A DNA stretch of 64,000 nt from an uncultured Planctomycetota bacterium (GTDB lineage: Bacteria; Planctomycetota; PLA2; JAEUHO01), in the NCBI GenBank assembly GCA_963752285.1, contig CAVVXN010000005.1, positions 1,024,001-1,088,000 of the forward strand, read 5' to 3'. Each line of letters opens with the position of its first letter. Position 1 is the stretch's first letter. The notes beneath the pieces were generated by a model. The model saw only the letters and a list, made by a program, of their open reading frames with translations. It did not search any database and was not told the origin of the DNA. The translations under genes and the position numbers were made by a program. Positions 1 to 64,000 of the stretch are shown here, piece after piece.

Positions 1-264
1 GAGGAGGACCGGGACCTTTCCGTCCGCGAGCCCCTGGAGCGCCTCGGGCATCCGCCCCGGCGCGTCCCAGACGTTCCACCGGACGCCCCACGCCCCGCCT
101 TCCCTCGCGTGCCGCCGCAGGCGGTCGAGCTCGGCGCGCCGTCGATCGAGGGGGGCCGAGAGCCCGAGGTCGAGCAACCCGACCGCGCCCGCCCGGGCCG
201 CCGCGATCGCGAGTCCCGCGTCGAGGCGATGCTCCGGCGTCAGGACGACCCAGGTCGTGGACAT
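1..264 (-). CDS. N-terminal part of a gene running off the window edge; resembles the FMN enoyl-reductase/nitronate-monooxygenase-like N-terminus found in some large type I PKS proteins
   Basis: Hand translation from ATG at 264 is open to base 1: MSTTWVVLTPEHRLDAGLAIAAARAGAVGLLDLG...WGVRW. 'LAIAAARAGAVGLLDL' recalls FabK/NMO/PfaD-like domains. Not in the ORF track because there is no stop in the window. Confidence 0.5.
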   Translation of the reverse strand, partial: MSTTWVVLTPEHRLDAGLAIAAARAGAVGLLDLGLSAPLDRRRAELDRLRRHAREGGAWGVRWNVWDAPGRMPEALQGLADGKVPVLL

Positions 265-425
265 CGGCGGTCCGCTAGACGCTCCCAAGTGCCTCCCTCG
301 CCTGCCGGCCCCGGCGACCGAGTGTACCCGCCCCCCCGACCGGCCCGGGTTCAGGCGATGTCGGGGCGGCCTTCCCTTCGGGCCCGGCGGGCGCGGCGCG
401 ATCATCCCCGGCTCGGGAGACCTCG

Positions 426-3400
426 ATGGACACGCGCGTAAGGCAGCGGAAGACCGACCGGATCGAGCAGGTCGTGGCCCAGCTCTCGGAGCGCTGGGAC
501 GCAGCCGAGCGGGACCAGGTCGAGGCGTTCGTGCGCGCCTTCTACCGCGGCGTCCCGCCCGCCGACGTGGCCGACGCCTCGGCGGAGACCCTCTACGGGG
601 CGGCGATCGCCGTCTGGCGCTTCTCGGAGCTGAGGGAGCCCGGCCACGCCAAGGTCCGGGTCTACACCCCCACCAGCGACGAGCACGGATGGGACTCGCC
701 CCACACGGTCGTCGAGATCGTGAACGCCGACATGCCCTTCCTCGTGGACTCCGTTACCGCCGAGCTCCAGCACCTCGACGCGGAGGTGGCGCTCGTGATC
801 CACCCCCTCCTCGACGTGGCCCGCGACGCCGAGGGCCACCGGGTCGCGATCGGCGAGGCGGCGATGGGCCACCCCGGCGTCCGCCGCGAGTCCTGGATGC
901 AGATCCAGGTCCGGGCCCAGCCCCATTCCCAGCACGCGGAGATGGCCCGCGCCGTCGAGTCGGCCCTCGCGGACGTCCGCGCGGCGGTCGAGGACTGGGC
1001 GGAGATGCTCGAGCGGACCCACGCGCTGGCCGCGGAGCTCCGGTCGAAGGCCGGCGGCGACGGCGAGGCCGAGGACGCCGCGTTCCTCGAGTGGCTGACC
1101 GAGGACTTCTTCACCTTCCTCGGCTACCGGGAGTACGCCTTCACGCCCCAGGACGGAACGTGGCTCGGCACGGTCCTCGAGCCGACCGGGCTCGGCCTCC
1201 TGCGCGCGAGCGAGGCCCGCGTGTTCGACGGCCTGCTCGGGGGTGGGCTCGTCCCGCCCGACGTCGTCGCCTTCCTCGGCGAACCGGATCGCGTCAGGGT
1301 CACGAAGGCGAACCGGCGCTCCACGGTCCACCGTCCCGTGCTCCTCGACACGATCTCCGTGAAGCGACTCGACGACGAGGGGCGGGTGGTCGGGTGTCAC
1401 GTGCTCGTGGGCCTCTTCGCCTCGCGCGCGTACGCGGCGAGCCCGTGGAACGTGCCGATCCTCCGGCAGAAGGTCGGACGGGTCCTCGCGCGGGCCAACG
1501 TCCCGCCCGACACGCACGACGGGCGCGCGCTGCTCCACATCCTCACGTCGTTCCCGCGCGACGAGCTGTTCCAGATCACGGAGTCCGAGCTCGAGGCGGC
1601 GGCGTTCGGGATCCTCGACCTGCAGGAGCGTCCGCGCATCGCGCTCTTCGCGCGCGCAGACCCGTTCGAACGGTTCGTCTCGTGCCTCGTCTTCGCGCCG
1701 CGCGAGCGGTACGACACGGCGCTCCGGCTGCGCTTCCAGGACGTCCTCACGACCGCGTGGCGCGGGCACATCGCCTCGTACCACACCCAGCTCGACGACT
1801 CGCCCCTGGTCCGCCTGCACTTCACGATCGAGACCACGCCGGGCCAGGTCCCCGTCACCGACGTCACCGAGGTGGAGGACCTCCTCGTCGAGGCGGGGCG
1901 CTCGTGGGGCGACCGCCTCCAGTCCGCGCTCGTCGAGGTGCGCGGCGAGGAGCAGGGCATCCGCTGGTTCCGGCGCTACGGCCAGGCCTTCCCGGCGGCG
2001 TACCGCGAGACGTTTCACGCGCACGAGGCGGTGGCCGACGTCGCACACGTGGAGGCCGCGCTCGCGAACGGCGGGCTCGCGCTGAACCTCTACCGCCCGC
2101 TCGAGGCGCCGGAGCACCTGCTCCACTTCAAGATCTACGCGCTCGGCGCGCCGCTGCCGCTCTCCAACGTGCTGCCCATGCTCGAGAACATGGGGTTCCT
2201 CGTGCTGGGCGAGGAGCCGTACCGCCTCCGCCCGACCGACCTCGACCGGCCCTTCTGGATTCGCGACCTCGTGCTCGAGACGGCGGCTCCGGGGTCGGTG
2301 GACCTCGACCGCGTGCGCGGTCCCTTCCACGAGGCGTTCGCGCAGCTCTGGAAGGGCGAGCTCGAGAACGACGGCTTCAACCGCCTGGTCCTCCTGGCGG
2401 GTCTCTCCGCGCGCGAGGTGACGGTGCTCCGCGCGTACTGCAAGTACCTCCGCCAGGCGCGAATGCCCTTCAGCCAGGCGTACGTGGAGCAGACCCTCTC
2501 CAGCGAGCCCGAGATCGCGAAGCGGCTCGTGGACCTGTTCTACGCGCGACTCGACCCGGAACGACGGGACGGCGGCGCGACCGAGGAGGGCGAGATCGTC
2601 GAGGAGGTACGCCGCCTCCTCGACCGCGTCTCGAACCTCGACATGGACCGCATCATCCGGCGCTATCTCGAGACGATCGGCGCCACCCTGCGGACGAACT
2701 ACTTCCAGCCCGACGCGAGCGGGGCGCCGAAGGCCTACCTTTCGTTCAAGCTCGACTCCCGCCGCATCACGAGTCTCCCGCAGCCGCGCCCGTACCGCGA
2801 GATCTTCGTGTACAGCCCGCGCGTGGAGGCCGTCCACCTGCGGGGCGGCAAGGTGGCGCGCGGCGGGATCCGATGGAGCGACCGTCCCGAGGACTTCCGC
2901 ACGGAGGTGCTCGGCCTCATGAAGGCGCAGATGGTGAAGAACGCCGTCATCGTCCCGGTCGGGTCGAAGGGCGGGTTCTTCGTCAAGCGCCCGCCGGCTC
3001 CCGACGCGGGACGCGAGGCGCTCACCGAGGAGGTGGTCGCCTGCTACCGCACGCTGATGCGCGGCCTCCTCGACCTGACCGACAACCTCGAGGGCGCGGC
3101 CGTACGACCGCCCCTCCACGTCGTCCGGCACGACGAGGACGACCCGTACCTCGTCGTGGCCGCCGACAAGGGGACGGCGACGTTCAGCGACATCGCGAAC
3201 GGGATCTCGTCGGACTACGGGTTCTGGCTCGACGACGCGTTCGCTTCGGGCGGGTCGGCCGGCTACGACCACAAGAAGATGGGCATCACGGCGCGGGGCG
3301 CCTGGGAGTGCGTGCGGCGGCACTTCCGCGAGATGGGCAAGGACATCCAGTCCGAGGACTTCACGGTCGTCGGCGTGGGCGACATGTCGGGCGACGTGTT

Positions 3401-5255
3401 CGGCAACGGGATGCTCCTCTCCGAGCACATCCGGTTGCTCGGCGCGTTCGACCACCGACACGTCTTCGTGGACCCCGATCCCGACCCGGCGGCCTCCCTC
3501 GCCGAACGGCGCCGCCTCTTCGACCTCCCCCGCTCCTCGTGGGAGGACTACGACCGGTCCCGGATCTCGCGCGGCGGCGGGGTGTTCGAGCGGTCCGCGA
3601 AGTCGGTCCCCGTGTCTGCCGAGATGCGCGCGTGCTTCGACATCCAGGCCGACACGGTGACGCCGGCCGAGCTGATGCACGCCCTCCTCGGGGCCGACGT
3701 CGAGCTCCTCTGGCTCGGCGGCATCGGCACCTACGTGAAGTCCACCTCCGAGAGCCACGCCGACGCCGGCGACCGCGCGAACGACGCGATCCGCATCGAC
3801 GCGACGGAGCTCCGCGTCAAGGTCGTCGGCGAGGGCGCGAACCTCGGCCTCACCCAGCGGGGCCGGATCCAGGCGGCGCTCGGAGGGGTCCGGCTGAACA
3901 CGGACGCGCTCGACAACTCGGCCGGCGTGGACTGCTCGGACCACGAGGTGAACATCAAGATCCTGCTGGGCGAGGTCGAGCGGGCCGGCGAGATCACGCG
4001 CACGCAGCGCGACCACCTGCTCCACGAGATGACCGACGAGGTCGGCGAGCTGGTGCTGCGCGACAACGACCTCCAGTCCCAGGCCCTGAGCGTGGCCCAG
4101 CAGAAGGGCGTCGCCGGGCTCGACCCCGTGGGTCGGTTCATGCGCGCGCTCGAGAAGGAGGGCCGCCTCGACCGGGCGCTCGAGTTCCTGCCGAGCGACG
4201 AGACGCTCGCGGAGCGCCTGAAGAACCGCGTGGGCCTGACGAGACCCGAGCTCGCCGTGCTCCTCGCCTACGCGAAGATCGTGCTCTACGACGAGCTCCT
4301 CGCCTCGTCCCTGCCCGACGACCCGTGGATGGCCGAGGAGCTCGCGCACTACTTCCCACGGCCGCTCCGGGAGGCGCACGGCGCCGCGATCCCGCGACAC
4401 CGTCTCCGCCGCGAGATCGTGGCGACGGTGGTGACGAACGCGATGCTCAACCGCGTGGACCTGACGTTCGTCCACGACGCGAAGGAGAAGACGGGTCTCC
4501 CGGCCGCGGACGTGGCACGCGCGTGGCTCGCGGCCCGGGACGTCTTCGACCTGCCCGCCGTCTGGCGCCAGATCGAGGACCCCGAGATGGCGATCCCCGC
4601 CGCGGTCCAGGCCGAGATGCTCGCCGAGACCTCCCGCCTCCTCGAGCACGCGGTGCTCTGGATGGCCCAAAACCTCCCCCGCCCGCTCGACGTGCCGGCC
4701 ACCGTGGCCTCGTACGGCGCGGGCGTGCGCGAGCTCTCGGACCACCTGGACGCGCTCCTTCCGGAGTCGCACCGGCACGACCGCGACCTCCGCGCGATCC
4801 GGTACGTCGAGCGCGGCGCGCCGCGGGGCCTCGCCGAGCGCGTCGCCGGCCTCGAGGCCCTCGAGCCCGCGTGCGACGTCGTGCGCATCGCCGCGGCCGC
4901 CGAGGTCAGCGTCCAGCGCGCGGCCGAGGTCTACTACGCGGTCGGCGAGGCGTTCGGCTTCGACTGGCTTCACCGGGTCGCCGCCCGCCTGCCCGCGGAC
5001 TCCTCGTGGGAGAAGCTCGCGGTCCTCGCGCTCGGCGACGACCTCTACGCGCACCAGGGCGCGCTGACCACGAGCGTGCTGCTCGTGCCCCCCGACGACC
5101 TGCCCCCCGCCGAGGCCATCCGGCGCTGGACGGAGGGCCGGGAGGCGATCGTCGAGCGCACGAGGCGGCTCCTGCAGGAGCTCGAGACCGCGGCGCGGCC
5201 CGACCTCGCGATGGTCGCGGTCGCCGCGCGTCACCTCAAGGGGATGGCGGGCTGA
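426..5255 (+). CDS. gdh: Large NAD-specific glutamate dehydrogenase (bacterial ~180 kDa type)
   Basis: 1609 aa; motifs RGGKVARGGIRWSDR, KNAVIVPVGSKGGF, DPYLVVAADKGTATFSD, GVGDMSGDVFGNGML, EGANLG. Confidence 0.97.
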   Translation: MDTRVRQRKTDRIEQVVAQLSERWDAAERDQVEAFVRAFYRGVPPADVADASAETLYGAAIAVWRFSELREPGHAKVRVYTPTSDEHGWDSPHTVVEIVNADMPFLVDSVTAELQHLDAEVALVIHPLLDVARDAEGHRVAIGEAAMGHPGVRRESWMQIQVRAQPHSQHAEMARAVESALADVRAAVEDWAEMLERTHALAAELRSKAGGDGEAEDAAFLEWLTEDFFTFLGYREYAFTPQDGTWLGTVLEPTGLGLLRASEARVFDGLLGGGLVPPDVVAFLGEPDRVRVTKANRRSTVHRPVLLDTISVKRLDDEGRVVGCHVLVGLFASRAYAASPWNVPILRQKVGRVLARANVPPDTHDGRALLHILTSFPRDELFQITESELEAAAFGILDLQERPRIALFARADPFERFVSCLVFAPRERYDTALRLRFQDVLTTAWRGHIASYHTQLDDSPLVRLHFTIETTPGQVPVTDVTEVEDLLVEAGRSWGDRLQSALVEVRGEEQGIRWFRRYGQAFPAAYRETFHAHEAVADVAHVEAALANGGLALNLYRPLEAPEHLLHFKIYALGAPLPLSNVLPMLENMGFLVLGEEPYRLRPTDLDRPFWIRDLVLETAAPGSVDLDRVRGPFHEAFAQLWKGELENDGFNRLVLLAGLSAREVTVLRAYCKYLRQARMPFSQAYVEQTLSSEPEIAKRLVDLFYARLDPERRDGGATEEGEIVEEVRRLLDRVSNLDMDRIIRRYLETIGATLRTNYFQPDASGAPKAYLSFKLDSRRITSLPQPRPYREIFVYSPRVEAVHLRGGKVARGGIRWSDRPEDFRTEVLGLMKAQMVKNAVIVPVGSKGGFFVKRPPAPDAGREALTEEVVACYRTLMRGLLDLTDNLEGAAVRPPLHVVRHDEDDPYLVVAADKGTATFSDIANGISSDYGFWLDDAFASGGSAGYDHKKMGITARGAWECVRRHFREMGKDIQSEDFTVVGVGDMSGDVFGNGMLLSEHIRLLGAFDHRHVFVDPDPDPAASLAERRRLFDLPRSSWEDYDRSRISRGGGVFERSAKSVPVSAEMRACFDIQADTVTPAELMHALLGADVELLWLGGIGTYVKSTSESHADAGDRANDAIRIDATELRVKVVGEGANLGLTQRGRIQAALGGVRLNTDALDNSAGVDCSDHEVNIKILLGEVERAGEITRTQRDHLLHEMTDEVGELVLRDNDLQSQALSVAQQKGVAGLDPVGRFMRALEKEGRLDRALEFLPSDETLAERLKNRVGLTRPELAVLLAYAKIVLYDELLASSLPDDPWMAEELAHYFPRPLREAHGAAIPRHRLRREIVATVVTNAMLNRVDLTFVHDAKEKTGLPAADVARAWLAARDVFDLPAVWRQIEDPEMAIPAAVQAEMLAETSRLLEHAVLWMAQNLPRPLDVPATVASYGAGVRELSDHLDALLPESHRHDRDLRAIRYVERGAPRGLAERVAGLEALEPACDVVRIAAAAEVSVQRAAEVYYAVGEAFGFDWLHRVAARLPADSSWEKLAVLALGDDLYAHQGALTTSVLLVPPDDLPPAEAIRRWTEGREAIVERTRRLLQELETAARPDLAMVAVAARHLKGMAG

Positions 5256-5808
5256 CGCCGCGCGCCGCCGGTTTCCTCCGGCGGCGCGCGCGGAGCCCGT
5301 GGAGCACGACGAGAGCGACGCCGACGGGGACCCAGATCCCCGCCAGCTCCGTCCCGAACACGTGCATCCCCCGGGCCGTGAAGAACCCGGACACCGAGAG
5401 CGGCGCGACCGGGATCGGCCGCCACGCGAAGAAGGAGCGGGCGCGCGAGAAGGGCGCGAGGAACGCGATCCCGCTCCCGCCGTCGGTCATCGCGTCGAGC
5501 GCGCCGTGGGTCGCGATCGCCAGGACGAGTGCCAGGGCCGCGCGGGCCCGCGACGGCCGGGGGCGGGGTCGGAGGAGGAGCGCCGTCGCGACGCCGACGA
5601 CGACGGCGAACGCGATCGAGTGCGTGAGCCCGCGGTGCGAGAGGAGGTCGCCGCGGCGCGCGTGGAGCGCGCGCATCAGGAGCACGTCCGCGTCGGGCAG
5701 CGCCGCCCACGCGGCGCCGAGGAGGAGGAGCCGGGGCGCGGCCCGCCGGCCCGCGACGACGTCCACGGTCGCGAGGCCCACCAGCGCGTGCGTCGGGATG
5801 GTGGCCAC
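5236..5808 (-). CDS. Membrane-associated metal-dependent hydrolase (YdjM/LexA-binding family)
   Basis: Motifs PTHA, LPDAD, HRGLTHS, HGALDAMT.GG.G; hydrophobic segments. Confidence 0.85.
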   Translation of the reverse strand: MATIPTHALVGLATVDVVAGRRAAPRLLLLGAAWAALPDADVLLMRALHARRGDLLSHRGLTHSIAFAVVVGVATALLLRPRPRPSRARAALALVLAIATHGALDAMTDGGSGIAFLAPFSRARSFFAWRPIPVAPLSVSGFFTARGMHVFGTELAGIWVPVGVALVVLHGLRARRRRKPAARGVSPPSP

Positions 5809-5905
5809 GTGCGGAGGCTACGCACGCGTCCGGGGCAGGGCGCGCGCCGATCCCCCGCCACGCGGGGCTCCCCCCGGTCGCCGCGCGGGCCCGCGCGCTC
5901 CGGCG

Positions 5906-7513
5906 CTACTGCTCGCCCTTGCAGGGCGGCGGCGCGAGGCCGTTCGCGCGGGGCGCCGCCGCGCCGTACGGCGTCGTGTAGACCTCGCCCTCCTCGTTCG
6001 ACGCGTCGTGCCAGATCCGGTCGCGGAGCGCCTGCATCGCGGCGCAGAGGCAGGGGTCGAAGACCTGGTCCGGGGGGATCCGTCCGGTCCCCTTGCCGAG
6101 GTCCTCCTTCTCGCCCGGGTCGAACCAGAGGTCGTACGCCTCCTCGCGGACCTGACCCGTCGCGAGGTCGAACGTGGCGATGTACTTCCAGCGGGCCGTC
6201 CGGGCGGAGAGACGGACCGCGTCCACGTCCTCGCCGGTGTTCACCTGCGTGAGGCGCTCCTCCGAGATCACGGGGCGGCACCACGTGCTGCCGTCGAGCA
6301 CGGACATCGCGGAGCGTCCCTGGATGCCCTCGAGCGGCGCGAGCCCCGCCCACGCGAAGTACGTCGGGAGGACGTCCACGAGCCCCACCTCGGCCCGGAC
6401 CACGTGGCCGCCCTGGAACGGCGGCGGCCCGACCATGACGAGCGGCACGCGCACCACCTCGTCGTACAGGAACAGTCCGTGCGCCAGGTTTCCATGCTCG
6501 CCGAACGCCTCGCCGTGGTCGGCCGTGACCACGACGAGCGTGTTCTCGAGCAGGCCCTGCTTCTCGAGCGACTCGTACGCGCGCTCGAGCTGGCCGTCCA
6601 CCCAGGTGACGCCGTCGAAGTACGCGGTCCGGAGCTCCGTGGCGAGCTCCGGCTTGGGGTCCTTGCCGTAGCCGCTGTACTTGTAGCGCTGGAGGACCTC
6701 GCCGAGCGCGGGTCCCCCGCGCGCCAGGGTGAGCGCATAGCTCTCCTCGGCGTCGAGGGAGCAGGCGCGGAAGAGGTCGGCCGGCGACGCGTCGTCCCGG
6801 AACAGCTCCGGGTGCCGCTCGACGGGGTGGATCGACCCGTTCGGCCAGGGGTGGTTCTTCTCCCCGTACGGATCGTGCGCCTCGTACGTGTGGAGCAGGA
6901 GGAAGAACGGCTTCGACCGGTCCCGCGTCCGGCTCCACCGCGCCACGGCGCCTGCGGTGTCGGGGAACGAGAAGGTCGTCCGCTTGTGCCGGAACCCCTG
7001 GAGCAGGCTGTCGCCGCTGCGCTGGAACCACGTCCCGTTGACGAACGCCGCGGTGTCGTATCCGTAGCCGTTCGAGAGGATCTCCGCGAACGTCGTGATC
7101 GCCTCGGGGAGGTTCCAGTCGGCGAGCACCTGGTACTGTCCGTGCTCGCTCGGGAGGAGCCCCGTGAGGAGGCTGGTCATCGACGGGAGGGTCCACGGCG
7201 CCGCGGCGGTCGCGCTCGTGAACCGGACCCCCCGCTCCGCCAGGGACGCGAGGAACGGCATGTGGCCCTCGCCGCCCGCCGTCTCCTCCACCGCGGGGAG
7301 CGCGTCGGCCCGGAGCGCGTCGATCACGATCACGATCAGGTTCGGCGGGTGCTTCGGCGCGGTCACCCCCTCGACGCGCCGGCCCTCCTGGTCGTAGGCG
7401 TGCCCCCCGGGGGCGGGCGTCCGGCGGCCACAGCCGAACGTGAGCGCCACCAGGAGGAGCGCGGCGCGCGCGGTCCGGGTCCCGATCGTGAACCGTGCGG
7501 TCCGGTCCGGCAC
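5906..7513 (-). CDS. Sulfatase-like alkaline-phosphatase-superfamily lipoprotein (paralog 1)
   Basis: GGAGG then GTG at 7513; lipobox-like LTFGC; PNLIVIVIDALRAD, WTLPSMTSLLTG, PFFLLLHTYEAHDPY, TADHGEAFGEHG. Confidence 0.85.
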   Translation of the reverse strand: MPDRTARFTIGTRTARAALLLVALTFGCGRRTPAPGGHAYDQEGRRVEGVTAPKHPPNLIVIVIDALRADALPAVEETAGGEGHMPFLASLAERGVRFTSATAAAPWTLPSMTSLLTGLLPSEHGQYQVLADWNLPEAITTFAEILSNGYGYDTAAFVNGTWFQRSGDSLLQGFRHKRTTFSFPDTAGAVARWSRTRDRSKPFFLLLHTYEAHDPYGEKNHPWPNGSIHPVERHPELFRDDASPADLFRACSLDAEESYALTLARGGPALGEVLQRYKYSGYGKDPKPELATELRTAYFDGVTWVDGQLERAYESLEKQGLLENTLVVVTADHGEAFGEHGNLAHGLFLYDEVVRVPLVMVGPPPFQGGHVVRAEVGLVDVLPTYFAWAGLAPLEGIQGRSAMSVLDGSTWCRPVISEERLTQVNTGEDVDAVRLSARTARWKYIATFDLATGQVREEAYDLWFDPGEKEDLGKGTGRIPPDQVFDPCLCAAMQALRDRIWHDASNEEGEVYTTPYGAAAPRANGLAPPPCKGEQ

Positions 7514-7686
7514 GTGGCGTGACCTCCACCCGGGAGCGTACCGCTCCCGTCGGGACCCTGGCCGCAAACCCGGGACCGGACCGACCCGGCCGGGGCGGGC
7601 CTGGCCCCTCGCGCCCCGGTCCCGACCGGTGGTGGCGACGGGCTGGAAACCGGGTACCCACCGGCTGCCCAGGCGGTTCGACCCGG

Positions 7687-8841
7687 TCAGAGGTCCTCGA
7701 GGAAGCGGATCAGCGCGTCCCGCTCGGCCGGGGAGAGCGCGGTGTAGGCGTTCCGGACGGCGAGCGCCTCGCCGTCGTGGAGCGCGATGGCCTCCGCGAG
7801 CGTCTCGGCCCGCCCGTCGTGCAGGTACGGCGCCGTGGACGCGACGCCCCAGAGGGGCGGCGTGCGGTACACCCCCGCCTCGGCGCCGGGCTCGGCCATC
7901 CCCCGGAAGCCCGCCCCCATCACGCGGTGGAGGAGGAGGTCCGAGTAGAGCCGCACGGGTACGCCCTGGTCGTCGAGGAGCGACGGGACGTGGCACTTCG
8001 CGCAGCCGACGCTCGTGAAGAGCGCCTCGCCCTGGGCCACGGCGGGATCCTGCGAGCCCGTCCTCGGCGGCGGCGCGAGGTTGCGGAGGAAGAAGCCGAG
8101 GTCTCCGACTCGCGTCTCGTCGATCTCCGGGTCGGGGGCGAGGTCGGCGTCCGTCCGGAGCCCGAATCCACGCCCGACGTCCGCCGTCGTGATGCCGCAC
8201 TCCGTCCCGAGGGCGTCGCGCACGAAGTCGTCGATGCGGGGGATCTGCGCCTTCCAGCCGTAGCGCCCGATCTCCTCCTGCCCGGCCACCATGACCCGGC
8301 GGGCGCGGCCCGCGACGCCGTCTCCGTCGAGGTCGGAGGGGTCCTCGTTCGCGAGGATCTCGGCGTCCGGGATGTGGGCGATCCGCCCGAGCCCGAAGAG
8401 CGGCGGAGGCTGGCGCTGCTCGAACACGTCGGCCGTGCCGACGGGGTACTCCTCGCGCGTGCCGAGCGGCGGCGGCCGGAGCTTCTGGAGCACCTGGCCG
8501 CCGGGCAGGTCCTCGAACGGGCCGGCGCCGCCGTGGTCGAGCCCGAAGCGCGAGACGTTCAGCTCGAGGCCGCCCGAGCCGCCGAGGACGGGGTCGCGGT
8601 GGCAGGCGCGGCAGGAGTCCGCGTTGAAGTCCGGCGCGCCGAGGCCGTCGGCGTTCGAGAAGTCGCGGTCGAACTCCGCACGACCCTGGAGCCACCGGTC
8701 CCGGTCGGCCGACGAGAGCCCGGGGACCGGCCCGCCGGTCTGACCCGCCGGGGGCGGAGGCGGCGGCGCCGGTCCCGCCTCGACCACGAGCGCGGCGCCC
8801 AGGACGAGGAGACCGGCGAGGGCCACCCGGCCGCCTCCCAT
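7687..8841 (-). CDS. Di-heme oxidoreductase family protein (DHOR/DUF1111-like), secreted
   Basis: ATG at 8841 overlaps the upstream TGA; two CxxCH motifs (CRACH, CAKCH); YSDLLLH, YRTPPLWG, YLHDGRA. Confidence 0.88.
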   Translation of the reverse strand: MGGGRVALAGLLVLGAALVVEAGPAPPPPPPAGQTGGPVPGLSSADRDRWLQGRAEFDRDFSNADGLGAPDFNADSCRACHRDPVLGGSGGLELNVSRFGLDHGGAGPFEDLPGGQVLQKLRPPPLGTREEYPVGTADVFEQRQPPPLFGLGRIAHIPDAEILANEDPSDLDGDGVAGRARRVMVAGQEEIGRYGWKAQIPRIDDFVRDALGTECGITTADVGRGFGLRTDADLAPDPEIDETRVGDLGFFLRNLAPPPRTGSQDPAVAQGEALFTSVGCAKCHVPSLLDDQGVPVRLYSDLLLHRVMGAGFRGMAEPGAEAGVYRTPPLWGVASTAPYLHDGRAETLAEAIALHDGEALAVRNAYTALSPAERDALIRFLEDL

Positions 8842-10124
8842 CACAGCTCCTCCAGGAAAGCCAGGAGGTCGTCCTGGTCCGCGGCCGCGAGGGCCAGGAA
8901 CGCGTTCCTCGACGCCAGGGCCTCCCCGCCGTGGAGGACGACCGCCTCGCGCAGGGTGTCGGCCCGCCCGTCGTGCAGGTAGGGCGCGTGCATCGACACG
9001 CCCCACAGCGGCTGCGTCCTGAACTCGGACCCCGTGGTCGAGCCGTCGTTCGCCGAGGTCTGGGGCACGCCGAAGCTGATGCCGTCCGCGAGGTCCGGTC
9101 CCATGTCGTGCAGAAGGAGGTCGGTGTACGGCTGGATCGCCCCGCGCGGCGTTGGGAGCGACGGCACGTGGCACGCGACGCAGCCGGCCTCCTGGAAGCG
9201 CGCGGACCCGCGCGTGCCCCGCGCGTCGAGCACGGGCGTCGGCGGCGGAGCGAGGAACCGCCCGAACAGGACGAGGTCCGAGAGGTCCTGGGCGCCGAGC
9301 TCGGGGTCCTGAACGCCATCCTGGTCGATGGTCGGGTCGTTGGGGTTCGCCGAGACCTGACCGGTGCCGGGCGGAGGGATCGGCTTCGGCGAGGCGACCA
9401 ACGGGTTCGTCGTGATCCCCATCTGGTTCTGGAGCGGGCCGCGCGTGAACCGCTCGATCGTCGAGGACTGGCACTTGACGCCGAGGCGGCCGAGGTCGCC
9501 GGCGTCCGTGTTGTAGCGGCCGCTGATCCCGTCTCGGTCCAGGTCGTCGGGGTCCGCGCGCGACACGATGTCGCTCTCGGGGACCATCTCGAACAGGCCG
9601 ACCCCGAACACGGGGAGCGCGTTTCGCTGCGCGGACACCACGGGGAACCCGAGGTACGTGTCGGGGAGCGGCGTCCGCCCGCCGGTCAGGCTGAAGGTCG
9701 ATGTCGGATGCGTGGCGCCGGTCCCGTACGCGGGGATCACGGGTCCGAGGAACGGCGGCAGGGGCTGGAGCGAGCCGGAGAAGCCGTACTTCGCGAGATA
9801 GAAGTTCCGGTACCGCTTCGAGGATCCGCCCGGCATCGGCGTGCTGTGGCAGGAGGCGCAGGCGGTGGCGTTGTAGAACGGCCCGAGTCCCTCGCTCGGC
9901 CGGAACCGACGGACGAACACGGCCCGGCCGCGCTCGAACGCCTGCTGCTCGGCGGCGGTGAGTCCCGGGATGGGGTCCCCGAGCTTCTGGGCCGGCGTGG
10001 GCGGGACCGTGGGGACGGCTCCACCGCCGCCCCCGCCGCAGCCCCCGAACACGGCCGCTGCCAGGACTGCCGCCCCGAGCGCGAGTCGCCGTGCGTACGT
10101 CGCTGTCGAACAGGTGCCGGGCAA
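8841..10124 (-). CDS. Di-heme oxidoreductase family lipoprotein (DHOR/DUF1111-like)
   Basis: AGGAG then TTG at 10124; lipobox-like VFGGC; GLGPFYNATACASCH, CVACH, YTDLLLHDMG, FRTQPLWG, YLHDGRA. Confidence 0.88.
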   Translation of the reverse strand: MPGTCSTATYARRLALGAAVLAAAVFGGCGGGGGGAVPTVPPTPAQKLGDPIPGLTAAEQQAFERGRAVFVRRFRPSEGLGPFYNATACASCHSTPMPGGSSKRYRNFYLAKYGFSGSLQPLPPFLGPVIPAYGTGATHPTSTFSLTGGRTPLPDTYLGFPVVSAQRNALPVFGVGLFEMVPESDIVSRADPDDLDRDGISGRYNTDAGDLGRLGVKCQSSTIERFTRGPLQNQMGITTNPLVASPKPIPPPGTGQVSANPNDPTIDQDGVQDPELGAQDLSDLVLFGRFLAPPPTPVLDARGTRGSARFQEAGCVACHVPSLPTPRGAIQPYTDLLLHDMGPDLADGISFGVPQTSANDGSTTGSEFRTQPLWGVSMHAPYLHDGRADTLREAVVLHGGEALASRNAFLALAAADQDDLLAFLEEL

Positions 10125-10248
10125 GGGCGACTCTCCTGAACACCGGGAGTATCCCCGGCGGGGCCCCCGGTGGCAATCGGGAGACCGCCGAACCGTCACG
10201 TCGGGGGGGGCTCCCGAGGCCCGCGTCGGTATCCTCGCCCGCATCCGC

Positions 10249-11048
10249 ATGGGCTGGCGATGGCGATTCCTGAGACCCCGCCTTCCCGGACCCGTGGTCC
10301 GGGCGATCTACCGTGCGTACGAGCGGGGGCTTCTCGAGGAAATCCGCCGCCTCCCCGTCCCCGGTCACGTCGGCTTCATCATGGACGGGAACCGCCGACA
10401 CGCCCTCGCCCAGGGGCGCCTCCCCTGGGAGGGCCACCGTCTGGGCTCGGACACGGTCGAGGCCCTGGTCGAGTGGGGGCGCGAGATCGGGGTCCGCACG
10501 ATGACCCTCTACGCCTTCTCGACCGAGAACTTCCAGCGTCCGGACGAGGAGGTGAGCACCTTGATGGCGCTCTTCGCGCACCGCCTCGCGGATCTCGCCG
10601 TGGACCCGCGCATCCTCGACCACCACGTGCAGGTCCGGGTCCTCGGGCGCACGGAGATGCTCCCCCCCGAGGTCCTGGAGGCGATCCACACCGTCGAGAC
10701 GGCGACCGAGTCGTTCGACGCATACCGGCTGAACTTCTGCATCGCGTACGGCGGGCGACAGGAGATCCTCGACGCCGTCCACCACATCCTCGAGAAGATC
10801 GAGCGGGGCGAGCTCGACCGGGGCAACGTGGACGAGCACGTGTTCGGCCAGCACCTGTACACGGGCGGCGACGACCCCGACCTGATCATCCGCACGGGGG
10901 GGAGTCGCGGCTCAGCAACTTCCTCCTCTACCAGGCCGCGTACTCCGAGCTCTACTTCACGGACGTCTACTTCCCCTCCTTTCGTCGCATCGACTTCCTT
11001 CGCGTCATCCGGGACTACCAGCGTCGCCGGCGCCGCTACGGCCGCTGA
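10249..11048 (+). CDS. uppS: cis-prenyltransferase (undecaprenyl diphosphate synthase family) with an apparent frameshift in a G7 run at 10896-10902
   Basis: [38 protein letters not shown] in one frame; [19 protein letters not shown]...RRRRYGR in the next frame. One extra G restores [11 protein letters not shown]. Confidence 0.92.
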
Positions 11049-11170
11049 GCCCAGGCCCGACCCGGGGCCTCCGACCCATTGCCGGCGCGCGCGGCGAGGC
11101 GCAGGCTCTCGCCCACGCGAGACGCCGGCCCGCGTGACGAGAGGCCAGGTCGGCGCGGAGGAAGACCCCG

Positions 11171-11566
11171 ATGAACCGTCAGCAGGTGTACGACGAGATC
11201 CAGGCGACCTTGGGCGTGCTGCCCGGCTTCCTGAAGCAGCTCCCCGACACGACCCTGGAGCTCGAGTGGAAGCTCCTCGTCCGCAGCCAGATGGACCCCG
11301 GGCCGATCCCGAACAAGTACCGCGAGCTGATCGGGCTCGGGATCGCCGCCACGACGAAGTGCCGCTACTGCGTCTACTTCCACACGGAAATGGCGAAGCT
11401 GAACGGCGCGAGCGACGCCGAGATCGAGGACGCCATCCACTACGCGAAGTCCTCCGCGGGCTGGAGCGCCTACCTGAACGGGAGCCAGATCGAGTACGAC
11501 GAGTTCACGCGCGAGATCGACCAGGCCGTGGCGTACGTTCGCGAGCAGATGTCGGCGACCGCCTGA
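11171..11566 (+). CDS. Carboxymuconolactone decarboxylase / AhpD-like protein
   Basis: KYRELIGLGIAATTKCRYCVYFH (CxxC...H), GAS..EI; GGAGG upstream. Confidence 0.9.
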   Translation: MNRQQVYDEIQATLGVLPGFLKQLPDTTLELEWKLLVRSQMDPGPIPNKYRELIGLGIAATTKCRYCVYFHTEMAKLNGASDAEIEDAIHYAKSSAGWSAYLNGSQIEYDEFTREIDQAVAYVREQMSATA

Positions 11567-11720
11567 GCCGTTCGGACCCACCGCACGCGCCACGCGCGGC
11601 GGCAGCACGATCTGGTAGCCGGCGATCCACCCGCGGGGGCCGCCGTCCGGAACGACGGAAGCGGTCCTTCGCCCGCGCGAGGCGCCGAATGGGACGCGCC
11701 GGGCGACGGCCCCCGTCGGC

Positions 11721-13340
11721 GTGGCGTCGGGCCTGGGATTTGCCTCCGACCCTGGGATCCGAGGAGGATCCCCCATTCGCCCCCGACGCCTCCTGTTCGG
11801 GACGGTACTGGCACTCCTGCTCGGCTGCGGCGGCCGCGACGCCCCGCGCGGTGGGCGCGCGTACGACCCGGACGGCCGCCTCCTCGTCGAGCGCCCCCGC
11901 CCGGCGCACCTGCCGAACCTCCTCGTCATCGTGCTCGACGCCGTGCGGGCGGACGCCCTGCCGCCCTTGAACGAGACGAGCGAGTCGCCCACGCGCATGC
12001 CGTTCTACGCCTCGCTCGCCGACCGCGGCGTGCGCTTCACGAACGCCTCCTCGGCGGCGAGCTGGACGCTGCCGTCGATGATGAGCCTCCTGACCGGGCT
12101 CCTCCCGAGCGACCACGGCCAGGTGGACCTCGTGGCCGACTGGAGCATGCCGGCCGCCGTCACCACGTTCGCCGAGGTGCTGAGCGCGGGCTACGGATAC
12201 GAGACCGCCGCCTTCGTGAACGGGAACTGGTTCAAGCGCTCGGGGGACAGCCTGCTCCAGGGGTTCGCGACGCGCTCGCCGATGTTCGCGCTCCGGGACG
12301 TGTCGGGACGCGTCCGCCGTTGGAACCGCGACCGCGACAAGGCACGCCCGTTCTTCCTGGTCCTCCACACGTACGAGGCGCACGATCCCTACGGCGAGCG
12401 GAACCACCCCTGGCCGCCGGTGCCCATCGAGCACCGGACGATCGACCCCGCGCTCCTCGCCGAGGGCGCGGATCCCGCGGAGGTCTTCCGGCGCTGCTAC
12501 CTCGACGCGGACACCTCCATGGAGCTCGGCCTCACCTGGGGCCCACGCCTCGGGAGCCTGCTCCAGCGCTACAAGTTCAGGGGCTACGCCGAACATCCGC
12601 GCCCCGACATCGCCGCCGAGCTCGAGGCGGCGTACTGGAACGGTGTCTCGTGGGTGGACGGGCTCCTCGAGCGGGCCTGGACGGAGCTCGAGCACGACGG
12701 GCTCCTCGACGACACGCTGGTGGTGGTGACGGCGGACCACGGCGAGGCGTTCGGCACGCACGGGAACCTTGCGCACGGGCTCTACCTCTACGACGAGCTC
12801 GTCCACGTCCCCTTGGTGATGATCGGTCCGCCCCCGTTCTCGGGCGGGCGGCTCGTCACGGAGGAGGTCGGGCTCGTGGACGTGCTCCCGACGTTCCTCG
12901 ACTGGGCCGGCCTGGCGCCCCTCGAGCCCTCCAATGGTCGTTCCGCCCGTTCGCTCGTCGAAGGGGGGAGCTGGTGCCGTCCCGTGGTCAGCGAGGAGCG
13001 GCTCACGAGCACGAGCACGGGAACGCCGGTGGACGCGTGGCGGATCTCGGCGCGCACGGAGAGGTGGAAGTACATCGCCACGTTCCACCTGGACACCGGA
13101 CACGTGGCCGAGGAGGCCTATGACCTCTGGTTCGACCCGGACGAGAGGGACGACCTCGCCAAGGGAACGGGTCTCCTGCCCTCGGAGCAGGTGTTCGACC
13201 CGTGCCTCTGCGCCGCGATGGAGGCCGTCCGTGGCCGCATCTGGCACACGGTGGCCGGGGACGACGCGGCGCCCCTGCCGGACGTCGCGGCCCCCGGCGG
13301 CGCGGGCCCGCGTCCTACGCCCTGTCGCTCGACCCCCTGA
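11721..13340 (+). CDS. Sulfatase-like alkaline-phosphatase-superfamily lipoprotein (paralog 2)
   Basis: LLLGC lipobox; PNLLVIVLDAVRAD, WTLPSMMSLLTG, HTYEAHDPY, TADHGEAFG; collinear with 5906-7513. Start approximate. Confidence 0.85.
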   Translation: MASGLGFASDPGIRGGSPIRPRRLLFGTVLALLLGCGGRDAPRGGRAYDPDGRLLVERPRPAHLPNLLVIVLDAVRADALPPLNETSESPTRMPFYASLADRGVRFTNASSAASWTLPSMMSLLTGLLPSDHGQVDLVADWSMPAAVTTFAEVLSAGYGYETAAFVNGNWFKRSGDSLLQGFATRSPMFALRDVSGRVRRWNRDRDKARPFFLVLHTYEAHDPYGERNHPWPPVPIEHRTIDPALLAEGADPAEVFRRCYLDADTSMELGLTWGPRLGSLLQRYKFRGYAEHPRPDIAAELEAAYWNGVSWVDGLLERAWTELEHDGLLDDTLVVVTADHGEAFGTHGNLAHGLYLYDELVHVPLVMIGPPPFSGGRLVTEEVGLVDVLPTFLDWAGLAPLEPSNGRSARSLVEGGSWCRPVVSEERLTSTSTGTPVDAWRISARTERWKYIATFHLDTGHVAEEAYDLWFDPDERDDLAKGTGLLPSEQVFDPCLCAAMEAVRGRIWHTVAGDDAAPLPDVAAPGGAGPRPTPCRSTP

Positions 13341-13359
13341 CCCGGCCCGACCAGGGCTT

Positions 13360-14559
13360 CTAGCGCTCGCGTCCCACGGCGCGCTCGAGCTGCTCGAGCT
13401 CGTTTCGGAGCGCCTCGAGCTCTGCGCGGAGGACGCGGAGCTGCTGGCGGACCTCGGTGTCGGACCGCGCGCCCGCCTCGCGCGCCCGCGGTCCGGGGTG
13501 TGCGCCGTCGGCGTGCGCCTCGTGCCCGTCGGCGTCGCGCTCGTGCTCGCGGCTCTCGTGCTCCTCGCCCTGCTCCTCCTGGCCCTCGTGCTCCTCGCCC
13601 TCCTCGGCTTCCGTGGCCTCGTCCGACTCGCCCGCGCTCCGGCGCTCGTAGAACCGCGCGAGGTCCAGGCAGTACGCACGGTGCGCGCCGCCGCTCTCCT
13701 CGTGGAGGAGGCTCCCCGCGACGCGAAGGAGCTGGATCACGCGCTCCATCGAGAGGCCCTCGGCCGCTTGGCCGAGCGCCTCGGCGGACGCGCCGGCGAG
13801 CTGGAGCTCGCCGAGCTTCACGAACCGCCCCATCCACTCCGCCTCGTCCCCGTGGCCGGCCTCGGCCAGCGCCTGCTCCGCGACCTTCAACACCTCGAGG
13901 CGCTTCGCGCGGTCGTCGAGGTAGGTCAGGTCGCCGTGGCCCTCGCGCTCGCGCGCGTGCGCCTCCTCGCCGCCCTCGTTCGCGGGGTGCTGATACCAGT
14001 CGGCCAGCGCGCGTGCGAGCGCCGCGCGGCGCTCGTTCCCCCGCTCGTCCTGCAGCTTGGCGGAGGCGCGCAGCAGCTCGACCACGGCGTTCACCGAGAT
14101 GCCCTGGGCGTCCTCGGGGCGCGCCGTGCCCGCCTGCTGGCGCTCGCCGGCGTTGATCACGCGGGCGAGGTACTTCGCGAAGTCCTCCTTCTTCGCGTCC
14201 CGGAACACGTCCTGGGCCTGCCCCAGGATCTCGAGACGGTGGCGGAGGGCGTCCATGTGCGCGTGCGGGTCGAATCCCGCCGGCGCGGCGTCGCCCCGGC
14301 CCTTCCGCGCCGCGGCGCGGCGCTCGCGCACGTGGTTCGCGATGCGCTGGAGCCGCTCGAGCGCGTCCTGCTCGTGGAGCTCCTTCAGCGCGGTCATGCC
14401 CACCTCGAGCCGGTGGATCAGGCTCGCGTACGCCGGGTCGTCGAGCGGCGGGGACGCGTCGTCCCCGGGACCCGCGAGCGCGGACCCGGCGAGGAGACCG
14501 GCGAGCAGCACCGCGACGCTCGCGCCCGCGACGAGACGAAACCTGTGGATCGACGGCAT
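13360..14559 (-). CDS. Secreted hypothetical helical protein with internal duplication and C-terminal coiled coil
   Basis: Signal-peptide-like N-terminus, GGAGG upstream, repeated RLE(I/V)L units, Glu/His-rich linker. Confidence 0.75.
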   Translation of the reverse strand: MPSIHRFRLVAGASVAVLLAGLLAGSALAGPGDDASPPLDDPAYASLIHRLEVGMTALKELHEQDALERLQRIANHVRERRAAARKGRGDAAPAGFDPHAHMDALRHRLEILGQAQDVFRDAKKEDFAKYLARVINAGERQQAGTARPEDAQGISVNAVVELLRASAKLQDERGNERRAALARALADWYQHPANEGGEEAHAREREGHGDLTYLDDRAKRLEVLKVAEQALAEAGHGDEAEWMGRFVKLGELQLAGASAEALGQAAEGLSMERVIQLLRVAGSLLHEESGGAHRAYCLDLARFYERRSAGESDEATEAEEGEEHEGQEEQGEEHESREHERDADGHEAHADGAHPGPRAREAGARSDTEVRQQLRVLRAELEALRNELEQLERAVGRER

Positions 14560-14635
14560 GGATGTCCTCCCGAGACGGCGAAGGACTACCCATGCTACGA
14601 CGCCGACGTGGAACCCCGTCGGCGGGCCGGATGGC

Positions 14636-15442
14636 TCAGAACCGCCACTCCGCGCCGGTCGGCAGGAGGACGAGCAGGACGAGGAGCACGCCGAGCGAGC
14701 CCCACCGCCAGGCCGGCCGGAACGCGCCGTCGGGTCGGAGGACCTGCCGCGCGAGCCGGGGCTCGATCTCGGACACGAACCCCGGCGGCTGCCCGAGCCG
14801 TTCGACCCGGAGCCAGGCGTCGAAGGCGCCCACCAGCGCGAGGGCCGCGAGCGCGGGGACGAGCCGGCCGAGCGCGGCGCCCGCGAGGAGCACGCCCATC
14901 CGTTCCCCGCGGAGCCAGAGGCCGGTGTCGGCGGCCATGCGCGTCGGACCGGACAGGGCGCGGAGGAGGGGCAGCCACGCGCCGATCACGAGCACCAGCA
15001 TCCCGAGCACGAACCCCACCTGCGAGAGGTGGCTGGCGAGACCGACGACGAGCCCCGCGGTCATCAGGAGGTCCACGAGCGGGTTCAACGCGCGCGCCAG
15101 CCCGGACGCGTCGCGGATCTCCGGACCCGCCGGCGCCAGCGAGACCTCGCCCGCGAGGAGGGCGAGGGCGCCGAGCACGGCGGCGATCCCGGGGTGATCC
15201 AGCACGAAGAGGAACGTCGCGGTGGCCGCGAAGGCGACCGAGAAGGACATCAGCGTGTCGGGACCGACGCCGCGCGCACGGAGCGCGTCGGCGATGCGGT
15301 CCCGCACCGAGGCGGCCGAGTCACAGGGCGCGACGGGCGCGGCTCCGGGGGCCGGCGGGACCGTCCAGACAGGACCGGCGGCGCGGGCCCGCGCGAAGCG
15401 CGGGGTCGTGGCGCGGGGGGCGGAGAGCGGGGGCGTGGACAT
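14636..15442 (-). CDS. Membrane protein, divergent CDP-alcohol phosphatidyltransferase-like
   Basis: 'ADALRARGVGPDTLMSFS' and 'GLARALNPLVD' resemble the family scaffold, but the catalytic DxxDG motif is absent. Confidence 0.5.
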   Translation of the reverse strand: MSTPPLSAPRATTPRFARARAAGPVWTVPPAPGAAPVAPCDSAASVRDRIADALRARGVGPDTLMSFSVAFAATATFLFVLDHPGIAAVLGALALLAGEVSLAPAGPEIRDASGLARALNPLVDLLMTAGLVVGLASHLSQVGFVLGMLVLVIGAWLPLLRALSGPTRMAADTGLWLRGERMGVLLAGAALGRLVPALAALALVGAFDAWLRVERLGQPPGFVSEIEPRLARQVLRPDGAFRPAWRWGSLGVLLVLLVLLPTGAEWRF

Positions 15443-15544
15443 CGCGCGTGCTACCTCCGGGAGGCCTGGAAGGACCCCGGAGGGAGCATAGCGTTCGCCC
15501 GGTTCAGGTTCGGTTCGAACGGGGCGGCGGACCGCGCGGGCGCC

Positions 15545-16582
15545 TCACCTCGGCTTCGCGAGACGCAGGTCCGTTCGATAGAGCAGGTGCGCGTCCGCGC
15601 GCGCCGCGGTCAGGACCTCGCGAACGAGCCCCAGCCCGGGCACCACCAGGCGCTCGATCGACGTCGCGCCGGACGTTCCCGCGAGGACGACGAGCACGGC
15701 CGTACCGGAGCGGGTCCCGTCGGGCGTCTCGACGTCCACCGACCGCCACGCGCGTCCCACCTGTCGAGGGCCGCCGTCGTCGGGCCTCCACGTCCAGTCG
15801 AACGTCGCGCCGGGGAACTGCGGCCAGATCGGCTGCGGCGGGTCGAGGTCCTCGACCTGATCACCCTGCTTCCGCCGCGTCACGAAGAGTCCGTAGTCGG
15901 TCGAAGTCCACCACTCCTCGAGGACGGTGGCCTCGTTTCGCTGGATCAGAACGTGCGCCCCACGCTCGTCGTGGCCGGCCACGACGTATCGCCCGCGCGC
16001 GCGGAGCACGCCGTCCGATCCCGGCTCGACGCCCGGCAGCGAGAGCTTCACGCCCTCTCCCGGCGTCATCGTGAAGTCGTAGCTCCACGCCGTGCCGTCC
16101 GTGAGGGGGAGCCGCGCGTCGGATCCGGACGCGGGCAGGGGTTTCGGCCCGGCGACCACGCGGATCCCGGTCGAGGCCCACGGCGCGCCGTCGAGGAGGG
16201 TGTCGAGACGGTACGCGCCCGCGGGCATGTCCCGCGGCAGCGTGTACGAGACCGTCCCGCGCCGGGCCGTCCCGAGCGTGAGGTCCTTCCGCGCGAGCTC
16301 CGTGTTCGGCGCGGCGGCGTCGCCGACCGAGACCGCCGTCCACACGCTCGTCAGGACCTTGGGGTTCGCGCCTTCGGCGAGGTGGAAGGCCACGCAGATC
16401 GCGCGAAAGCCCGCGGGCACCTCCGTGAGCGGCACGACGGGCGACCCGTCCGCGGCGCCCGCGAGACAGACCACCAGGGGCGGGTCGGTCGTGTGCGGGC
16501 GCCCGGCGGGCGGCTCCGCCTCGACGGGCGGGGCGAGGTGGATCAGCGCGGCCAACACCACGCCGAGGGCCACACCCCGCAT
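15545..16582 (-). CDS. Secreted hypothetical protein (beta-rich, two domains)
   Basis: AAGGAGG RBS, signal-peptide-like N-terminus, 'GAYRLDTLLDG' Ig-like motif, C-terminal 'VPGLGLVRE'. Confidence 0.7.
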   Translation of the reverse strand: MRGVALGVVLAALIHLAPPVEAEPPAGRPHTTDPPLVVCLAGAADGSPVVPLTEVPAGFRAICVAFHLAEGANPKVLTSVWTAVSVGDAAAPNTELARKDLTLGTARRGTVSYTLPRDMPAGAYRLDTLLDGAPWASTGIRVVAGPKPLPASGSDARLPLTDGTAWSYDFTMTPGEGVKLSLPGVEPGSDGVLRARGRYVVAGHDERGAHVLIQRNEATVLEEWWTSTDYGLFVTRRKQGDQVEDLDPPQPIWPQFPGATFDWTWRPDDGGPRQVGRAWRSVDVETPDGTRSGTAVLVVLAGTSGATSIERLVVPGLGLVREVLTAARADAHLLYRTDLRLAKPR

Positions 16583-16609
16583 GGCCGCCTCCTTCCGGGA
16601 CGTCCCGGC

Positions 16610-17701
16610 CTACATGACCCCTGCGACGCGTGCCGGGCGCCGACCCATCTCGCGCAGCCAGCGCAGATGGGAGCGGAGCGCACGATAGCACGAGCGGTTC
16701 ACGCGGTACCGCACACCATGGTCCCGGCACGTCTGGGCCACGATCGTCGCGAGCGCGGGATAGTGGACGTGGCTCACGTGCGGAAACAGGTGGTGCACGG
16801 CCTGGTAGTTGAGGCCGCCGAGGTACCAGGTCGTGACGGGGCTTCCCGGCGCGAAGTCCACCGACGTGTTGAGCTGATGGACGGCCCACTCGGTGGACGA
16901 GCCGGCGGGCGTCGGGACCTCGGGAAAGTCGGCCTCTTCCACACAGTGGGCCAGCTGGAAGACGACCGTGAGGGTGAGACCGGTCGCGACCTGCATCGTG
17001 AGGTGGAACAGGAGACCGATCGCCCAGCCGTGCGCGATCACCGGCAGGACGAAGGACCACGTGAAGACGAAGGCCTTGCCCCCCAGGAAGTACAACCACT
17101 CCCGACCGCGCGGCCGCGGGAGCCTGTGCGCTCCGATCTTTCCGGTCGCGATGTTGTAGAAGTCGTCGAACCAGACCCACTTCACCCCGAAGAGGGCGTA
17201 GAGCAGCCACACGTACACGTGCTGGAACCGGTGGAAGAACAGCCAGCGCTGGCCCGGCGCCAACCGAAGGAGCGCCCCCGCCTCGATGTCCTGGTCGATC
17301 CCGACCAGGTTGGGGTACGTGTGGTGGACCACGTTGTGCTTGAGCCGCCAGATGTGCGAGCTCCCTCCGATGAGGTCGAGCACGCGCGCCAGCATGCGGT
17401 TCACGCCGGGCCGTGACGAGTAGGCGCCGTGGCTCGCGTCGTGCATCACGCAGAACCCGAGGCCCGCGAGGCCGAACGAGGAGACGAGCGCGCAGGCGAC
17501 CGTGACGAGGACTCCTCCCGGGCCGAACATGAAGAACGCCCAGGCCCCCGCCATCACGAGGCCGATCACGATGGACTTCGCCCACAAACGGGGTCCGCCG
17601 AAGGGCGAGCGGCCCGATTCGTCGAAGTACCGCGCCACACGCGCACGCAGGTCTCGATAGAGCGGGGCACCGGCCTGGAACTGAACACGAGCGTCGTGCA
17701 A
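16610..17701 (-). CDS. Membrane fatty acid (acyl-CoA) desaturase
   Basis: His boxes HDASH, HNVVHH, YQAVHHLFP; QLAHCVE. Start TTG at 17701 (GGAG upstream) is tentative. Confidence 0.92.
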   Translation of the reverse strand: MHDARVQFQAGAPLYRDLRARVARYFDESGRSPFGGPRLWAKSIVIGLVMAGAWAFFMFGPGGVLVTVACALVSSFGLAGLGFCVMHDASHGAYSSRPGVNRMLARVLDLIGGSSHIWRLKHNVVHHTYPNLVGIDQDIEAGALLRLAPGQRWLFFHRFQHVYVWLLYALFGVKWVWFDDFYNIATGKIGAHRLPRPRGREWLYFLGGKAFVFTWSFVLPVIAHGWAIGLLFHLTMQVATGLTLTVVFQLAHCVEEADFPEVPTPAGSSTEWAVHQLNTSVDFAPGSPVTTWYLGGLNYQAVHHLFPHVSHVHYPALATIVAQTCRDHGVRYRVNRSCYRALRSHLRWLREMGRRPARVAGVM

Positions 17702-17898
17702 CTCGGTACTCCGGGGACCGTCGCCCGCGGATCCCCCCTCGGGGACCGGACGGCGATGGACCGGGGAAGAGCGTAGCAGCCGGGGAGGAGGTCCCGGGTC
17801 TTTGAAATCGGCGTCGAGGGCCGACCCGATTCCGGACGCGCGTCCCCCACCGGGGCAGCGGCGTGTCGCCGCGCCGGTTCTCGGGCTCCGCCCGGCCC

Positions 17899-18186
17899 CT
17901 ACTTGCGCTTCGTCTTGCGCTTCGGCTTGAGGCCGCGACCGGCGAGCATCTTGCGCACCCGCGCGCGGTGCTGGGCGGGCGTGAGCGACGCCCAGTAGCT
18001 GCGCTGACCCGCGCTCAGGCTCGCGGGAGTTGCCCGGCCCGCGCCGCGTCCCTTGCCCGACTTCGCGGCGCTCGACTTGGCGTTCGCGATCGCCTTCGAG
18101 CTCTCTTCGACGAGGTCGTTCACCGCTTCGAGTAGCTGATGCACCGCGTTCTCGATTCGCTTCGCGTGGTTCTTGCGTCGGGCCAT
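17899..18186 (-). CDS. Small highly basic protein, possible nucleoid-associated/DNA-binding protein
   Basis: 95 aa, Lys/Arg-rich; GGAGAG upstream; amphipathic N-terminal helix. Confidence 0.7.
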   Translation of the reverse strand: MARRKNHAKRIENAVHQLLEAVNDLVEESSKAIANAKSSAAKSGKGRGAGRATPASLSAGQRSYWASLTPAQHRARVRKMLAGRGLKPKRKTKRK

Positions 18187-18369
18187 GGGATCTCTCTCTC
18201 CGAGTAGGTCTGGGGCGGATCCTACCAGCGGTTCGGGTGATGGGGCGCATCAAACGAGGGTCGAGCATCCTCGGAACGTCGAATCACGCTCCGTCAAAGA
18301 GGGTCTCGCGAGGCGAATCAGGGAATCCGATTGCCTCCCGGCAGCCCGGTGAAGGGTATTGTCAGCCAG

Positions 18370-19335
18370 TCAATCCGGGGTCGCCCGGTCCGGCCCGGCC
18401 CGGCGCCCGGAACGACGCGCCCGGTCCCGAAGCCCCTCGGCGACGGCCCGGGCCGGGACCGCGAGCACGACGAGCGCGCCCGCCCCCACGACCACCCCCG
18501 CCACAGCGGCCGTGGCGTACGGCAGGTCGAGCCCGGCGCCGAGCGTCGCCCCGAGGAGAGACCCCACCAGGGCCACCGCCACGGACGTCAGGACCACCAC
18601 GGTGGGACGCGCGGCGACCCGCTCGGCGGCGGCCGGCGGCAAGGTGAGGCAGGCGAAGAGGAAGGGCGCACCGACCCGCGGCGCCGCCAGGGCCACCAGG
18701 CCGCCGAAGAGGACTGCGAACGCCGCCTCCAGGCGCACGACGGGGTAGCCCACGGCCCGCGCGTGGTCGCGGTCGAACGCGATCGCCGCGAGCGGTCGCG
18801 CCAGCGCCACCGTCACGAGCGCGATGGCGGGCATCGTCCCGGCGAGGACGCGCACGTCGCCCCAATCGAGGAACAACAGCGTCTTCCCCTCGGACAGCGC
18901 CCGCATCTCCTCGGTGCCGTGCGGGTCCTGCGAGAGCAGCAGCACGGAGAGGGCGGCGGCGGAGAGGAAACACGCGGCGGCGGCTCGCTCCTGCCCCCGA
19001 CGCGCCGCGCGCCCGATCGGGACGAGAAGCAGCGCGGCGATCGCCGTCGCCAGGATCACCAGCAGCGAACGGTCGTGGAAGACGTCCGGCAGGACCGCGG
19101 TGATCCCCAGCTGCGGGAGGAGCGTGACGTGGCCCAGCGCGAACGCCGTCCCCACGGTGGCCGTCTCCGGCACGGCGAGGCCGGCCCAGATGAGCCGCCG
19201 CCAGCGAAGCACGACACCAACCGCCCCTGCGCAGCCGGCGATGAAGAGACCCCCCGCCATCGCCTGGGGCGCGAGGTCGTAGGCCTGCCGCACGGACTCG
19301 AAGCCCGGAATCCACTCGAGCCACGATCCCATCAT
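18370..19335 (-). CDS. Metal (Zn/Mn) ABC transporter permease
   Basis: Multi-TM; 'AIAFDRDHARAVG', 'LTLPPAAA'; start overlaps the ATPase stop. Confidence 0.85.
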   Translation of the reverse strand: MMGSWLEWIPGFESVRQAYDLAPQAMAGGLFIAGCAGAVGVVLRWRRLIWAGLAVPETATVGTAFALGHVTLLPQLGITAVLPDVFHDRSLLVILATAIAALLLVPIGRAARRGQERAAAACFLSAAALSVLLLSQDPHGTEEMRALSEGKTLLFLDWGDVRVLAGTMPAIALVTVALARPLAAIAFDRDHARAVGYPVVRLEAAFAVLFGGLVALAAPRVGAPFLFACLTLPPAAAERVAARPTVVVLTSVAVALVGSLLGATLGAGLDLPYATAAVAGVVVGAGALVVLAVPARAVAEGLRDRARRSGRRAGPDRATPD

Positions 19336-19967
19336 CCTCCCTCGCCGAGTCGAATCACGCAGTCGGCATCGGCCTCGACGTCGTGCAACCCGTGGCACAC
19401 CCACAGCACACCCACGTTGCGCTCGCGGACCTCGCGCTCGACGATCTGGATCACCTCGCGCTCGCCCGCGACGTCCACGCCCGCCGTGGGCTCGTCGAGT
19501 ACGAGGAGCGAAGGTCTCGTCACCAGCGCGCGTGCCAACAGGACGCGCCGCCGCTCTCCGCCGGACAGCCGGTCGTAGCGCCGTGTGGGCGGTGCGCGAA
19601 AACCGACCTCGTCGAGCGCGGCCCGCACGGCCCGGGCCGCGAAGGTACGCGCGGGCCACGGGATCCCCTGGCTCACGACGCTCACGGCTGGGAAGGGGAT
19701 GCCCGAGTCGCTGGGATCGAGCTGCGGGACGAAGCCCAGGGCGAGGCCCCGGGCCCGCACGACCCGACCCCGGTCCGGACGGAGCAGCCCGAGGAGGATT
19801 CTCAAGAGGGTGCTCTTGCCGGCGCCGTTCGGCCCCGTGAGCGCGACGACGCCCCCCGGGACGATGTCCAGGGAGAGCCCTTGGAACAGGGTGCGCCCCC
19901 CCACCCGCGCCGAGAGGTCCTCGGCACGGAGGAGGGGCGGCTCGGTCGTGTGGCTCCCGGCGGTCAT
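19332..19967 (-). CDS. Metal ABC transporter ATP-binding protein
   Basis: Walker A GPNGAGKST, LSGGE, LLVLDEPT. Confidence 0.93.
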   Translation of the reverse strand: MTAGSHTTEPPLLRAEDLSARVGGRTLFQGLSLDIVPGGVVALTGPNGAGKSTLLRILLGLLRPDRGRVVRARGLALGFVPQLDPSDSGIPFPAVSVVSQGIPWPARTFAARAVRAALDEVGFRAPPTRRYDRLSGGERRRVLLARALVTRPSLLVLDEPTAGVDVAGEREVIQIVEREVRERNVGVLWVCHGLHDVEADADCVIRLGEGG

Positions 19968-20956
19968 CGCGCCGGGGGTCCGAGGGCGCGCAACAGCACG
20001 TCCGCGTTCCTCCGGTACATCGAGATCAGGTCCGGTGCGTCCGGCGTCGCGCCCGGCATGTGCGCCATCAGGACGGCTCTCGCCCCGGTCTGTTGCGCGA
20101 ACGACTGGACGGGTCCCTCCGGCTGGAACACCTCGTAGAGGATCGCCTTGACCTTCCCGCTCTTGCTCTGCACGGCGAGGTCCCGGACGTGGGAGGCCGT
20201 CGGCGGCACCCCGGGCTTGGGCTCCAGCGTGCCGAGCACGTTCAGCCCGAGCCGCTGGGCCAGGTACAGCATGTCGCTGTGGTACGACACGACCGACTCG
20301 CCCCGGTACGGCTTGAAGCTCTCGAGCATGCCGCCGGTTCGCGGTCCCGACTCCGCGCCACCCGAGTGCTTCCCGAGCAGCAGGTCGCTCACCTCCTCAC
20401 GGAGGCGCTTCGCGTTCTCCTGGAAGTCGCGTGCGCCGTCGGGTCGGAGCACGGAGAGCGCCGCCGCCACCTCGTCGCCGACGATCACGGCGTTCGCGGG
20501 GTCCAGCAGGTAGTGCGGGTTTCCGAAGGGGTGCACGTCGCCGAGCGCGCGGCTCACCTGCCCGCCCTCCGGGACCTCGAGCTTCTTGATGCGGGCGCTC
20601 GCGTCGAGGTACCCGGTGCTGCCCGGACGGATCTTCGGGTTGGCGCCGTCGCGGAGGATCAACGGCAGGTACCCGACCTCGAGGTCCATGCCCATCACCA
20701 CGAGCAGCTCAGCTTGGTTGCCCATGCGAATGAAGGAGGGACGCGCGTCCAGGAAGTGCGGGTCCTCGCCACCGCGGCAGAGGCTTTGGACGCTCACGTG
20801 CGCACCCCCGACGCGGCGCACGATGTCCGCGAGATCGGTCGTCGTCGTGAGCACGGACACCGAGCCGGAGGCCGCACGCGCGCGGGGTCCGGAGAGAGAG
20901 AGGAGCGGAAGCGCGAGCGCGACCGACGCAACGAGTCGAAGCGGACGATGGGTCAT
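19964..20956 (-). CDS. Metal ABC transporter substrate-binding protein (ZnuA/TroA family)
   Basis: EDPHF, DVHPFGNPHYLLDP, SYH, EPKPGVPPTASH. Confidence 0.92.
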   Translation of the reverse strand: MTHRPLRLVASVALALPLLSLSGPRARAASGSVSVLTTTTDLADIVRRVGGAHVSVQSLCRGGEDPHFLDARPSFIRMGNQAELLVVMGMDLEVGYLPLILRDGANPKIRPGSTGYLDASARIKKLEVPEGGQVSRALGDVHPFGNPHYLLDPANAVIVGDEVAAALSVLRPDGARDFQENAKRLREEVSDLLLGKHSGGAESGPRTGGMLESFKPYRGESVVSYHSDMLYLAQRLGLNVLGTLEPKPGVPPTASHVRDLAVQSKSGKVKAILYEVFQPEGPVQSFAQQTGARAVLMAHMPGATPDAPDLISMYRRNADVLLRALGPPAR

Positions 20957-20969
20957 GGGAGGATCCCTT

Positions 20970-22616
20970 CTAGAACTTGTGGGCGCCGTGCTTGCCGAGC
21001 GAGAAGTCGAAGTTGAGCCACACGCTCCAGTTGCCGTCCACGTTTCTGGGGAACGCGCTCGAGAGACCGGTCACGTCGTCGTAGCTCACCTGGAGTCGGA
21101 TGCGGCTGAACTCGCTGGGGTAGTAGGTGAGCGCGCCGCTCACGCGCGTGTGGTCGCCGGCGTAGGCGCCGTTGCTCCACGCCTGATCGACCCGAAGCCC
21201 GACGCTCCAGGGCCGATGGAAGCCGTAGACGAGCTCGGAGTAGAAGCCCTTGTCGATGTAGTCGAACGCGTCTACGTGGACGGGCATGGTGCCGCCGAGG
21301 CCGTCGTCGACCAGGCGGTCTTGGTCGGCGGCACGGAAGTCGCGCAGCAGGAACTCCGTTTGCCACTGGGCCCAGGGCCAGCCCGCGTCCGATTTGTCGG
21401 CCCTCCACTTGAGGAACAGGTCCCCGCCGTAGACCCGCGTACGGCCCCCCTCCCCGGTGCCGTTCGGGCCGATGGCGAAGGAAGCTCCACCGAGCACGGA
21501 GAGCGTCCCGCAGTGGACGCCGCGGAAGTCCTTGCTCGCCTCGGCCCGGAAGTGGTACGCGAGGTCATCGAGGGCCTTCACGTCGTGATGCTGATATTCG
21601 TGCAGCCCGATCTCCTCGCCGTCGGCGCCGAAGAACGGGACCTGCGTCTCACCGCGCGCGTTCTGCACGCCGGCGAGCAGCGTCACGGGGAAGCACGTGT
21701 GCGGGACGATCCACGAGAGGCGTGCGCCCTGTCCGCGCAGTCCGTCCGCACCGAACGCGCGGCCGAGGATCACCGGGAAGTTGACGAACTGCCACGTGTG
21801 CGGATGCGACGGGTTCAGCCGGCCGAACTCCGTGAAGAACTGGCCGATCTTGAGCTGCAGGCTGCAGGGGAGGGAGGTCGTGAGGGCGTACGCCTCTTCC
21901 AGCTCGAACTCGCTCTCCCCCTCCTCCGAGAGCTTGTAGACCACGTCGAAGAACCCGTAGAAGTACGGATCGACGTCGGCACTCGCCACGACCTCTTCGT
22001 TTCGCGCGTTGAACCCTCTCACGTGCGGATCGTGGTCGCCGAGCGCGATGGCTCCCGAGAGCGCGTCGTCCGTCGCCGTCGAGGTCCCGACCGTCGCGTC
22101 GAGGACCACCGACAGGTCGAGCAGCGTCCCCGCGCTCGGGATCACCGCGTTCTCGGGCACGCCCTGGAAGAGGTCCCGCTCCGTGAGGTAGTCCTCGACG
22201 ACTCCAGTGACCTCTTCCCGCGTGAGGCCGTGCTCCGGCGCCGCGGCACCGCCCGAGGAGGGGGTGCCCTCGGGGGGCGCGCCTCCCTCCGGGCCCTCGG
22301 GTGCCGGTCCGGGCTCCGTGTCGCCCGATGGCGCCGGACCGGGGGACGCGCCCCCGGTCGGCGCGGCGGCGGCACCGGCCCCTCCGCCGTGCTCGAGCGC
22401 CTCGAGGCGCCGCTCGAATGCCGCCCGGTCCGCCTCACGGGCGTTCTTCTCCGCCTCGAGCTCCTTGCGGAGGCGCTGGACCTCCGCGCTCGTGTCCCCG
22501 TCCGCCCGGGCGGGGCACACGTCGGCGAACGCGACGACCGCGATCGCGCAAGAGATGACGAGGAGACGGCGCACCGTCTCTCCCGAACCGACCACGTTCC
22601 ACGTCCTCGTGCTCAC
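20970..22616 (-). CDS. Outer-membrane beta-barrel protein associated with metal uptake
   Basis: Signal peptide, coiled coil, FELEEAY, GQFFTEFGRLNPSHPH, PSEFSRIRLQ, C-terminal GKHGAHKF; GGAGGAGG RBS. Confidence 0.8.
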   Translation of the reverse strand: MSTRTWNVVGSGETVRRLLVISCAIAVVAFADVCPARADGDTSAEVQRLRKELEAEKNAREADRAAFERRLEALEHGGGAGAAAAPTGGASPGPAPSGDTEPGPAPEGPEGGAPPEGTPSSGGAAAPEHGLTREEVTGVVEDYLTERDLFQGVPENAVIPSAGTLLDLSVVLDATVGTSTATDDALSGAIALGDHDPHVRGFNARNEEVVASADVDPYFYGFFDVVYKLSEEGESEFELEEAYALTTSLPCSLQLKIGQFFTEFGRLNPSHPHTWQFVNFPVILGRAFGADGLRGQGARLSWIVPHTCFPVTLLAGVQNARGETQVPFFGADGEEIGLHEYQHHDVKALDDLAYHFRAEASKDFRGVHCGTLSVLGGASFAIGPNGTGEGGRTRVYGGDLFLKWRADKSDAGWPWAQWQTEFLLRDFRAADQDRLVDDGLGGTMPVHVDAFDYIDKGFYSELVYGFHRPWSVGLRVDQAWSNGAYAGDHTRVSGALTYYPSEFSRIRLQVSYDDVTGLSSAFPRNVDGNWSVWLNFDFSLGKHGAHKF

Positions 22617-22726
22617 GAATCCTCCTCCGGTTCGCGCGAAGCGGACGAGGGGAGGCGCCGCTCGGGCGGCGACGAGCCGCCGGCACGCGCTCCGGAACGC
22701 GAATGCGCCCCTCCGCTACGCGGTGT

Positions 22727-23128
22727 TCACGCGACCGGAGAAGCGGGTGGACCGCGGGGACTCGCGGAGGTGAGGTCGGGAGCGCGCGGCGGGACGGAAC
22801 GGACCGCGAGGACCGGCCGCGCGCCGTGGAAGCCGCGCGGTGGCAGCGACGCCGGTGCGACGGTCGTAGAGCCGCGCGCCGCGTGTATGGCCTGGCAGAG
22901 GGCGCACGAGGCCGGGTCGTGTACCGGGCCGCCGCTCCCGTCGCGGACGCTCGGCGCCGAAGACGCGTCCCGCGCGATCGCGCGCGCGTGGCCCGCCGTG
23001 GCGCCCTCGCCGTGGATCGCCGGGAGGATGATCTGCGCCCAGGGAAGGAGCGAGACCGCCACGGCGGCGAAGAACCGCGGGCCGAGGATGCGCCTCTTCA
23101 CGACCGCGGGAGTATGGCCCCCTTCCAT
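22727..23128 (-). CDS. DUF2946-like leader protein (TM/signal - CxxC - RGPP)
   Basis: Hydrophobic N-terminus, HDPASCALCQ, C-terminal SPRGPP; directly upstream of the metal uptake operon. Start is ATG 23128 or GTG 23101. Confidence 0.7.
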   Translation of the reverse strand: MEGGHTPAVVKRRILGPRFFAAVAVSLLPWAQIILPAIHGEGATAGHARAIARDASSAPSVRDGSGGPVHDPASCALCQAIHAARGSTTVAPASLPPRGFHGARPVLAVRSVPPRAPDLTSASPRGPPASPVA

Positions 23129-23317
23129 GCGCCTGGCAAGGCCCCGCCGGTGGCCGGTGGAGCCACCGTCTCGCCGGTCTCCCTGACGTCTTCCCGGGCA
23201 GGGCAGGTCGCACCGCCCGTCGAGGCGCCCCCGCAAACACGCCGCACCATCGTCGGCGTCGAGATCGGAACGCACGAGTCTCGCTTGCGACTCCGCCCCG
23301 GGGAGCCCGAGGCGCGC

Positions 23318-23788
23318 TCAGGACCGTTGGCGAAGCGCCTCCAGGACGTGGCGCGGGTGCTCGCCCGCGTCGCTCACGCGCTTCCAGTGCTTCACGACCT
23401 TCCCGTCGGGCCCGATCCAGACCGTCGAGCGGATGACGCCGGTGGTCTTCTTGCCGTAGAGCGTCTTCTCGCCCCACGCGCCGTACGCCTGCATCACCTC
23501 ATGCGTCGGATCGGAGAGCAGCGGGAAGGGGAGCTCGTGCTTCTCGGCGAACCGCTGGTGCGAGTCGGCGCCGTCCGGCGACACGCCGAGCACCACGGCC
23601 CCCGCCGCCTCGATGTCCTTCGTGAGGTCGCGGAAGCACTGCGCCTCCTTCGTGCAGCCGGGCGTGTCGTCCTTGGGGTAGAAGTAGACGATCACGTCCT
23701 TCCCCGCGTAGTCCTTCACCGCGTGCTTCACGCCCTCCGCGTCGGGGAGCGAGAACGCAGGCGCCTTCCGGCCTTCCTCGATGGGCAT
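23318..23788 (-). CDS. bcp: Thioredoxin-dependent peroxiredoxin BCP/PrxQ
   Basis: YFYPKDDTPGCTKEAQCFRD, GVIRST. Confidence 0.95.
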   Translation of the reverse strand: MPIEEGRKAPAFSLPDAEGVKHAVKDYAGKDVIVYFYPKDDTPGCTKEAQCFRDLTKDIEAAGAVVLGVSPDGADSHQRFAEKHELPFPLLSDPTHEVMQAYGAWGEKTLYGKKTTGVIRSTVWIGPDGKVVKHWKRVSDAGEHPRHVLEALRQRS

Positions 23789-24078
23789 CGCGGGCTCCTC
23801 CGATGAGTCGCGGCGGGATGCTACCAGCGCCGTCCGGACGCCGTGCCACCGGACCCTCCGGCTCCCACCTCGTCTCGGGCCAGACGACACGACGCGGTCG
23901 GCCGACGGGGCCGCCGCTCGCGGAGCCGTGGACCGCGCGCCGCATGTTCGGGCCCGCCCGGCCGGAGCCGACCCCCGGTCGGCCATGCCGGACGTGGGGC
24001 GCACCGCGGTCGAGACGCGCGCGAACCGGACCCTCCGGCGGTCGAGCGCCTCCGCCTCGGCCCCGACCGGCCCGGCGT

Positions 24079-24210
24079 CCAGCGGAGCACGATCGGGCGC
24101 ACGAGATCGCGATCGTCGATCACGATGTCCGCCCGCGGCGCCGGGTCGAACGCCTCCAGGTAGAGAGCCTGACCCTCCTCGTAGCGCCGGAACCGTCCCG
24201 CGAGCGGGTC
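24079..24210 (-). pseudogene. C-terminal remnant of a uridine-kinase-like P-loop protein
   Basis: 'RRYEEGQALYLEAFDPAPRADIVIDDRD' resembles the C-terminus of that family; no P-loop upstream. Confidence 0.4.
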
Positions 24211-24452
24211 CACGGGACCGAGCGCCCGTCGCGCGCGAGGGTGCCCGGCACGCGACTCGGGAGTCTCCACTCGGCAGCGTCCTACGACCACGCCCGCGCC
24301 CAGGACCCCCTCGTCGCGCCCGGGGTAGGGTACAGCGTTCGGACGCCCTCGGACGCCCTCGGACGCCGCTCGTGCCCGCTCGCGGCTTCGCGCTCCGCGA
24401 CCGCCGCGCCCCGAACACGGCTACGCTACGCCGCGCCGTCCGCCGGAGGCCG

Positions 24453-24611
24453 ATGGGGCCAGCCATGGGAAGAAACGCACGTCGAGTCCTCCTCGTGGCC
24501 ACCCTCGTCGTCCTGGCGGGCATGATCACGACGTTGTTCCTCGCCTCGGCCGAGCACTGGGGACGAACGCCCGAGCGGCCGACGCCGCGCCTCGACGCGC
24601 CGCCGAAGTAG
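24453..24611 (+). CDS. Small single-TM protein
   Basis: GGAGG upstream; RRVLLVATLVVLAGMITTLFLAS hydrophobic helix. Start is 24453 or 24465. Confidence 0.5.
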   Translation: MGPAMGRNARRVLLVATLVVLAGMITTLFLASAEHWGRTPERPTPRLDAPPK

Positions 24612-24694
24612 GGCTCCCCCGAAGTAGGGCGCGGCAGAAATGGGGCGCCGCCGGCCACGCGGCCTGCGTCCGCCCGCCGCGCTACCCTCCGCGC

Positions 24695-25621
24695 ATGCGC
24701 CGCGCCCCCGCCCTCCTCGTCGCGCTCCTCGGCCTCTCGGCCCTCTGCGTGCCCGCATGCGGGTCGGCATCTTCGGGCTCCACCCCGGCGCCCGACCTCT
24801 TCGTGCACGCGTCCGCGGTCGTCAACACCGACGACCTGCGCCTGTCTTACGACCTCTGGCCCTCGAGGACGCCCGCCGCGCCCCGGACGCCCGTCGTGCT
24901 GATCGGGGGCTTCCCCACGGACGTGAAGGAGGACTGGGCGGACGTCGCCCGCGCGCTCTCGACGGATCGGGACGTGTTGACGTACGACCCGCGCGGCGTC
25001 GGGGAGACCGGGATCGGGCCGACGCCAGGCAGCTACACGCAGAACCAGATGGACGTCGATCTCGAGGAGCTGATCCAGCAGGTGTTCCCGACCGCGAAGC
25101 CCTGCCTCGTCGGATGCTCGGTGCGCGGGCGGATCGCGCTCCAGCGCGCGTTCGACTCGTTCAACGACTCGAGCCTGGTGCTCGCCGGCGCCGCGGGCTC
25201 GACGCCCACCTTGGGGCCCGACCACGCGGCGTTCGTGGACGTCTTCGGGAACGCGTCGTGGGGAACGAATCCCGACCTCTCGACGCGGCTGGACCTCGCG
25301 AAGATCGTCCTCGACGCGCCGGCCGACCGGGTCGCGCTCGTCGCCGCGCTCGGCCAGGGGAACCGCCCCGGCGGGGGGGCGATGCGATGGAGCGGCTTCC
25401 TCACCGGGGCCACCCCGGGAATCCAGTTCATCTCGCTCCCGACCCTGGTGCTCGCGGGAAGCGCGGATCGCGTGTACGCCCCGGACACGGGCCAGGCGCT
25501 CGCGACGGAGATCGGAGGTTCGGCGAGCTTCTACGAGGTCCCGGGCGGTGCGCACGCGTTCTGGTTCGACGATCCCCTGGGCTTCGCGGCCGAGATCCGA
25601 GCGTTCGTGGACTCGCTCTGA
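24695..25621 (+). CDS. Alpha/beta hydrolase-fold lipoprotein
   Basis: YDPRGVGET, LVGCSVRG elbow, LPTLVLAGSAD, GGAHAF. Confidence 0.85.
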   Translation: MRRAPALLVALLGLSALCVPACGSASSGSTPAPDLFVHASAVVNTDDLRLSYDLWPSRTPAAPRTPVVLIGGFPTDVKEDWADVARALSTDRDVLTYDPRGVGETGIGPTPGSYTQNQMDVDLEELIQQVFPTAKPCLVGCSVRGRIALQRAFDSFNDSSLVLAGAAGSTPTLGPDHAAFVDVFGNASWGTNPDLSTRLDLAKIVLDAPADRVALVAALGQGNRPGGGAMRWSGFLTGATPGIQFISLPTLVLAGSADRVYAPDTGQALATEIGGSASFYEVPGGAHAFWFDDPLGFAAEIRAFVDSL

Positions 25622-25656
25622 TCGCCGTACGAGGGCGGGCTGGGCACCCTGGCCGT

Positions 25657-27030
25657 GTGGAGAACGCCGTGGCCCCGCGCCGTGCTCGGAGACGGCGAGG
25701 GTCGGCCGTGCTTACGCTCGCCCTGGTGCTCGCAACCGTCCTGACGTCCGGCGTCGGCGCGACGGCCGGCGCCCGCGTGGCCGATCTCCGCCTCCAGCTC
25801 CTCACGGCCGACGGCGGGCGGTCCGAGATCGAGATCGACCGCGCCGTTTGCCGGGACGCCGAGGCGCGCGCGGCCGACGGGGGAGAGCCGCGTCTGCGTC
25901 TCGCGCTTCGGCCGGGTGACGCGCTGGTCCTTCACACCGCCGACGCGAGGGCCATCGCCGCGAACGTGCGCGTGCACGTCCCCGACCCGGTTCCACCCGT
26001 GCTGACGGGCGTCGTGCCGGCCCGCGACCACCCGGCGCTCTCGAACCTCGTGCTCCAGGTCGTGGACGAGGACGGCCCGCTCCCCGGAGCCGCTCTCGAC
26101 TGGGGCGAAACGGACGACCCCTCGCCCACGACGCGCGCCGACGCGGAGGGGCGGATCGTCGTCGCGGCGCGGCCCGCGATGAAGGGCACGCCGACGGAGC
26201 CGCCGCTGCGCCGCTATCTCGCTACGGAGTGGTGCGTGCACGCGCCGGGTCACACGGCCTCGACACGGCGCCCCCTCGCCCTCCCGGTCTACGACGACGT
26301 GGCCGGCGCGGCCTGGCTTGCGACGGGGCGCTACCCGGTCCTCCTCGCCCGCCGAACGGGCCCGCAAGCCGGGAACGAGCGCGCGATCCACGTCGTGGAC
26401 GCACGCTGGCATCCGGTGCCCTTCGCACGCGTGGACGTCGTGTTCCCCGCCTTGCCCGAGGTCGTGACGCTCGGCGCGTACGATGCCGTGCGCGACGGCT
26501 TCCGGCGCACGGACGAACACGGTGTGGCGGAGGTACCGGTCCCCCTTTCGGTGGGGCTCCAGGTGCGCGTCGGCGGTGCGCCGGTCGCCACGTTCGGCCT
26601 CGCGGACGCGGCGTGGCCCCCGAGGGCGCTCGGCCCGCGCGACCTTCGCCTGCCGGAGCTCGCGGACGCGACGCTCGTGATCGACGACGTTCCGGCGGAC
26701 GCGACCGCGCAGCTCTGCGCCGGAGCGGGGACGGGCGACCGGACCGCGGTCGCCCCCGCCTCCACGACGCTCGACGCCGAGGCGCGGGACCTCCTCGGCG
26801 AGAACGGCTGCGTATTCCCCTTCTGGCTCTGCGGCCCGAGGCCCATCCTCGCGTCGCCCCGGACGACGCTTCAAGTGAACCTCGCCGTGGGCCGGCCCAC
26901 GTCGCTGCTCCTCGACGCCAGGACGGGGCGCCGGCGGTGGACCGTGGCGCCCGATCACGGCGGCCCGTGGCGCGCCACGGCGCGCTGGTCGGACCTGCCG
27001 CAGCGCGACGGAGCGCCGAACACCCGTTAG
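25657..27030 (+). CDS. Secreted hypothetical protein with carboxypeptidase-regulatory-like beta domains
   Basis: Hydrophobic N-terminus; repeats 'VVDEDGPLPGA...RADAEGRI' and 'VVDARWHPVPFARV...RTDEHGVA'. Start approximate. Confidence 0.6.
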   Translation: MENAVAPRRARRRRGSAVLTLALVLATVLTSGVGATAGARVADLRLQLLTADGGRSEIEIDRAVCRDAEARAADGGEPRLRLALRPGDALVLHTADARAIAANVRVHVPDPVPPVLTGVVPARDHPALSNLVLQVVDEDGPLPGAALDWGETDDPSPTTRADAEGRIVVAARPAMKGTPTEPPLRRYLATEWCVHAPGHTASTRRPLALPVYDDVAGAAWLATGRYPVLLARRTGPQAGNERAIHVVDARWHPVPFARVDVVFPALPEVVTLGAYDAVRDGFRRTDEHGVAEVPVPLSVGLQVRVGGAPVATFGLADAAWPPRALGPRDLRLPELADATLVIDDVPADATAQLCAGAGTGDRTAVAPASTTLDAEARDLLGENGCVFPFWLCGPRPILASPRTTLQVNLAVGRPTSLLLDARTGRRRWTVAPDHGGPWRATARWSDLPQRDGAPNTR

Positions 27031-27084
27031 CGATCGGGCGACTGCGGGACGCTGGCGGCCGGACGGACCGGTCCGGATGCGCGT

Positions 27085-27702
27085 TCAAGGGACGTGCGCG
27101 AGCGTCTCGTCCACCGAGGGTCGGTCCACGATTCGGTCGCCGACGACGCGCCAGAGGACGCGCCGTTCGCCGTCGAGGACGAACGTCGCCGGCAGCGCGG
27201 AGTCCTTGCCCTCCTGGCGCACACCGTAGGCCGCGGCGAGGCGGAGGTCGGTGTCGCTGACCAGGGGAAAGGCGAGACCGAGCTTCTTCGCGAGGTCGGC
27301 CGCCTGCTCGGGCGTGTCGGCGCTGACCGCCACGAGCCGGGCGCCCGCGGCCTCGATCCGTCCCCGCTGGTCCTGCAGCCCGCCGAGCTGCTTGCGGCAC
27401 CAGGGTCACCAGTGCCCGCGATAGAAGACGACGATGGTGGGCGTTCCCGGCTTCATGCCCTCGACGTCCGGTGCGAGGTCCCCCACCGCCAGCGGCTCGT
27501 CGCGCGCCGCGAGGACCCGCTTCCCGACCTCGGCCTCGACCGCCGGGTCGATGCGCTCGCGGTACGGCGGTGACGAGGGCGCGACCGCCGGCGAGGCGCC
27601 CTCGCCCGTCCCCTTGCCGCAGCCGACGAGCGACAGCCCGAACGCCACGAGCGCCACGAACGCAGCGGGGAAGGGAACGAGCCGGGTCGTCAAGGCGCCC
27701 AC
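27085..27702 (-). CDS. Peroxiredoxin-like (AhpC/TSA) lipoprotein with in-frame UGA, predicted selenoprotein (UxxC)
   Basis: VVFYRGHW-TGA(27408-27406)-PWCRKQL continues in frame to AVSADT...FPLVSD...PATFVLD; lipobox SLVGC. Confidence 0.88.
27363..27405 (-). promoter_or_regulatory. Bacterial SECIS-like stem-loop immediately 3' of the UGA
   Basis: mRNA CCCUGGU..GCAGCUC-GGC-GGGCUGC..ACCAG: upper stem with a G-starting loop 21 nt after UGA, lower stem CUGGU/ACCAG. Confidence 0.7.
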
Positions 27703-28154
27703 CGGGTCGAAGCGTAGCCGGGGTGTCGGGGCGAGGGGCTGCTGCCGGGCACGACACGCGAGGTCCCCGCGTGTCCACGACGCCGGGACCGTCGGACCGT
27801 GGGGAGGAAGGAGGATCGGACGCCCGGAGGCGTCCGCTCGCCTCCGTGGCGCGTACGCCCTCGACGCGGTCGCACTTCGCGAGCCCCTCTCCCGCGCTCG
27901 TCCCGCTCGCGAGCGTCGCCATCCTGCTGGCGCTCTACCTCCACCCGGTCTCCGCATACCTCCACCTCCTCTGATTCCCGATCGAGGCCAAAGCGACGAC
28001 CGAGCCCGCGCTCGACTCGGCGCTGCTCCGCGGGCGCGGCCCCCGCGTGCCTCCCCCGCGGAATCGAGGCCGGAACGGCCCCCGAGGGGCGTTACGCGAC
28101 CTGTGGACCTGAATATCCTCAATACGAACCGACCCCTTAGTCGATCGGGAATAT

Positions 28155-28778
28155 GTGAAGACCTCGCGGACTCCGTCCCGCTCCCGCGGGGGGCGAGTCC
28201 CCGGGCGGGACACCCGACCTGGGGCCGCCCCGGTGGCCGGTTCCGCGAGCCTCACACGAACTCTCTACGAACCGCGGTCACGTGCGGCTCCGCCTCTCGA
28301 TCCGGCGCTGCCGCGGTCCCCGGCCCGCCGCCTGACCGCGGGCTTCACCCTGCTCGAGCTGCTCGTCGTGACCGGGATCATCTCGATCCTGGCGTCGATG
28401 GCGATCCCCTCGTTCCAGCAGGCGCTCGGGATCGCCCGACAGACGCGTGCGGTCCAGGAGCTCCGGGCGCTCTCCCGCGACATCGACGCGTACCTGATCC
28501 GGAACGGTGCGCTCCCGGACGCTCTCGCCGACGTGGGCCGCGCGTCGCTTCGTGACCCGTGGGGCCACCCCTACGCGTACCTGCGCATCGACGGCGGCAA
28601 GAAGGGGAACGGCCAGGTACGCAAGGACCACAATCTCGTCCCGCTCAACACCGACTACGACCTCTACAGCATGGGCCCCGACGGGAAGAGCGTCTCGCCC
28701 TTGACGGCCGCGCAGAGCCGGGACGACGTCGTGCGCGCCCAGAACGGCGAGTTCTACGGGCCGGCGTCCGGGTACTGA
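28155..28778 (+). CDS. GspG-like pseudopilin (prepilin N-terminal cleavage/methylation motif)
   Basis: G|FTLLELLVVTGIISILASMAIP, DPWGHPY, YDLYSMGPDG. Start uncertain. Confidence 0.88.
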   Translation: MKTSRTPSRSRGGRVPGRDTRPGAAPVAGSASLTRTLYEPRSRAAPPLDPALPRSPARRLTAGFTLLELLVVTGIISILASMAIPSFQQALGIARQTRAVQELRALSRDIDAYLIRNGALPDALADVGRASLRDPWGHPYAYLRIDGGKKGNGQVRKDHNLVPLNTDYDLYSMGPDGKSVSPLTAAQSRDDVVRAQNGEFYGPASGY

Positions 28779-28786
28779 GCGCTCCG

Positions 28787-31384
28787 ATGTCGCTGCAAGA
28801 ACGCGCCCGCGGTCCGATCGGCCGCAGGATCGTGTGGATCTTCCTCCTCTCGGCGCTGGTTCCCCTGCTCGCGTTCGCGTGGATCTCGCGCGCCCGCGTG
28901 GCGCATCAGATCGAGTGGGATACGGAGACCCGACTCGCGCAGGACCTGAAGGCGGCGGGCGTCACACTCGTCGAGCGACTACGCGTCGCCGCAGAGGAGC
29001 TCGAACGCCTCGCCGCGACGGCACCGCGTGGATCCGGCGTCGTCTCGCTGGCCCCCGCCCGGCGGTTCGCAGAGCTCCGCGTCGAGGCGCCCACGGGGGC
29101 GGCCCGACCGCAGGCCGCCGCGCGGCGGGGCGCGACCTCCACGCCGGTTCGCCTCGATCCGCGGCCGGGCGCGACCGGCTCCGCCGATCTCTGGCTCGTG
29201 ACGCCGATCCCCGCTCGGGAGGACTTCCTCGCCGCGCGCATCGACCCCGCGTTTCTCTTCGAGGACGCCGGCCTCGAGTGCCCGCCCGCGCGACTCTCGG
29301 TGCACCTCGAGAACGGCGAGCTGGTCCGCCGGATCGGCGAGGGATCGCCTCCGCCCTCCGTGCTGCGCTCGCAGGGTCTCGGGGAGCGGGTCACGGGAGC
29401 CCTCGCGTGGGACGACGGCGAAGGGGCCCGACGGGGCCGGTTCTGGGAGGTGTTCCTGCTCCCGCGCTTCGGGCAAAACCTCGTCGTGACGGTGCACCGC
29501 GCCGAGGCCGACGTGACGGCGCCCGTGCATGCGTTCGACCGCGACTTCCTCCGCATCGTCCTCCTCACCCTGGCCGCGGTTGGACTCCTCAGTCTCGTTC
29601 AGATCCGCCGCGTCCTGACGCCCGTGAAGGGGCTCGTCCAGGCCAGCGAACGGATCGCCGCGCAGCGCTTCGACGCCCGTGTACCGGTGCGGGGCTCGGA
29701 CGAGTTCGCCGTGCTCGGCCGCGCCTTCAACGCGATGGCGGCCGACCTCGAGCGGCGGACCACCGTGATGCACACCGTCAACGCCTTCGGCGCGAGCCTG
29801 TCGGTGGAGACCGACATGCAGGCGCTCGTCGGAAAGCTCATCCACGGCGCCGTATCGCTCTTCCACGTGGACGGGGTCCTCGTCCACCTCGTGGACGACG
29901 ACGGACGGCTCCGGGTGAGCCACCTCTGCATCGGCACCCGGGACCTGGAGACGACCGTCGAGCCCGGGTCGGACCTGGCTGTGTCGCTCGGGCTGGACGG
30001 CGCGACGCGCGGGACGGGCGCTCCCCGGAGGAGCGCTGCGTTCCCCAGCGTCGAGGAGACGACGATCGAGGTGGACGCGACGCTCCGAGCGCTCGCCCAT
30101 CGCCTCAAGTACACGCTGAAGGACTGGCTCGTGCTGCCGATGCGCGATCGCGACGGCGAGGTGGCCGGCGCCCTCACCCTCTTCAACCCCCGACGCGGGG
30201 GGGAGCGTCCCGGACGTTTCGACACGGACACCATGGACGTGGCGAGGTCGCTCGTGGCCCAGGCGACCGTCGCCATCAGCAACGCACGCCTTCGCGACGA
30301 GTTCAAGGGGCTGTTCGACGCGCTGATCCAGACGATCGCCGTGGCCGTGGACGAGCAGTCGCCCTACACGGGAGGACACTCCCGCCGCGTGCCGGAGATC
30401 GCGATGCAGCTCCTCGAGAAGGTCCATTCGAGCGACCTCCGCCCCTTCGCAGAGGTTTCCTTCTCCGAGAACCAGGTCTACGAGATGCGGGTCGCCGCGA
30501 TGCTCCACGACTGCGGCAAGGTCGTCACGCCGGTCCACGTCATCGACAAGTCCACGAAGCTCCAGACGATCTGCGACCGGATCCGCCTCTTGGAGCAACG
30601 CTTCGAGACCGCGGTGCGCGAGGCCGAGGCGCGCCGACTGCGTCGGGCCGCGGAGACGGCGGGCGTGGACCTCGCGCAGGCCGATCGGGAACTCGCCACG
30701 GACGTCCGGCGCATGCGGCAGGACCTGGCCTTCCTCCACGGCGTCAATCGCGGCGCCGAGCACATGAGCGACGCGGACGTCCTGCGCGTACTTTCCATCT
30801 CGAGCCGGTGGACCTGGCGGGGCCTCGACGGGGAGCTCCGCAGGTTCCTCGAGCCGAACGAGGAGGCGAACCTCTGCATACGGCGGGGGACGCTGACGGA
30901 CGAGGAGCGCGCGATCGTCAATCGCCACGTCGAGTCCACGATCCGGATGCTCCAGCAGCTCCCGTTCCCCGCTCGCCTCCGCGACGTCCCGAAGATCGCC
31001 GGGAGCCACCACGAGCGCGTGGACGGGCGTGGCTTCCCGTGCGGGCTTCGCGGCGACGAGATCCCGCTCCAGGGACGAATCCTCGCCGTGGCCGACGTGT
31101 TCGAGGCCCTGACGGCCCGCGACCGACCCTATCGGCCCGCGAAGCGTCTCTCGGAAGCCCTCGAGATCATGACCCAGATGGCCCGGACAGGACACCTCGA
31201 CGCGAACGTCTTCCGGGTGTTCCTCGACTCCGACATCTGGCGCCGCTACGCCGACGAGACGATCGACCCGGAGCAACGCGACGACGTGGACGTGGACGCG
31301 CTCCGGGCCGCGCTCGACACACAGGACGCCGGGACCCCGCTCGCCCGAACGCCCGCCCCCGCCGAGCGTCGCGGGCCCCCGTAG
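28787..31384 (+). CDS. Membrane HAMP-GAF-HD-GYP phosphodiesterase
   Basis: Two TMs flanking an extracytoplasmic region, HAMP (DEFAVLGRAFNAM), GAF, TGGHSRRV, LHDCGK, HHERVDGRGFP, ADVFEALT..RPY. Confidence 0.92.
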   Translation: MSLQERARGPIGRRIVWIFLLSALVPLLAFAWISRARVAHQIEWDTETRLAQDLKAAGVTLVERLRVAAEELERLAATAPRGSGVVSLAPARRFAELRVEAPTGAARPQAAARRGATSTPVRLDPRPGATGSADLWLVTPIPAREDFLAARIDPAFLFEDAGLECPPARLSVHLENGELVRRIGEGSPPPSVLRSQGLGERVTGALAWDDGEGARRGRFWEVFLLPRFGQNLVVTVHRAEADVTAPVHAFDRDFLRIVLLTLAAVGLLSLVQIRRVLTPVKGLVQASERIAAQRFDARVPVRGSDEFAVLGRAFNAMAADLERRTTVMHTVNAFGASLSVETDMQALVGKLIHGAVSLFHVDGVLVHLVDDDGRLRVSHLCIGTRDLETTVEPGSDLAVSLGLDGATRGTGAPRRSAAFPSVEETTIEVDATLRALAHRLKYTLKDWLVLPMRDRDGEVAGALTLFNPRRGGERPGRFDTDTMDVARSLVAQATVAISNARLRDEFKGLFDALIQTIAVAVDEQSPYTGGHSRRVPEIAMQLLEKVHSSDLRPFAEVSFSENQVYEMRVAAMLHDCGKVVTPVHVIDKSTKLQTICDRIRLLEQRFETAVREAEARRLRRAAETAGVDLAQADRELATDVRRMRQDLAFLHGVNRGAEHMSDADVLRVLSISSRWTWRGLDGELRRFLEPNEEANLCIRRGTLTDEERAIVNRHVESTIRMLQQLPFPARLRDVPKIAGSHHERVDGRGFPCGLRGDEIPLQGRILAVADVFEALTARDRPYRPAKRLSEALEIMTQMARTGHLDANVFRVFLDSDIWRRYADETIDPEQRDDVDVDALRAALDTQDAGTPLARTPAPAERRGPP

Positions 31385-31571
31385 GCCCTCGGGCGCGCGA
31401 CGGGTTCGAGGGTGGGGGTACGGGTGCGCGCGTCGTGAACGACGGGCGATCGGGCTCCCCCCGGCCAGGTCCGTCGCGCGCGTGCGCCGGGCCACCTGAC
31501 GGGACGTCGTCACGTCTCCTCGGCCCCGGGGTCCACGAGCCGGGCAGGCCGTACCGTTCCCGGACCATGGC

Positions 31572-32066
31572 ATGATGGGGCTCGGGGCTCTCGTGGGGTT
31601 CGGGCTCCCGCGCGGAGCCTCCGCGTGGGGACCCGGAGCGTCCTCACCACCGCTCCCGGGAGCCGAAGTGGCGCTCGTCGCGTACGTGCTCGTTCTGCTC
31701 GCCCTCGCCGCGGGGACCGTCTGGCTTGGACGACGCGCCCGGTCGTCGGGGCAGGCGGAGCGAGCCCCCGTTCGCACGAGCTCGGCGGCCGGGGCCGCCA
31801 TGGTCCTGGCCCTGGCCGGGGCGGTGGGCTGTGCCGCCGAGGTCGTGTCGGACGTGATGCGGGACTCCTCCCAGTCCGCCGACGGGTCGTGGGGCGTGCT
31901 CCCGGGATACGAGCCCGTGGTCGTCATCGCGGCGGGCGCCACCGCGCTCGGGCTGTTCACCTTCGGTCGGCTCTCCCTCGACCCGCGTTCGGCGCGCGGA
32001 CGCTGGCTGGCGCTCGCGGCCGCGGCGATCGGCGCCGCGTCCCTCTTCCTCGTGTGGCGCGCCTAG
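31572..32066 (+). CDS. Hypothetical membrane protein
   Basis: Four hydrophobic segments. Confidence 0.6.
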   Translation: MMGLGALVGFGLPRGASAWGPGASSPPLPGAEVALVAYVLVLLALAAGTVWLGRRARSSGQAERAPVRTSSAAGAAMVLALAGAVGCAAEVVSDVMRDSSQSADGSWGVLPGYEPVVVIAAGATALGLFTFGRLSLDPRSARGRWLALAAAAIGAASLFLVWRA

Positions 32067-32170
32067 CGCCCCGGTGTCCGAGGACACCGGTCACGCCGGC
32101 CACGTGGGGGTGCGGCGGGCGTCCGGACGGACGTCCCGCGACCGCGAGACGGGTCCGTTGACGGGGGACG

Positions 32171-32536
32171 TCACGCGCCCGGCGGCGGGCCAGGGGACTC
32201 TTCGACGGCCGTTCGCGCCCGAGCGGCGTCGGCGGCGGCACCCTCGCCGGCCCGTTCCGCGCGGCGCTCGCGCCACGAACCCATCGTCCGCCAGAGGCGC
32301 TGCCACCGGCCGAGGAGGCCGGGCATCGTGCGGCGCGTGAACATCACGAAGCCCACCGCACCGACCAACAGGCACATCGACACGACGAGGACCCCGTCCA
32401 CGGCCTCGCGCGGGACGCCGTGCGCCTCGAGCACGTTCCCGAGGACGCCCAGCAGGACACAGGCCAGGACGACCGGCACCGCGAACGCACAGGCGTGGCC
32501 GTATCGCCGCTTGAGGAACGAGGAGAAGCGCTCCAT
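32171..32536 (-). CDS. Hypothetical 2-TM membrane protein
   Basis: MERFSSFLKRRYG... followed by two hydrophobic helices. Confidence 0.55.
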   Translation of the reverse strand: MERFSSFLKRRYGHACAFAVPVVLACVLLGVLGNVLEAHGVPREAVDGVLVVSMCLLVGAVGFVMFTRRTMPGLLGRWQRLWRTMGSWRERRAERAGEGAAADAARARTAVEESPGPPPGA

Positions 32537-32892
32537 CGGGGAGCCCTTGTAGCCCCGCCCCGCGAACCGGGCCAGGCCGAGCCGCGGGCGCGCGTCCCCT
32601 CGGCTGGGGCGCGCCGGCAGGGCGGTGCAGCAGCCCCTGGTTCCGAGGCGCGACTCCTGTCGCCCCGGTCGCACGACCTGCGAGCCCCGTCTCGGGGACG
32701 TCGCTCCCACGCGCCCCGCTTCTCGCGCGGCCGCCGCGCCGGTCGCCACGTGGCCCGTGCGCAGCTCCGCCCGACCCTCCTCGGGCTCGGCCTCGTCCAC
32801 GCCGGGCTCGACCGTGCGCGACGCGACCGGTGGTGTCGCCGCTCGGCGCGGTGACCGAGGTCCGAGTGCGGGACCCGGACTCCCGCCCGCCG

Positions 32893-35544
32893 TCAGCCCA
32901 GCGCCTTCCGCACGCGGTCGAGGAGCGCGCGGGAGGTGAACGGCTTCTGGAGCAGGAGGATCTTCGCGGCGAGGACGCCCTTGTGCGAGATGACGTCGTC
33001 CGTGTAGCCCGACATGTAGAGCACGGAGAGCCCGGGGCGCTCCGCGGTGAGCGTCGTAGCCAGGTCCCGGCCGTTCATGCCGGGCATCACGACGTCCGTG
33101 ACGAGGAGGTCGATGCGCTCGGGACGACCGCGGCTGATCTGGAGCGCGTCCTGGGGTCCCGACGCGGAGAGCACCTCGTAGCCCTGGTCCACGAGGATCT
33201 CCCGTGCGAGCTCCCGAAGCGACGCCTCGTCTTCGACGAGCAGGATCACCTCGGATCCGCGCCCGGCCGGCGACGTGGGGGGCGCCGCGGCGGGCTCGGC
33301 GATCTCGTCCACCCGCGGGAGGTACACCTTGAACGTCGTGCCCTGCCCGACCTCGCTGTAGACCCAGACGAAGCCGCCCGCCTGTTTCACGATGCCGTAG
33401 ACGATCGCGAGACCGAGCCCGGTGCCCCGACCGGGCTCCTTCGTGGTGAAGAAGGGCTCGAAGATGCGCGCCATCGTCTCGTCGTCGATGCCCGAGCCCG
33501 TGTCGCTCACGGCCATCATCACGTACCGGCCGGGCTCCATCGGGGTGTGTTGCGCGGCGGCGTGCTCGTCGATCTCCGCGTTCGCGGTCTCGATGCGCAA
33601 GAGGCCGCCGCCCGGCATGGCGTCCCGGGCGTTGACGCAGAGGTTCATCACGACCTGTTGGACCTGGCCCGGGTCCGCCTTGACCTGGCCCAGGTCGCTT
33701 CCGGGGACCAGCCCGAGATCGACGTCCTCGCCGAGCAGACGCCGGAGCATCTCCTCCACGTCCTGGAGCACCAGGTTCAGGTCCAGCACCTTCGGCTCGA
33801 TGGCCTGCTTCCGGCTCACGGCGAGGAGCTGGCGCGTGAGGTTCGCCCCGCGCTGCGCGGCCCGGTGGACCTGCTCGAGCTTGCGGCGGTCTCCCGCGCT
33901 CGACTCGCGCATGAGGATCTCGGTGTAGCCGAGGATCACGCCGAGCAGGTTGTTGAAGTCGTGCGCGACCCCTCCGGCGAGGCGGCCGACGGCCTCCAGC
34001 TTCTGCGACTGGAACAGCCGCTCCTCGAGGCGCGTCTCGTGGGTGACGTCGCGCTTCACCGCCACGTAGTTCACCACGCGCCCGGCCGCGTCGCGAACGG
34101 GCGAGATCGTCGCGACCTCCTCGACGAGCGCGCCGTCCTTCCTCCGATTCGTGATGCGCCCCCGCCAGACCTCGCCGCGAGCGAGGGCGGCCCACATCCG
34201 CCCGTAGAAGGCGGGATCCTGGCGCCCGCTCTTCAGGATGCGCGGGTTCTGCCCCAGCGCCTCCTCGCGGCTGTACCCGGTCGAGCTCTCGAACGCCGGG
34301 TTCACGTAGACGATCGTGCCCTCGGCGTCGGTGATGACGATCGCCTCGGCCGACTGCTCGACGGCCGTGGACAGCCGGGCCAGCGACGCCTGCGCGCCCT
34401 TCCGGGCGCTGACGTCACGGATGTTGAACTGGACGACGCGCCCCTGACTCGACTCGTACACGTTGCTGACGAGCTCGACGTCCACGGTGCGGCCGTCGGT
34501 CGCACGGAGGGCCAGCTCCGCGTGCCGCAGATCCGGGCGGTCCCGGATCTCCGCGAACCGGGCCTCGTCGCCCAGGAGCGCGTCCAGGAACCCGAGCGTC
34601 CAGATCGGCCTTCCCTGGAGCGCGTCGAGCGTGGTCCCGACGAGCTCGAGCAGGGACGGGTTCGCGTCCAGGACGCGCCCGGTGTCGGCGTCGAGGAGGA
34701 GGACGCCGTCCTTCGCCGACTCGAAGAGGCGACGGTAGCGGGCCTCGGACTCCAGGCGCCTCGCCTCGGCACGCGAGCGCTCGCTGATGTCCATGTACGC
34801 GCCGAGAATTCCCGTGACGCGGCCCTCGGCGTCGTGGAGCGGCACCTTGCTCGTGAGGAGCGTGATCGTGGTTCCGTCCGGGGTCGTCTGGAGCTCCTCG
34901 ATCAGGAGCTTGGCGCGGTCTTCCTCCATGACCTCCCGGTCGTCGGCCCGGTACAGCTCCGCCTGGTCCCGCCACGCCAATTGGAAGTCGTCGCTCCCCA
35001 CCACGTCCCTCGCAGCGGGGAGCCCGGCGTCGTGCGCGAAGAGGGCGTTGCACCCGAGGTAGCGAAGGTCCAGGTCCTTCCAGAAGATCCGGACGGGCAC
35101 GGCGTCGAGGATCCCCTCGAGAACCTGCTCGGAGGTGCGGTGCCGCCGCCCCGCGGCGACGTCCGGGGGCAGCACGTCCCGCCCGTCGCCGGTGCGCGTC
35201 AAGAGGAGGGCCGCGAGCAGGAAGACCACGAGCCGCCCCACCGCCTCGAGCGAGCTCGCGTGCGGCCCGCCCGCGAGGTACGACGAGACCGCCGCGAGCC
35301 CGGCGATGGGCGCGGCGACTCGGACGCCCGCCTGCCGGGCCGCGAGGGAGACAGGGACCAGGTAGAGCAGCGCGAAGAGGCCGGGGGCGGCGATCAGACG
35401 GTCGCCGGTCCCGACGAGGGCCAGCAGCCCGAGCGCGACGGCGAGCGCCGATCCCGACGACCACCGGCCGGAATCGTCCGTCGAGGTGCCGGGACGCGCC
35501 CCCACTCCCGGCTCCGTCCCACGCGACCGCACGCCGATGCCCAT
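32893..35544 (-). CDS. Hybrid sensor histidine kinase/response regulator with membrane region and three PAS domains
   Basis: H-box AGGVAHDFNNLL, NLCVNARDAM, DTGSG, EPFFTTK, GTGLGL; receiver ILLVEDE...TDVVMP...KPF. Start approximate. Confidence 0.93.
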   Translation of the reverse strand: MGIGVRSRGTEPGVGARPGTSTDDSGRWSSGSALAVALGLLALVGTGDRLIAAPGLFALLYLVPVSLAARQAGVRVAAPIAGLAAVSSYLAGGPHASSLEAVGRLVVFLLAALLLTRTGDGRDVLPPDVAAGRRHRTSEQVLEGILDAVPVRIFWKDLDLRYLGCNALFAHDAGLPAARDVVGSDDFQLAWRDQAELYRADDREVMEEDRAKLLIEELQTTPDGTTITLLTSKVPLHDAEGRVTGILGAYMDISERSRAEARRLESEARYRRLFESAKDGVLLLDADTGRVLDANPSLLELVGTTLDALQGRPIWTLGFLDALLGDEARFAEIRDRPDLRHAELALRATDGRTVDVELVSNVYESSQGRVVQFNIRDVSARKGAQASLARLSTAVEQSAEAIVITDAEGTIVYVNPAFESSTGYSREEALGQNPRILKSGRQDPAFYGRMWAALARGEVWRGRITNRRKDGALVEEVATISPVRDAAGRVVNYVAVKRDVTHETRLEERLFQSQKLEAVGRLAGGVAHDFNNLLGVILGYTEILMRESSAGDRRKLEQVHRAAQRGANLTRQLLAVSRKQAIEPKVLDLNLVLQDVEEMLRRLLGEDVDLGLVPGSDLGQVKADPGQVQQVVMNLCVNARDAMPGGGLLRIETANAEIDEHAAAQHTPMEPGRYVMMAVSDTGSGIDDETMARIFEPFFTTKEPGRGTGLGLAIVYGIVKQAGGFVWVYSEVGQGTTFKVYLPRVDEIAEPAAAPPTSPAGRGSEVILLVEDEASLRELAREILVDQGYEVLSASGPQDALQISRGRPERIDLLVTDVVMPGMNGRDLATTLTAERPGLSVLYMSGYTDDVISHKGVLAAKILLLQKPFTSRALLDRVRKALG

Positions 35545-35776
35545 CGGACTCGACTCTCCCAGGCCCCGCCGGAGCGTCCGCGACCGCTCGTCCGGCTGCA
35601 CCTTCGGCGTCCGTATGGCCCCCCCACTGTCGGTATTCGGGGCGCTTCGACGTGAGGGCCAAGATGGAACCGCCCCGGAACGGCGCGAGGGGCGCCTCGC
35701 GACCCGGACGCGCGGCGCGCGGTCCGCGCCGAGGCCCGAGTCCCGCCCCCGTCGCGGGCTGGCGGGGCGGGCTTCC

Positions 35777-36793
35777 TCAGCGCTGGAGGAGGCCGGCCAC
35801 GCCGGTCGCGTCGAGCAGCGCGTAGATCAGGCCGCCGACGACGGCCGTGCACGGGATCGTCAGGACCCACGCCCAGACGATCCGGGTCGCGACGCCCCAC
35901 CGTACGGCCTTCACGCGCTTCACGGCGCCGACGCCCATGATGGCCCCCGTGATCGAGTGCGTCGTGCTGACGGGGATGCCCGCGAGCGTCGTGCCGAGGA
36001 GCACCAACGCCCCGGAGCTCTCGGCGCAGAAGCCCTGCACCGGTCTCAGCTTCGTCAGCTTCACGCCGATCGTCCGGATCACGCGGCGCCCGCCGCTGAG
36101 CGTCCCCAGCGCGATCGCGGCGCAGGACGCCAGGATCACCCACGTCTTCACGTGGTCGTCGTACTGGTAGGCAGGGAACACCGCCGCCAGCGTCATCGTG
36201 ATGATGGCCATGGTCTTCTGGGCGTCGTTCCCCCCGTGGCCGAGACTGAACCCGGCCGACGAGAGGAGCTGTCCCCAGCGAAAGACGCGGTCCACGCGTC
36301 CGGGCGTCCAGCGGCGGAACACCCAGTACGTGGCGATCATGAACAGCCCGCCGACCGCCATGCCGATCAGCGGCGCCACGAAGATGAAGATCACGATGCT
36401 CCGGATCTTCGTGGCGTTCAGCACGGAGACGTCGAATCCGGTCTTGGCGAGGGCCGCGCCGATCATCGCGCCGATGAGCGCGTGGGAGACGCTGATCGGG
36501 AGCCCCCACCTCGTGCAGTGGTGCGTCCAGAGGATCGCCCCCAGGAGCAGCGACACGACCAGGGCTTCCGAGTTCACGTCCTTCGCGACCACGCCGAAGA
36601 TGGTCTTGGCGACGGCGGTCCCGAGCACGAAGGCGGCGACGAAGTTCCAGAACGCCGCCCAGGCGACCGCCTGCCGGAGCGTGAGGACGCGCGTGGACAC
36701 GATCGTGGCGATCGAGTTCGCGGCGTCGTTCATGCCGTTGTAGAAGTCGAAGACCAGCGCGAGGGCGATGATCCCGACGGCGACGATGAGCAT
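35777..36793 (-). CDS. pit: Inorganic phosphate transporter (PiT family)
   Basis: NGMNDAANSIAT, GLPISVSHALIG, HGGNDAQK, GIPVSTTH. Confidence 0.95.
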   Translation of the reverse strand: MLIVAVGIIALALVFDFYNGMNDAANSIATIVSTRVLTLRQAVAWAAFWNFVAAFVLGTAVAKTIFGVVAKDVNSEALVVSLLLGAILWTHHCTRWGLPISVSHALIGAMIGAALAKTGFDVSVLNATKIRSIVIFIFVAPLIGMAVGGLFMIATYWVFRRWTPGRVDRVFRWGQLLSSAGFSLGHGGNDAQKTMAIITMTLAAVFPAYQYDDHVKTWVILASCAAIALGTLSGGRRVIRTIGVKLTKLRPVQGFCAESSGALVLLGTTLAGIPVSTTHSITGAIMGVGAVKRVKAVRWGVATRIVWAWVLTIPCTAVVGGLIYALLDATGVAGLLQR

Positions 36794-36805
36794 CGAGCGC
36801 CCGCC

Positions 36806-37432
36806 CTACGCGTACTCGAGGATCACGTTCTCGAACAGGTCGGCGAGGTCTTCGCAGCGGTCGGTCGCGTCCTCCAGGGCCTCGACGATCTCCTTCCACT
36901 TGAGGACGTCCTTCGCATCGTCCACCTCGCGAAACAGCGCGCCCATCGACCGCCTGAGGATGCCGTCGGCCTCGTTCTCGAGCGTCTGGATCCGGACGAG
37001 GATCGCCCGGAGCTCGTCGGCTCGCCGCATGTCCGAGAGCAGGCCGACGGCGGCGCGCACCTCGGCCACCTGGCGCTCGAGGACGGCGGTCATGGCGAGG
37101 ATGTCCGGCCGTGGCTCGGGCAGCGCGTACACCGAGTAGCGCTGGGCGGCCGCGTCCACCAGGTCCACGACGTCGTCCATCCGCTTGAAGATCCGGTTGA
37201 TCTCGTTGCGGTCGAGGGGGGTCACGAACGACTGGTGGAGGAGTGAGATGGTCTCGTGCGCGATCCGGTCGGCCTGACTCTCGATCTCGGAGACCCGCGC
37301 GGCGTGCGCCTCGGCGTGCTCGACGTCGCCCAGGAGCACCCGGAACGCCGCCACGATCTCGACGGCCTTGTCGGCCGCCTCCGCCATGCGCTCGAAGAAC
37401 ACGTTCTTGCGGGGAAGCAGGCGCCGGAACAC
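36806..37432 (-). CDS. DUF47/PhoU-like phosphate transport regulator
   Basis: IESQADRI, FVTPLDR, LENEAD, LEDATDRCED; directly upstream of pit. Confidence 0.92.
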   Translation of the reverse strand: MFRRLLPRKNVFFERMAEAADKAVEIVAAFRVLLGDVEHAEAHAARVSEIESQADRIAHETISLLHQSFVTPLDRNEINRIFKRMDDVVDLVDAAAQRYSVYALPEPRPDILAMTAVLERQVAEVRAAVGLLSDMRRADELRAILVRIQTLENEADGILRRSMGALFREVDDAKDVLKWKEIVEALEDATDRCEDLADLFENVILEYA

Positions 37433-37534
37433 TCGGACCTCCCGAGGACGCGGGCAGCCCGCGGACGCCCGGCGCCTCGCGACCCTCCCGACCCGGGCCG
37501 CATACCTAGTCGATCCGGGCGTCCCGGGCCAGCA

Positions 37535-38500
37535 ATGGCCGGCGTCGGTCGGCCGCCAGGGCGGATCGAGGGGACGGCCGCGGCCCGAGAAGGTCCCGCC
37601 CGGGCCGCGAGCGGTCACGGGACGGTCTCCGGCGCGGGGCGCGCGGCCCCTCGTGCCGGTACGCTGCGCCCCGACCCGGCCGGGTACCTCCGCCCGCGGG
37701 CGCGACCGACCCGCCGGGGGGCAAGAGCCAACGGGGGAACCCTGCGCCTCCTCTTCGTCCCCGCGGCTGCGTTCCTCCTCTCCGCATGCGGGAGCGGCCA
37801 GGGATCGGGGTGCCCGGAGCGCCTGCGGACGACCGTCGAGACCCGGGACTCGGGGAACGACGGCAGCGCCGACGCCCGGTGGACGACGACCTGGCGCTAC
37901 GACGCGGACGGCCGTCTCGTCGGGGACGACGAGACGCGGGAGGACGCGTCGGGGCCGGGCGCGTTCGTCCCCGCCGGCTCGACGAAGACGACCTGGATGT
38001 ACGACGACGCGGGCCGCGCCGCGTCGGCCGAGGTCGAGTACGACGACGCCCAGGGACCCGCGCGCCGCGTCACCCGGACGTACGCGTACGACGCGCTCGG
38101 TCGGCTGGCGCGGGTCACGGAGGAGGCGGACCTCGCGCCCTTCGACGGGAAGCCGGACCTCCGGGGAGCGGCGAGCTGCCAGTACGACCTCCTCGGCCGT
38201 CTCGAGACCGTGGTCTTCGAGGTGGACACCGATCTCGACGGCGCGACCGACGGCACCCGCACCGATCGCTACGAGTACGAGGGCGCGTCGCGCCTCCACC
38301 TCAGACGGGCGGTCACCGCAGACGACTACGAGCCGCTCGTTCCCGACGCCCTGCCCGCCGTGTACCGCGCGACGGCCACGCCCCACTACGCGCCGGACGG
38401 CGTGCGAATCGGCCAGACCACCGAGATCGACGTGGACGGGGACGGCCGGACCGACATCGCCCTCGAGGCGGTGGATGTCTACGCGCCGGTCTGTCCGTAG
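37535..38500 (+). CDS. YD-repeat-containing lipoprotein
   Basis: LLSAC lipobox; YDADGRL, YDDAGRA, YDALGRL, YDLLGRL; DxDxDG loops. Start uncertain. Confidence 0.65.
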   Translation: MAGVGRPPGRIEGTAAAREGPARAASGHGTVSGAGRAAPRAGTLRPDPAGYLRPRARPTRRGARANGGTLRLLFVPAAAFLLSACGSGQGSGCPERLRTTVETRDSGNDGSADARWTTTWRYDADGRLVGDDETREDASGPGAFVPAGSTKTTWMYDDAGRAASAEVEYDDAQGPARRVTRTYAYDALGRLARVTEEADLAPFDGKPDLRGAASCQYDLLGRLETVVFEVDTDLDGATDGTRTDRYEYEGASRLHLRRAVTADDYEPLVPDALPAVYRATATPHYAPDGVRIGQTTEIDVDGDGRTDIALEAVDVYAPVCP

Positions 38501-39222
38501 CCCGATTGCGGGGTCGGCTCGGACGTTTTCCAGACGCGCGACGCGCGGTCCACGGCCGCCTCGACCACGGCCACCACCTCGTCGGGGCGTTCGAGGGGCA
38601 CGTAGTGGCCCGCGCCCGCGACCCGGTGGAAGGTCGCGTGCGGAAACGGCGCGGCGACCGACGTCCGGTCGTGCTCGCCGCTCACGACGAACACGGGCAG
38701 GTCGAGGTCGCGTGCGAGGTCGGTCCGGTCGGGTCGGCCGTGGAACACACGGACCCCGCGCACGATCGGCTCGACGCCGAGCGCGCGCGCCAGGTGCCGC
38801 GCGCGCGCCACCACGGCGGGGTCCGCACTCGGCGCGAAGAGCGGCGCCCAATAGCGCGCCCACGCGGCGTCGATCCCCTCCGACTCGAGCACCCGCACGG
38901 CCTCGTCGCGGAACCGCGGCTCGGGTCGGTGACCGGGCTTCGTGCCGATCAGGACCATCGACGCGACGCGGTCGGGCGCGAGACGCGCGACCTCGAGCGC
39001 GGTGGAGCCCCCGACGGAACATCCCACGACGACGAGCGATCCGTCGCCCGCGCAAGCGAGCGCGCCCCGGGCCCACGCTTCGATCGATCCGCCGAAGCCG
39101 TAGAGGGTTGGCGCGACCACGGCGCGGCCGGGCCTCCAGAGCGCCCGAGGCCACACGCTCGCGTCGAGCGGCAGCGGGTGCAGCAAGAGGAGGGTCGGCG
39201 GGCGGTGGCCCCGGGCGTTCAC
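38479..39222 (-). CDS. Alpha/beta hydrolase
   Basis: LLLHPLPLDASVW, GCSVGG, VSGEHD, AGHYVPLE. Confidence 0.88.
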   Translation of the reverse strand: MNARGHRPPTLLLLHPLPLDASVWPRALWRPGRAVVAPTLYGFGGSIEAWARGALACAGDGSLVVVGCSVGGSTALEVARLAPDRVASMVLIGTKPGHRPEPRFRDEAVRVLESEGIDAAWARYWAPLFAPSADPAVVARARHLARALGVEPIVRGVRVFHGRPDRTDLARDLDLPVFVVSGEHDRTSVAAPFPHATFHRVAGAGHYVPLERPDEVVAVVEAAVDRASRVWKTSEPTPQSGYGQTGA

Positions 39223-39806
39223 GCCGCCGGGGCCCCGCGCTCGAGCTGCAGGGCCACCGCGCCGGCGGACAAGAGCACCTGGAAGGCCTCGCTCACGGGA
39301 AGCGGCGTCGCCACGACGCTCTCCGGCGCCGCCAGGACGAGCCGGCCCAGGGTCGGGTTCGGCGCGCCGGGAACGAAGACGACGAGGCGAGCGGGACGGT
39401 TCGCCTCGGCGACCTCGCCCGTCACGAGCCCGAGCTCGTGGCCCCCCGCGAGCGTGGGCAGGAGCACGACGCGCTTGAAGATCGCGTCTTCGCCCTCGCC
39501 GTAGCCCAGGATCTGCTTGAGCGTCCGATAGAGCCGCCCCAGGGCGGGGAGGTTGTCGAGCAGCCGATCGACGCGCTTCCAGAACCACCGGCCCACGAAC
39601 GTCGTGACGACGAGGCCGAGGAGGTAGACGCCGACGGCCGCCGCCAGGATCCCGAGGCCGGGGAAGTACCACGCCTGGCGCGCGAGCCACGACTCGGAGA
39701 GGGTCCGCTCGGCGAGGACGAGGCCGAGCACGAGCCCCCCCACCGGCAGCACGGCCACGATCCCCGCGACCAGGCAGCGAACGACGTGCGCGGTGACGTA
39801 TTTCAT
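39219..39806 (-). CDS. DUF502 family membrane protein
   Basis: AGIVAVLP, LPALGRLYRTLKQI, VFVPGAPNPTLG. Confidence 0.88.
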   Translation of the reverse strand: MKYVTAHVVRCLVAGIVAVLPVGGLVLGLVLAERTLSESWLARQAWYFPGLGILAAAVGVYLLGLVVTTFVGRWFWKRVDRLLDNLPALGRLYRTLKQILGYGEGEDAIFKRVVLLPTLAGGHELGLVTGEVAEANRPARLVVFVPGAPNPTLGRLVLAAPESVVATPLPVSEAFQVLLSAGAVALQLERGAPAA

Positions 39807-40150
39807 CGCTCCTCCCGGCGGGAGCCGGGCGACCGGCTCCGCGCCTGCCCGTACCATCCGGTTCGGGGTACGGACCGACGCGTTCGGCGCTCCCTCGCGA
39901 GAACGCCGCGCGGGGACCCGGGAGGCCGCGGCGGCGAGGGACACGGGCGGGCCGGCGGGGTTCGGTCCGCGAGGTACGGGAGCCGCGCGCGGGCGGCATG
40001 GACGCATCCGCCTCCTTCGACGCGGCGAACCGGCAGAGGCGCGCGTCCTCGCGCGTTCGAGCGCTCGGCGATCCACCGCGCCGCCCCCTCCCCGCCGAGG
40101 TCGGAGAGCGGGGCGAGCCCGTCGCCGTCCGGGCGGCGCCCTTCCCGGGT

Positions 40151-41158
40151 CTACGGAACGGACACGCCGAGGGTCACGGCGATCTCGCCCGCGTGCGTTC
40201 GGACCGAGACGGTCCGGGTGACCGGCGGCCCGCCCGTCCCGGCGGCGTGGAAGGCCTCGGCGTCTGCGAGTACCGCGGGCAGGGCAAAGGCGATGGCCTC
40301 CGCCGTCCAGAGCTCGGAGGCCGTGGGCGCGCGCGCGACCAGGTCCTCGTCCATCGCGGTCAACCACGGGTACGCGGCCTCGCCCGCGACCTCCCAACCG
40401 TGCTCTCCGACCTCCCTCAGGATCGCTTCGGGAACCGTGTCCCTCGGCTCGAAGTTCAGACCGAGGTGGACCGGCAGGCGCGGCTCCTCCCCTCGATCCA
40501 GCGCCGCCGCCGCGCCCAGGAAATCTTCGAAGTCGCTCGCGCTCGAAAAGAGGAGGACGCCGCGGCTCTCTCCGAGCTGGCCGATGACCGCGGCGACCGC
40601 ACCCCGGATGCCCAACGTCTCGATGTCTACCGAGAGCACGCACGGGTCCCCGGGCACCTTGTTCCAGGGTTCGCACCGGAACAGCGCCGCCGCGGCGCGG
40701 AAGAACGAAGCGCACGCGTCGGGCTCGATGTGCGGCAGGTAGTACGACGCGTCCTCGTCGTCGGAGCTCAGCAGCGCCTCGCCCAAGCGCTCGAAGACGC
40801 CGTCCATCTCCGGCAGCGGCCGACAGACGACCTCGAGTCCCGGATGGCCGGCGCGGAGCGCGTCGGCCAGCGCGTCCGAGGACACGAAGACCCGCTCCGG
40901 GACGTGCGGCGCGCCACACAGAGGCTGCTCCATCGCGCTCCGAAGGCTCTCGGAGGCCATGCCGAGCGTCTCGCCCGGTCGCGCGAGGGTGGAGCCGAGG
41001 ATCTTCCCGTCGGCGCCCACCCACAGCAACAGCTCCGGGCGATACGGCTTCCCGTCGTCGAACGTGTAGGCCGGAAGTGTGGCCATGCCCCCGCGCCAAT
41101 CGACCCGCTCGGTCCCCCGGGCCCCGCGACGGACTCCAGGTCCGCGCTTCTTCGTCAT
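40151..41158 (-). CDS. Hypothetical cytoplasmic protein
   Basis: GAGGAGG RBS; ORF with typical codon usage; 'FFRAAAALFRCEPW', 'VIGQLGESRG'. Confidence 0.7.
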   Translation of the reverse strand: MTKKRGPGVRRGARGTERVDWRGGMATLPAYTFDDGKPYRPELLLWVGADGKILGSTLARPGETLGMASESLRSAMEQPLCGAPHVPERVFVSSDALADALRAGHPGLEVVCRPLPEMDGVFERLGEALLSSDDEDASYYLPHIEPDACASFFRAAAALFRCEPWNKVPGDPCVLSVDIETLGIRGAVAAVIGQLGESRGVLLFSSASDFEDFLGAAAALDRGEEPRLPVHLGLNFEPRDTVPEAILREVGEHGWEVAGEAAYPWLTAMDEDLVARAPTASELWTAEAIAFALPAVLADAEAFHAAGTGGPPVTRTVSVRTHAGEIAVTLGVSVP

Positions 41159-41323
41159 GGGTTGGACCTCCTCACGGCCGCCGGGGTGGCGTGCCTCCCG
41201 GTCACGTGGGCTCGAAGTCTTCCACGGGGAGCCCCCGCTCCGCCGCCAGGGATGCTCCCGGGAGGCCAGCGCCCCGCCCCGCGCCGGTCTCGGCGCAGGG
41301 CGCACGGACCGCGGGGGAGCGCG

Positions 41324-41635
41324 TCACGGCGCCTGCGGCTTCAGCGCGTCCCGGGCGACGTACGCCGTGACCCCGTCCTGGGTCTCGACGCGGAGGTAGG
41401 AGCCGGCGTCCTCCACCACGCGCACGAGGGTTCCCGCGGCGAGGCGTCCGTCCGGCGGCCGAGCCTGCTGAGGACCGGTGACGTAGTACGCGGTCTCGAC
41501 CGTCACCGAATGCGTCGGCTGGAAGGTCGTGGGCCCGGGCCGCGCGCCGCTTTCGTCACGGTCGCCGCAGCCCACCGCGGCCAGGGCGAGTGCGATCGCG
41601 AGGACGACCCGAGGAAGCGAGGCGTCGGTGGGCAT
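41324..41635 (-). CDS. Small lipoprotein with SH3-like domain
   Basis: LAAVGC lipobox; YYVTGPQQARPPDG.L.AGT.V.V...YV. Confidence 0.7.
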   Translation of the reverse strand: MPTDASLPRVVLAIALALAAVGCGDRDESGARPGPTTFQPTHSVTVETAYYVTGPQQARPPDGRLAAGTLVRVVEDAGSYLRVETQDGVTAYVARDALKPQAP

Positions 41636-41789
41636 CGTTCGGTCCTCCCGGATGCGAGGGGCCCCGGTGAGCGTAGCACCCTCGACCGGCGCCCGGCCCG
41701 TGCTCGACCGGCGTCGCGGGCGCGGCGACGTGACCGGCCGCGGCCGCCCTCCGGGCCCCCGCGCCCGGTGCGGTCGCGGGCGTAGGCCC

Positions 41790-42374
41790 TCAGAAGAGGC
41801 CCGGGACGAGCCGGGAGGTATGCGATCGGTACGCCTCGTAGGCCGCGCCGAACTGGTCCACCATGAGTCGTTCCTCGGCGCGAAGCCGGTACACGACGAG
41901 CAGGGCGAAGGTGACCAGGAACGCGGGTCCGGCCACCGCGTTCGGCCCCACCAGGGCCTGGCCCACCCCGAAGAGGAGGAGCGCGGCGTACATGGGGTGC
42001 CGAACGCGCCGGTAGATCCCCTCGGTCACGAGGGCGTGCTGCTCCCGGACCTGGAGCGTGTTCGACCAGTTCGGGCCGAGATCGACGTGGGAGCGCCAGA
42101 GCAGCCACAGACCGAGGAGGTGTACCAGGATGCCCGCGCCGAACGCGGCCGGGCACAGCGGGTAGTCGAACGCGCGGAGGAACGGCGTGGACACCCAGAG
42201 CACCGGGAGGCCGAGGAGACCGACACCGACGAGCCCCACCAGCGTCGGGTCCGTCCATCCCCCGGCCACCCGGACGACCCGCACGCGCGCGGCGCGCCGG
42301 ACGTGCGGCGCGCGGAGCACGAACATCACCACCACGAACGCGAGGAGCGCGACCTTGCCGTAGACGGGGTCCAT
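41790..42374 (-). CDS. Isoprenylcysteine carboxyl methyltransferase family protein
   Basis: SHVDLGPNWS, LVTEGIYRRVRHPMY, RLRAEERLM. Confidence 0.92.
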   Translation of the reverse strand: MDPVYGKVALLAFVVVMFVLRAPHVRRAARVRVVRVAGGWTDPTLVGLVGVGLLGLPVLWVSTPFLRAFDYPLCPAAFGAGILVHLLGLWLLWRSHVDLGPNWSNTLQVREQHALVTEGIYRRVRHPMYAALLLFGVGQALVGPNAVAGPAFLVTFALLVVYRLRAEERLMVDQFGAAYEAYRSHTSRLVPGLF

Positions 42375-42480
42375 CCACAGACCATACGCCGGCGCCGGGC
42401 GGCCGTGCGGGACCGCTGGGCACGCGGCCGCGGTCCCGTCCCCACGGACGAGCGGGTCGTTCGAGCCCACGCGACGGCGC

Positions 42481-43899
42481 TCAGCGTGCGGTCCGGTTCG
42501 CGCGGACCTCGACGTCTCCCGACGCCGCACGCTGCTCGCCCCAGAGCACGACGATGCGGTCTCCGAAGACGCACGGCTGGGGTTCGAACGAGAGCGACGC
42601 GTTCTGGGCGTCCGTGTCGGCCCGCGCCCCCTCGAACGATCGCCCTCCGTCGGTCGAGACGGCGAGGAGGATGTCCGGCTGGTCGGGCGGCATGGGTTGG
42701 GTCTCCCAGGCGACCGCGACCGTCGCGCCCTCGCACGCCAGGCGGACCTGGTGGGCTCCGGGCTCCACGGGCACCGAGGGCAGCCCCACGTCCTCGGCGA
42801 GGAACGTCCCGCCGGCGTCTTCGCTGCGGCGGTACCGAACGGAGGACGTCGGGGAGCGTTGGTCGGACCAGGCCACGTGGACGACGCTTCCCACGAGGCA
42901 CGCAACGGGATCGAACGAGGCCGTGGCGCCCGGCGCGTCCGTATCGAGCCGGGTGTCGATGGGCTGGAAGGTGAGGCCTCCGTCCAGGGAGCGGTTGAAG
43001 AACACGTCTCCGAGGCCGTTTCGTTCGTCGGACCACACGACATCCACGGTGCTTCCCGCGCACACGACGTCGGGGCCCGTGAGCCCGATCGTGGGTGTCG
43101 CGGCGTGGGTCACCGAGACGTCGTCGGGCAGGAACGTCGCACCTCCGTCCAAGGAGCTGCTCAGCCGGACCGCACCCTGGTCAAGACCGTCGCGAAGGTC
43201 GATCCACGCGACGTAGACGTGCAGGCCGTCGCAACACATGTGCACCGTGTGGGAGTCCGCTCCGCCGGGGACGTCCGTCTCGATCGGGAGGTCCGGGTCG
43301 GGAAACGAGGCGCCCCCGTCGGTGGACCGGTTGTAGAAGACGTCCCGCGCTCCGTTCCGGCCGTCCGCCCACGCCACGTGGACCGTGTCGCCCTCGCAGC
43401 AGAGCGCCGGCGTGTCGGGCAGGACGCCCGGGCCCAGGACGTCGCTCACCCGGACGCTGGTGGGCAGGAACGTCGTCCCGGCGTCGATCGAGCGGTCGAG
43501 GCGGATCTCGGAGCTGTTCCCCAGGGACGACCGGTACGCGATGAAGACGCGGTCCCCGTCGCAGGCGATCGCGACCCGGCCCGCCTCGCGGAGGGGATCG
43601 CCCACGCGGATGGGGTCGGCCAGCCAGGTGGCGCCGCCGTCGAGGGACCGGTTGAACCTCACGGCGTCGGGCGCGCTGTTCGACCGCTCGGCCCAGACGA
43701 CGTAGACCTTCGCGCCCGCGTGGCAGGCGAGCACCTCGTTGGACGTGGTGCCCGGCGACATCGGGCTCACGAGCAGGTCCTCGGCCCGCAGGGGCAGGGG
43801 TGAGACGTCGTGTCCCCCCCCGCCACCGCCTCCGCAGGCGACGAGCCCCGCCATCGCGAGGACCCAGAGCACGAACGATGCGGGCACGGTCTTGACCAT
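42481..43899 (-). CDS. BNR/Asp-box repeat (sialidase-like beta-propeller) lipoprotein
   Basis: LVAC lipobox; seven S-x-D-(G/A)-G-x-(T/S)-(W/F) Asp-boxes. Confidence 0.85.
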   Translation of the reverse strand: MVKTVPASFVLWVLAMAGLVACGGGGGGGHDVSPLPLRAEDLLVSPMSPGTTSNEVLACHAGAKVYVVWAERSNSAPDAVRFNRSLDGGATWLADPIRVGDPLREAGRVAIACDGDRVFIAYRSSLGNSSEIRLDRSIDAGTTFLPTSVRVSDVLGPGVLPDTPALCCEGDTVHVAWADGRNGARDVFYNRSTDGGASFPDPDLPIETDVPGGADSHTVHMCCDGLHVYVAWIDLRDGLDQGAVRLSSSLDGGATFLPDDVSVTHAATPTIGLTGPDVVCAGSTVDVVWSDERNGLGDVFFNRSLDGGLTFQPIDTRLDTDAPGATASFDPVACLVGSVVHVAWSDQRSPTSSVRYRRSEDAGGTFLAEDVGLPSVPVEPGAHQVRLACEGATVAVAWETQPMPPDQPDILLAVSTDGGRSFEGARADTDAQNASLSFEPQPCVFGDRIVVLWGEQRAASGDVEVRANRTAR

Positions 43900-44180
43900 C
43901 GGAGGTCCTCCGGGCTCACGGCACGGCGGCCGGCGACGCCGCGGGCGCCTTGGGCCTGGCTGCGCCGAGCTCGCGACGCCGATGGGGAGTGGCCGCGCGC
44001 GGCGCGGGATTACCCGCGCTTCCGGGGCGCCCGCGAGGAGCCGCCGGGGCGGGGCCGCGGTCCCGGAGCGGCGTGGCGACGGAGGAGCGCACTGGCCAGG
44101 GCGCGCCCCGGGGAGGTGGAATCCCCATCCGTCCGCCGAGGCCCTGGGCCGCGCCGCCCTCGGTCGGATCGGAGGCCCGG

Positions 44181-45860
44181 ATGGCAGAAGTCACGTCCCC
44201 GGTCGTGCAAAGCCGGCTCTCGAGGCTCGAGCAGGCCTTTCCCTCGCTCACGCCCGCGCAGCTCGCGCGTGTCCGGGCGCACGGGGTCGAGCAGACCGTC
44301 CGCGCCGGCGAGGTGTTGGTCGAGGCGGGCGACCGCGACGTGCCGCTCTTCGTCGTCACGTCGGGACGGATCGAGGCCGTCCGACCGTGCGAGAGCGAGC
44401 GGACCCCGGTGGCCCTCGTCGGCCCGGGACAGTTCACCGGGGAAGTCGGGATCCTCTCGAGCCGTCCCGCGATGTTTCGTCTCCGGGCGAAGGAGGCGGG
44501 CCGGGTGATCCGCGTGGAGCACGGCCCGCTCCTCCAGCTCGTGCAGAACGGCGACGAGGTGGGCGAGGTCTTGATGCGCGCCTTCATCCTCCGCCGGGTG
44601 GAGCTCGTGGCGCAGGGGCTCGGTGACGTCGTGGTGGTCGGCTCGGTCTACTGCGCCGCGACGCTCCGGGTGCGGGAGTTCCTGACGCGGAACGCGCACC
44701 CGTACGCCTATGTGGACCTCGAGCGGGAGGACGACGTCCAGAGCCTGCTCGACCGGTTCCACGTGGGACTCGACGACGTGCCGGTCGTCATCTGTCGCGG
44801 TCACCTGGTCCTTCGGAATCCCACCAACCAGCAGATCGCCGACTGTCTCGGCCTGAACGCGGAGATCGACACGGAGCGGGCCCGCGACCTCGTGGTGGTC
44901 GGGGCCGGTCCGGCCGGCCTGGCCGCCGCGGTGTACGCCGCGTCGGAGGGCCTCGACGTACTCGTGCTCGAGTCGGAGTCGCCCGGCGGGCAGGCCGGGT
45001 CGAGCTCGAAGATCGAGAACTACCTCGGCTTTCCGACCGGAGTCTCCGGACAGGAGCTCGCCAGTCGCGCCTACTCCCAGGCCCAGAAGTTCGGAGCCGA
45101 GCTGATGGTCGCGAGCGGGGCCCACCACCTCGACTGCGACGCGCGGCCCTTCGCGCTCGTCCTCGAAGACGGTCGGCGCATCCCGGCGCGGTGCGTGATC
45201 ATCGCGTCCGGGGCTCGGTACCGAAGGCTGCCCGTGCCCAACCTCTCGCGCTTCGAGGGCGCGGGCGTCTACTACGCGGCGAGCTTCATGGAGGCGCAGC
45301 TCTGCACGGGCGAGGAGGTGGTGGTGGTCGGCGCCGGAAACTCCGCCGGTCAGGCGGCGGTGTTCCTCGCCCAGACGACCGCGCGCGTCCACCTCCTCGT
45401 TCGCGGGAGCGGCCTCGCGGCGTCGATGTCGCGTTACCTCGTCCAGCGCATCGAAGACAACCCGGCGATCGTCGTCCGGACGCGGACCCAGGTCGTGGCG
45501 CTCGACGGGAATCACCACCTGGAGCGCGTTCGCTGGCGCGACGACGCGAGCGGGGAGACCGAGGAGCACCCGGTCCGCCACGTGTTCCTGATGACCGGCG
45601 CGGTGCCCAGCACGGACTGGCTCGACGCGTGCGTCGCGCTCGACGGGAGAGGGTTCATCAAGACCGGGCCGGCGCTGACGGGCGAAGACCTCGCCGCGGC
45701 GGGCTGGCCCCTTCCTCGACGTCCGCATCTCCTCGAGACCAGCCGGCCCGGCGTGTTCGCCGTGGGCGACGTCCGAGGCGGCAACGTGAAGCGCGTGGCG
45801 GCGGCGGTCGGAGAGGGATCGATCGCCATCTCGTTCGTGCACGAGGTGCTCCGGGGGTAG
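44181..45860 (+). CDS. cNMP-binding domain fused to thioredoxin-reductase-like FAD oxidoreductase
   Basis: N-terminal cNMP (GQFTGE), GAGPAGL, IENYLGFP, GAGNSAGQAA, FAVGDVR; GGAGG RBS. Confidence 0.92.
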   Translation: MAEVTSPVVQSRLSRLEQAFPSLTPAQLARVRAHGVEQTVRAGEVLVEAGDRDVPLFVVTSGRIEAVRPCESERTPVALVGPGQFTGEVGILSSRPAMFRLRAKEAGRVIRVEHGPLLQLVQNGDEVGEVLMRAFILRRVELVAQGLGDVVVVGSVYCAATLRVREFLTRNAHPYAYVDLEREDDVQSLLDRFHVGLDDVPVVICRGHLVLRNPTNQQIADCLGLNAEIDTERARDLVVVGAGPAGLAAAVYAASEGLDVLVLESESPGGQAGSSSKIENYLGFPTGVSGQELASRAYSQAQKFGAELMVASGAHHLDCDARPFALVLEDGRRIPARCVIIASGARYRRLPVPNLSRFEGAGVYYAASFMEAQLCTGEEVVVVGAGNSAGQAAVFLAQTTARVHLLVRGSGLAASMSRYLVQRIEDNPAIVVRTRTQVVALDGNHHLERVRWRDDASGETEEHPVRHVFLMTGAVPSTDWLDACVALDGRGFIKTGPALTGEDLAAAGWPLPRRPHLLETSRPGVFAVGDVRGGNVKRVAAAVGEGSIAISFVHEVLRG

Positions 45861-45913
45861 TCCCCGTCGCGCGGGCGGGAGACGGCGTCCGCTCGCCGGG
45901 GCGAACCGAGGCG

Positions 45914-46825
45914 CTACGCGAAGCGCTCGACGAAGCGCGCGATCCAACGGTCGCGCTGCTCGGGGCGCCAGCCTTCCTCGCAGGCCTCGACCTGCCGGAG
46001 CGTGCAGCAGAGGCCGTCGAACCGGACGCGCCGGTAGAGCTCCGGGTCGCCGGGCCCGCCGTACGCCTCGAGCGCGGCGTCGAGGCACGCGTCTCCGAGC
46101 TCGACCCACAGGCCGACGAAGTCGGCCGCCGGATCGCCCGGTCCCGTGTCGGCCCAGTCGATCAGTCCGGTCAGCTCGTGGGTGGTCGCGTGGACGAGCA
46201 CGTGCTCCGGCCCGAGGTCCCGGTGCAGGACGACCCGATGCGTCCCGGGCGGCGGCGGCTCGGCGAGGGCCTTCCGCGCGGACCGCGCGGCCTTCGGGCC
46301 CAGGCGGTCGGCGAGGGTCGCGAGCACCCCTTGCGCTTCGGCGACGACGACGTCTCTCTCGTCCCGTGGGCTCGGCGCCGGCGGGAGGACGTCGAGCGGC
46401 ACGGCGTGAACGACGCGGAGCGCACGGCCCACGCGCCGTCCGAGCCGCGCGGCCGCGCCCGCGCCCACGGCGTCGAGGGCCAGGGCGTCGAGGGGCACGC
46501 CCGGAAGCCGCCGGTACCCGACGAACGGGAGCGGGAACGCCGCGGAGGCCTCGCCGTAGAAGCGATCGCGCGGGATCGGCGCGTCGCAGGTCTCGTCGAT
46601 CGCGTCGAGGACGCTCCGCTCCCGGGCGAGCCAGGGCCGAACGCCCTCGCGCTTCGGGAACCGCAGGAGCCAGGCGTCCCCCACCGCGAACACGGTGAAG
46701 TCCCATCCCTCGTCGAAGTACCGGACCGGCAGGCCCGCGAGCGCCGGCACCTGGGCCCGCACGACCTGCGCGACCGTCTCGGCGTTCGGCCGGTGCTGGG
46801 CCTCCCAAGGTCGCGGACTCGACAT
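45914..46825 (-). CDS. Aminoglycoside phosphotransferase (APH/choline kinase-like) family protein
   Basis: EGWDF, LLRFP, LHRDLGPEHVL, GLIDWAD...GDPAAD. Confidence 0.88.
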   Translation of the reverse strand: MSSPRPWEAQHRPNAETVAQVVRAQVPALAGLPVRYFDEGWDFTVFAVGDAWLLRFPKREGVRPWLARERSVLDAIDETCDAPIPRDRFYGEASAAFPLPFVGYRRLPGVPLDALALDAVGAGAAARLGRRVGRALRVVHAVPLDVLPPAPSPRDERDVVVAEAQGVLATLADRLGPKAARSARKALAEPPPPGTHRVVLHRDLGPEHVLVHATTHELTGLIDWADTGPGDPAADFVGLWVELGDACLDAALEAYGGPGDPELYRRVRFDGLCCTLRQVEACEEGWRPEQRDRWIARFVERFA

Positions 46826-47032
46826 GGCGCGGGGTGTACCACGCGCGCGGGATCCCTCCGTCCGTCGCCCTCCCTCCCCCCCCCTCGCACCGTGGACCGC
46901 GCGAGGCGTGTCCGCCTGGGCGCCCGCCAGGGCGCGCGTCCCCCGTGCGAGGTGCCGCCGTCCCCGGGCCCGACGTCTTGGAGCCCCTGCCACGCGGTGC
47001 GGGGGGGCCCTGCCCGGGGGTGCGGGAAGGGC

Positions 47033-47060
47033 TTGCCGATTACTTGGGATCCCATATTTT
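47033..47060 (+). promoter_or_regulatory. Putative sigma70-type promoter with palindromic operator upstream of marR
   Basis: TTGCCG-16 nt-TATTTT; palindrome TGGGATCCCA (47045-47054) in the spacer. Confidence 0.55.
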
Positions 47061-47068
47061 TGCCCGGC

Positions 47069-47548
47069 GTGCAAGACACCGTGCTCAGGACGATGGACGC
47101 GCTGCGGCAGCTGGTCCGTGCGCTTCGACTCTCGGCGGCCCGCGCCCAGAAGGCCTACGGCGTCTCCTCGGCCCAGCTCTTCGTGCTCGAACAGCTCGCG
47201 CTGCACCCGGCGCTCTCCCTCGGGGAGCTCGCCGAGGCGACGGCCACGGACCCGAGCTCCGTCTCGGTGGTGGTGGCGCGTCTCTCGAAGCGCGGGCTGG
47301 TCGCGCGCGGCGTGTCCGAGGGCGACGGGCGGAAGGCCGAGCTCCGCCTGTCTTCCCGGGGCCGCCGCCTGCTGCGGAAGATGCCTGCGACCCCGCAGTC
47401 CCGCCTCGTGGAGGCGCTGCGGCGCCTGCCGCGCCGACAGCTCACGGCCCTCCTGGCGGGCATGAACGCGCTCGTCCACGCAATCGGCGGGGCGGGCGAC
47501 GAGCCCGAGATGTTCTTCGAGCGCGAAGGTCGCCGTGAGCGACCATGA
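47069..47548 (+). CDS. MarR family transcriptional regulator
   Basis: GVSSAQLFVL, SLGELA, SSVSVVVARL..RGLV.R, DGRK..L.LS..GR. Confidence 0.9.
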   Translation: MQDTVLRTMDALRQLVRALRLSAARAQKAYGVSSAQLFVLEQLALHPALSLGELAEATATDPSSVSVVVARLSKRGLVARGVSEGDGRKAELRLSSRGRRLLRKMPATPQSRLVEALRRLPRRQLTALLAGMNALVHAIGGAGDEPEMFFEREGRRERP

Positions 47549-48911
47549 GGCGCTCGGCGCCTCGACCACGGACGGCCTTCCCGTCGCGCCCTCGCTCGGA
47601 CCGGGCCTCGCCGCCGAGCACGTCCGGCCGCGCGCCACCGGCATCGACCGCCGGGTCGTGCGGCTGGCGGGCCTGGCCCTGCTCGTCGGCCTCGGCTCCG
47701 CGCTGATGGCGCAGGGTCTCACCGCGCTGATCGGCCTCGTCACGAATCTCTCGTTCTACGGAAGATGGTCGCCGGCCTTCGTGTCGCCGGCCGGAAACCG
47801 CCTCGGCTGGTTCGTGGCCCTGGTGCCGGCGGCTGGCGGTCTCGTCGTGGGTCTCATCGCGCGGTACGGGTCGGAGGCCATCCGCGGCCACGGCATCCCC
47901 GAGGCGATGGAGCAGGTGCTCCGCAACGAGAGCCGGATCCCCGGCCGCCTGACGTTCCTCAAGCCTCTCTCCGCCGCGGTGGCCATCGGCACCGGAGGCC
48001 CCTTCGGCGCGGAGGGCCCCATCATCGCGGGCGGCGGCGCGCTCGGCTCGCTGGTCGGACAGCTCCGCATCTGCACAGCGCACGAGCGAAAGACGCTGCT
48101 CGCCGCGGGGGCCGCGGCCGGGATGGCAGCCACCTTCGGCACGCCGGTCTCCGCGGTGCTCCTCGCCGTCGAGCTGCTCCTCTTCGAGTACCGCGCGCGC
48201 TCTCTCATCCCCGTGGCGCTCGCCGCGGTCGTCGCCACCGCGATGCGGACGGTATTCGTCGGACCGATCTCGGCCTTCGCCATGCCTGTCGTGGGGCCGA
48301 CGCCGTCCCTCGCGTTGATCGCGTACGCCGCGCTGGGCGCCGTCCTCGGTGCCGCGGCCACCCTCGTCACGCGCCTCGTCTACCGGATCGAGGACGCGTT
48401 CTGCTCGCTGCCTCTCCACTGGATGTGGTGGCCCGCCCTCGGCGCGATACCCGTAGGCGTCATCGGCTTCTTTGCGCCGAGGACCCTCGGCGTGGGCTAC
48501 GAGAACATACGGGGGCTGCTCGCCGGAGACCTCGCGACCACCACGGCCGCGGCGCTCTGCGTGCTGAAGCTGGCGTCCTGGTCGATCGCTCTCGGCAGCG
48601 GCACGTCGGGCGGAACCCTGGCTCCGCTCTTCACCATCGGCGGAGCGCTGGGATCGCTCTTCGGCGCGGCGGCGGGTCTGGACCCTCGGGTGGCCGCGCT
48701 CGTGGGCATGGCGGCGCTCTTCGCGGGGGCCTCGCGCGCCCTCCTGGCCTCCGTCGTCTTCGCCGTCGAGACGACGGGTCGGATGGAAGGGGTCCTCCCG
48801 GTCCTCCTCGGGTGCGCCGCCGCGTATCTGGTGTCTGCGTTGACGATGCGAAGCTCGATCATGACCGAGAGGCTCGCGCGCCGAGGGCACGCCCCGCCCG
48901 ACTGGGCCTGA
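47535..48911 (+). CDS. ClC-family chloride channel/transporter without CBS domains
   Basis: GHGIPE, GGPFGAEGP, GTSGGTLAP; multi-TM. Confidence 0.92.
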   Translation: MSDHEALGASTTDGLPVAPSLGPGLAAEHVRPRATGIDRRVVRLAGLALLVGLGSALMAQGLTALIGLVTNLSFYGRWSPAFVSPAGNRLGWFVALVPAAGGLVVGLIARYGSEAIRGHGIPEAMEQVLRNESRIPGRLTFLKPLSAAVAIGTGGPFGAEGPIIAGGGALGSLVGQLRICTAHERKTLLAAGAAAGMAATFGTPVSAVLLAVELLLFEYRARSLIPVALAAVVATAMRTVFVGPISAFAMPVVGPTPSLALIAYAALGAVLGAAATLVTRLVYRIEDAFCSLPLHWMWWPALGAIPVGVIGFFAPRTLGVGYENIRGLLAGDLATTTAAALCVLKLASWSIALGSGTSGGTLAPLFTIGGALGSLFGAAAGLDPRVAALVGMAALFAGASRALLASVVFAVETTGRMEGVLPVLLGCAAAYLVSALTMRSSIMTERLARRGHAPPDWA

Positions 48912-48939
48912 GACCGAAGACCGAGGACCGAGGACCCAG
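48912..48939 (+). repeat. Four tandem 7-bp repeats GACC(G/C)A(A/G)
   Basis: GACCGAA GACCGAG GACCGAG GACCCAG directly after the ClC stop. Confidence 0.7.
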
Positions 48940-49141
48940 GATCGCGCTCCGGTGCCGCGCGCGCGGCGGGATCCACCGTCGAGCGAGGTCGTCAGGGCGG
49001 GAGGCGGAGGGCGACGCCGAGGCCGGACAGGAGGAGCGCCCCAGGAGGAGCCAGAGGACGTAGTCCTGGACGTGTCCGTCGTGGACGGCCCGGAGCTGGA
49101 ACGGCGCGATGTCGAAAATCCGTGCCGGGAGTCGGATCGTG

Positions 49142-50116
49142 CTAGGCGAGGTCGGCGCGGACGGCCCGCTCCTTCTCGGCCGGGAGCCCCGCCCGGGGGG
49201 GCCGGTCGAGGCTCTTCGCCCAGGCGAGGGTGTCCGTCGCCGTCTCGGCGAGCGGACGGAGTCGAAGACCGCGCGCCGTGGCCCGCGAGAGGTCGAGCGA
49301 GAGCATGCCCGTCGCTTCCGGGGGCACCCAGAGCGGCAGGTCCGTCCACGGCGCGACCTCGTGGCGCGCGAGGACTTCGGTGGGCGCCGGGAGGAGCCGC
49401 GCGCCTCCACCCACGGCGTCGCGGATCTCGCGGAGCAGCGCCCCCAGGGTGAGCGGGGTCGCGGGACCGGACGCGTTGAACGTCCCCCTGACTCTCTCCT
49501 CCGAGCACGTCACCATCCACGCGGCGAGGTCACGGGCGTCGATCAGCTGCACGGGCTGGTCGTCGTCGGGCGGAACGACCACGTCGCCGCCCTCGGCGAG
49601 CCGGCGCGGCCAGTACGTGAACCGGTCGGACGGGTCGTGCGGGCCGACGATCAGGCCCGCGCGTACGATCGTCGCGCGTCCCGGGAAACGCTCGCGTACG
49701 GCCGACTCCGAGAGCGCCTTCAGCGGACCGTACGTCGCGCCGTCGATGGTCTCGACCGTCGGGTCGTCGAGCGTGGCGACGGGATGCGACTCGGGGAGCG
49801 GCGTGGGAAAGGGCTCCCGGTAGACCGACGCCGTGGAGACGAACACGTAGTGCGCCGCGGCGCCCGCGAGGAGTCGCGCGGACGCCCCGACGACGCGCGG
49901 AACGTACCCGCTCGTGTCGATCACGGCGTCGAAGCGCCGTCCCGTGAGCGGCGCGAGGCCCCCGTCGCGGTCGCCCAGGACGTGCTCCGCCTCCGGGAAG
50001 AGGTCCGCGCCGGTCCGCCCCCGGTGGAAGAGCGTGACCTCGTGACCGCGCAGGAGAGCCTCGGCCGCCGCATGCCGGCCGAGGAAGAGAGTCCCGCCCA
50101 GGAAGAGCAACTTCAT
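49142..50116 (-). CDS. NAD-dependent epimerase/dehydratase (atypical SDR)
   Basis: LFLGGTLFLG, FVSTASVY, YGPLK, GLIVGPHD, QLIDARDLA. Confidence 0.92.
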   Translation of the reverse strand: MKLLFLGGTLFLGRHAAAEALLRGHEVTLFHRGRTGADLFPEAEHVLGDRDGGLAPLTGRRFDAVIDTSGYVPRVVGASARLLAGAAAHYVFVSTASVYREPFPTPLPESHPVATLDDPTVETIDGATYGPLKALSESAVRERFPGRATIVRAGLIVGPHDPSDRFTYWPRRLAEGGDVVVPPDDDQPVQLIDARDLAAWMVTCSEERVRGTFNASGPATPLTLGALLREIRDAVGGGARLLPAPTEVLARHEVAPWTDLPLWVPPEATGMLSLDLSRATARGLRLRPLAETATDTLAWAKSLDRPPRAGLPAEKERAVRADLA

Positions 50117-50663
50117 CGTCGAATCCTCGCAGGCCCCCGTCCCTCGCCGTCGGGCAGGCGCGGCTCGGTTCCTTCGCTCACCGCGGGTGTCGCGCGCGCG
50201 AGGAAGAGGAGCGCGGACGAGGTGAACCGTACCCGGCCGTTCAGCGCGTGGGGCGAGAGCGCCTCGCACGACCCGTTGGCGAGCTTGGATCGAGGCGAGG
50301 TGGGGCACCCCCTCCACGTGTTGGCGACTGCCGTTCCGGCGGTCGATGGAGAGGGGCCGCGCGCGACGCGCGAGGGCCCACGTCTCCGACGCGCCGGCGA
50401 GCGTCCCGGGCCCGACGCCGGACGGAGGCGAGGCGGCTACGAAGAACCGTTCGACCCTGCGACCGCGGGTGTGGACGACCACGGCGCGTCCTTCCCGTCG
50501 GGACCCACCCGAGCGAGACGGGCCGTGGGTCGTGAGGGTGTGGGCCGCCGGTGGGCCGGCGGAAGGCCCCTCCCGCGGCGGCGACGGGGAAGTCGCGGGC
50601 GTGCTCGCGCACGGGCCGCACCCGCCCGGCATCGACCCAGGGGCTTCGAGGAACGCCGTCGGC

Positions 50664-52292
50664 TCACCGAGCCGGGTCTCCTCCGTCCGCGCGACCGACG
50701 TGACGGTCCAACGCCGCTCGGAGCGCGGGATGCCCGCGGTAGGTCTCGCAGAGCAGGGCGGCCCAACCCGCCACCGCCGGCGCCGGATCGCACGCGACGA
50801 CGGCCCCGACGAGCTCGGCGGCGGCGTCGTAGTGGCGGCGCCGCTTGTGCCCCGTGACCGCGGCCAGCCGCCGTTCGGCCGCCCCTTGCATCGAGGCGAG
50901 GAGCACCGCCCGGTCCGCGGTGCCCGGCTCGCCCCCGACGCCCGCCAGCAACACCAGATCTCGGAGCGCAGACGCCTCCACGTGCGCCTGGGGGTTCGCT
51001 CGGTCTTGCCCGTAGCTCTCGACGAACCCGTGCAGGTCGTCGGGCGCCGCTTCACGGTCCCGTCCATCTCCCCGAGGCCCGCGCTTCGGGCCGGACCGTC
51101 CCTCGCCCGCGAGGATGGCCCGGAACAGGGGAACGAGCAGCGGGCCGGGATGCTGCTCGGCCGACCAGCCGAGCCCGGGCGCCGTGGCCAGGAGGTTCGC
51201 GGCGGCCGCGAGGTCGCCCGCGAGGACGTGGAGCAACGCGCGTTGACGCTCCTCGTTTGCCGGAGTGGACTCGAGCGCGGCGCGTACGCGCCCCGAGAGC
51301 GGCGTGCTTCCCCCGTCCGAGCCGAGCCAACGGAGGAGCCGGGCCATGGTGGGGTAGCAGCGCCACGCCCGCTCGAGGCGCGCGGACACGTCCGGGCGAC
51401 CGAGCTGCTCCGCCATGCGCGCGGCGCCGTCGAGGAAGTCGGCCCGATCGATCTCGGAGTCGCGCGCGCTCGCGGCCGCCTCCTCGTAGGCGGCCAGCGC
51501 GCCGCTCGTGTCTCCGTCCGCCACGAGGCGCGCACACCAGGCGAGGTAGTCCTGGCGGGCCCCGGACGCGCGCGCGACCTCCAGGAGTCCCTCGGCTCCG
51601 TCGGTCCGTTCGGCGACCTCGCGGAGCCATGCGCCGGGGCCCGCCCAGCCACCCCGCTCTTCGGCGGCAGCCGCCTTCTCGGCGACGACCCGCCAGCTCC
51701 TGAGGAACGTCTCCAGCTCCGGGAGGGGTTCGATCGCCGCCCGCTCCATGTGCCGAAGCGGAGCATGCCGAAACCAGGTCGCCTCGGTGATCTCCGTCGT
51801 CTCGAGCACGGCGCGGGCCCGGTCCTTTGGGGCACTCAGCATGTAGGCGGAGACGGCGTACTGGGCCGCGCAGCCGTCCAGGTCGGAGCTCAGCACGTCC
51901 TCGACCCGCTCCTCCTGCCCCAGGTCGATCTGGGCCTCGCAGAGCGCCTCCAGCACCGCCCGGAAGATGCGATGCGCCGCGGCGTAGTTCCGCCGCAGGA
52001 ATGCGCGCGAAGCCCGGTCGAGGAGTGCGTCCACCTCGGCGGGCGCCGCGTAGCCCACGCGAACGGCCGCCTCGACGAACGCGAGCGCGTCGGACACGTC
52101 CTGGTCGGAGACGGTGGGCGGCGTCCAGCCCGACCCCGCACGTGCCGCGCGCTCGACCAAGCCGCGGACCACCCGCGTACGAGCCCCCACCTCGAGCTCC
52201 GGCAGCAGCTCGCGAACGAGCGCCCGAAGCGCAGGGGCATCGAGGGCGTCGAGCGCACCCTCGATGTCCTCGGCGGTCGGCGTCGGTCCCAT
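50664..52292 (-). CDS. Hypothetical alpha-helical protein
   Basis: Long ORF with typical codon usage; helical Ala/Arg-rich pattern; 'KRRRHYDAAAELV'. Confidence 0.7.
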   Translation of the reverse strand: MGPTPTAEDIEGALDALDAPALRALVRELLPELEVGARTRVVRGLVERAARAGSGWTPPTVSDQDVSDALAFVEAAVRVGYAAPAEVDALLDRASRAFLRRNYAAAHRIFRAVLEALCEAQIDLGQEERVEDVLSSDLDGCAAQYAVSAYMLSAPKDRARAVLETTEITEATWFRHAPLRHMERAAIEPLPELETFLRSWRVVAEKAAAAEERGGWAGPGAWLREVAERTDGAEGLLEVARASGARQDYLAWCARLVADGDTSGALAAYEEAAASARDSEIDRADFLDGAARMAEQLGRPDVSARLERAWRCYPTMARLLRWLGSDGGSTPLSGRVRAALESTPANEERQRALLHVLAGDLAAAANLLATAPGLGWSAEQHPGPLLVPLFRAILAGEGRSGPKRGPRGDGRDREAAPDDLHGFVESYGQDRANPQAHVEASALRDLVLLAGVGGEPGTADRAVLLASMQGAAERRLAAVTGHKRRRHYDAAAELVGAVVACDPAPAVAGWAALLCETYRGHPALRAALDRHVGRADGGDPAR

Positions 52293-52612
52293 CGGTCGGT
52301 GACTCCCGGCGCGCATGACGAGGGCTCCTCTCCCCCCCCCGAGGCCGGGGGCGACCCAGGCCGGGGCGAGGGAGGCAGGTTCCCTCCGGGGACCCCCAGC
52401 GAGGCGCGCGCCCGAGCGCATCCCAGGTCGTGACCGTCACGTCCGGGTTCAGCGCGCGTACCCCGCGGACGGACACAGCCGCGTTCTCTCCGTCGCCGCC
52501 GGCTCGCGCACGGCCTCGGCGTCGCGACGGTCGATCCTCGACGCCAACGGCGTCGGCGCAAAGCGGCCCGAGGCGCGACCGGCACATCGCGGCGGACGGT
52601 AGGATCGTCCGG

Positions 52613-53950
52613 GTGGGCGACCGCTCCTCCCCCCGGATCACGCCGGCCGCACGGCGGATCGACGCCAGCAGGGTCCCGTTCCTGGTCGCCCGACTCTTCT
52701 CCGCCACCCGCAAGGTTCCCGCGGTCGCGGTCACGACGTCGGCCACCACCGGCGAGCCGCATCTCGATCCCGACGCGCTCGCCGCCGACGTGGGCGAGGC
52801 GGCGGAGGTCTACCTGATCCCGACCGGCGAGGCGACGTGGGCGCTCTCCGCCGCGCTCCCGGAGAAGCTCGACGTCTACGGCGGCGCGGTGCGCATCTGG
52901 TGGCCGGGCCTCACGCGCGAGACGAGTCCCTACGACCACCCCCTCCTCTTCGCGCGTTCGCGGGAGGACGGTGAGCAGGGGCGTCGGCGCGTCCTGGCGG
53001 CGATCCGCCCGACGCCGCCCCCCGCACCCGCCCCCTGGAAGCGGGTCGCCGAGGCGTACCAGGTGGGCGACGTCGTGTGGGGTGTCGTGGAGAACCTGAA
53101 GCCTTTCGGGGCGTTCGTCGAGCTCCTGCCGGGCGTCGTGGGTCTGGTCCACAAGAGCGAGCTCGACTGGACCTTCGTGGACGACCCGGCCGACTTCGTG
53201 AGCGCGGGCGAGCAGGTGCGGGTCCAGATCCTGCGCCTGGACCCCGTGGAGAAGCAGGCGGACCTCTCGGTGAAGCGCGCCTGGAACCGCGAGCCGCGCG
53301 CTCCCCTCCCGGCCGAGCCCGGCGGACGCCCGCTGCTCTCCGACGCGCCCCCGCCGCGCCCCGTCCCCGTGCCCAGCGTCGCGACGGCGGCCCTCGACGA
53401 ACTTCAGGCCGAGCTCGAGTCGGTTCGGGAGGACCGTTTGAACCTCCTTCGGCGCATGCGCGAGCTCCAGAAGGAGCTTCGGAGCGCCGGGGACCGCGTC
53501 GCGTACCTGGAGCGGACGGCAAACGTCGATGCGACGGCCTCCGAGACTGCGTTCCTCGTGGGCGTACGCATCGCCTATGCGCGGCAGTTCGGCGAGGACG
53601 AGCGCCGGCGGTACCCCCTCGCGCGCATGCGCGTGGGAGCCGCGTTCCTCGACCGCCTCCGGAACCTCGCGGGCATCGGCACCGAGAAGGTGCTCGAGGT
53701 GTGCGCCCAGGTGGCCGCCGGCCGCGCCCACGAGATTCCGGCGCGCGAGGTCCACCGGCTCCGGCAGGGCGAGGGCGGTACGGGCTACGCGAACCGCAAG
53801 CGCGACGGCGCCGCCGCGTGGCGATGCTCGCTCCAGGACGCGACCCCGGGGGCGCGACGGCTCCACTGGTGGAACGTCCCCGGACCCGACGGCGCGACGA
53901 TCGAGTTCGCGAGCGTGGGAGTCCACGACGACTACGGGATCCCCGATTGA
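52613..53950 (+). CDS. Multi-domain protein: alpha/beta domain, S1 RNA-binding domain, coiled coil, RelE-like C-terminal domain
   Basis: S1 motif YQVGDVVWGVVENLKPFGAFVEL.PGV.GLVHKSEL; heptad region; C-terminal AWRCSL...ARRLHWW...IEFASVGVHD. Start 52613 tentative (ORF open from 52430). Confidence 0.8.
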   Translation: MGDRSSPRITPAARRIDASRVPFLVARLFSATRKVPAVAVTTSATTGEPHLDPDALAADVGEAAEVYLIPTGEATWALSAALPEKLDVYGGAVRIWWPGLTRETSPYDHPLLFARSREDGEQGRRRVLAAIRPTPPPAPAPWKRVAEAYQVGDVVWGVVENLKPFGAFVELLPGVVGLVHKSELDWTFVDDPADFVSAGEQVRVQILRLDPVEKQADLSVKRAWNREPRAPLPAEPGGRPLLSDAPPPRPVPVPSVATAALDELQAELESVREDRLNLLRRMRELQKELRSAGDRVAYLERTANVDATASETAFLVGVRIAYARQFGEDERRRYPLARMRVGAAFLDRLRNLAGIGTEKVLEVCAQVAAGRAHEIPAREVHRLRQGEGGTGYANRKRDGAAAWRCSLQDATPGARRLHWWNVPGPDGATIEFASVGVHDDYGIPD

Positions 53951-54064
53951 GGATCGTCGTGCGCCGCGGGTCGGTCCCTCGACCCACGCCGCCGTCGCGG
54001 AACCGCAGCGGCATCCTGCGCATCGACAAGACGCTCGTGCCCCGCCGTCTCGTTGTGCTCCCCC

Positions 54065-54215
54065 CTCCCCATTGATTTCGCACTGTCGAGCACTCTCTCC
54101 TCTCGACCGGCCCTCGGCTTGCAGTCATCTGCAAGCATGTTCGCGCACGTGCATGCAGAGAGTCCCCGTTCGATTCACACTGTCCCCATTCGCAACTCAC
54201 AGTCGAACACTCTCT
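54065..54215. repeat. Array of 20-bp-period imperfect direct repeats at the accessory-region boundary
   Basis: TCCCC(A/G)TT units at 54066, 54163, 54183; CAC(T/A)GTCGA(G/A)CACTCTCT at 54081 and 54198. Confidence 0.65.
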
Positions 54216-54289
54216 AGTCTCGGCTGACGTGGCCGTGGGCGATTCGACGGCAGGCGCAAGCGTCACGGACGGGGCGGTTGCCGCACGGC

Positions 54290-54479
54290 TCAGGACGCCG
54301 GCGGCGTGGAGGCGCTTGGCGTAGCGGTCGAAGACCTTCTCCGCGACGTCCGAGAGCCACGCGGGGGCCTCGGGCAGCGCGACCTCGGGCTGCGGCTCGG
54401 CGGGGTTGCGCTTCGCGCGCCACGATCCGCGCAGGCGCAGAACCTGCGTCGGCGTCGGGCGGGGGCCGGGCTTGGCCAT
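54290..54479 (-). pseudogene. Phage terminase small subunit (P27-like), N-terminal part only
   Basis: MAKPGPRPTPTQVLRLRGS...PEAPAWLS..AEKVFDR....L.AAGVL; similarity is lost afterwards; GAGAGG RBS. Confidence 0.75.
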
Positions 54480-54865
54480 GGCTCGTTCCTCTCGCCGCCC
54501 ACGCGGCGGGTGCTGGAGGAGCCCGGCGGGGGTGACGCCCCCTTTCTACCCGTGCCCAGGGACGTCCGGACGGCCGGAAGGCGCCCGGCGAACCCGTGGC
54601 GGGGCCGGCCTCCGGGGACGACGTCGGGGGCCGCGGTCGCCAGGTCGTGGACGTCCGCTGCGGCGGCCTGGCCCCGCTCCGCGAGGGGGTCGGCGGCGGC
54701 GCGGAGGAGATCGAGGACGCCCACGGGGACCACGGCGGCGACGGCCTCGCCCCGGCGCGTGACGACGACGTAGGTGCCGTCATCCCGCACGCGGCCGAGG
54801 ACCGACGCCAGGTCGGCTCTGAGGCGATGGACGGGGAGTCTGAGAGGGGGCAGAGCGGGGGTCAT
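54290..54865 (-). CDS. Phd/YefM-type antitoxin-like protein (3' end uncertain)
   Basis: 'LRADLASVLGRV...YVVVTRRGEAVAAVVP' matches the Phd DNA-binding domain pattern. Confidence 0.65.
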   Translation of the reverse strand: MTPALPPLRLPVHRLRADLASVLGRVRDDGTYVVVTRRGEAVAAVVPVGVLDLLRAAADPLAERGQAAAADVHDLATAAPDVVPGGRPRHGFAGRLPAVRTSLGTGRKGASPPPGSSSTRRVGGERNEPWPSPAPARRRRRFCACADRGARSATPPSRSPRSRCPRPPRGSRTSRRRSSTATPSASTPPAS

Positions 54866-54871
54866 GAGAGC

Positions 54872-54885
54872 GAGTTGTACAACTC
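54872..54885. promoter_or_regulatory. Perfect 14-bp palindrome GAGTTGTACAACTC, putative Phd/YefM operator
   Basis: 6 nt upstream of the Phd-like ATG; TGTACA core. Confidence 0.65.
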
Positions 54886-55340
54886 AGAGCCGACAGAATG
54901 GGCCTCCGGGGCCATTTCGCGTTTGCCCCCCGATCCCGTGAAAAAAGAGGCACGCCCACGCGCCCGCTCGGGGGCGCCTCGAGCTCCTAGAGATGGAGGG
55001 CCCCCCCTTCCCTGCCTTCAGCCGAGCGCGCTCGGCCGCTCTCTTCCGGCCGTGGCAGACCGTGCACGTGGGGGCGAGGTTCGACCGCACGAACGCGAGC
55101 TCGCGGGCAACCGCGAGGGGGACGACCTGGTCCACCTGCGTGGCGGGCTCGGTCAGCCCGAGGGCGGCGCACTCGCGGCAGACGGGCTCGTCACGCAGGC
55201 ACCCGGGCCCGGACGGCCTGCCAGCGTGCGGAGCCGCGGATGCGGGCCACGGCCGGGTCGCGGCGGGTGCGGTTGTACACCGCGTCCGCGTGGCGGCGGC
55301 TGCGTAGTATCCCAGCGAGCGTGCGCGGCTTCGTCGGCAT
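54884..55340 (-). pseudogene. Phage packaging-type HNH endonuclease, frameshifted near 55199
   Basis: MPTKPR...SARWQAVRARV | LRDEPVCREC...ATQVDQVVP...SNLAPTCTVCHGRK. Confidence 0.75.
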
Positions 55341-55444
55341 GACGCCTCGGGCTCGCGCCCGCTGGGTTCAGCGCTCCCCAAGGCTACCACGCCCCCTGCG
55401 TCGTCGCTACGCTGACCAGCGGTAGCGACAGGGGGGCGAGAGCA

Positions 55445-57157
55445 ATGCATGCGTGCCGGAGGCTGCTTAGCCTAGTTGCGCTCGGATTGATGTTCGGCTG
55501 CGGCGGCGGGGGGACGAAGCCACCGGTGGATCCCGGCCCCATGCCCGGGCCCTCCATTTCACTGCTGCAGACAAGCGCCGCGCCATTTGACCTGGTGACG
55601 GTGGGTTCCGCCGGGGCGTCGTCCGGGCTAGATGGGACGATTCGACTCTGGGACTCCAGCGGCTACGACACTACGTTGCCGCTCCTTGAGACGGAGCCCG
55701 TGCAGTTTGTCTGCCCCGTGTACGTTAGCCAGCCTTCCGGAGGCATGCCCTCGGGCGACGTGAGCGCCGAAGTCACGATTGGCGGGCAAGACTACAGTGT
55801 AGTGGGGACACTCCACATCGCGGCCCTGCCGACGTCCTCGGCACCCGCGGGGAGTATCGTCAAGGCAGCACTGGAGTCGATGCTGCAGCAGGGGGTGGCT
55901 ACTGGGCGCGAGGATCTGGCGGCACTGCTTGCCCACCTTCCGGGCGCGTCAGTACTCAATGCACCGGACATTCTCGATGCCTACGGGCAGCAGGCCGACT
56001 TCATCCTGTCCAGCTACGCAGCAGTGTCTGCCTTGACCGATGGGGCTGAGATCAGCCAACACCTGGGAAGATATTCTCGAGGCACGACGATGGTCGATGT
56101 GACACTGGACGCTACGGCCCTTCACTACCTGGACGCACTTCTGCTTGCATTTGTGCGGTCCCAGCAGCCCGCGCTGGGCGAACTTCGAAGCGCCTCGCTT
56201 CCTGACGGCGCAGCCCACGATGAAGTGGACGACGTCGCAACGGGCCTAGACTACGCACATAGAATTGAGGATGGGCTTCGCAGCATCGAGACTGCACCCC
56301 TAAAGTGGCTGCTGCGCCGGTCTACGCGGGGTCTGGAGAACTGTTTCTATGCGATACGCAGCAGAGATCCGGCTCACGCCCTGTATCTCCCGGTGAACGA
56401 GGTGCTCGCTCTCGGATGGCTCCAACTATTCAATGTCGCCTCCGAGTATTGGACTGTAGGAGACCGGATCAAGACCTGGGCGACAAACGATCCCGATACC
56501 CTGGCCGAGGTCCAAGGCAACATCGACCGGATTCGCAAACTCGCGCAAGACAACAAGGCAGCGCAAGCGGGAGTTGACGAGCTTAGGGAGGCGTTCGACC
56601 CCGACCTGCCTCCACCCGGTCCCCCTGAGCCCATTCCTTCGAGCTCTGCGTTCCTGCCGTCCTATCTCGACGGGTTGCCCGCACCGGACGGGAGTCCCGC
56701 GATCGATGAGTGGCAGGATGCCGCAGCCGGCGGCCAGATCCAGCCGTATCCTTGGGCCAAGGGCTCGGGTACGTACACTTGGACGGGGTTTCGCAGCCAG
56801 GGGACTGTCGTCGATCCTGGTACTGGCTGCGCCTACCAGTCGGGGTTTTCCGACGAGGTAGTTGAAGTGGCATTCGGGCCGGACGGTAGCGCCACGTGGA
56901 GCTATACTGGCACTTGGGAGAACCGCCCCCTTGGGAGTTGTTCCGATCCCGACTTTGTGGTCCCCCCCCCATCTGGCGTCCCTACTATTCGAACGGGCGA
57001 CAGCGTTTCATTCTACGAGAACGCGGGCGTCAGCTGGGCCTGGTACGCCAATATGCAGTCGATCACGATCTACCCCCCCGGCCCTTCGGGGTCGTCCACG
57101 CAATGGCGCCTCTCGTATCACTATGGCGCCACCGGCGGGAACGAATTATGGAAGTGA
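55445..57157 (+). CDS. Hypothetical lipoprotein with lower GC/atypical codon usage
   Basis: 570 aa ORF, LMFGC lipobox, many A/T-ending codons. Confidence 0.75.
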   Translation: MHACRRLLSLVALGLMFGCGGGGTKPPVDPGPMPGPSISLLQTSAAPFDLVTVGSAGASSGLDGTIRLWDSSGYDTTLPLLETEPVQFVCPVYVSQPSGGMPSGDVSAEVTIGGQDYSVVGTLHIAALPTSSAPAGSIVKAALESMLQQGVATGREDLAALLAHLPGASVLNAPDILDAYGQQADFILSSYAAVSALTDGAEISQHLGRYSRGTTMVDVTLDATALHYLDALLLAFVRSQQPALGELRSASLPDGAAHDEVDDVATGLDYAHRIEDGLRSIETAPLKWLLRRSTRGLENCFYAIRSRDPAHALYLPVNEVLALGWLQLFNVASEYWTVGDRIKTWATNDPDTLAEVQGNIDRIRKLAQDNKAAQAGVDELREAFDPDLPPPGPPEPIPSSSAFLPSYLDGLPAPDGSPAIDEWQDAAAGGQIQPYPWAKGSGTYTWTGFRSQGTVVDPGTGCAYQSGFSDEVVEVAFGPDGSATWSYTGTWENRPLGSCSDPDFVVPPPSGVPTIRTGDSVSFYENAGVSWAWYANMQSITIYPPGPSGSSTQWRLSYHYGATGGNELWK

Positions 57158-57321
57158 ACTGCAGTGCACCATGTCGGCTACCCCACCTCCCCCTCGAACA
57201 GCACCCGCCCGCCCCGGTCGTGCAGCGTAACCCGCACGACCTCCCCCTCCGGGAGCCGCCGGTCTATCCGGATCTGCCGCGCGACCTTCCAGACGCTATG
57301 CGAGCCTCCGTATAGTGTGTG

Positions 57322-57669
57322 CTATGCAGAGATCCGGACTATGCGGAGCAGCTTCTGCGGACCAGCGGCACTCCGGCCCCGGATGCTCGGCCTTTCGACA
57401 GGGCATGTGTCCTTCACTCCGCATAGTCGGCAAGCTCCTGGAGAGGCCTTTCGGGCCGGAAAGGAGCACCTCATGCCCACCCACGGAGTCTGGACTGTCG
57501 AGACGCTCTTCCAGCACTCTGCAGGAGTACCAGCGAAGAACGCGCGGACTGAAGTCCAGAACTGTCTTGTTGTACTGGCACTTCATACGCCTGCTTCTGC
57601 TGCACGTCTTCGGAGAGGATCCGATCGACATCCCGAGACTCTCCGCAAGGGCCGTCCGGGAGCTCGTTG
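57322..57669 (+). mobile_element. Remnant of a RIT-like tyrosine recombinase element: terminal repeats plus truncated, frameshifted integrase N-terminus (from 57473)
   Basis: CTATGCAGAG-ATCCGGA-CTATGCGGAG with an inverted copy CTCCGCATAG at 57417; AAGGAG-ATG; 'EYQRRTRGLKSRTVLLYWHFIRLLL..FGEDPID...L' SAM-like integrase domain. Confidence 0.55.
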
Positions 57670-58270
57670 GTATCCGTCCGGTCAACCCAGGTAGCAGAAC
57701 GTTGGCCCGCGCCGGCCGTCAGCCCGTATCGGGTGCAGCCCGATCGCGGGCCTCCCGCCATCCCCGCGGGGTAAGCTCGTGCATGCGGTCCGCGGGTGCT
57801 GGGCGACCCGGCTGAGGACGTCCGTCAGCCACGCCTTCGGGTCGATCTTCTGCAGTCGGCAGGTGCCGAGCGACCCGTAGAACGTGGCCGCCCACGCACC
57901 GCCACTCTCGCTCCCGCAGAACGTCCAGTTCGACCGGCCCACGGCCACGGCTCGCAATGCGCGCTCCGCCCGGTTGTTGTCGAGCTCGATCGCGCCGTCG
58001 TCGAGGAAGCGCGCGAGCTCGGTCCATTGGTCAGCGCGTAGCCGGTGGCCTTCCCGACCGGGCTCTTGGGAAGGACCTCGGTCTCCATCGCTCCAGGTGC
58101 GCGTGCAGGGTCTTCATGATCGCGACGCTGCGATCCTGGCGGAGCACGTAGCGGAGCGCCACGAGCTCCTCCCGGCTCTCCGTCGCGCTCCAGGCGTCCT
58201 CCTCTACGTCGTAGAGCTGGCGCACGAGCGCGAGCACCAGGAGGCAACGCGCGGGGTCCAGGCCCCGGGC
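57670..58270 (-). mobile_element. IS66-family remnant (3' part of TnpC transposase, frameshifted, with right end)
   Basis: LYDVE, LPKSPVGKATGYA, IELDNNRAERALRAVAVGRSNWTFCGS, IDPKAWLTDVL; end ...GGACGGATAC at 57670. Confidence 0.85.
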
Positions 58271-59030
58271 TGTCAAGGGACACCCAGTCTTCCGAACTAG
58301 GGAGACGTCCAGTCTTACGAGGTCCTCCTTCTGGGTTTGGGTCTCCGTCTCTTGATCTGGGGTGGGTTGAGGGAGGGGCTTGGCCCCTCCCTCATCCGCT
58401 CCGGTTCTTTTCTGCCTCTTCGCCCCCCCGAGGGGGGGCGCGAGGCGGCACTCGGTTTGCGGCGTCCCTCACTGCAGCTGCCGCTCGAGATCGCGCAGCC
58501 GGTACGAGCTGCCCCGCACGCTGAACACGTGGGCGCGGTGCAGCAACCGATCCAGCATGGCCGTCGCCATCACCTCGTCGCCGGCCAGGATCTCGGGCCA
58601 GTCCTTCACCGCCTTGTTCGTGGTCAGGATCATGCTCCCACGGCCGTAGCGGTAGCCGATCAGGCGGAAGAACAGGCTCGCCTCCTGACGCGTCATCGGC
58701 TGGAAGCCGATCTCGTCGATGATCAGCAGGGCCACGGAGTTGTACTTCTTCCCCCGCAGCCGCGTCGGCGGAACGTCCGCGTCGCGCCGGAGCATGTGGA
58801 GCAGGTCGTCGAGCCGGTGAAAGGCCACCGAGAACCCGCACTCGACGGCCTTCACGCCCAGGGCCACCGCCAGGTGCGTCTTGCCGATCCCGGGCGGGCC
58901 CTGGATCAGGACGCTCTCGTGCTCGCGGATGTAGCCGCACGTCGCCAGCGTCTCCAGGCGCCGCTGGTCGAAGCCCGGCTGGAAGCCCCAGTCGAAGCTC
59001 GACAGCGTCTGGCCCGGCGGGAGCCCCGAC
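58271..59030 (-). mobile_element. istB: IS21-family remnant: right end plus 5'-truncated istB (58469-59030)
   Basis: FDWGFQP, GPPGIGKTHLA, LLIIDEIGF, ILTTNK, LDRLLH, GSSYRL; terminus TGTCAA at 58271 with repeated CCAGTCTT sites. Confidence 0.88.
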
Positions 59031-59084
59031 TGGGGTGGCCCCGGTTTGGTGGAGGGTCGGGCGCTGGGGTAGGAGATATCCCCG

Positions 59085-59399
59085 ATGCCCAAGACCCGTC
59101 CCCCCTACCCCCCTGAGTTTCGCCGCCGGCTCCTGGACCTCGTCCGGGCCGGTCGCACTCCCGAGAGCCTCTCGAAGGAGTTCAAGGTCTCCGCGCAGTC
59201 GATCCGGACCTGGGCCCGCCAAGCGGACCTGGACGCCGGCCGCCGAACGGACGGCCTCACGACCGAGGAGCGCCAGGAGCTGAACCGTCTCCGCCGACAG
59301 GTCCGCGTGCTCGAGGAGGAGCGCGAGATTCTGAAAAAAGCGGCGGCCTGGTTCGCCAAGGAGACCACGTCCGGCCCCAGGAAGGGTTCCGGTTCGTGA
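59085..59399 (+). CDS. IS3 OrfA (HTH)
   Basis: YPPEFR, SIRTW, LEEEREILKKAAAWF. Confidence 0.92.
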   Translation: MPKTRPPYPPEFRRRLLDLVRAGRTPESLSKEFKVSAQSIRTWARQADLDAGRRTDGLTTEERQELNRLRRQVRVLEEEREILKKAAAWFAKETTSGPRKGSGS

Positions 59400-60259
59400 G
59401 GGCGCACCAGGCCAACCACGCGGTCGAGACCCAATGCCGGGTGCTCGGTGTCTCCGTGAGCGGGTACTACGCCTCCCGGACGAGGCCGCCGTCGGCCCGT
59501 TCGATCGAGGACGCACGGCTCCTCGGGAAGATCCGGGCATTCCATGCCGCCTCCCGCGGCACGTACGGAGCTCGGCGCATCCACGCCGACCTGGAGGCCG
59601 AAGGCGTCTTCGTGGGCCGCAAGCGAGTGGCGCGCCTGATGCGCCTGGCGGGCTTGGAAGGCGTCAGCCCGCGGAAGTGGACGACCACGACGTCCCGCAG
59701 CGACGAGCACGCCGCGGCGCCGGACCTCGTGAACCGGGACTTTTCGGCGAACGCGCCGAACAAGCTCTGGGTCGCCGACATCACGTACGTGCCGACTTGG
59801 GAGGGATTCCTCTACCTGGCGGTCGTGCTCGACGTCTGGAGCCGAAAGATCGTCGGCTGGGCGATGAGCACGAGCCTGGCGACCGAGCTCGTGCTCACGG
59901 CGCTGGAGATGGCCGTGCGCCAGAGACAACCCTCGGGCGTCGTGCATCACTCCGACAAGGGCTGCCAGCACACATCGATCGCGTTCGGGCACCGCTGCAT
60001 CGAGGCGGGCGTGAAGCCGTCCACGGGATCGGTGGGCGACGCATACGACAACGCGATGGCCGAGAGTTTCTTCTCGACGCTCGAGTGCGAGGTGATCGCT
60101 CGGCAGTCGCTCAAGACCAAGGACCACGCCCGGAGCGAGGTGTTCTCGTTCATCGAGGGCTGGTACAACCCCCGCCGACGGCACTCCGCCATCGGCTACA
60201 AGTCACCCAACCAGTTCGAGGAGGCCGCCGTCCAGGCGGCCATGGCCCCCAGCGCCTGA
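59396..60259 (+). CDS. IS3 OrfB (DDE transposase/integrase core)
   Basis: WVADITY, HHSDKG, DNAMAESFF, WYNPRRRHS. Confidence 0.93.
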   Translation: MRAHQANHAVETQCRVLGVSVSGYYASRTRPPSARSIEDARLLGKIRAFHAASRGTYGARRIHADLEAEGVFVGRKRVARLMRLAGLEGVSPRKWTTTTSRSDEHAAAPDLVNRDFSANAPNKLWVADITYVPTWEGFLYLAVVLDVWSRKIVGWAMSTSLATELVLTALEMAVRQRQPSGVVHHSDKGCQHTSIAFGHRCIEAGVKPSTGSVGDAYDNAMAESFFSTLECEVIARQSLKTKDHARSEVFSFIEGWYNPRRRHSAIGYKSPNQFEEAAVQAAMAPSA

Positions 60260-60375
60260 CCCTCCACCAAACCGGGGCCACCCCAGATCAGCAGCGTGCC
60301 TGGGGCGCCGGGCCCGTGGGCATCCACCTCCCGTAGGCCCGGTCGGTATCCTCCTTCCGTGGTGGAGGGTATGGG

Positions 60376-63300
60376 ATGGGTACGAGCAGGGAGTTCCGGG
60401 AGTTGCTGGCCGCCGACGCGGCGCTCATGTTGGGCGTAGCCGAAGCGCACGACGTGGCCGCGGCCCTGCAGCGGTACTGGGCCAAACGCGAGGGGACGGA
60501 CGCATCGCTCCTCGCTGAGCTGGCACACATCGCGCGACTGGCGCCCGATGCCTTGGAGCGTGTACGGGCCGAGGTCGAGCGCCTGCTCGGCGAAGCAGGC
60601 GGCGACGCGAAGGCCGCGCTCACCCGCCACGGAGGCCTGGACCGCTCGATCCATGTCGCGCTCGGGAATGATGGCGGAAACCTGACGCGGGCGCTCTCCG
60701 TCCTCGGGGTCCCGATCCGCGCCCCGCTGCGCTCCCTGTCTGATGACCGCTACGTCGGCTTCGAGGCCGCCGGCATCGGGGGGATGGGGGTCGTCTACGC
60801 GGCCATCGACACCGAGATGAACCGGCGCGTGGCCTTCAAGATGGTTCGGCCCCACGCCGAGCGGGGGCGGGAGGAGGAGACCCCCTCCCACCCGCTGGAG
60901 GCGACCAAGCCCGAGAAGGACGCCCGAGTCGGAGGTGTTCGAGCAGCTCAAGGCCCGGCTGGTGCAGGAGGCGTGGGTCACGGGGGGTCTCGAGCACCCG
61001 GGCATCGTGCCGGTCTACGAAATTGGCCAGACCCCGACCGGTATCCCCTACTACACGATGCGCTACGTCCGCGGGGAGCGGACGCTTGCGGACGCTATCC
61101 GCGAGAAGCGTGGTGAGACCTTCGAGCAACGCCTTGATCTGCTGGAGGCCTTCCTCAAGGTCTGCGACACGCTGCGCTACGCCCACGACAAGGGGGTGGT
61201 TCACCGCGACTTGAAGCCCGCCAACGTGGCGCTGGGGAACTACGGCGAAGTGGTGCTGCTCGACTGGGGCCTCGCGCGGCTGGGGGGAAATGAGGACGTG
61301 GCCTCCTCGGCGTGGCAGCAGCAGGTCGAGGTGATGCGTCACGATGCAGGCTTCCACACCATGGAGGGAGGCGTAATCGGCACGGCGGGCTACATGGCGC
61401 CCGAGGCTGCCCTGGGCAGGCTGGCGGAGGTGGACGAGCGCAGCGACGTGTTCAGCCTTGGGGTCATGCTCTTCGAAATCCTGACTGGCCGGCTCCCCTT
61501 TCACTTCCACTCGTACGCAGAGTACGCGTCTCAGTTGCAGCAGGAGACGCCGCCCGCAGCCACTGAGGTAGAGTCCTCCGTTCCTCGCGCCCTATCAGAG
61601 CTGTGTGCCCGGGCCCTCTCTCGTGCCAAGAGCCGGCGACCAAATTCCGCCGACGCCGTGGCGCGGGCAGTGCGGGCTGGGCAAACGGAACGAGCCATGG
61701 ATCAGGAAGCCCGGGCCCTCGTTGAGCGTCTCTCGACCGCGCTGGGCTCGGCACATCGACTGTCGGGAGACCACCTGGTCGAGCCGTTGGACATTGCAGG
61801 TGCAGCACTTCAGCGTTTGAAGGAGATCGGAAGGGTAGATTCTGCGGTCGACGACCTCGAAACTCGGCTCCTGGAGGAGCGTGCGCGGCGGGCGCGCGAG
61901 ATCGAGCACCACGCACGCCGCCGAACGGCACGGCGACTGGTGAGCTGGGCCACATTCCTTCTCGCATTGGGCGCGGTGATCGCGGCCGTCCTGGTCGGGC
62001 GAGAGCGGAATGCAGCGACTGAGGCCGCTGCCGAGGCGCAGCGCCAACAAGGGATTGCAGAGTGCGCCTCCATGCGCGCACAAGCGCAACTGCTTGCCAA
62101 GGAAGCAGGCGCTGCACTGGTCGATAGTCCGCAACGCGGCACGCTGCTGGCGGCGGAGGCAGCGCGTGCGACGAGGGAACGGTACGGATTCGTGACCCCG
62201 GCAGCCTACGAGCAACTCCACATGGCGCTGGCCTCATACGGCGGTCTGAACCTCCTCCCCGGACAAGGTGATGTCACGGCGATCGCGCTCGCTTCGGATG
62301 GAGATACGGCGGCGCTGGGACTGTACTCCGGGCGCGTGGTGATCCTGCGGATGAAGGATGTACTCGCCGGCTTCGAGCCAACGTTCGTCGGGGCCCTCCC
62401 GTTCCCAGTACGCGCACTGCGCTTCGGCCCGCCCCGATCTCCTCTGGGCCGAGGATGCCAAGGGCACGGGCGTGCTGTGGCGCAGACCCAAGATGCGGCA
62501 TGGAGCGCCTGTTGGCACCCCAACAAGCCCGTGCGCGGCCTCGGCCTGTATGCGGATGGCGGTGGAGCGCTGCTTGCAGAGCAGGAGGGTGAACTCGTAG
62601 TCGTCCGTGCCCTACGTCGCGGTGAACCACATGTGTGCGACTCCTAGGCCGTACGTCCTCACTCCAACTCGCGGCGCTGATTTCCGCGGACCCCAACTGG
62701 GTCGTCGGACGCGGCAAGGACGGCAGCCTGACATTCTGGCGTGTGGACGATAGCGCCGCCGATACCGCTGCGCCGACTCTCGAGCTCGCGGCTTCTGGGC
62801 GACTGCTGGAGCCCGTCGCAGACGGAACGATGCTAGTCGCCGAGACGAGCCCGACAACACTCCAGGTGTTCGAACTATCAGGATCCTCGCCCAGAGCAGT
62901 CGACACGGTGGATATCAGCGCGGCGGGCAAACACGCCGTGACCGGTACAGTCGATGGCTTCTGGCTGATGACCCACACTGGGAAGGAGATTCGACGCAAG
63001 CTGTATCGGCTTGCCCGAGGGGGCTGGATCCCTCTCGATGTATCCGCTGTCGATGTGGGTTCCGGCAACGCGATCATGGAGCCCGCCTCCGGTGCGTATG
63101 TGGTGATTGGTGAGCGTGGAGCGCTCCTGTGCGGCCATGTGGATGCAAACCGGCGGCAACCTACGGTGCTTGCGCCGCGGCCCCTCCTCCCGCGGTCCAT
63201 TCGCTTCGCCAGGGAGCACCACCTGTTCCTGGCTGCACTCACAGATGGACCACTTGGGGCGTGGGATCTCGAGGCGCCACCGACGGCAGCCGAGCCCTTG

Positions 63301-64000
63301 CCTGGCGCCAGGGAGGTCTTCCTATGGCGAGGTCACGAGGACTACATCATGGACCTGGCGTTCGATGAGGGGACCGGCTGGGTACTGACGCTCAGCCGAG
63401 ACGGTTCTGCTCGCGCCTCGCGCCTGCCCGCGCCGAGACGGCAGGTCGGACTTGAGGCGTGGTCAACCGCGGACGGCGAGGGGAACTATGTGTACTGCAG
63501 CCCCAGCGGTCAGTGGCTCATCAACGGGGGCTATCGTTCGTACACGCTGTGGCGTGTGAGTCGCGAACGCCCTCGGCTCACTCACGTGCTTCATAGAGAG
63601 AGAAGGGCACGAGCTGACATCCCCCAGTTCAGTCCTGACGAGCGATGGCTGCTGGAGTGCCCTTGGAGCGGGCCTGCCGCCCTCCTCAGACTCGGCGACA
63701 CATCGGCGGAAGGTACTACGGAAACGGAGATTGAGGGCGATGTCTCCCTCCTCCAGCGACTCGGGAGTGCAGACGAGGTGGCATTCGCCGGCTTCAGTCC
63801 GGATGGGCACTGGCTGGCAATCCCCAACAACGGCGGCGTCGATCTATGGAGTCTCGCGGCGGGCGGGAATCCCACGCGGCGAACCCGCGTGCCGGGCAGC
63901 GGTCAATCTGTCTTGGGCATCTTCTGGCCTGCAGCAAGCGAGTTCGTGGTGATTGGAGAGCACGAACTCGTCACAGTCGAGATCAGCCCGCAGGAGACTG
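60376..64000 (+). pseudogene. Eukaryotic-like Ser/Thr kinase - TM - WD40 repeat protein with several frameshifts; runs off the window
   Basis: GIGGMGVVY, VAFK | HRDLKPAN, DWGLA, GTAGYMAPE; TM helix; WD-like LRGHEDYIMDLAF, FSPDERWL, FSPDGHWL. Frame breaks near 60925, 62430, 62650 and 63310. Confidence 0.8.

Follow-up and report, generated by a model that had tools for sequence, protein, structure and literature searches.

The window analysed here is the whole stretch of 64,000 nucleotides from an uncultured Planctomycetota bacterium. It contains an ORF on the plus strand (52430-53950), which is open throughout its 506 codons, shows a composition of the coding type and is a real gene: a database search gives 275 matching proteins at E ≤ 1e-3 (best 1e-186), which is far off what a chance ORF yields. 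Its GC3 is similar to that of the genes upstream and its composition is host-like. The gene itself stood as described in an earlier note made from the sequence, but not its translation from the first codon of the ORF. The public database form (P0001) starts with GTG at position 52613, and the N-termini of the homologues, located about 20 residues ahead of the first conserved helix, agree with this start. The first 61 codons are therefore probably untranslated. Consensus scans for promoters and terminators gave 0 and 0 matches, and these scans are uninformative due to the genome G+C content of 73%. From models and searches, the order of the protein is thioredoxin-like domain, S1 domain, coiled coil and RelE-like domain (Table 1).

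Table 1. Features of the gene and its downstream neighbourhood, in positions of the window.
Feature	Position	Strand	Basis or remark
In-frame 61-codon extension in the divergent intergenic region, probably untranslated	52430..52612	+	No homologue cover; query coverage ≤88%
Probable true CDS, 445 aa and stop	52613..53950	+	P0001 start, homologue N-termini, GC3 0.91
Cysteine-free thioredoxin-fold domain of HEC-07 type, proposed sensor or regulatory module	52637..53005	+	PADLOC PDLC04161, AF2, Foldseek
S1 (OB-fold) RNA-binding domain	53060..53275	+	Pfam PF00575, NCBIfam S1-type models
Pro-rich linker, poorly conserved	53276..53380	+	Alignment columns variable and gap-rich
Heptad coiled coil, modelled as parallel in-register homodimer	53381..53521	+	Dimer model, ipSAE 0.51
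Two extra helices (in modelled dimer interface), then predicted RelE/YafQ-like alpha/beta core	53522..53947	+	AF2, Foldseek, conservation
Phage terminase small subunit, truncated	54282-54479	−	Just downstream of the gene
Phd/YefM-type antitoxin gene, inside phage remnant	54590-54865	−	Pfam E 1.4e-7, NCBIfam E 2.7e-7
Phage-type HNH gene	54884-55450	−	Downstream of the gene
IS66, IS21 and IS3 pieces	57.7-60.3 kb		

The gene is located on the core side of a G+C break, as the G+C content drops from 0.74 to 0.62-0.70 past 55 kb. The phage and IS remnants reported alongside it by the earlier note were found again, with the terminase and HNH genes just downstream and the IS pieces further on. Related loci were searched by a scan with two peptide patterns only, and 46 were found among 185,579 species genomes. 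None of five tested neighbours from the window recurs across these 46 loci. This includes the divergent ORF of 585 amino acids (50664-52421), a helical protein which had been proposed as a partner: tblastn detected it in 0 of the 46 related loci, and the proposal was dropped. It has no family match in Pfam, NCBIfam, PADLOC or PHROGs; its look-alikes in the Atlas come from several phyla and are hypothetical proteins without a name.

Domain architecture of the protein

The uncharacterised N-terminal alpha/beta domain which was pointed out earlier (DVYGGAVRIWWPG...HPL) is present and folds with a pLDDT of 94.5 in the AF2 model. The fold check suggested for it, AF2 followed by Foldseek, points to a thioredoxin fold, as all matches listed against the PDB are thioredoxin-fold proteins (best E 1.3e-3), including 3vfi. 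The domain contains no cysteine, hence no CxxC motif. G90, G91, and R94 are invariant, and W76, W96, P98, and H109 are near-invariant. The module presents a conserved TW / YGGA-R-WWPG surface. The PADLOC model PDLC04161 of the defence gene HEC-07 matches this domain at E 2.8e-17 and a second HEC-07 model at E 1.3e-6. These matches are confined to profile positions 163-283 of 553, which represent the thioredoxin-like part.

The second module is the ribosomal-S1-type OB fold, for which Pfam PF00575 gives a full-length match (3-74 of 74) at ORF residues 211-282 with E 1.7e-16 and 60.8 bits. The same fold occurs in ribosomal protein S1 and in CvfD/GSP13. NCBIfam S1-type models match down to E 5.8e-26, but all of them far under their family cut-offs and covering the one S1 unit alone. 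An identity as ribosomal protein S1 was rejected, since the best match reaches 90.9 bits vs the NCBIfam rpsA cut-off of 624 and a single S1 unit is found. Some sources label the family loosely as ribosomal protein S1. The earlier note was right about the presence of this domain; the role given to it there is weakened, as S1 is an optional insert within the family and not part of its core.

The heptad coiled coil is also present, and the idea that it oligomerises the protein agrees with a homodimer model which reaches an ipSAE of 0.51 vs 0.00 for the best control. In calibration, 20 of 30 solved homo-pairs attained the mark used for dimers, compared with 1 of 23 single chains. The modelled contacts lie at P0001 residues 257-303 with a/d spacing and include pairs of identical positions in the two chains, for example 275:275 and 289:289; at least 47% of the contacts are shared by the runs, and the partner pLDDT is at least 78. 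The predicted interface also takes in the helices with which the nuclease domain begins. The dimer model speaks to self-association only: it holds no usable evidence for a contact between the thioredoxin-like and the nuclease domain, and W76 is the lone thioredoxin-like residue in the contact list of one copy.

The C-terminal domain, comprising the last 142 amino acids, was modelled by AF2 with a pLDDT of 93.4 and a pTM of 0.89. The model has a strand-helix-helix arrangement followed by four strands, and the succession described earlier, helices and then the strands AWRCSL, RRLHWW, and IEFASVGV, is found in it, with HDD following the last strand. The earlier note had made its reading depend on a RelE/BECR-type fold, and this is how the domain models. 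In a Foldseek search against the PDB, type II toxins of the RelE/YafQ/HP0892 group fill ranks 1-9, with target-normalised TM scores of 0.50-0.70 and probabilities of 0.75-0.99, while the E-values are weak (0.03-0.14, none ≤ 1e-3). These best nine comprise YafQ, HP0892 (twice), RelE2 (two chains), RelE1, an archaeal RelE, the RelE of T. thermophilus and a Salmonella TA toxin. Further down the list follow YoeB and Cami1 (8phj_X), a CARF-RelE protein bound to the ribosome. A RelE-type fold of the C-terminal domain is thus supported by the model.

At the sequence level, 0 of 39 C-terminal domain sequences match the RelE/ParE families of Pfam, even at E ≤ 10, and Pfam as a whole gives no match to the domain. 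Neither single-sequence phmmer nor a profile finds a sequence match in the PDB. PADLOC does not recognise the domain, as the RelE end of the HEC-07 models gives no match, and a search of the Atlas returns only unnamed clusters of about 150 amino acids. Because these matches are absent, homology of the nuclease domain to RelE toxins and HEC-07 is proposed from fold and position only.

Across phyla, the domain has a mean column identity of 57%. Residues H78, R92, D95, R101, R113, H115, E128, H135, and D136 (domain numbering) are invariant or conserved to at least 90%; these polar residues are located on or next to the predicted strands, some of them just past the last one. H135 of 142 is invariant and lies about 7 residues before the C-terminus. 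RelE, YafQ, and YoeB have a catalytic set on the sheet together with a C-terminal histidine or tyrosine, and YafQ and HP0892 carry a histidine close to the C-terminus. The alpha/beta fold is common to RelE, YafQ, HP0892, YoeB, and the domain as modelled here, with basic and histidine residues on the sheet and at the C-terminus. Classical toxins of this group consist of about 90 amino acids and have a cognate antitoxin gene, whereas here the fold ends a chain of 445 amino acids with no antitoxin. Furthermore, the domain differs from them by two additional N-terminal helices and by the lack of sequence similarity to a Pfam family.

The absence of a sequence match to any RelE family would also fit a domain that is catalytically dead or a non-nuclease module binding ribosomes, RNA or gyrase, which would make the protein an RNA-binding regulator. 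According to a recent review, the RelE/ParE fold includes gyrase poisons without nuclease activity (Gerdes, 2025, PMC11980606). The near-invariant His, Arg, Glu, and Asp residues on and after the sheet, among them the histidine near the C-terminus, argue against it, as does the RNA-binding S1 domain in the same chain, and this explanation is considered improbable.

Distribution of the family and its genomic context

The family occurs in Planctomycetota, Myxococcota, and Actinomycetota. HEC-07 models match 30 of 31 members tested. Seven S1-less short forms were tested, and in two of them, P0124 and P0174, the match continues across the helical region as far as profile position 374-398 of 553. 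The thioredoxin-like module was found in 2968 representative proteins (clusters), for the most part together with the same C-terminal domain. Among 131 further proteins with this module, 83 also contain the C-terminal domain, with a single thioredoxin-like copy in 46 of them and two copies in 37. In two others, a CHAT protease takes the place of the C-terminal domain. A search for the C-terminal domain as a free-standing protein gave 70 short proteins, most of which are fragments, since their contigs are just 1-2 kb long or their gene calls are split. A few apparently genuine proteins consist of the coiled coil and the C-terminal domain without the thioredoxin-like part (P0320 and P0317, both with about 221 amino acids, P0306, and P0296).

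A tree was calculated from 33 rows. The frameshifted locus L046 was excluded, as were L002, L003, L026, L034-L038, L040, L041, and L043-L045, which were duplicates or missing one domain crop. The Actinomycetota are placed on one side with weak support (78/84). The Myxococcota need three changes, only one of which is forced by well-supported branches, so that the tree leaves transfer between phyla unproven.

The Phd/YefM-type gene in the window lies 640 bp downstream of the gene. Since YefM-type antitoxins partner the RelE-fold YoeB toxins and no toxin gene belonging to this Phd/YefM gene was detected, a conventional type II toxin that is restrained in trans by its product could be imagined. 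But the Phd/YefM gene is encoded on the opposite strand, within a phage remnant between the HNH and the truncated terminase gene, and a homologue is found in 0 of the 46 related loci. It was rejected as cognate antitoxin for these reasons, and an arrangement of this kind is very improbable. The earlier claim that the operon of the gene holds no cognate antitoxin gene accordingly stands, and no neighbour recurs across phyla, while the antitoxin gene nearby had been passed over.

No cluster of neighbouring genes spans phyla. In the complete loci of Planctomycetota and Myxococcota, defence or mobile genes are located at most two genes away in 9 of 24 cases, counted without a background control. 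Six of these loci show strong PADLOC matches (DrmD, AbiEii twice, DpdE/ZorD, DpdF/GajB, and PDC-S41), and phage or transposon genes are found in three more. The remaining 15 have ordinary neighbours only. In contrast, the context is ordinary in 8 of 8 actinobacterial loci examined, and none of them has defence neighbours. Eight species-level genomes of Actinomycetota, two of which were counted in the neighbour clustering only, share a common upstream gene in fixed order (APH-M23-aminotransferase fusion, DUF349, OsmC). As to the neighbourhoods which the earlier note had proposed to look at, the contexts of the homologues are mixed, with defence or mobile genes close by in part of the Planctomycetota and Myxococcota and a conserved, ordinary setting in the Actinomycetota.

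The conserved actinobacterial gene order, the ordinary neighbours of the 15 other loci, and the host-like composition of the gene would suit a housekeeping nuclease of RNA metabolism or ribosome surveillance. The targets of such an enzyme would be translation complexes of the cell itself that have stalled or been damaged, or it would take part in RNA turnover, and the ligand of its thioredoxin-like module would be a conserved component of the host. The grouping of the Actinomycetota in the tree is what vertical descent predicts, although the support is weak, and the finding that both end domains are highly conserved in three phyla points in the same direction. On the other hand, the family is sparsely distributed in the two-pattern scan, its thioredoxin-like module is joined to a CHAT protease in some proteins, and defence or mobile genes lie close by in the nine loci mentioned. 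In addition, the sole experimentally tested relative of the module is the defence gene HEC-07. A housekeeping role is rather unlikely. It was also observed that conservation as strong as that of the two end domains is atypical for fast-evolving immune sensors and in this respect speaks against a defence function, as do the host-like composition of the gene and its place on the core side of the G+C break.

Relation to HEC-07 and predicted function

HEC-07 (Hma-embedded candidate 07; PADLOC PDLC04158-04161) is a single gene with a thioredoxin-like and a RelE domain, according to the preprint describing it (bioRxiv 10.1101/2024.01.29.577857). The same source states that it protects E. coli and belongs to the seven of nine candidates which cut phage plaquing, that its RelE domain was matched to HP0892 and 3vfi was used for the thioredoxin-like domain, and that the RelE domain carries H543 of about 553 residues. 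The protein in the window resembles it as a single gene without antitoxin, with a cysteine-less thioredoxin-like domain that is homologous by HMM. In both, helices follow this domain, and the chain ends in a domain of RelE fold that has a histidine near the C-terminus. Both RelE-type domains resemble HP0892 of H. pylori.

However, HEC-07 has an AdoMetDC-like N-terminal domain, whereas the protein described here begins about 20 residues ahead of the thioredoxin-like domain. The latter contains two insertions, an S1 domain and a long coiled coil modelled as a dimer; its C-terminal domain is missed by the HEC-07 models, and its gene is not Hma-embedded and originates from high-G+C genomes of the Planctomycetota/Myxococcota type. 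By the profile match of its first module, it is a distant, unannotated relative of HEC-07 with a different architecture. This architecture was not found described in the literature on RelE fusions with S1 or thioredoxin-like domains and on Hma-embedded RelE, and the terms S1 domain, thioredoxin, coiled and HEC-07 do not occur in the available part of the review by Gerdes (2025, PMC11980606).

Two further systems resemble the protein in concept. Cami1 (PDB 8phj), in which a CARF sensor is joined to an RNase that is RelE-like and depends on the ribosome, also combines a sensor and a RelE-fold effector in one antitoxin-less chain. Its structural match to the C-terminal domain is weak (rank 44, probability 0.47), and its CARF sensor binds cyclic oligoadenylate, whereas a thioredoxin-like domain takes this place here. 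Cami1 belongs to CRISPR type III loci. In fused toxin-antitoxin defence proteins such as CapRel(SJ46), the toxin domain, which targets translation, is kept silent by a regulatory domain of the same polypeptide and is set free by a phage cue. Toxin fold and chemistry of CapRel(SJ46) are unrelated, and a comparable autoinhibition in the protein studied here is only presumed.

As this four-part protein is distantly related to the tested one-gene system HEC-07, it is most likely an RNA-cutting defence protein. The gene is predicted, with a probability of roughly 0.55, to encode a self-contained endoribonuclease of the RelE/YafQ fold that forms homodimers, has no antitoxin and acts in phage defence. 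This reading is supported by the HEC-07 homology of the N-terminal domain, independent of the earlier note. The exchange of the thioredoxin-like domain's partner between the C-terminal domain and a CHAT protease, as judged from sequence, also supports it, since such modularity is typical of conflict systems. The RelE-type model, the conserved polar residues of the C-terminal domain, the dimer model, the lack of a recurring neighbour, the nine loci with defence or mobile genes and the phage and IS remnants beside the gene count in its favour as well, and the weak Foldseek E-values, the missing sequence matches and the ordinary neighbours of the other loci count against it. In the proposed mechanism, the cysteine-free thioredoxin-like module would silence the nuclease and sense a trigger, for instance infection or another translational insult, while the S1 domain would grip RNA or a ribosome-bound message. 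After release, the paired RelE-like heads would cleave RNA; the likeliest substrate is ribosome-bound mRNA, which is also that of RelE, YafQ, and Cami1, with H135 and the conserved Arg, His, and Glu residues of the sheet as putative catalytic residues. Cutting would then halt translation in the infected cell.

Tentatively, and with more doubt than confidence, this may be extended to the cysteine-free thioredoxin-fold module in general. It may serve as a general-purpose trigger sensor in immune effectors that consist of one protein and form a large class so far unrecognised (the 2968 clusters), with HEC-07 as a small branch. In most of them, a coiled coil that dimerises would link the module to a RelE-fold nuclease without known sequence relatives, and in some a CHAT protease would stand in for this nuclease. 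In the S1-bearing form, a pair of RelE-like heads would be set on RNA or on ribosomes next to each other, so that a ribosome-dependent RNase would be gated without an antitoxin.

RelE-type toxins are usually viewed as proteins of about 90 amino acids that are held by an antitoxin. The family described here places a predicted RelE fold within a long, dimeric, antitoxin-free chain beneath a sensor-like domain which it has in common with an active phage-defence gene. In databases it is labelled just "S1 RNA-binding domain-containing protein," because the nuclease domain escapes the models of Pfam and PADLOC and the PDB sequences. If nuclease activity and gating are true, defence annotation would gain a large family in the poorly studied Planctomycetota, Myxococcota, and Actinomycetota. 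The family would then also offer a tractable case for how a RelE-fold enzyme is silenced with no antitoxin at hand and for what a redox-dead thioredoxin fold senses.

Modules of the focal protein

Models and searches show that the focal gene encodes a likely dimer whose modules could each be given a fold, whose first module is homologous to the one-gene anti-phage system HEC-07, and which lacks a conserved partner gene. The third-position G+C of the open reading frame is 0.91, as in adjoining chromosomal genes, and a database search with its protein returned 275 proteins at E ≤ 1e-3. The window protein is represented there by P0001, which comprises 445 amino acids and starts at the GTG at 52613. 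Its closest relatives (67% and 66% identity, E 1e-186 and 1e-180) are labelled only as 'S1 RNA-binding domain-containing protein' or 'hypothetical' at source. Since the N-termini of the homologues lie about 20 residues ahead of the first conserved helix, 52613 was taken as the start. The 61 codons upstream would be untranslated intergenic sequence common to the divergent gene. A TAGGAT hexamer (within 52601-52615) ends 6 nt upstream of the proposed GTG, a spacing which could point to a leaderless transcript; a consensus scan found no promoter.

P0001 residues 14-131 are modeled (pLDDT 94.5) in the order beta-alpha-beta-alpha-beta-alpha-beta-beta-alpha, and all structural PDB matches listed for them, 3vfi included, are thioredoxin-fold (best E 1.3e-3, prob 1.00). 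This domain contains no cysteine and is therefore redox-dead; T71, G72, T75, W76, G90, G91, R94, W96, W97, P98, and H109 are invariant or nearly so. The same stretch is matched by the PADLOC HEC-07 models (E 2.8e-17, profile positions 163-283 of 553). It is followed by a full-length Pfam S1 domain (E 1.7e-16), a proline-rich linker and a helix at residues 257-303. The NCBIfam models of ribosomal protein S1 match within one S1 unit, with scores far under their cut-offs.

Two full-length copies were modeled as a dimer with a 46-row alignment, in three runs with three controls. The ipSAE was 0.51 (runs 0.53, 0.47, and 0.51) with 0.00 for the best control, the contact agreement was at least 47% and the partner pLDDT at least 78. 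In the calibration this mark was reached by 20 of 30 solved homo-pairs and 1 of 23 single chains, counts which are rough for a custom alignment. The contacts follow an a/d spacing along residues 257-303 and pair identical residues (275:275, 289:289), pointing to a coiled coil whose helices run parallel and in register, and the interface runs on into residues 315-340, the two extra helices of the C-terminal domain (320:320). Coiled coils are frequent among solved structures, so part of the pass may reflect likeness to these. The model supports dimerization of the focal protein but is no demonstration of it.

The last 142 residues (pLDDT 93.4, pTM 0.89) are modeled as two helices, strand-helix-helix and four strands. 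An S1-type OB fold, a heptad coiled coil and a C-terminal domain of two helices followed by strands had all been read from the sequence in the earlier note, and each is borne out. By sequence, the C-terminal domain found no PDB match, either as single sequence or as profile, and no Pfam match at E ≤ 10 in any of 39 members. In the structural PDB search, ranks 1-9 are type II toxins throughout: YafQ (9lew_B, E 0.029, prob 0.99, target-normalised TM 0.68), Helicobacter pylori HP0892 (4lsy_A, 2otr), RelE2 and RelE1 of M. tuberculosis, RelE of P. horikoshii (TM 0.70) and T. thermophilus, and a Salmonella TA toxin. YoeB and ribosome-bound Cami1 stand lower in the list, and the next matches outside RelE have a TM of about 0.25 and an rmsd above 10 Å. 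None of the structural matches reaches E ≤ 1e-3, and the RelE assignment, which had been proposed for checking by modeling, is therefore based on how uniform the top matches are and on no single score.

Residues H78, R92, D95, W100, R101, R113, H115, E128, H135, and D136 (numbering of the C-terminal domain) are kept across three phyla, on or beside predicted strands. H135 lies seven residues before the protein end, a place where YafQ and HP0892 have a functionally important histidine. HEC-07 has its functionally important histidine at H543 of about 553, according to the preprint (10.1101/2024.01.29.577857); H135 and H543 are compared by position.

Relation to HEC-07 and family architectures

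In that preprint, HEC-07 is a single protein whose AdoMetDC-like domain is followed by a thioredoxin-like domain lacking CxxC and, at the C-terminus, by a RelE-like domain resembling HP0892; plaquing in E. coli is reported to be lowered by 7 of 9 candidates, the exceptions being HEC-01 and HEC-09 (10.1101/2024.01.29.577857). What the window protein has in common with HEC-07 is the thioredoxin-like domain, at the sequence level, and the RelE-like end, at the level of fold and position, but it lacks the AdoMetDC-like first domain and carries an inserted S1 domain and long coiled coil. HEC-07 models match 30 of 31 family members, always within the thioredoxin-like to helical region; for P0124 and P0174, two of the seven short forms without S1 that were tested, the match covers the helical region as well, up to profile position 374-398. 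As these models never match the C-terminal domain in the 31 members, the window protein does not strictly belong to HEC-07. The general kind, a RelE-fold defence protein that is encoded by one gene, has a thioredoxin-like domain and needs no antitoxin, is already in print as HEC-07. Neither the S1 and coiled-coil architecture without an AdoMetDC-like domain nor the putative sequence-orphan nuclease domain is described in the papers searched.

When only the thioredoxin-like domain was used as a profile, it matched 2968 representatives of 50%-identity clusters at E ≤ 1e-3, and 1224 at the stricter E ≤ 1e-10. Among 131 newly seen top matches, assigned by profiles of the two end domains, 46 combine one thioredoxin-like domain with the C-terminal domain and 37 combine two (about 700 aa, no Pfam domain); 41 have the thioredoxin-like domain only, mostly as short fragments, four have two copies with another C-terminus, and three have three copies, two of them ending in a CHAT protease. 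The S1 domain is entirely absent from forms of about 340 aa, and longer forms have up to several additional OB-like units; therefore, the thioredoxin-like domain, helix and C-terminal domain are the constant core and S1 is an accessory of one branch.

The CHAT-bearing proteins P0144 (1489 aa) and P0171 (1483 aa) comprise three tandem HEC-07-type thioredoxin-like copies, about 800 unassigned residues and the caspase-like protease (Pfam E 6e-16 and 5e-19); on the same presumed sensor, the effector seems to have been exchanged. Furthermore, P0320, P0317 (221-222 aa), P0306, and P0296 consist of coiled coil and C-terminal domain without any thioredoxin-like domain, perhaps as a minimal version or as one part of a split protein. 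The source of P0320 gives it as Pseudoclavibacter sp. 8L, and one protein of this form comes from a cultured actinobacterium (contig 1.98 Mb).

Related loci and surroundings in the window

A scan with two peptide patterns in one genome per species, which is not exhaustive, found 46 loci in Planctomycetota, Myxococcota and Actinomycetota (Gaiellales, Thermoleophilia). In a 33-row tree built from both end domains, Actinomycetota stand on one side (78/84) and Myxococcota are scattered among Planctomycetota; its well-supported branches force no more than one origin. The focal gene appears frameshifted or split in L046 (7262-7646, the C-terminal domain leaving the frame after about residue 70), L005 (6688-8426) and L040 (6680-8336), which may be pseudogenes or assembly errors.

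None of the five window neighbours sought at the 46 loci recurs, which argues against the divergent large helical ORF as the partner once suggested. Genes were called by composition, which is crude and imperfect, and L010, L016, L025, L028, L031, L045, and L046 were dropped as the focal gene was uncalled there. The 240 neighbours fall into 184 clusters; recurrence is confined to Actinomycetota (at most eight loci) and to the near-identical L001-L003, two of which (L001 and L003) share a bin. The neighbour scan covered 105 proteins at most two genes away at 34 loci, a set from which L002, L003 and several redundant actinobacterial neighbours had been left out. Strong PADLOC matches were found at 6 of 24 complete non-actinobacterial loci: L005 (DrmD 2e-195, HNH, PDC-S59), L006 and L013 (AbiEii, 7e-125 and 6e-81), L012 (PDC-S41 fragment, 2e-27), L023 (DpdE/ZorD-type, 3e-125), and L030 (DpdF/GajB-type, 9e-112). 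Phage or transposon genes lie within the same distance at three further loci (L001, L008, L018). The surroundings of the homologues are mixed: these 9 of 24 loci, counted without a matched background, are suggestive only, the other 15 have nothing but ordinary neighbours, and defence neighbours were found at none of eight loci in Actinomycetota.

All that L044 has of the focal gene is a C-terminal fragment, adjoining a bSEFIR gene and an integrase. In L032-L041 (Actinomycetota), a large fusion of APH kinase, M23 peptidase and class III aminotransferase (955-1384 aa) is conserved directly 5′ on the same strand, with DUF349 and OsmC genes 3′. L032 also has a homologue (40% identity) of the window's flavoprotein about 3 kb from the focal gene, probably by coincidence.

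Features in and around the focal gene of the window
Feature	Position	Strand	Evidence
Thioredoxin-reductase-type flavoprotein, N-terminal cyclic-nucleotide-binding domain	43950-45857	+	Pfam Pyr_redox_2 E 4e-36; cNMP_binding E 1e-12
Divergent 585-aa helical protein	50664-52421	-	no library family matched
Focal gene	52430-53950	+	506 codons without interruption
Terminase small subunit, first 66 codons only	54282-54479	-	phrog_83, E 5e-9, profile positions 39-111 of 246
Phd/YefM-type antitoxin gene, toxin partner not detectable	54590-54865	-	Pfam E 1.4e-7
Phage-type HNH endonuclease	54884-55450	-	PHROG HNH families, best E 7e-13
570-aa ORF, lipoprotein-like N-terminus	55445-57154	+	GC3 0.71 vs ~0.9; no match in Pfam, NCBIfam, PADLOC, PHROGs
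IS66 C-terminal fragment	57685-57957	-	
IstB-like ATPase without its transposase	58472-59092	-	
IS3 OrfA/OrfB pair, intact-looking	59085-60256	+	

In the window, ordinary genes lie 5′ of the focal gene, coding for a cNMP-binding thioredoxin-reductase-like protein, an APH kinase, MarR, a ClC channel, an epimerase and the unassigned 585-aa protein. This divergent protein, whose look-alikes in the Atlas (score 0.94-0.96) are nameless proteins of about 575 aa from Myxococcota, Actinomycetota and Bacillota, represents a widespread family without characterised members and has no connection with the finding. On the opposite strand 3′ of the focal gene, 54282-55450 is a phage remnant, and insertion-sequence pieces cluster at 57685-60256, as the earlier note had recognized. 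The 570-aa ORF is probably foreign cargo. The G+C falls beyond 55 kb, and by composition the focal gene is on the core side of the variable-region boundary. That the orphan YefM-like antitoxin beside a RelE/YoeB-fold effector is a phage counter-measure is pure speculation.

Putative mode of action

The thioredoxin-like module may gate the activity upon a trigger. Its strongly conserved surface favours a conserved ligand or host component over a variable phage protein, which would also fit the less probable rival explanation, a housekeeping translation-surveillance nuclease. RelE, YafQ, and Cami1 cleave ribosome-bound mRNA. In a HEC-07-like defence protein, the C-terminal domain would likewise cut RNA, probably ribosome-bound mRNA, and S1 may provide affinity for RNA or the ribosome in its branch of the family.
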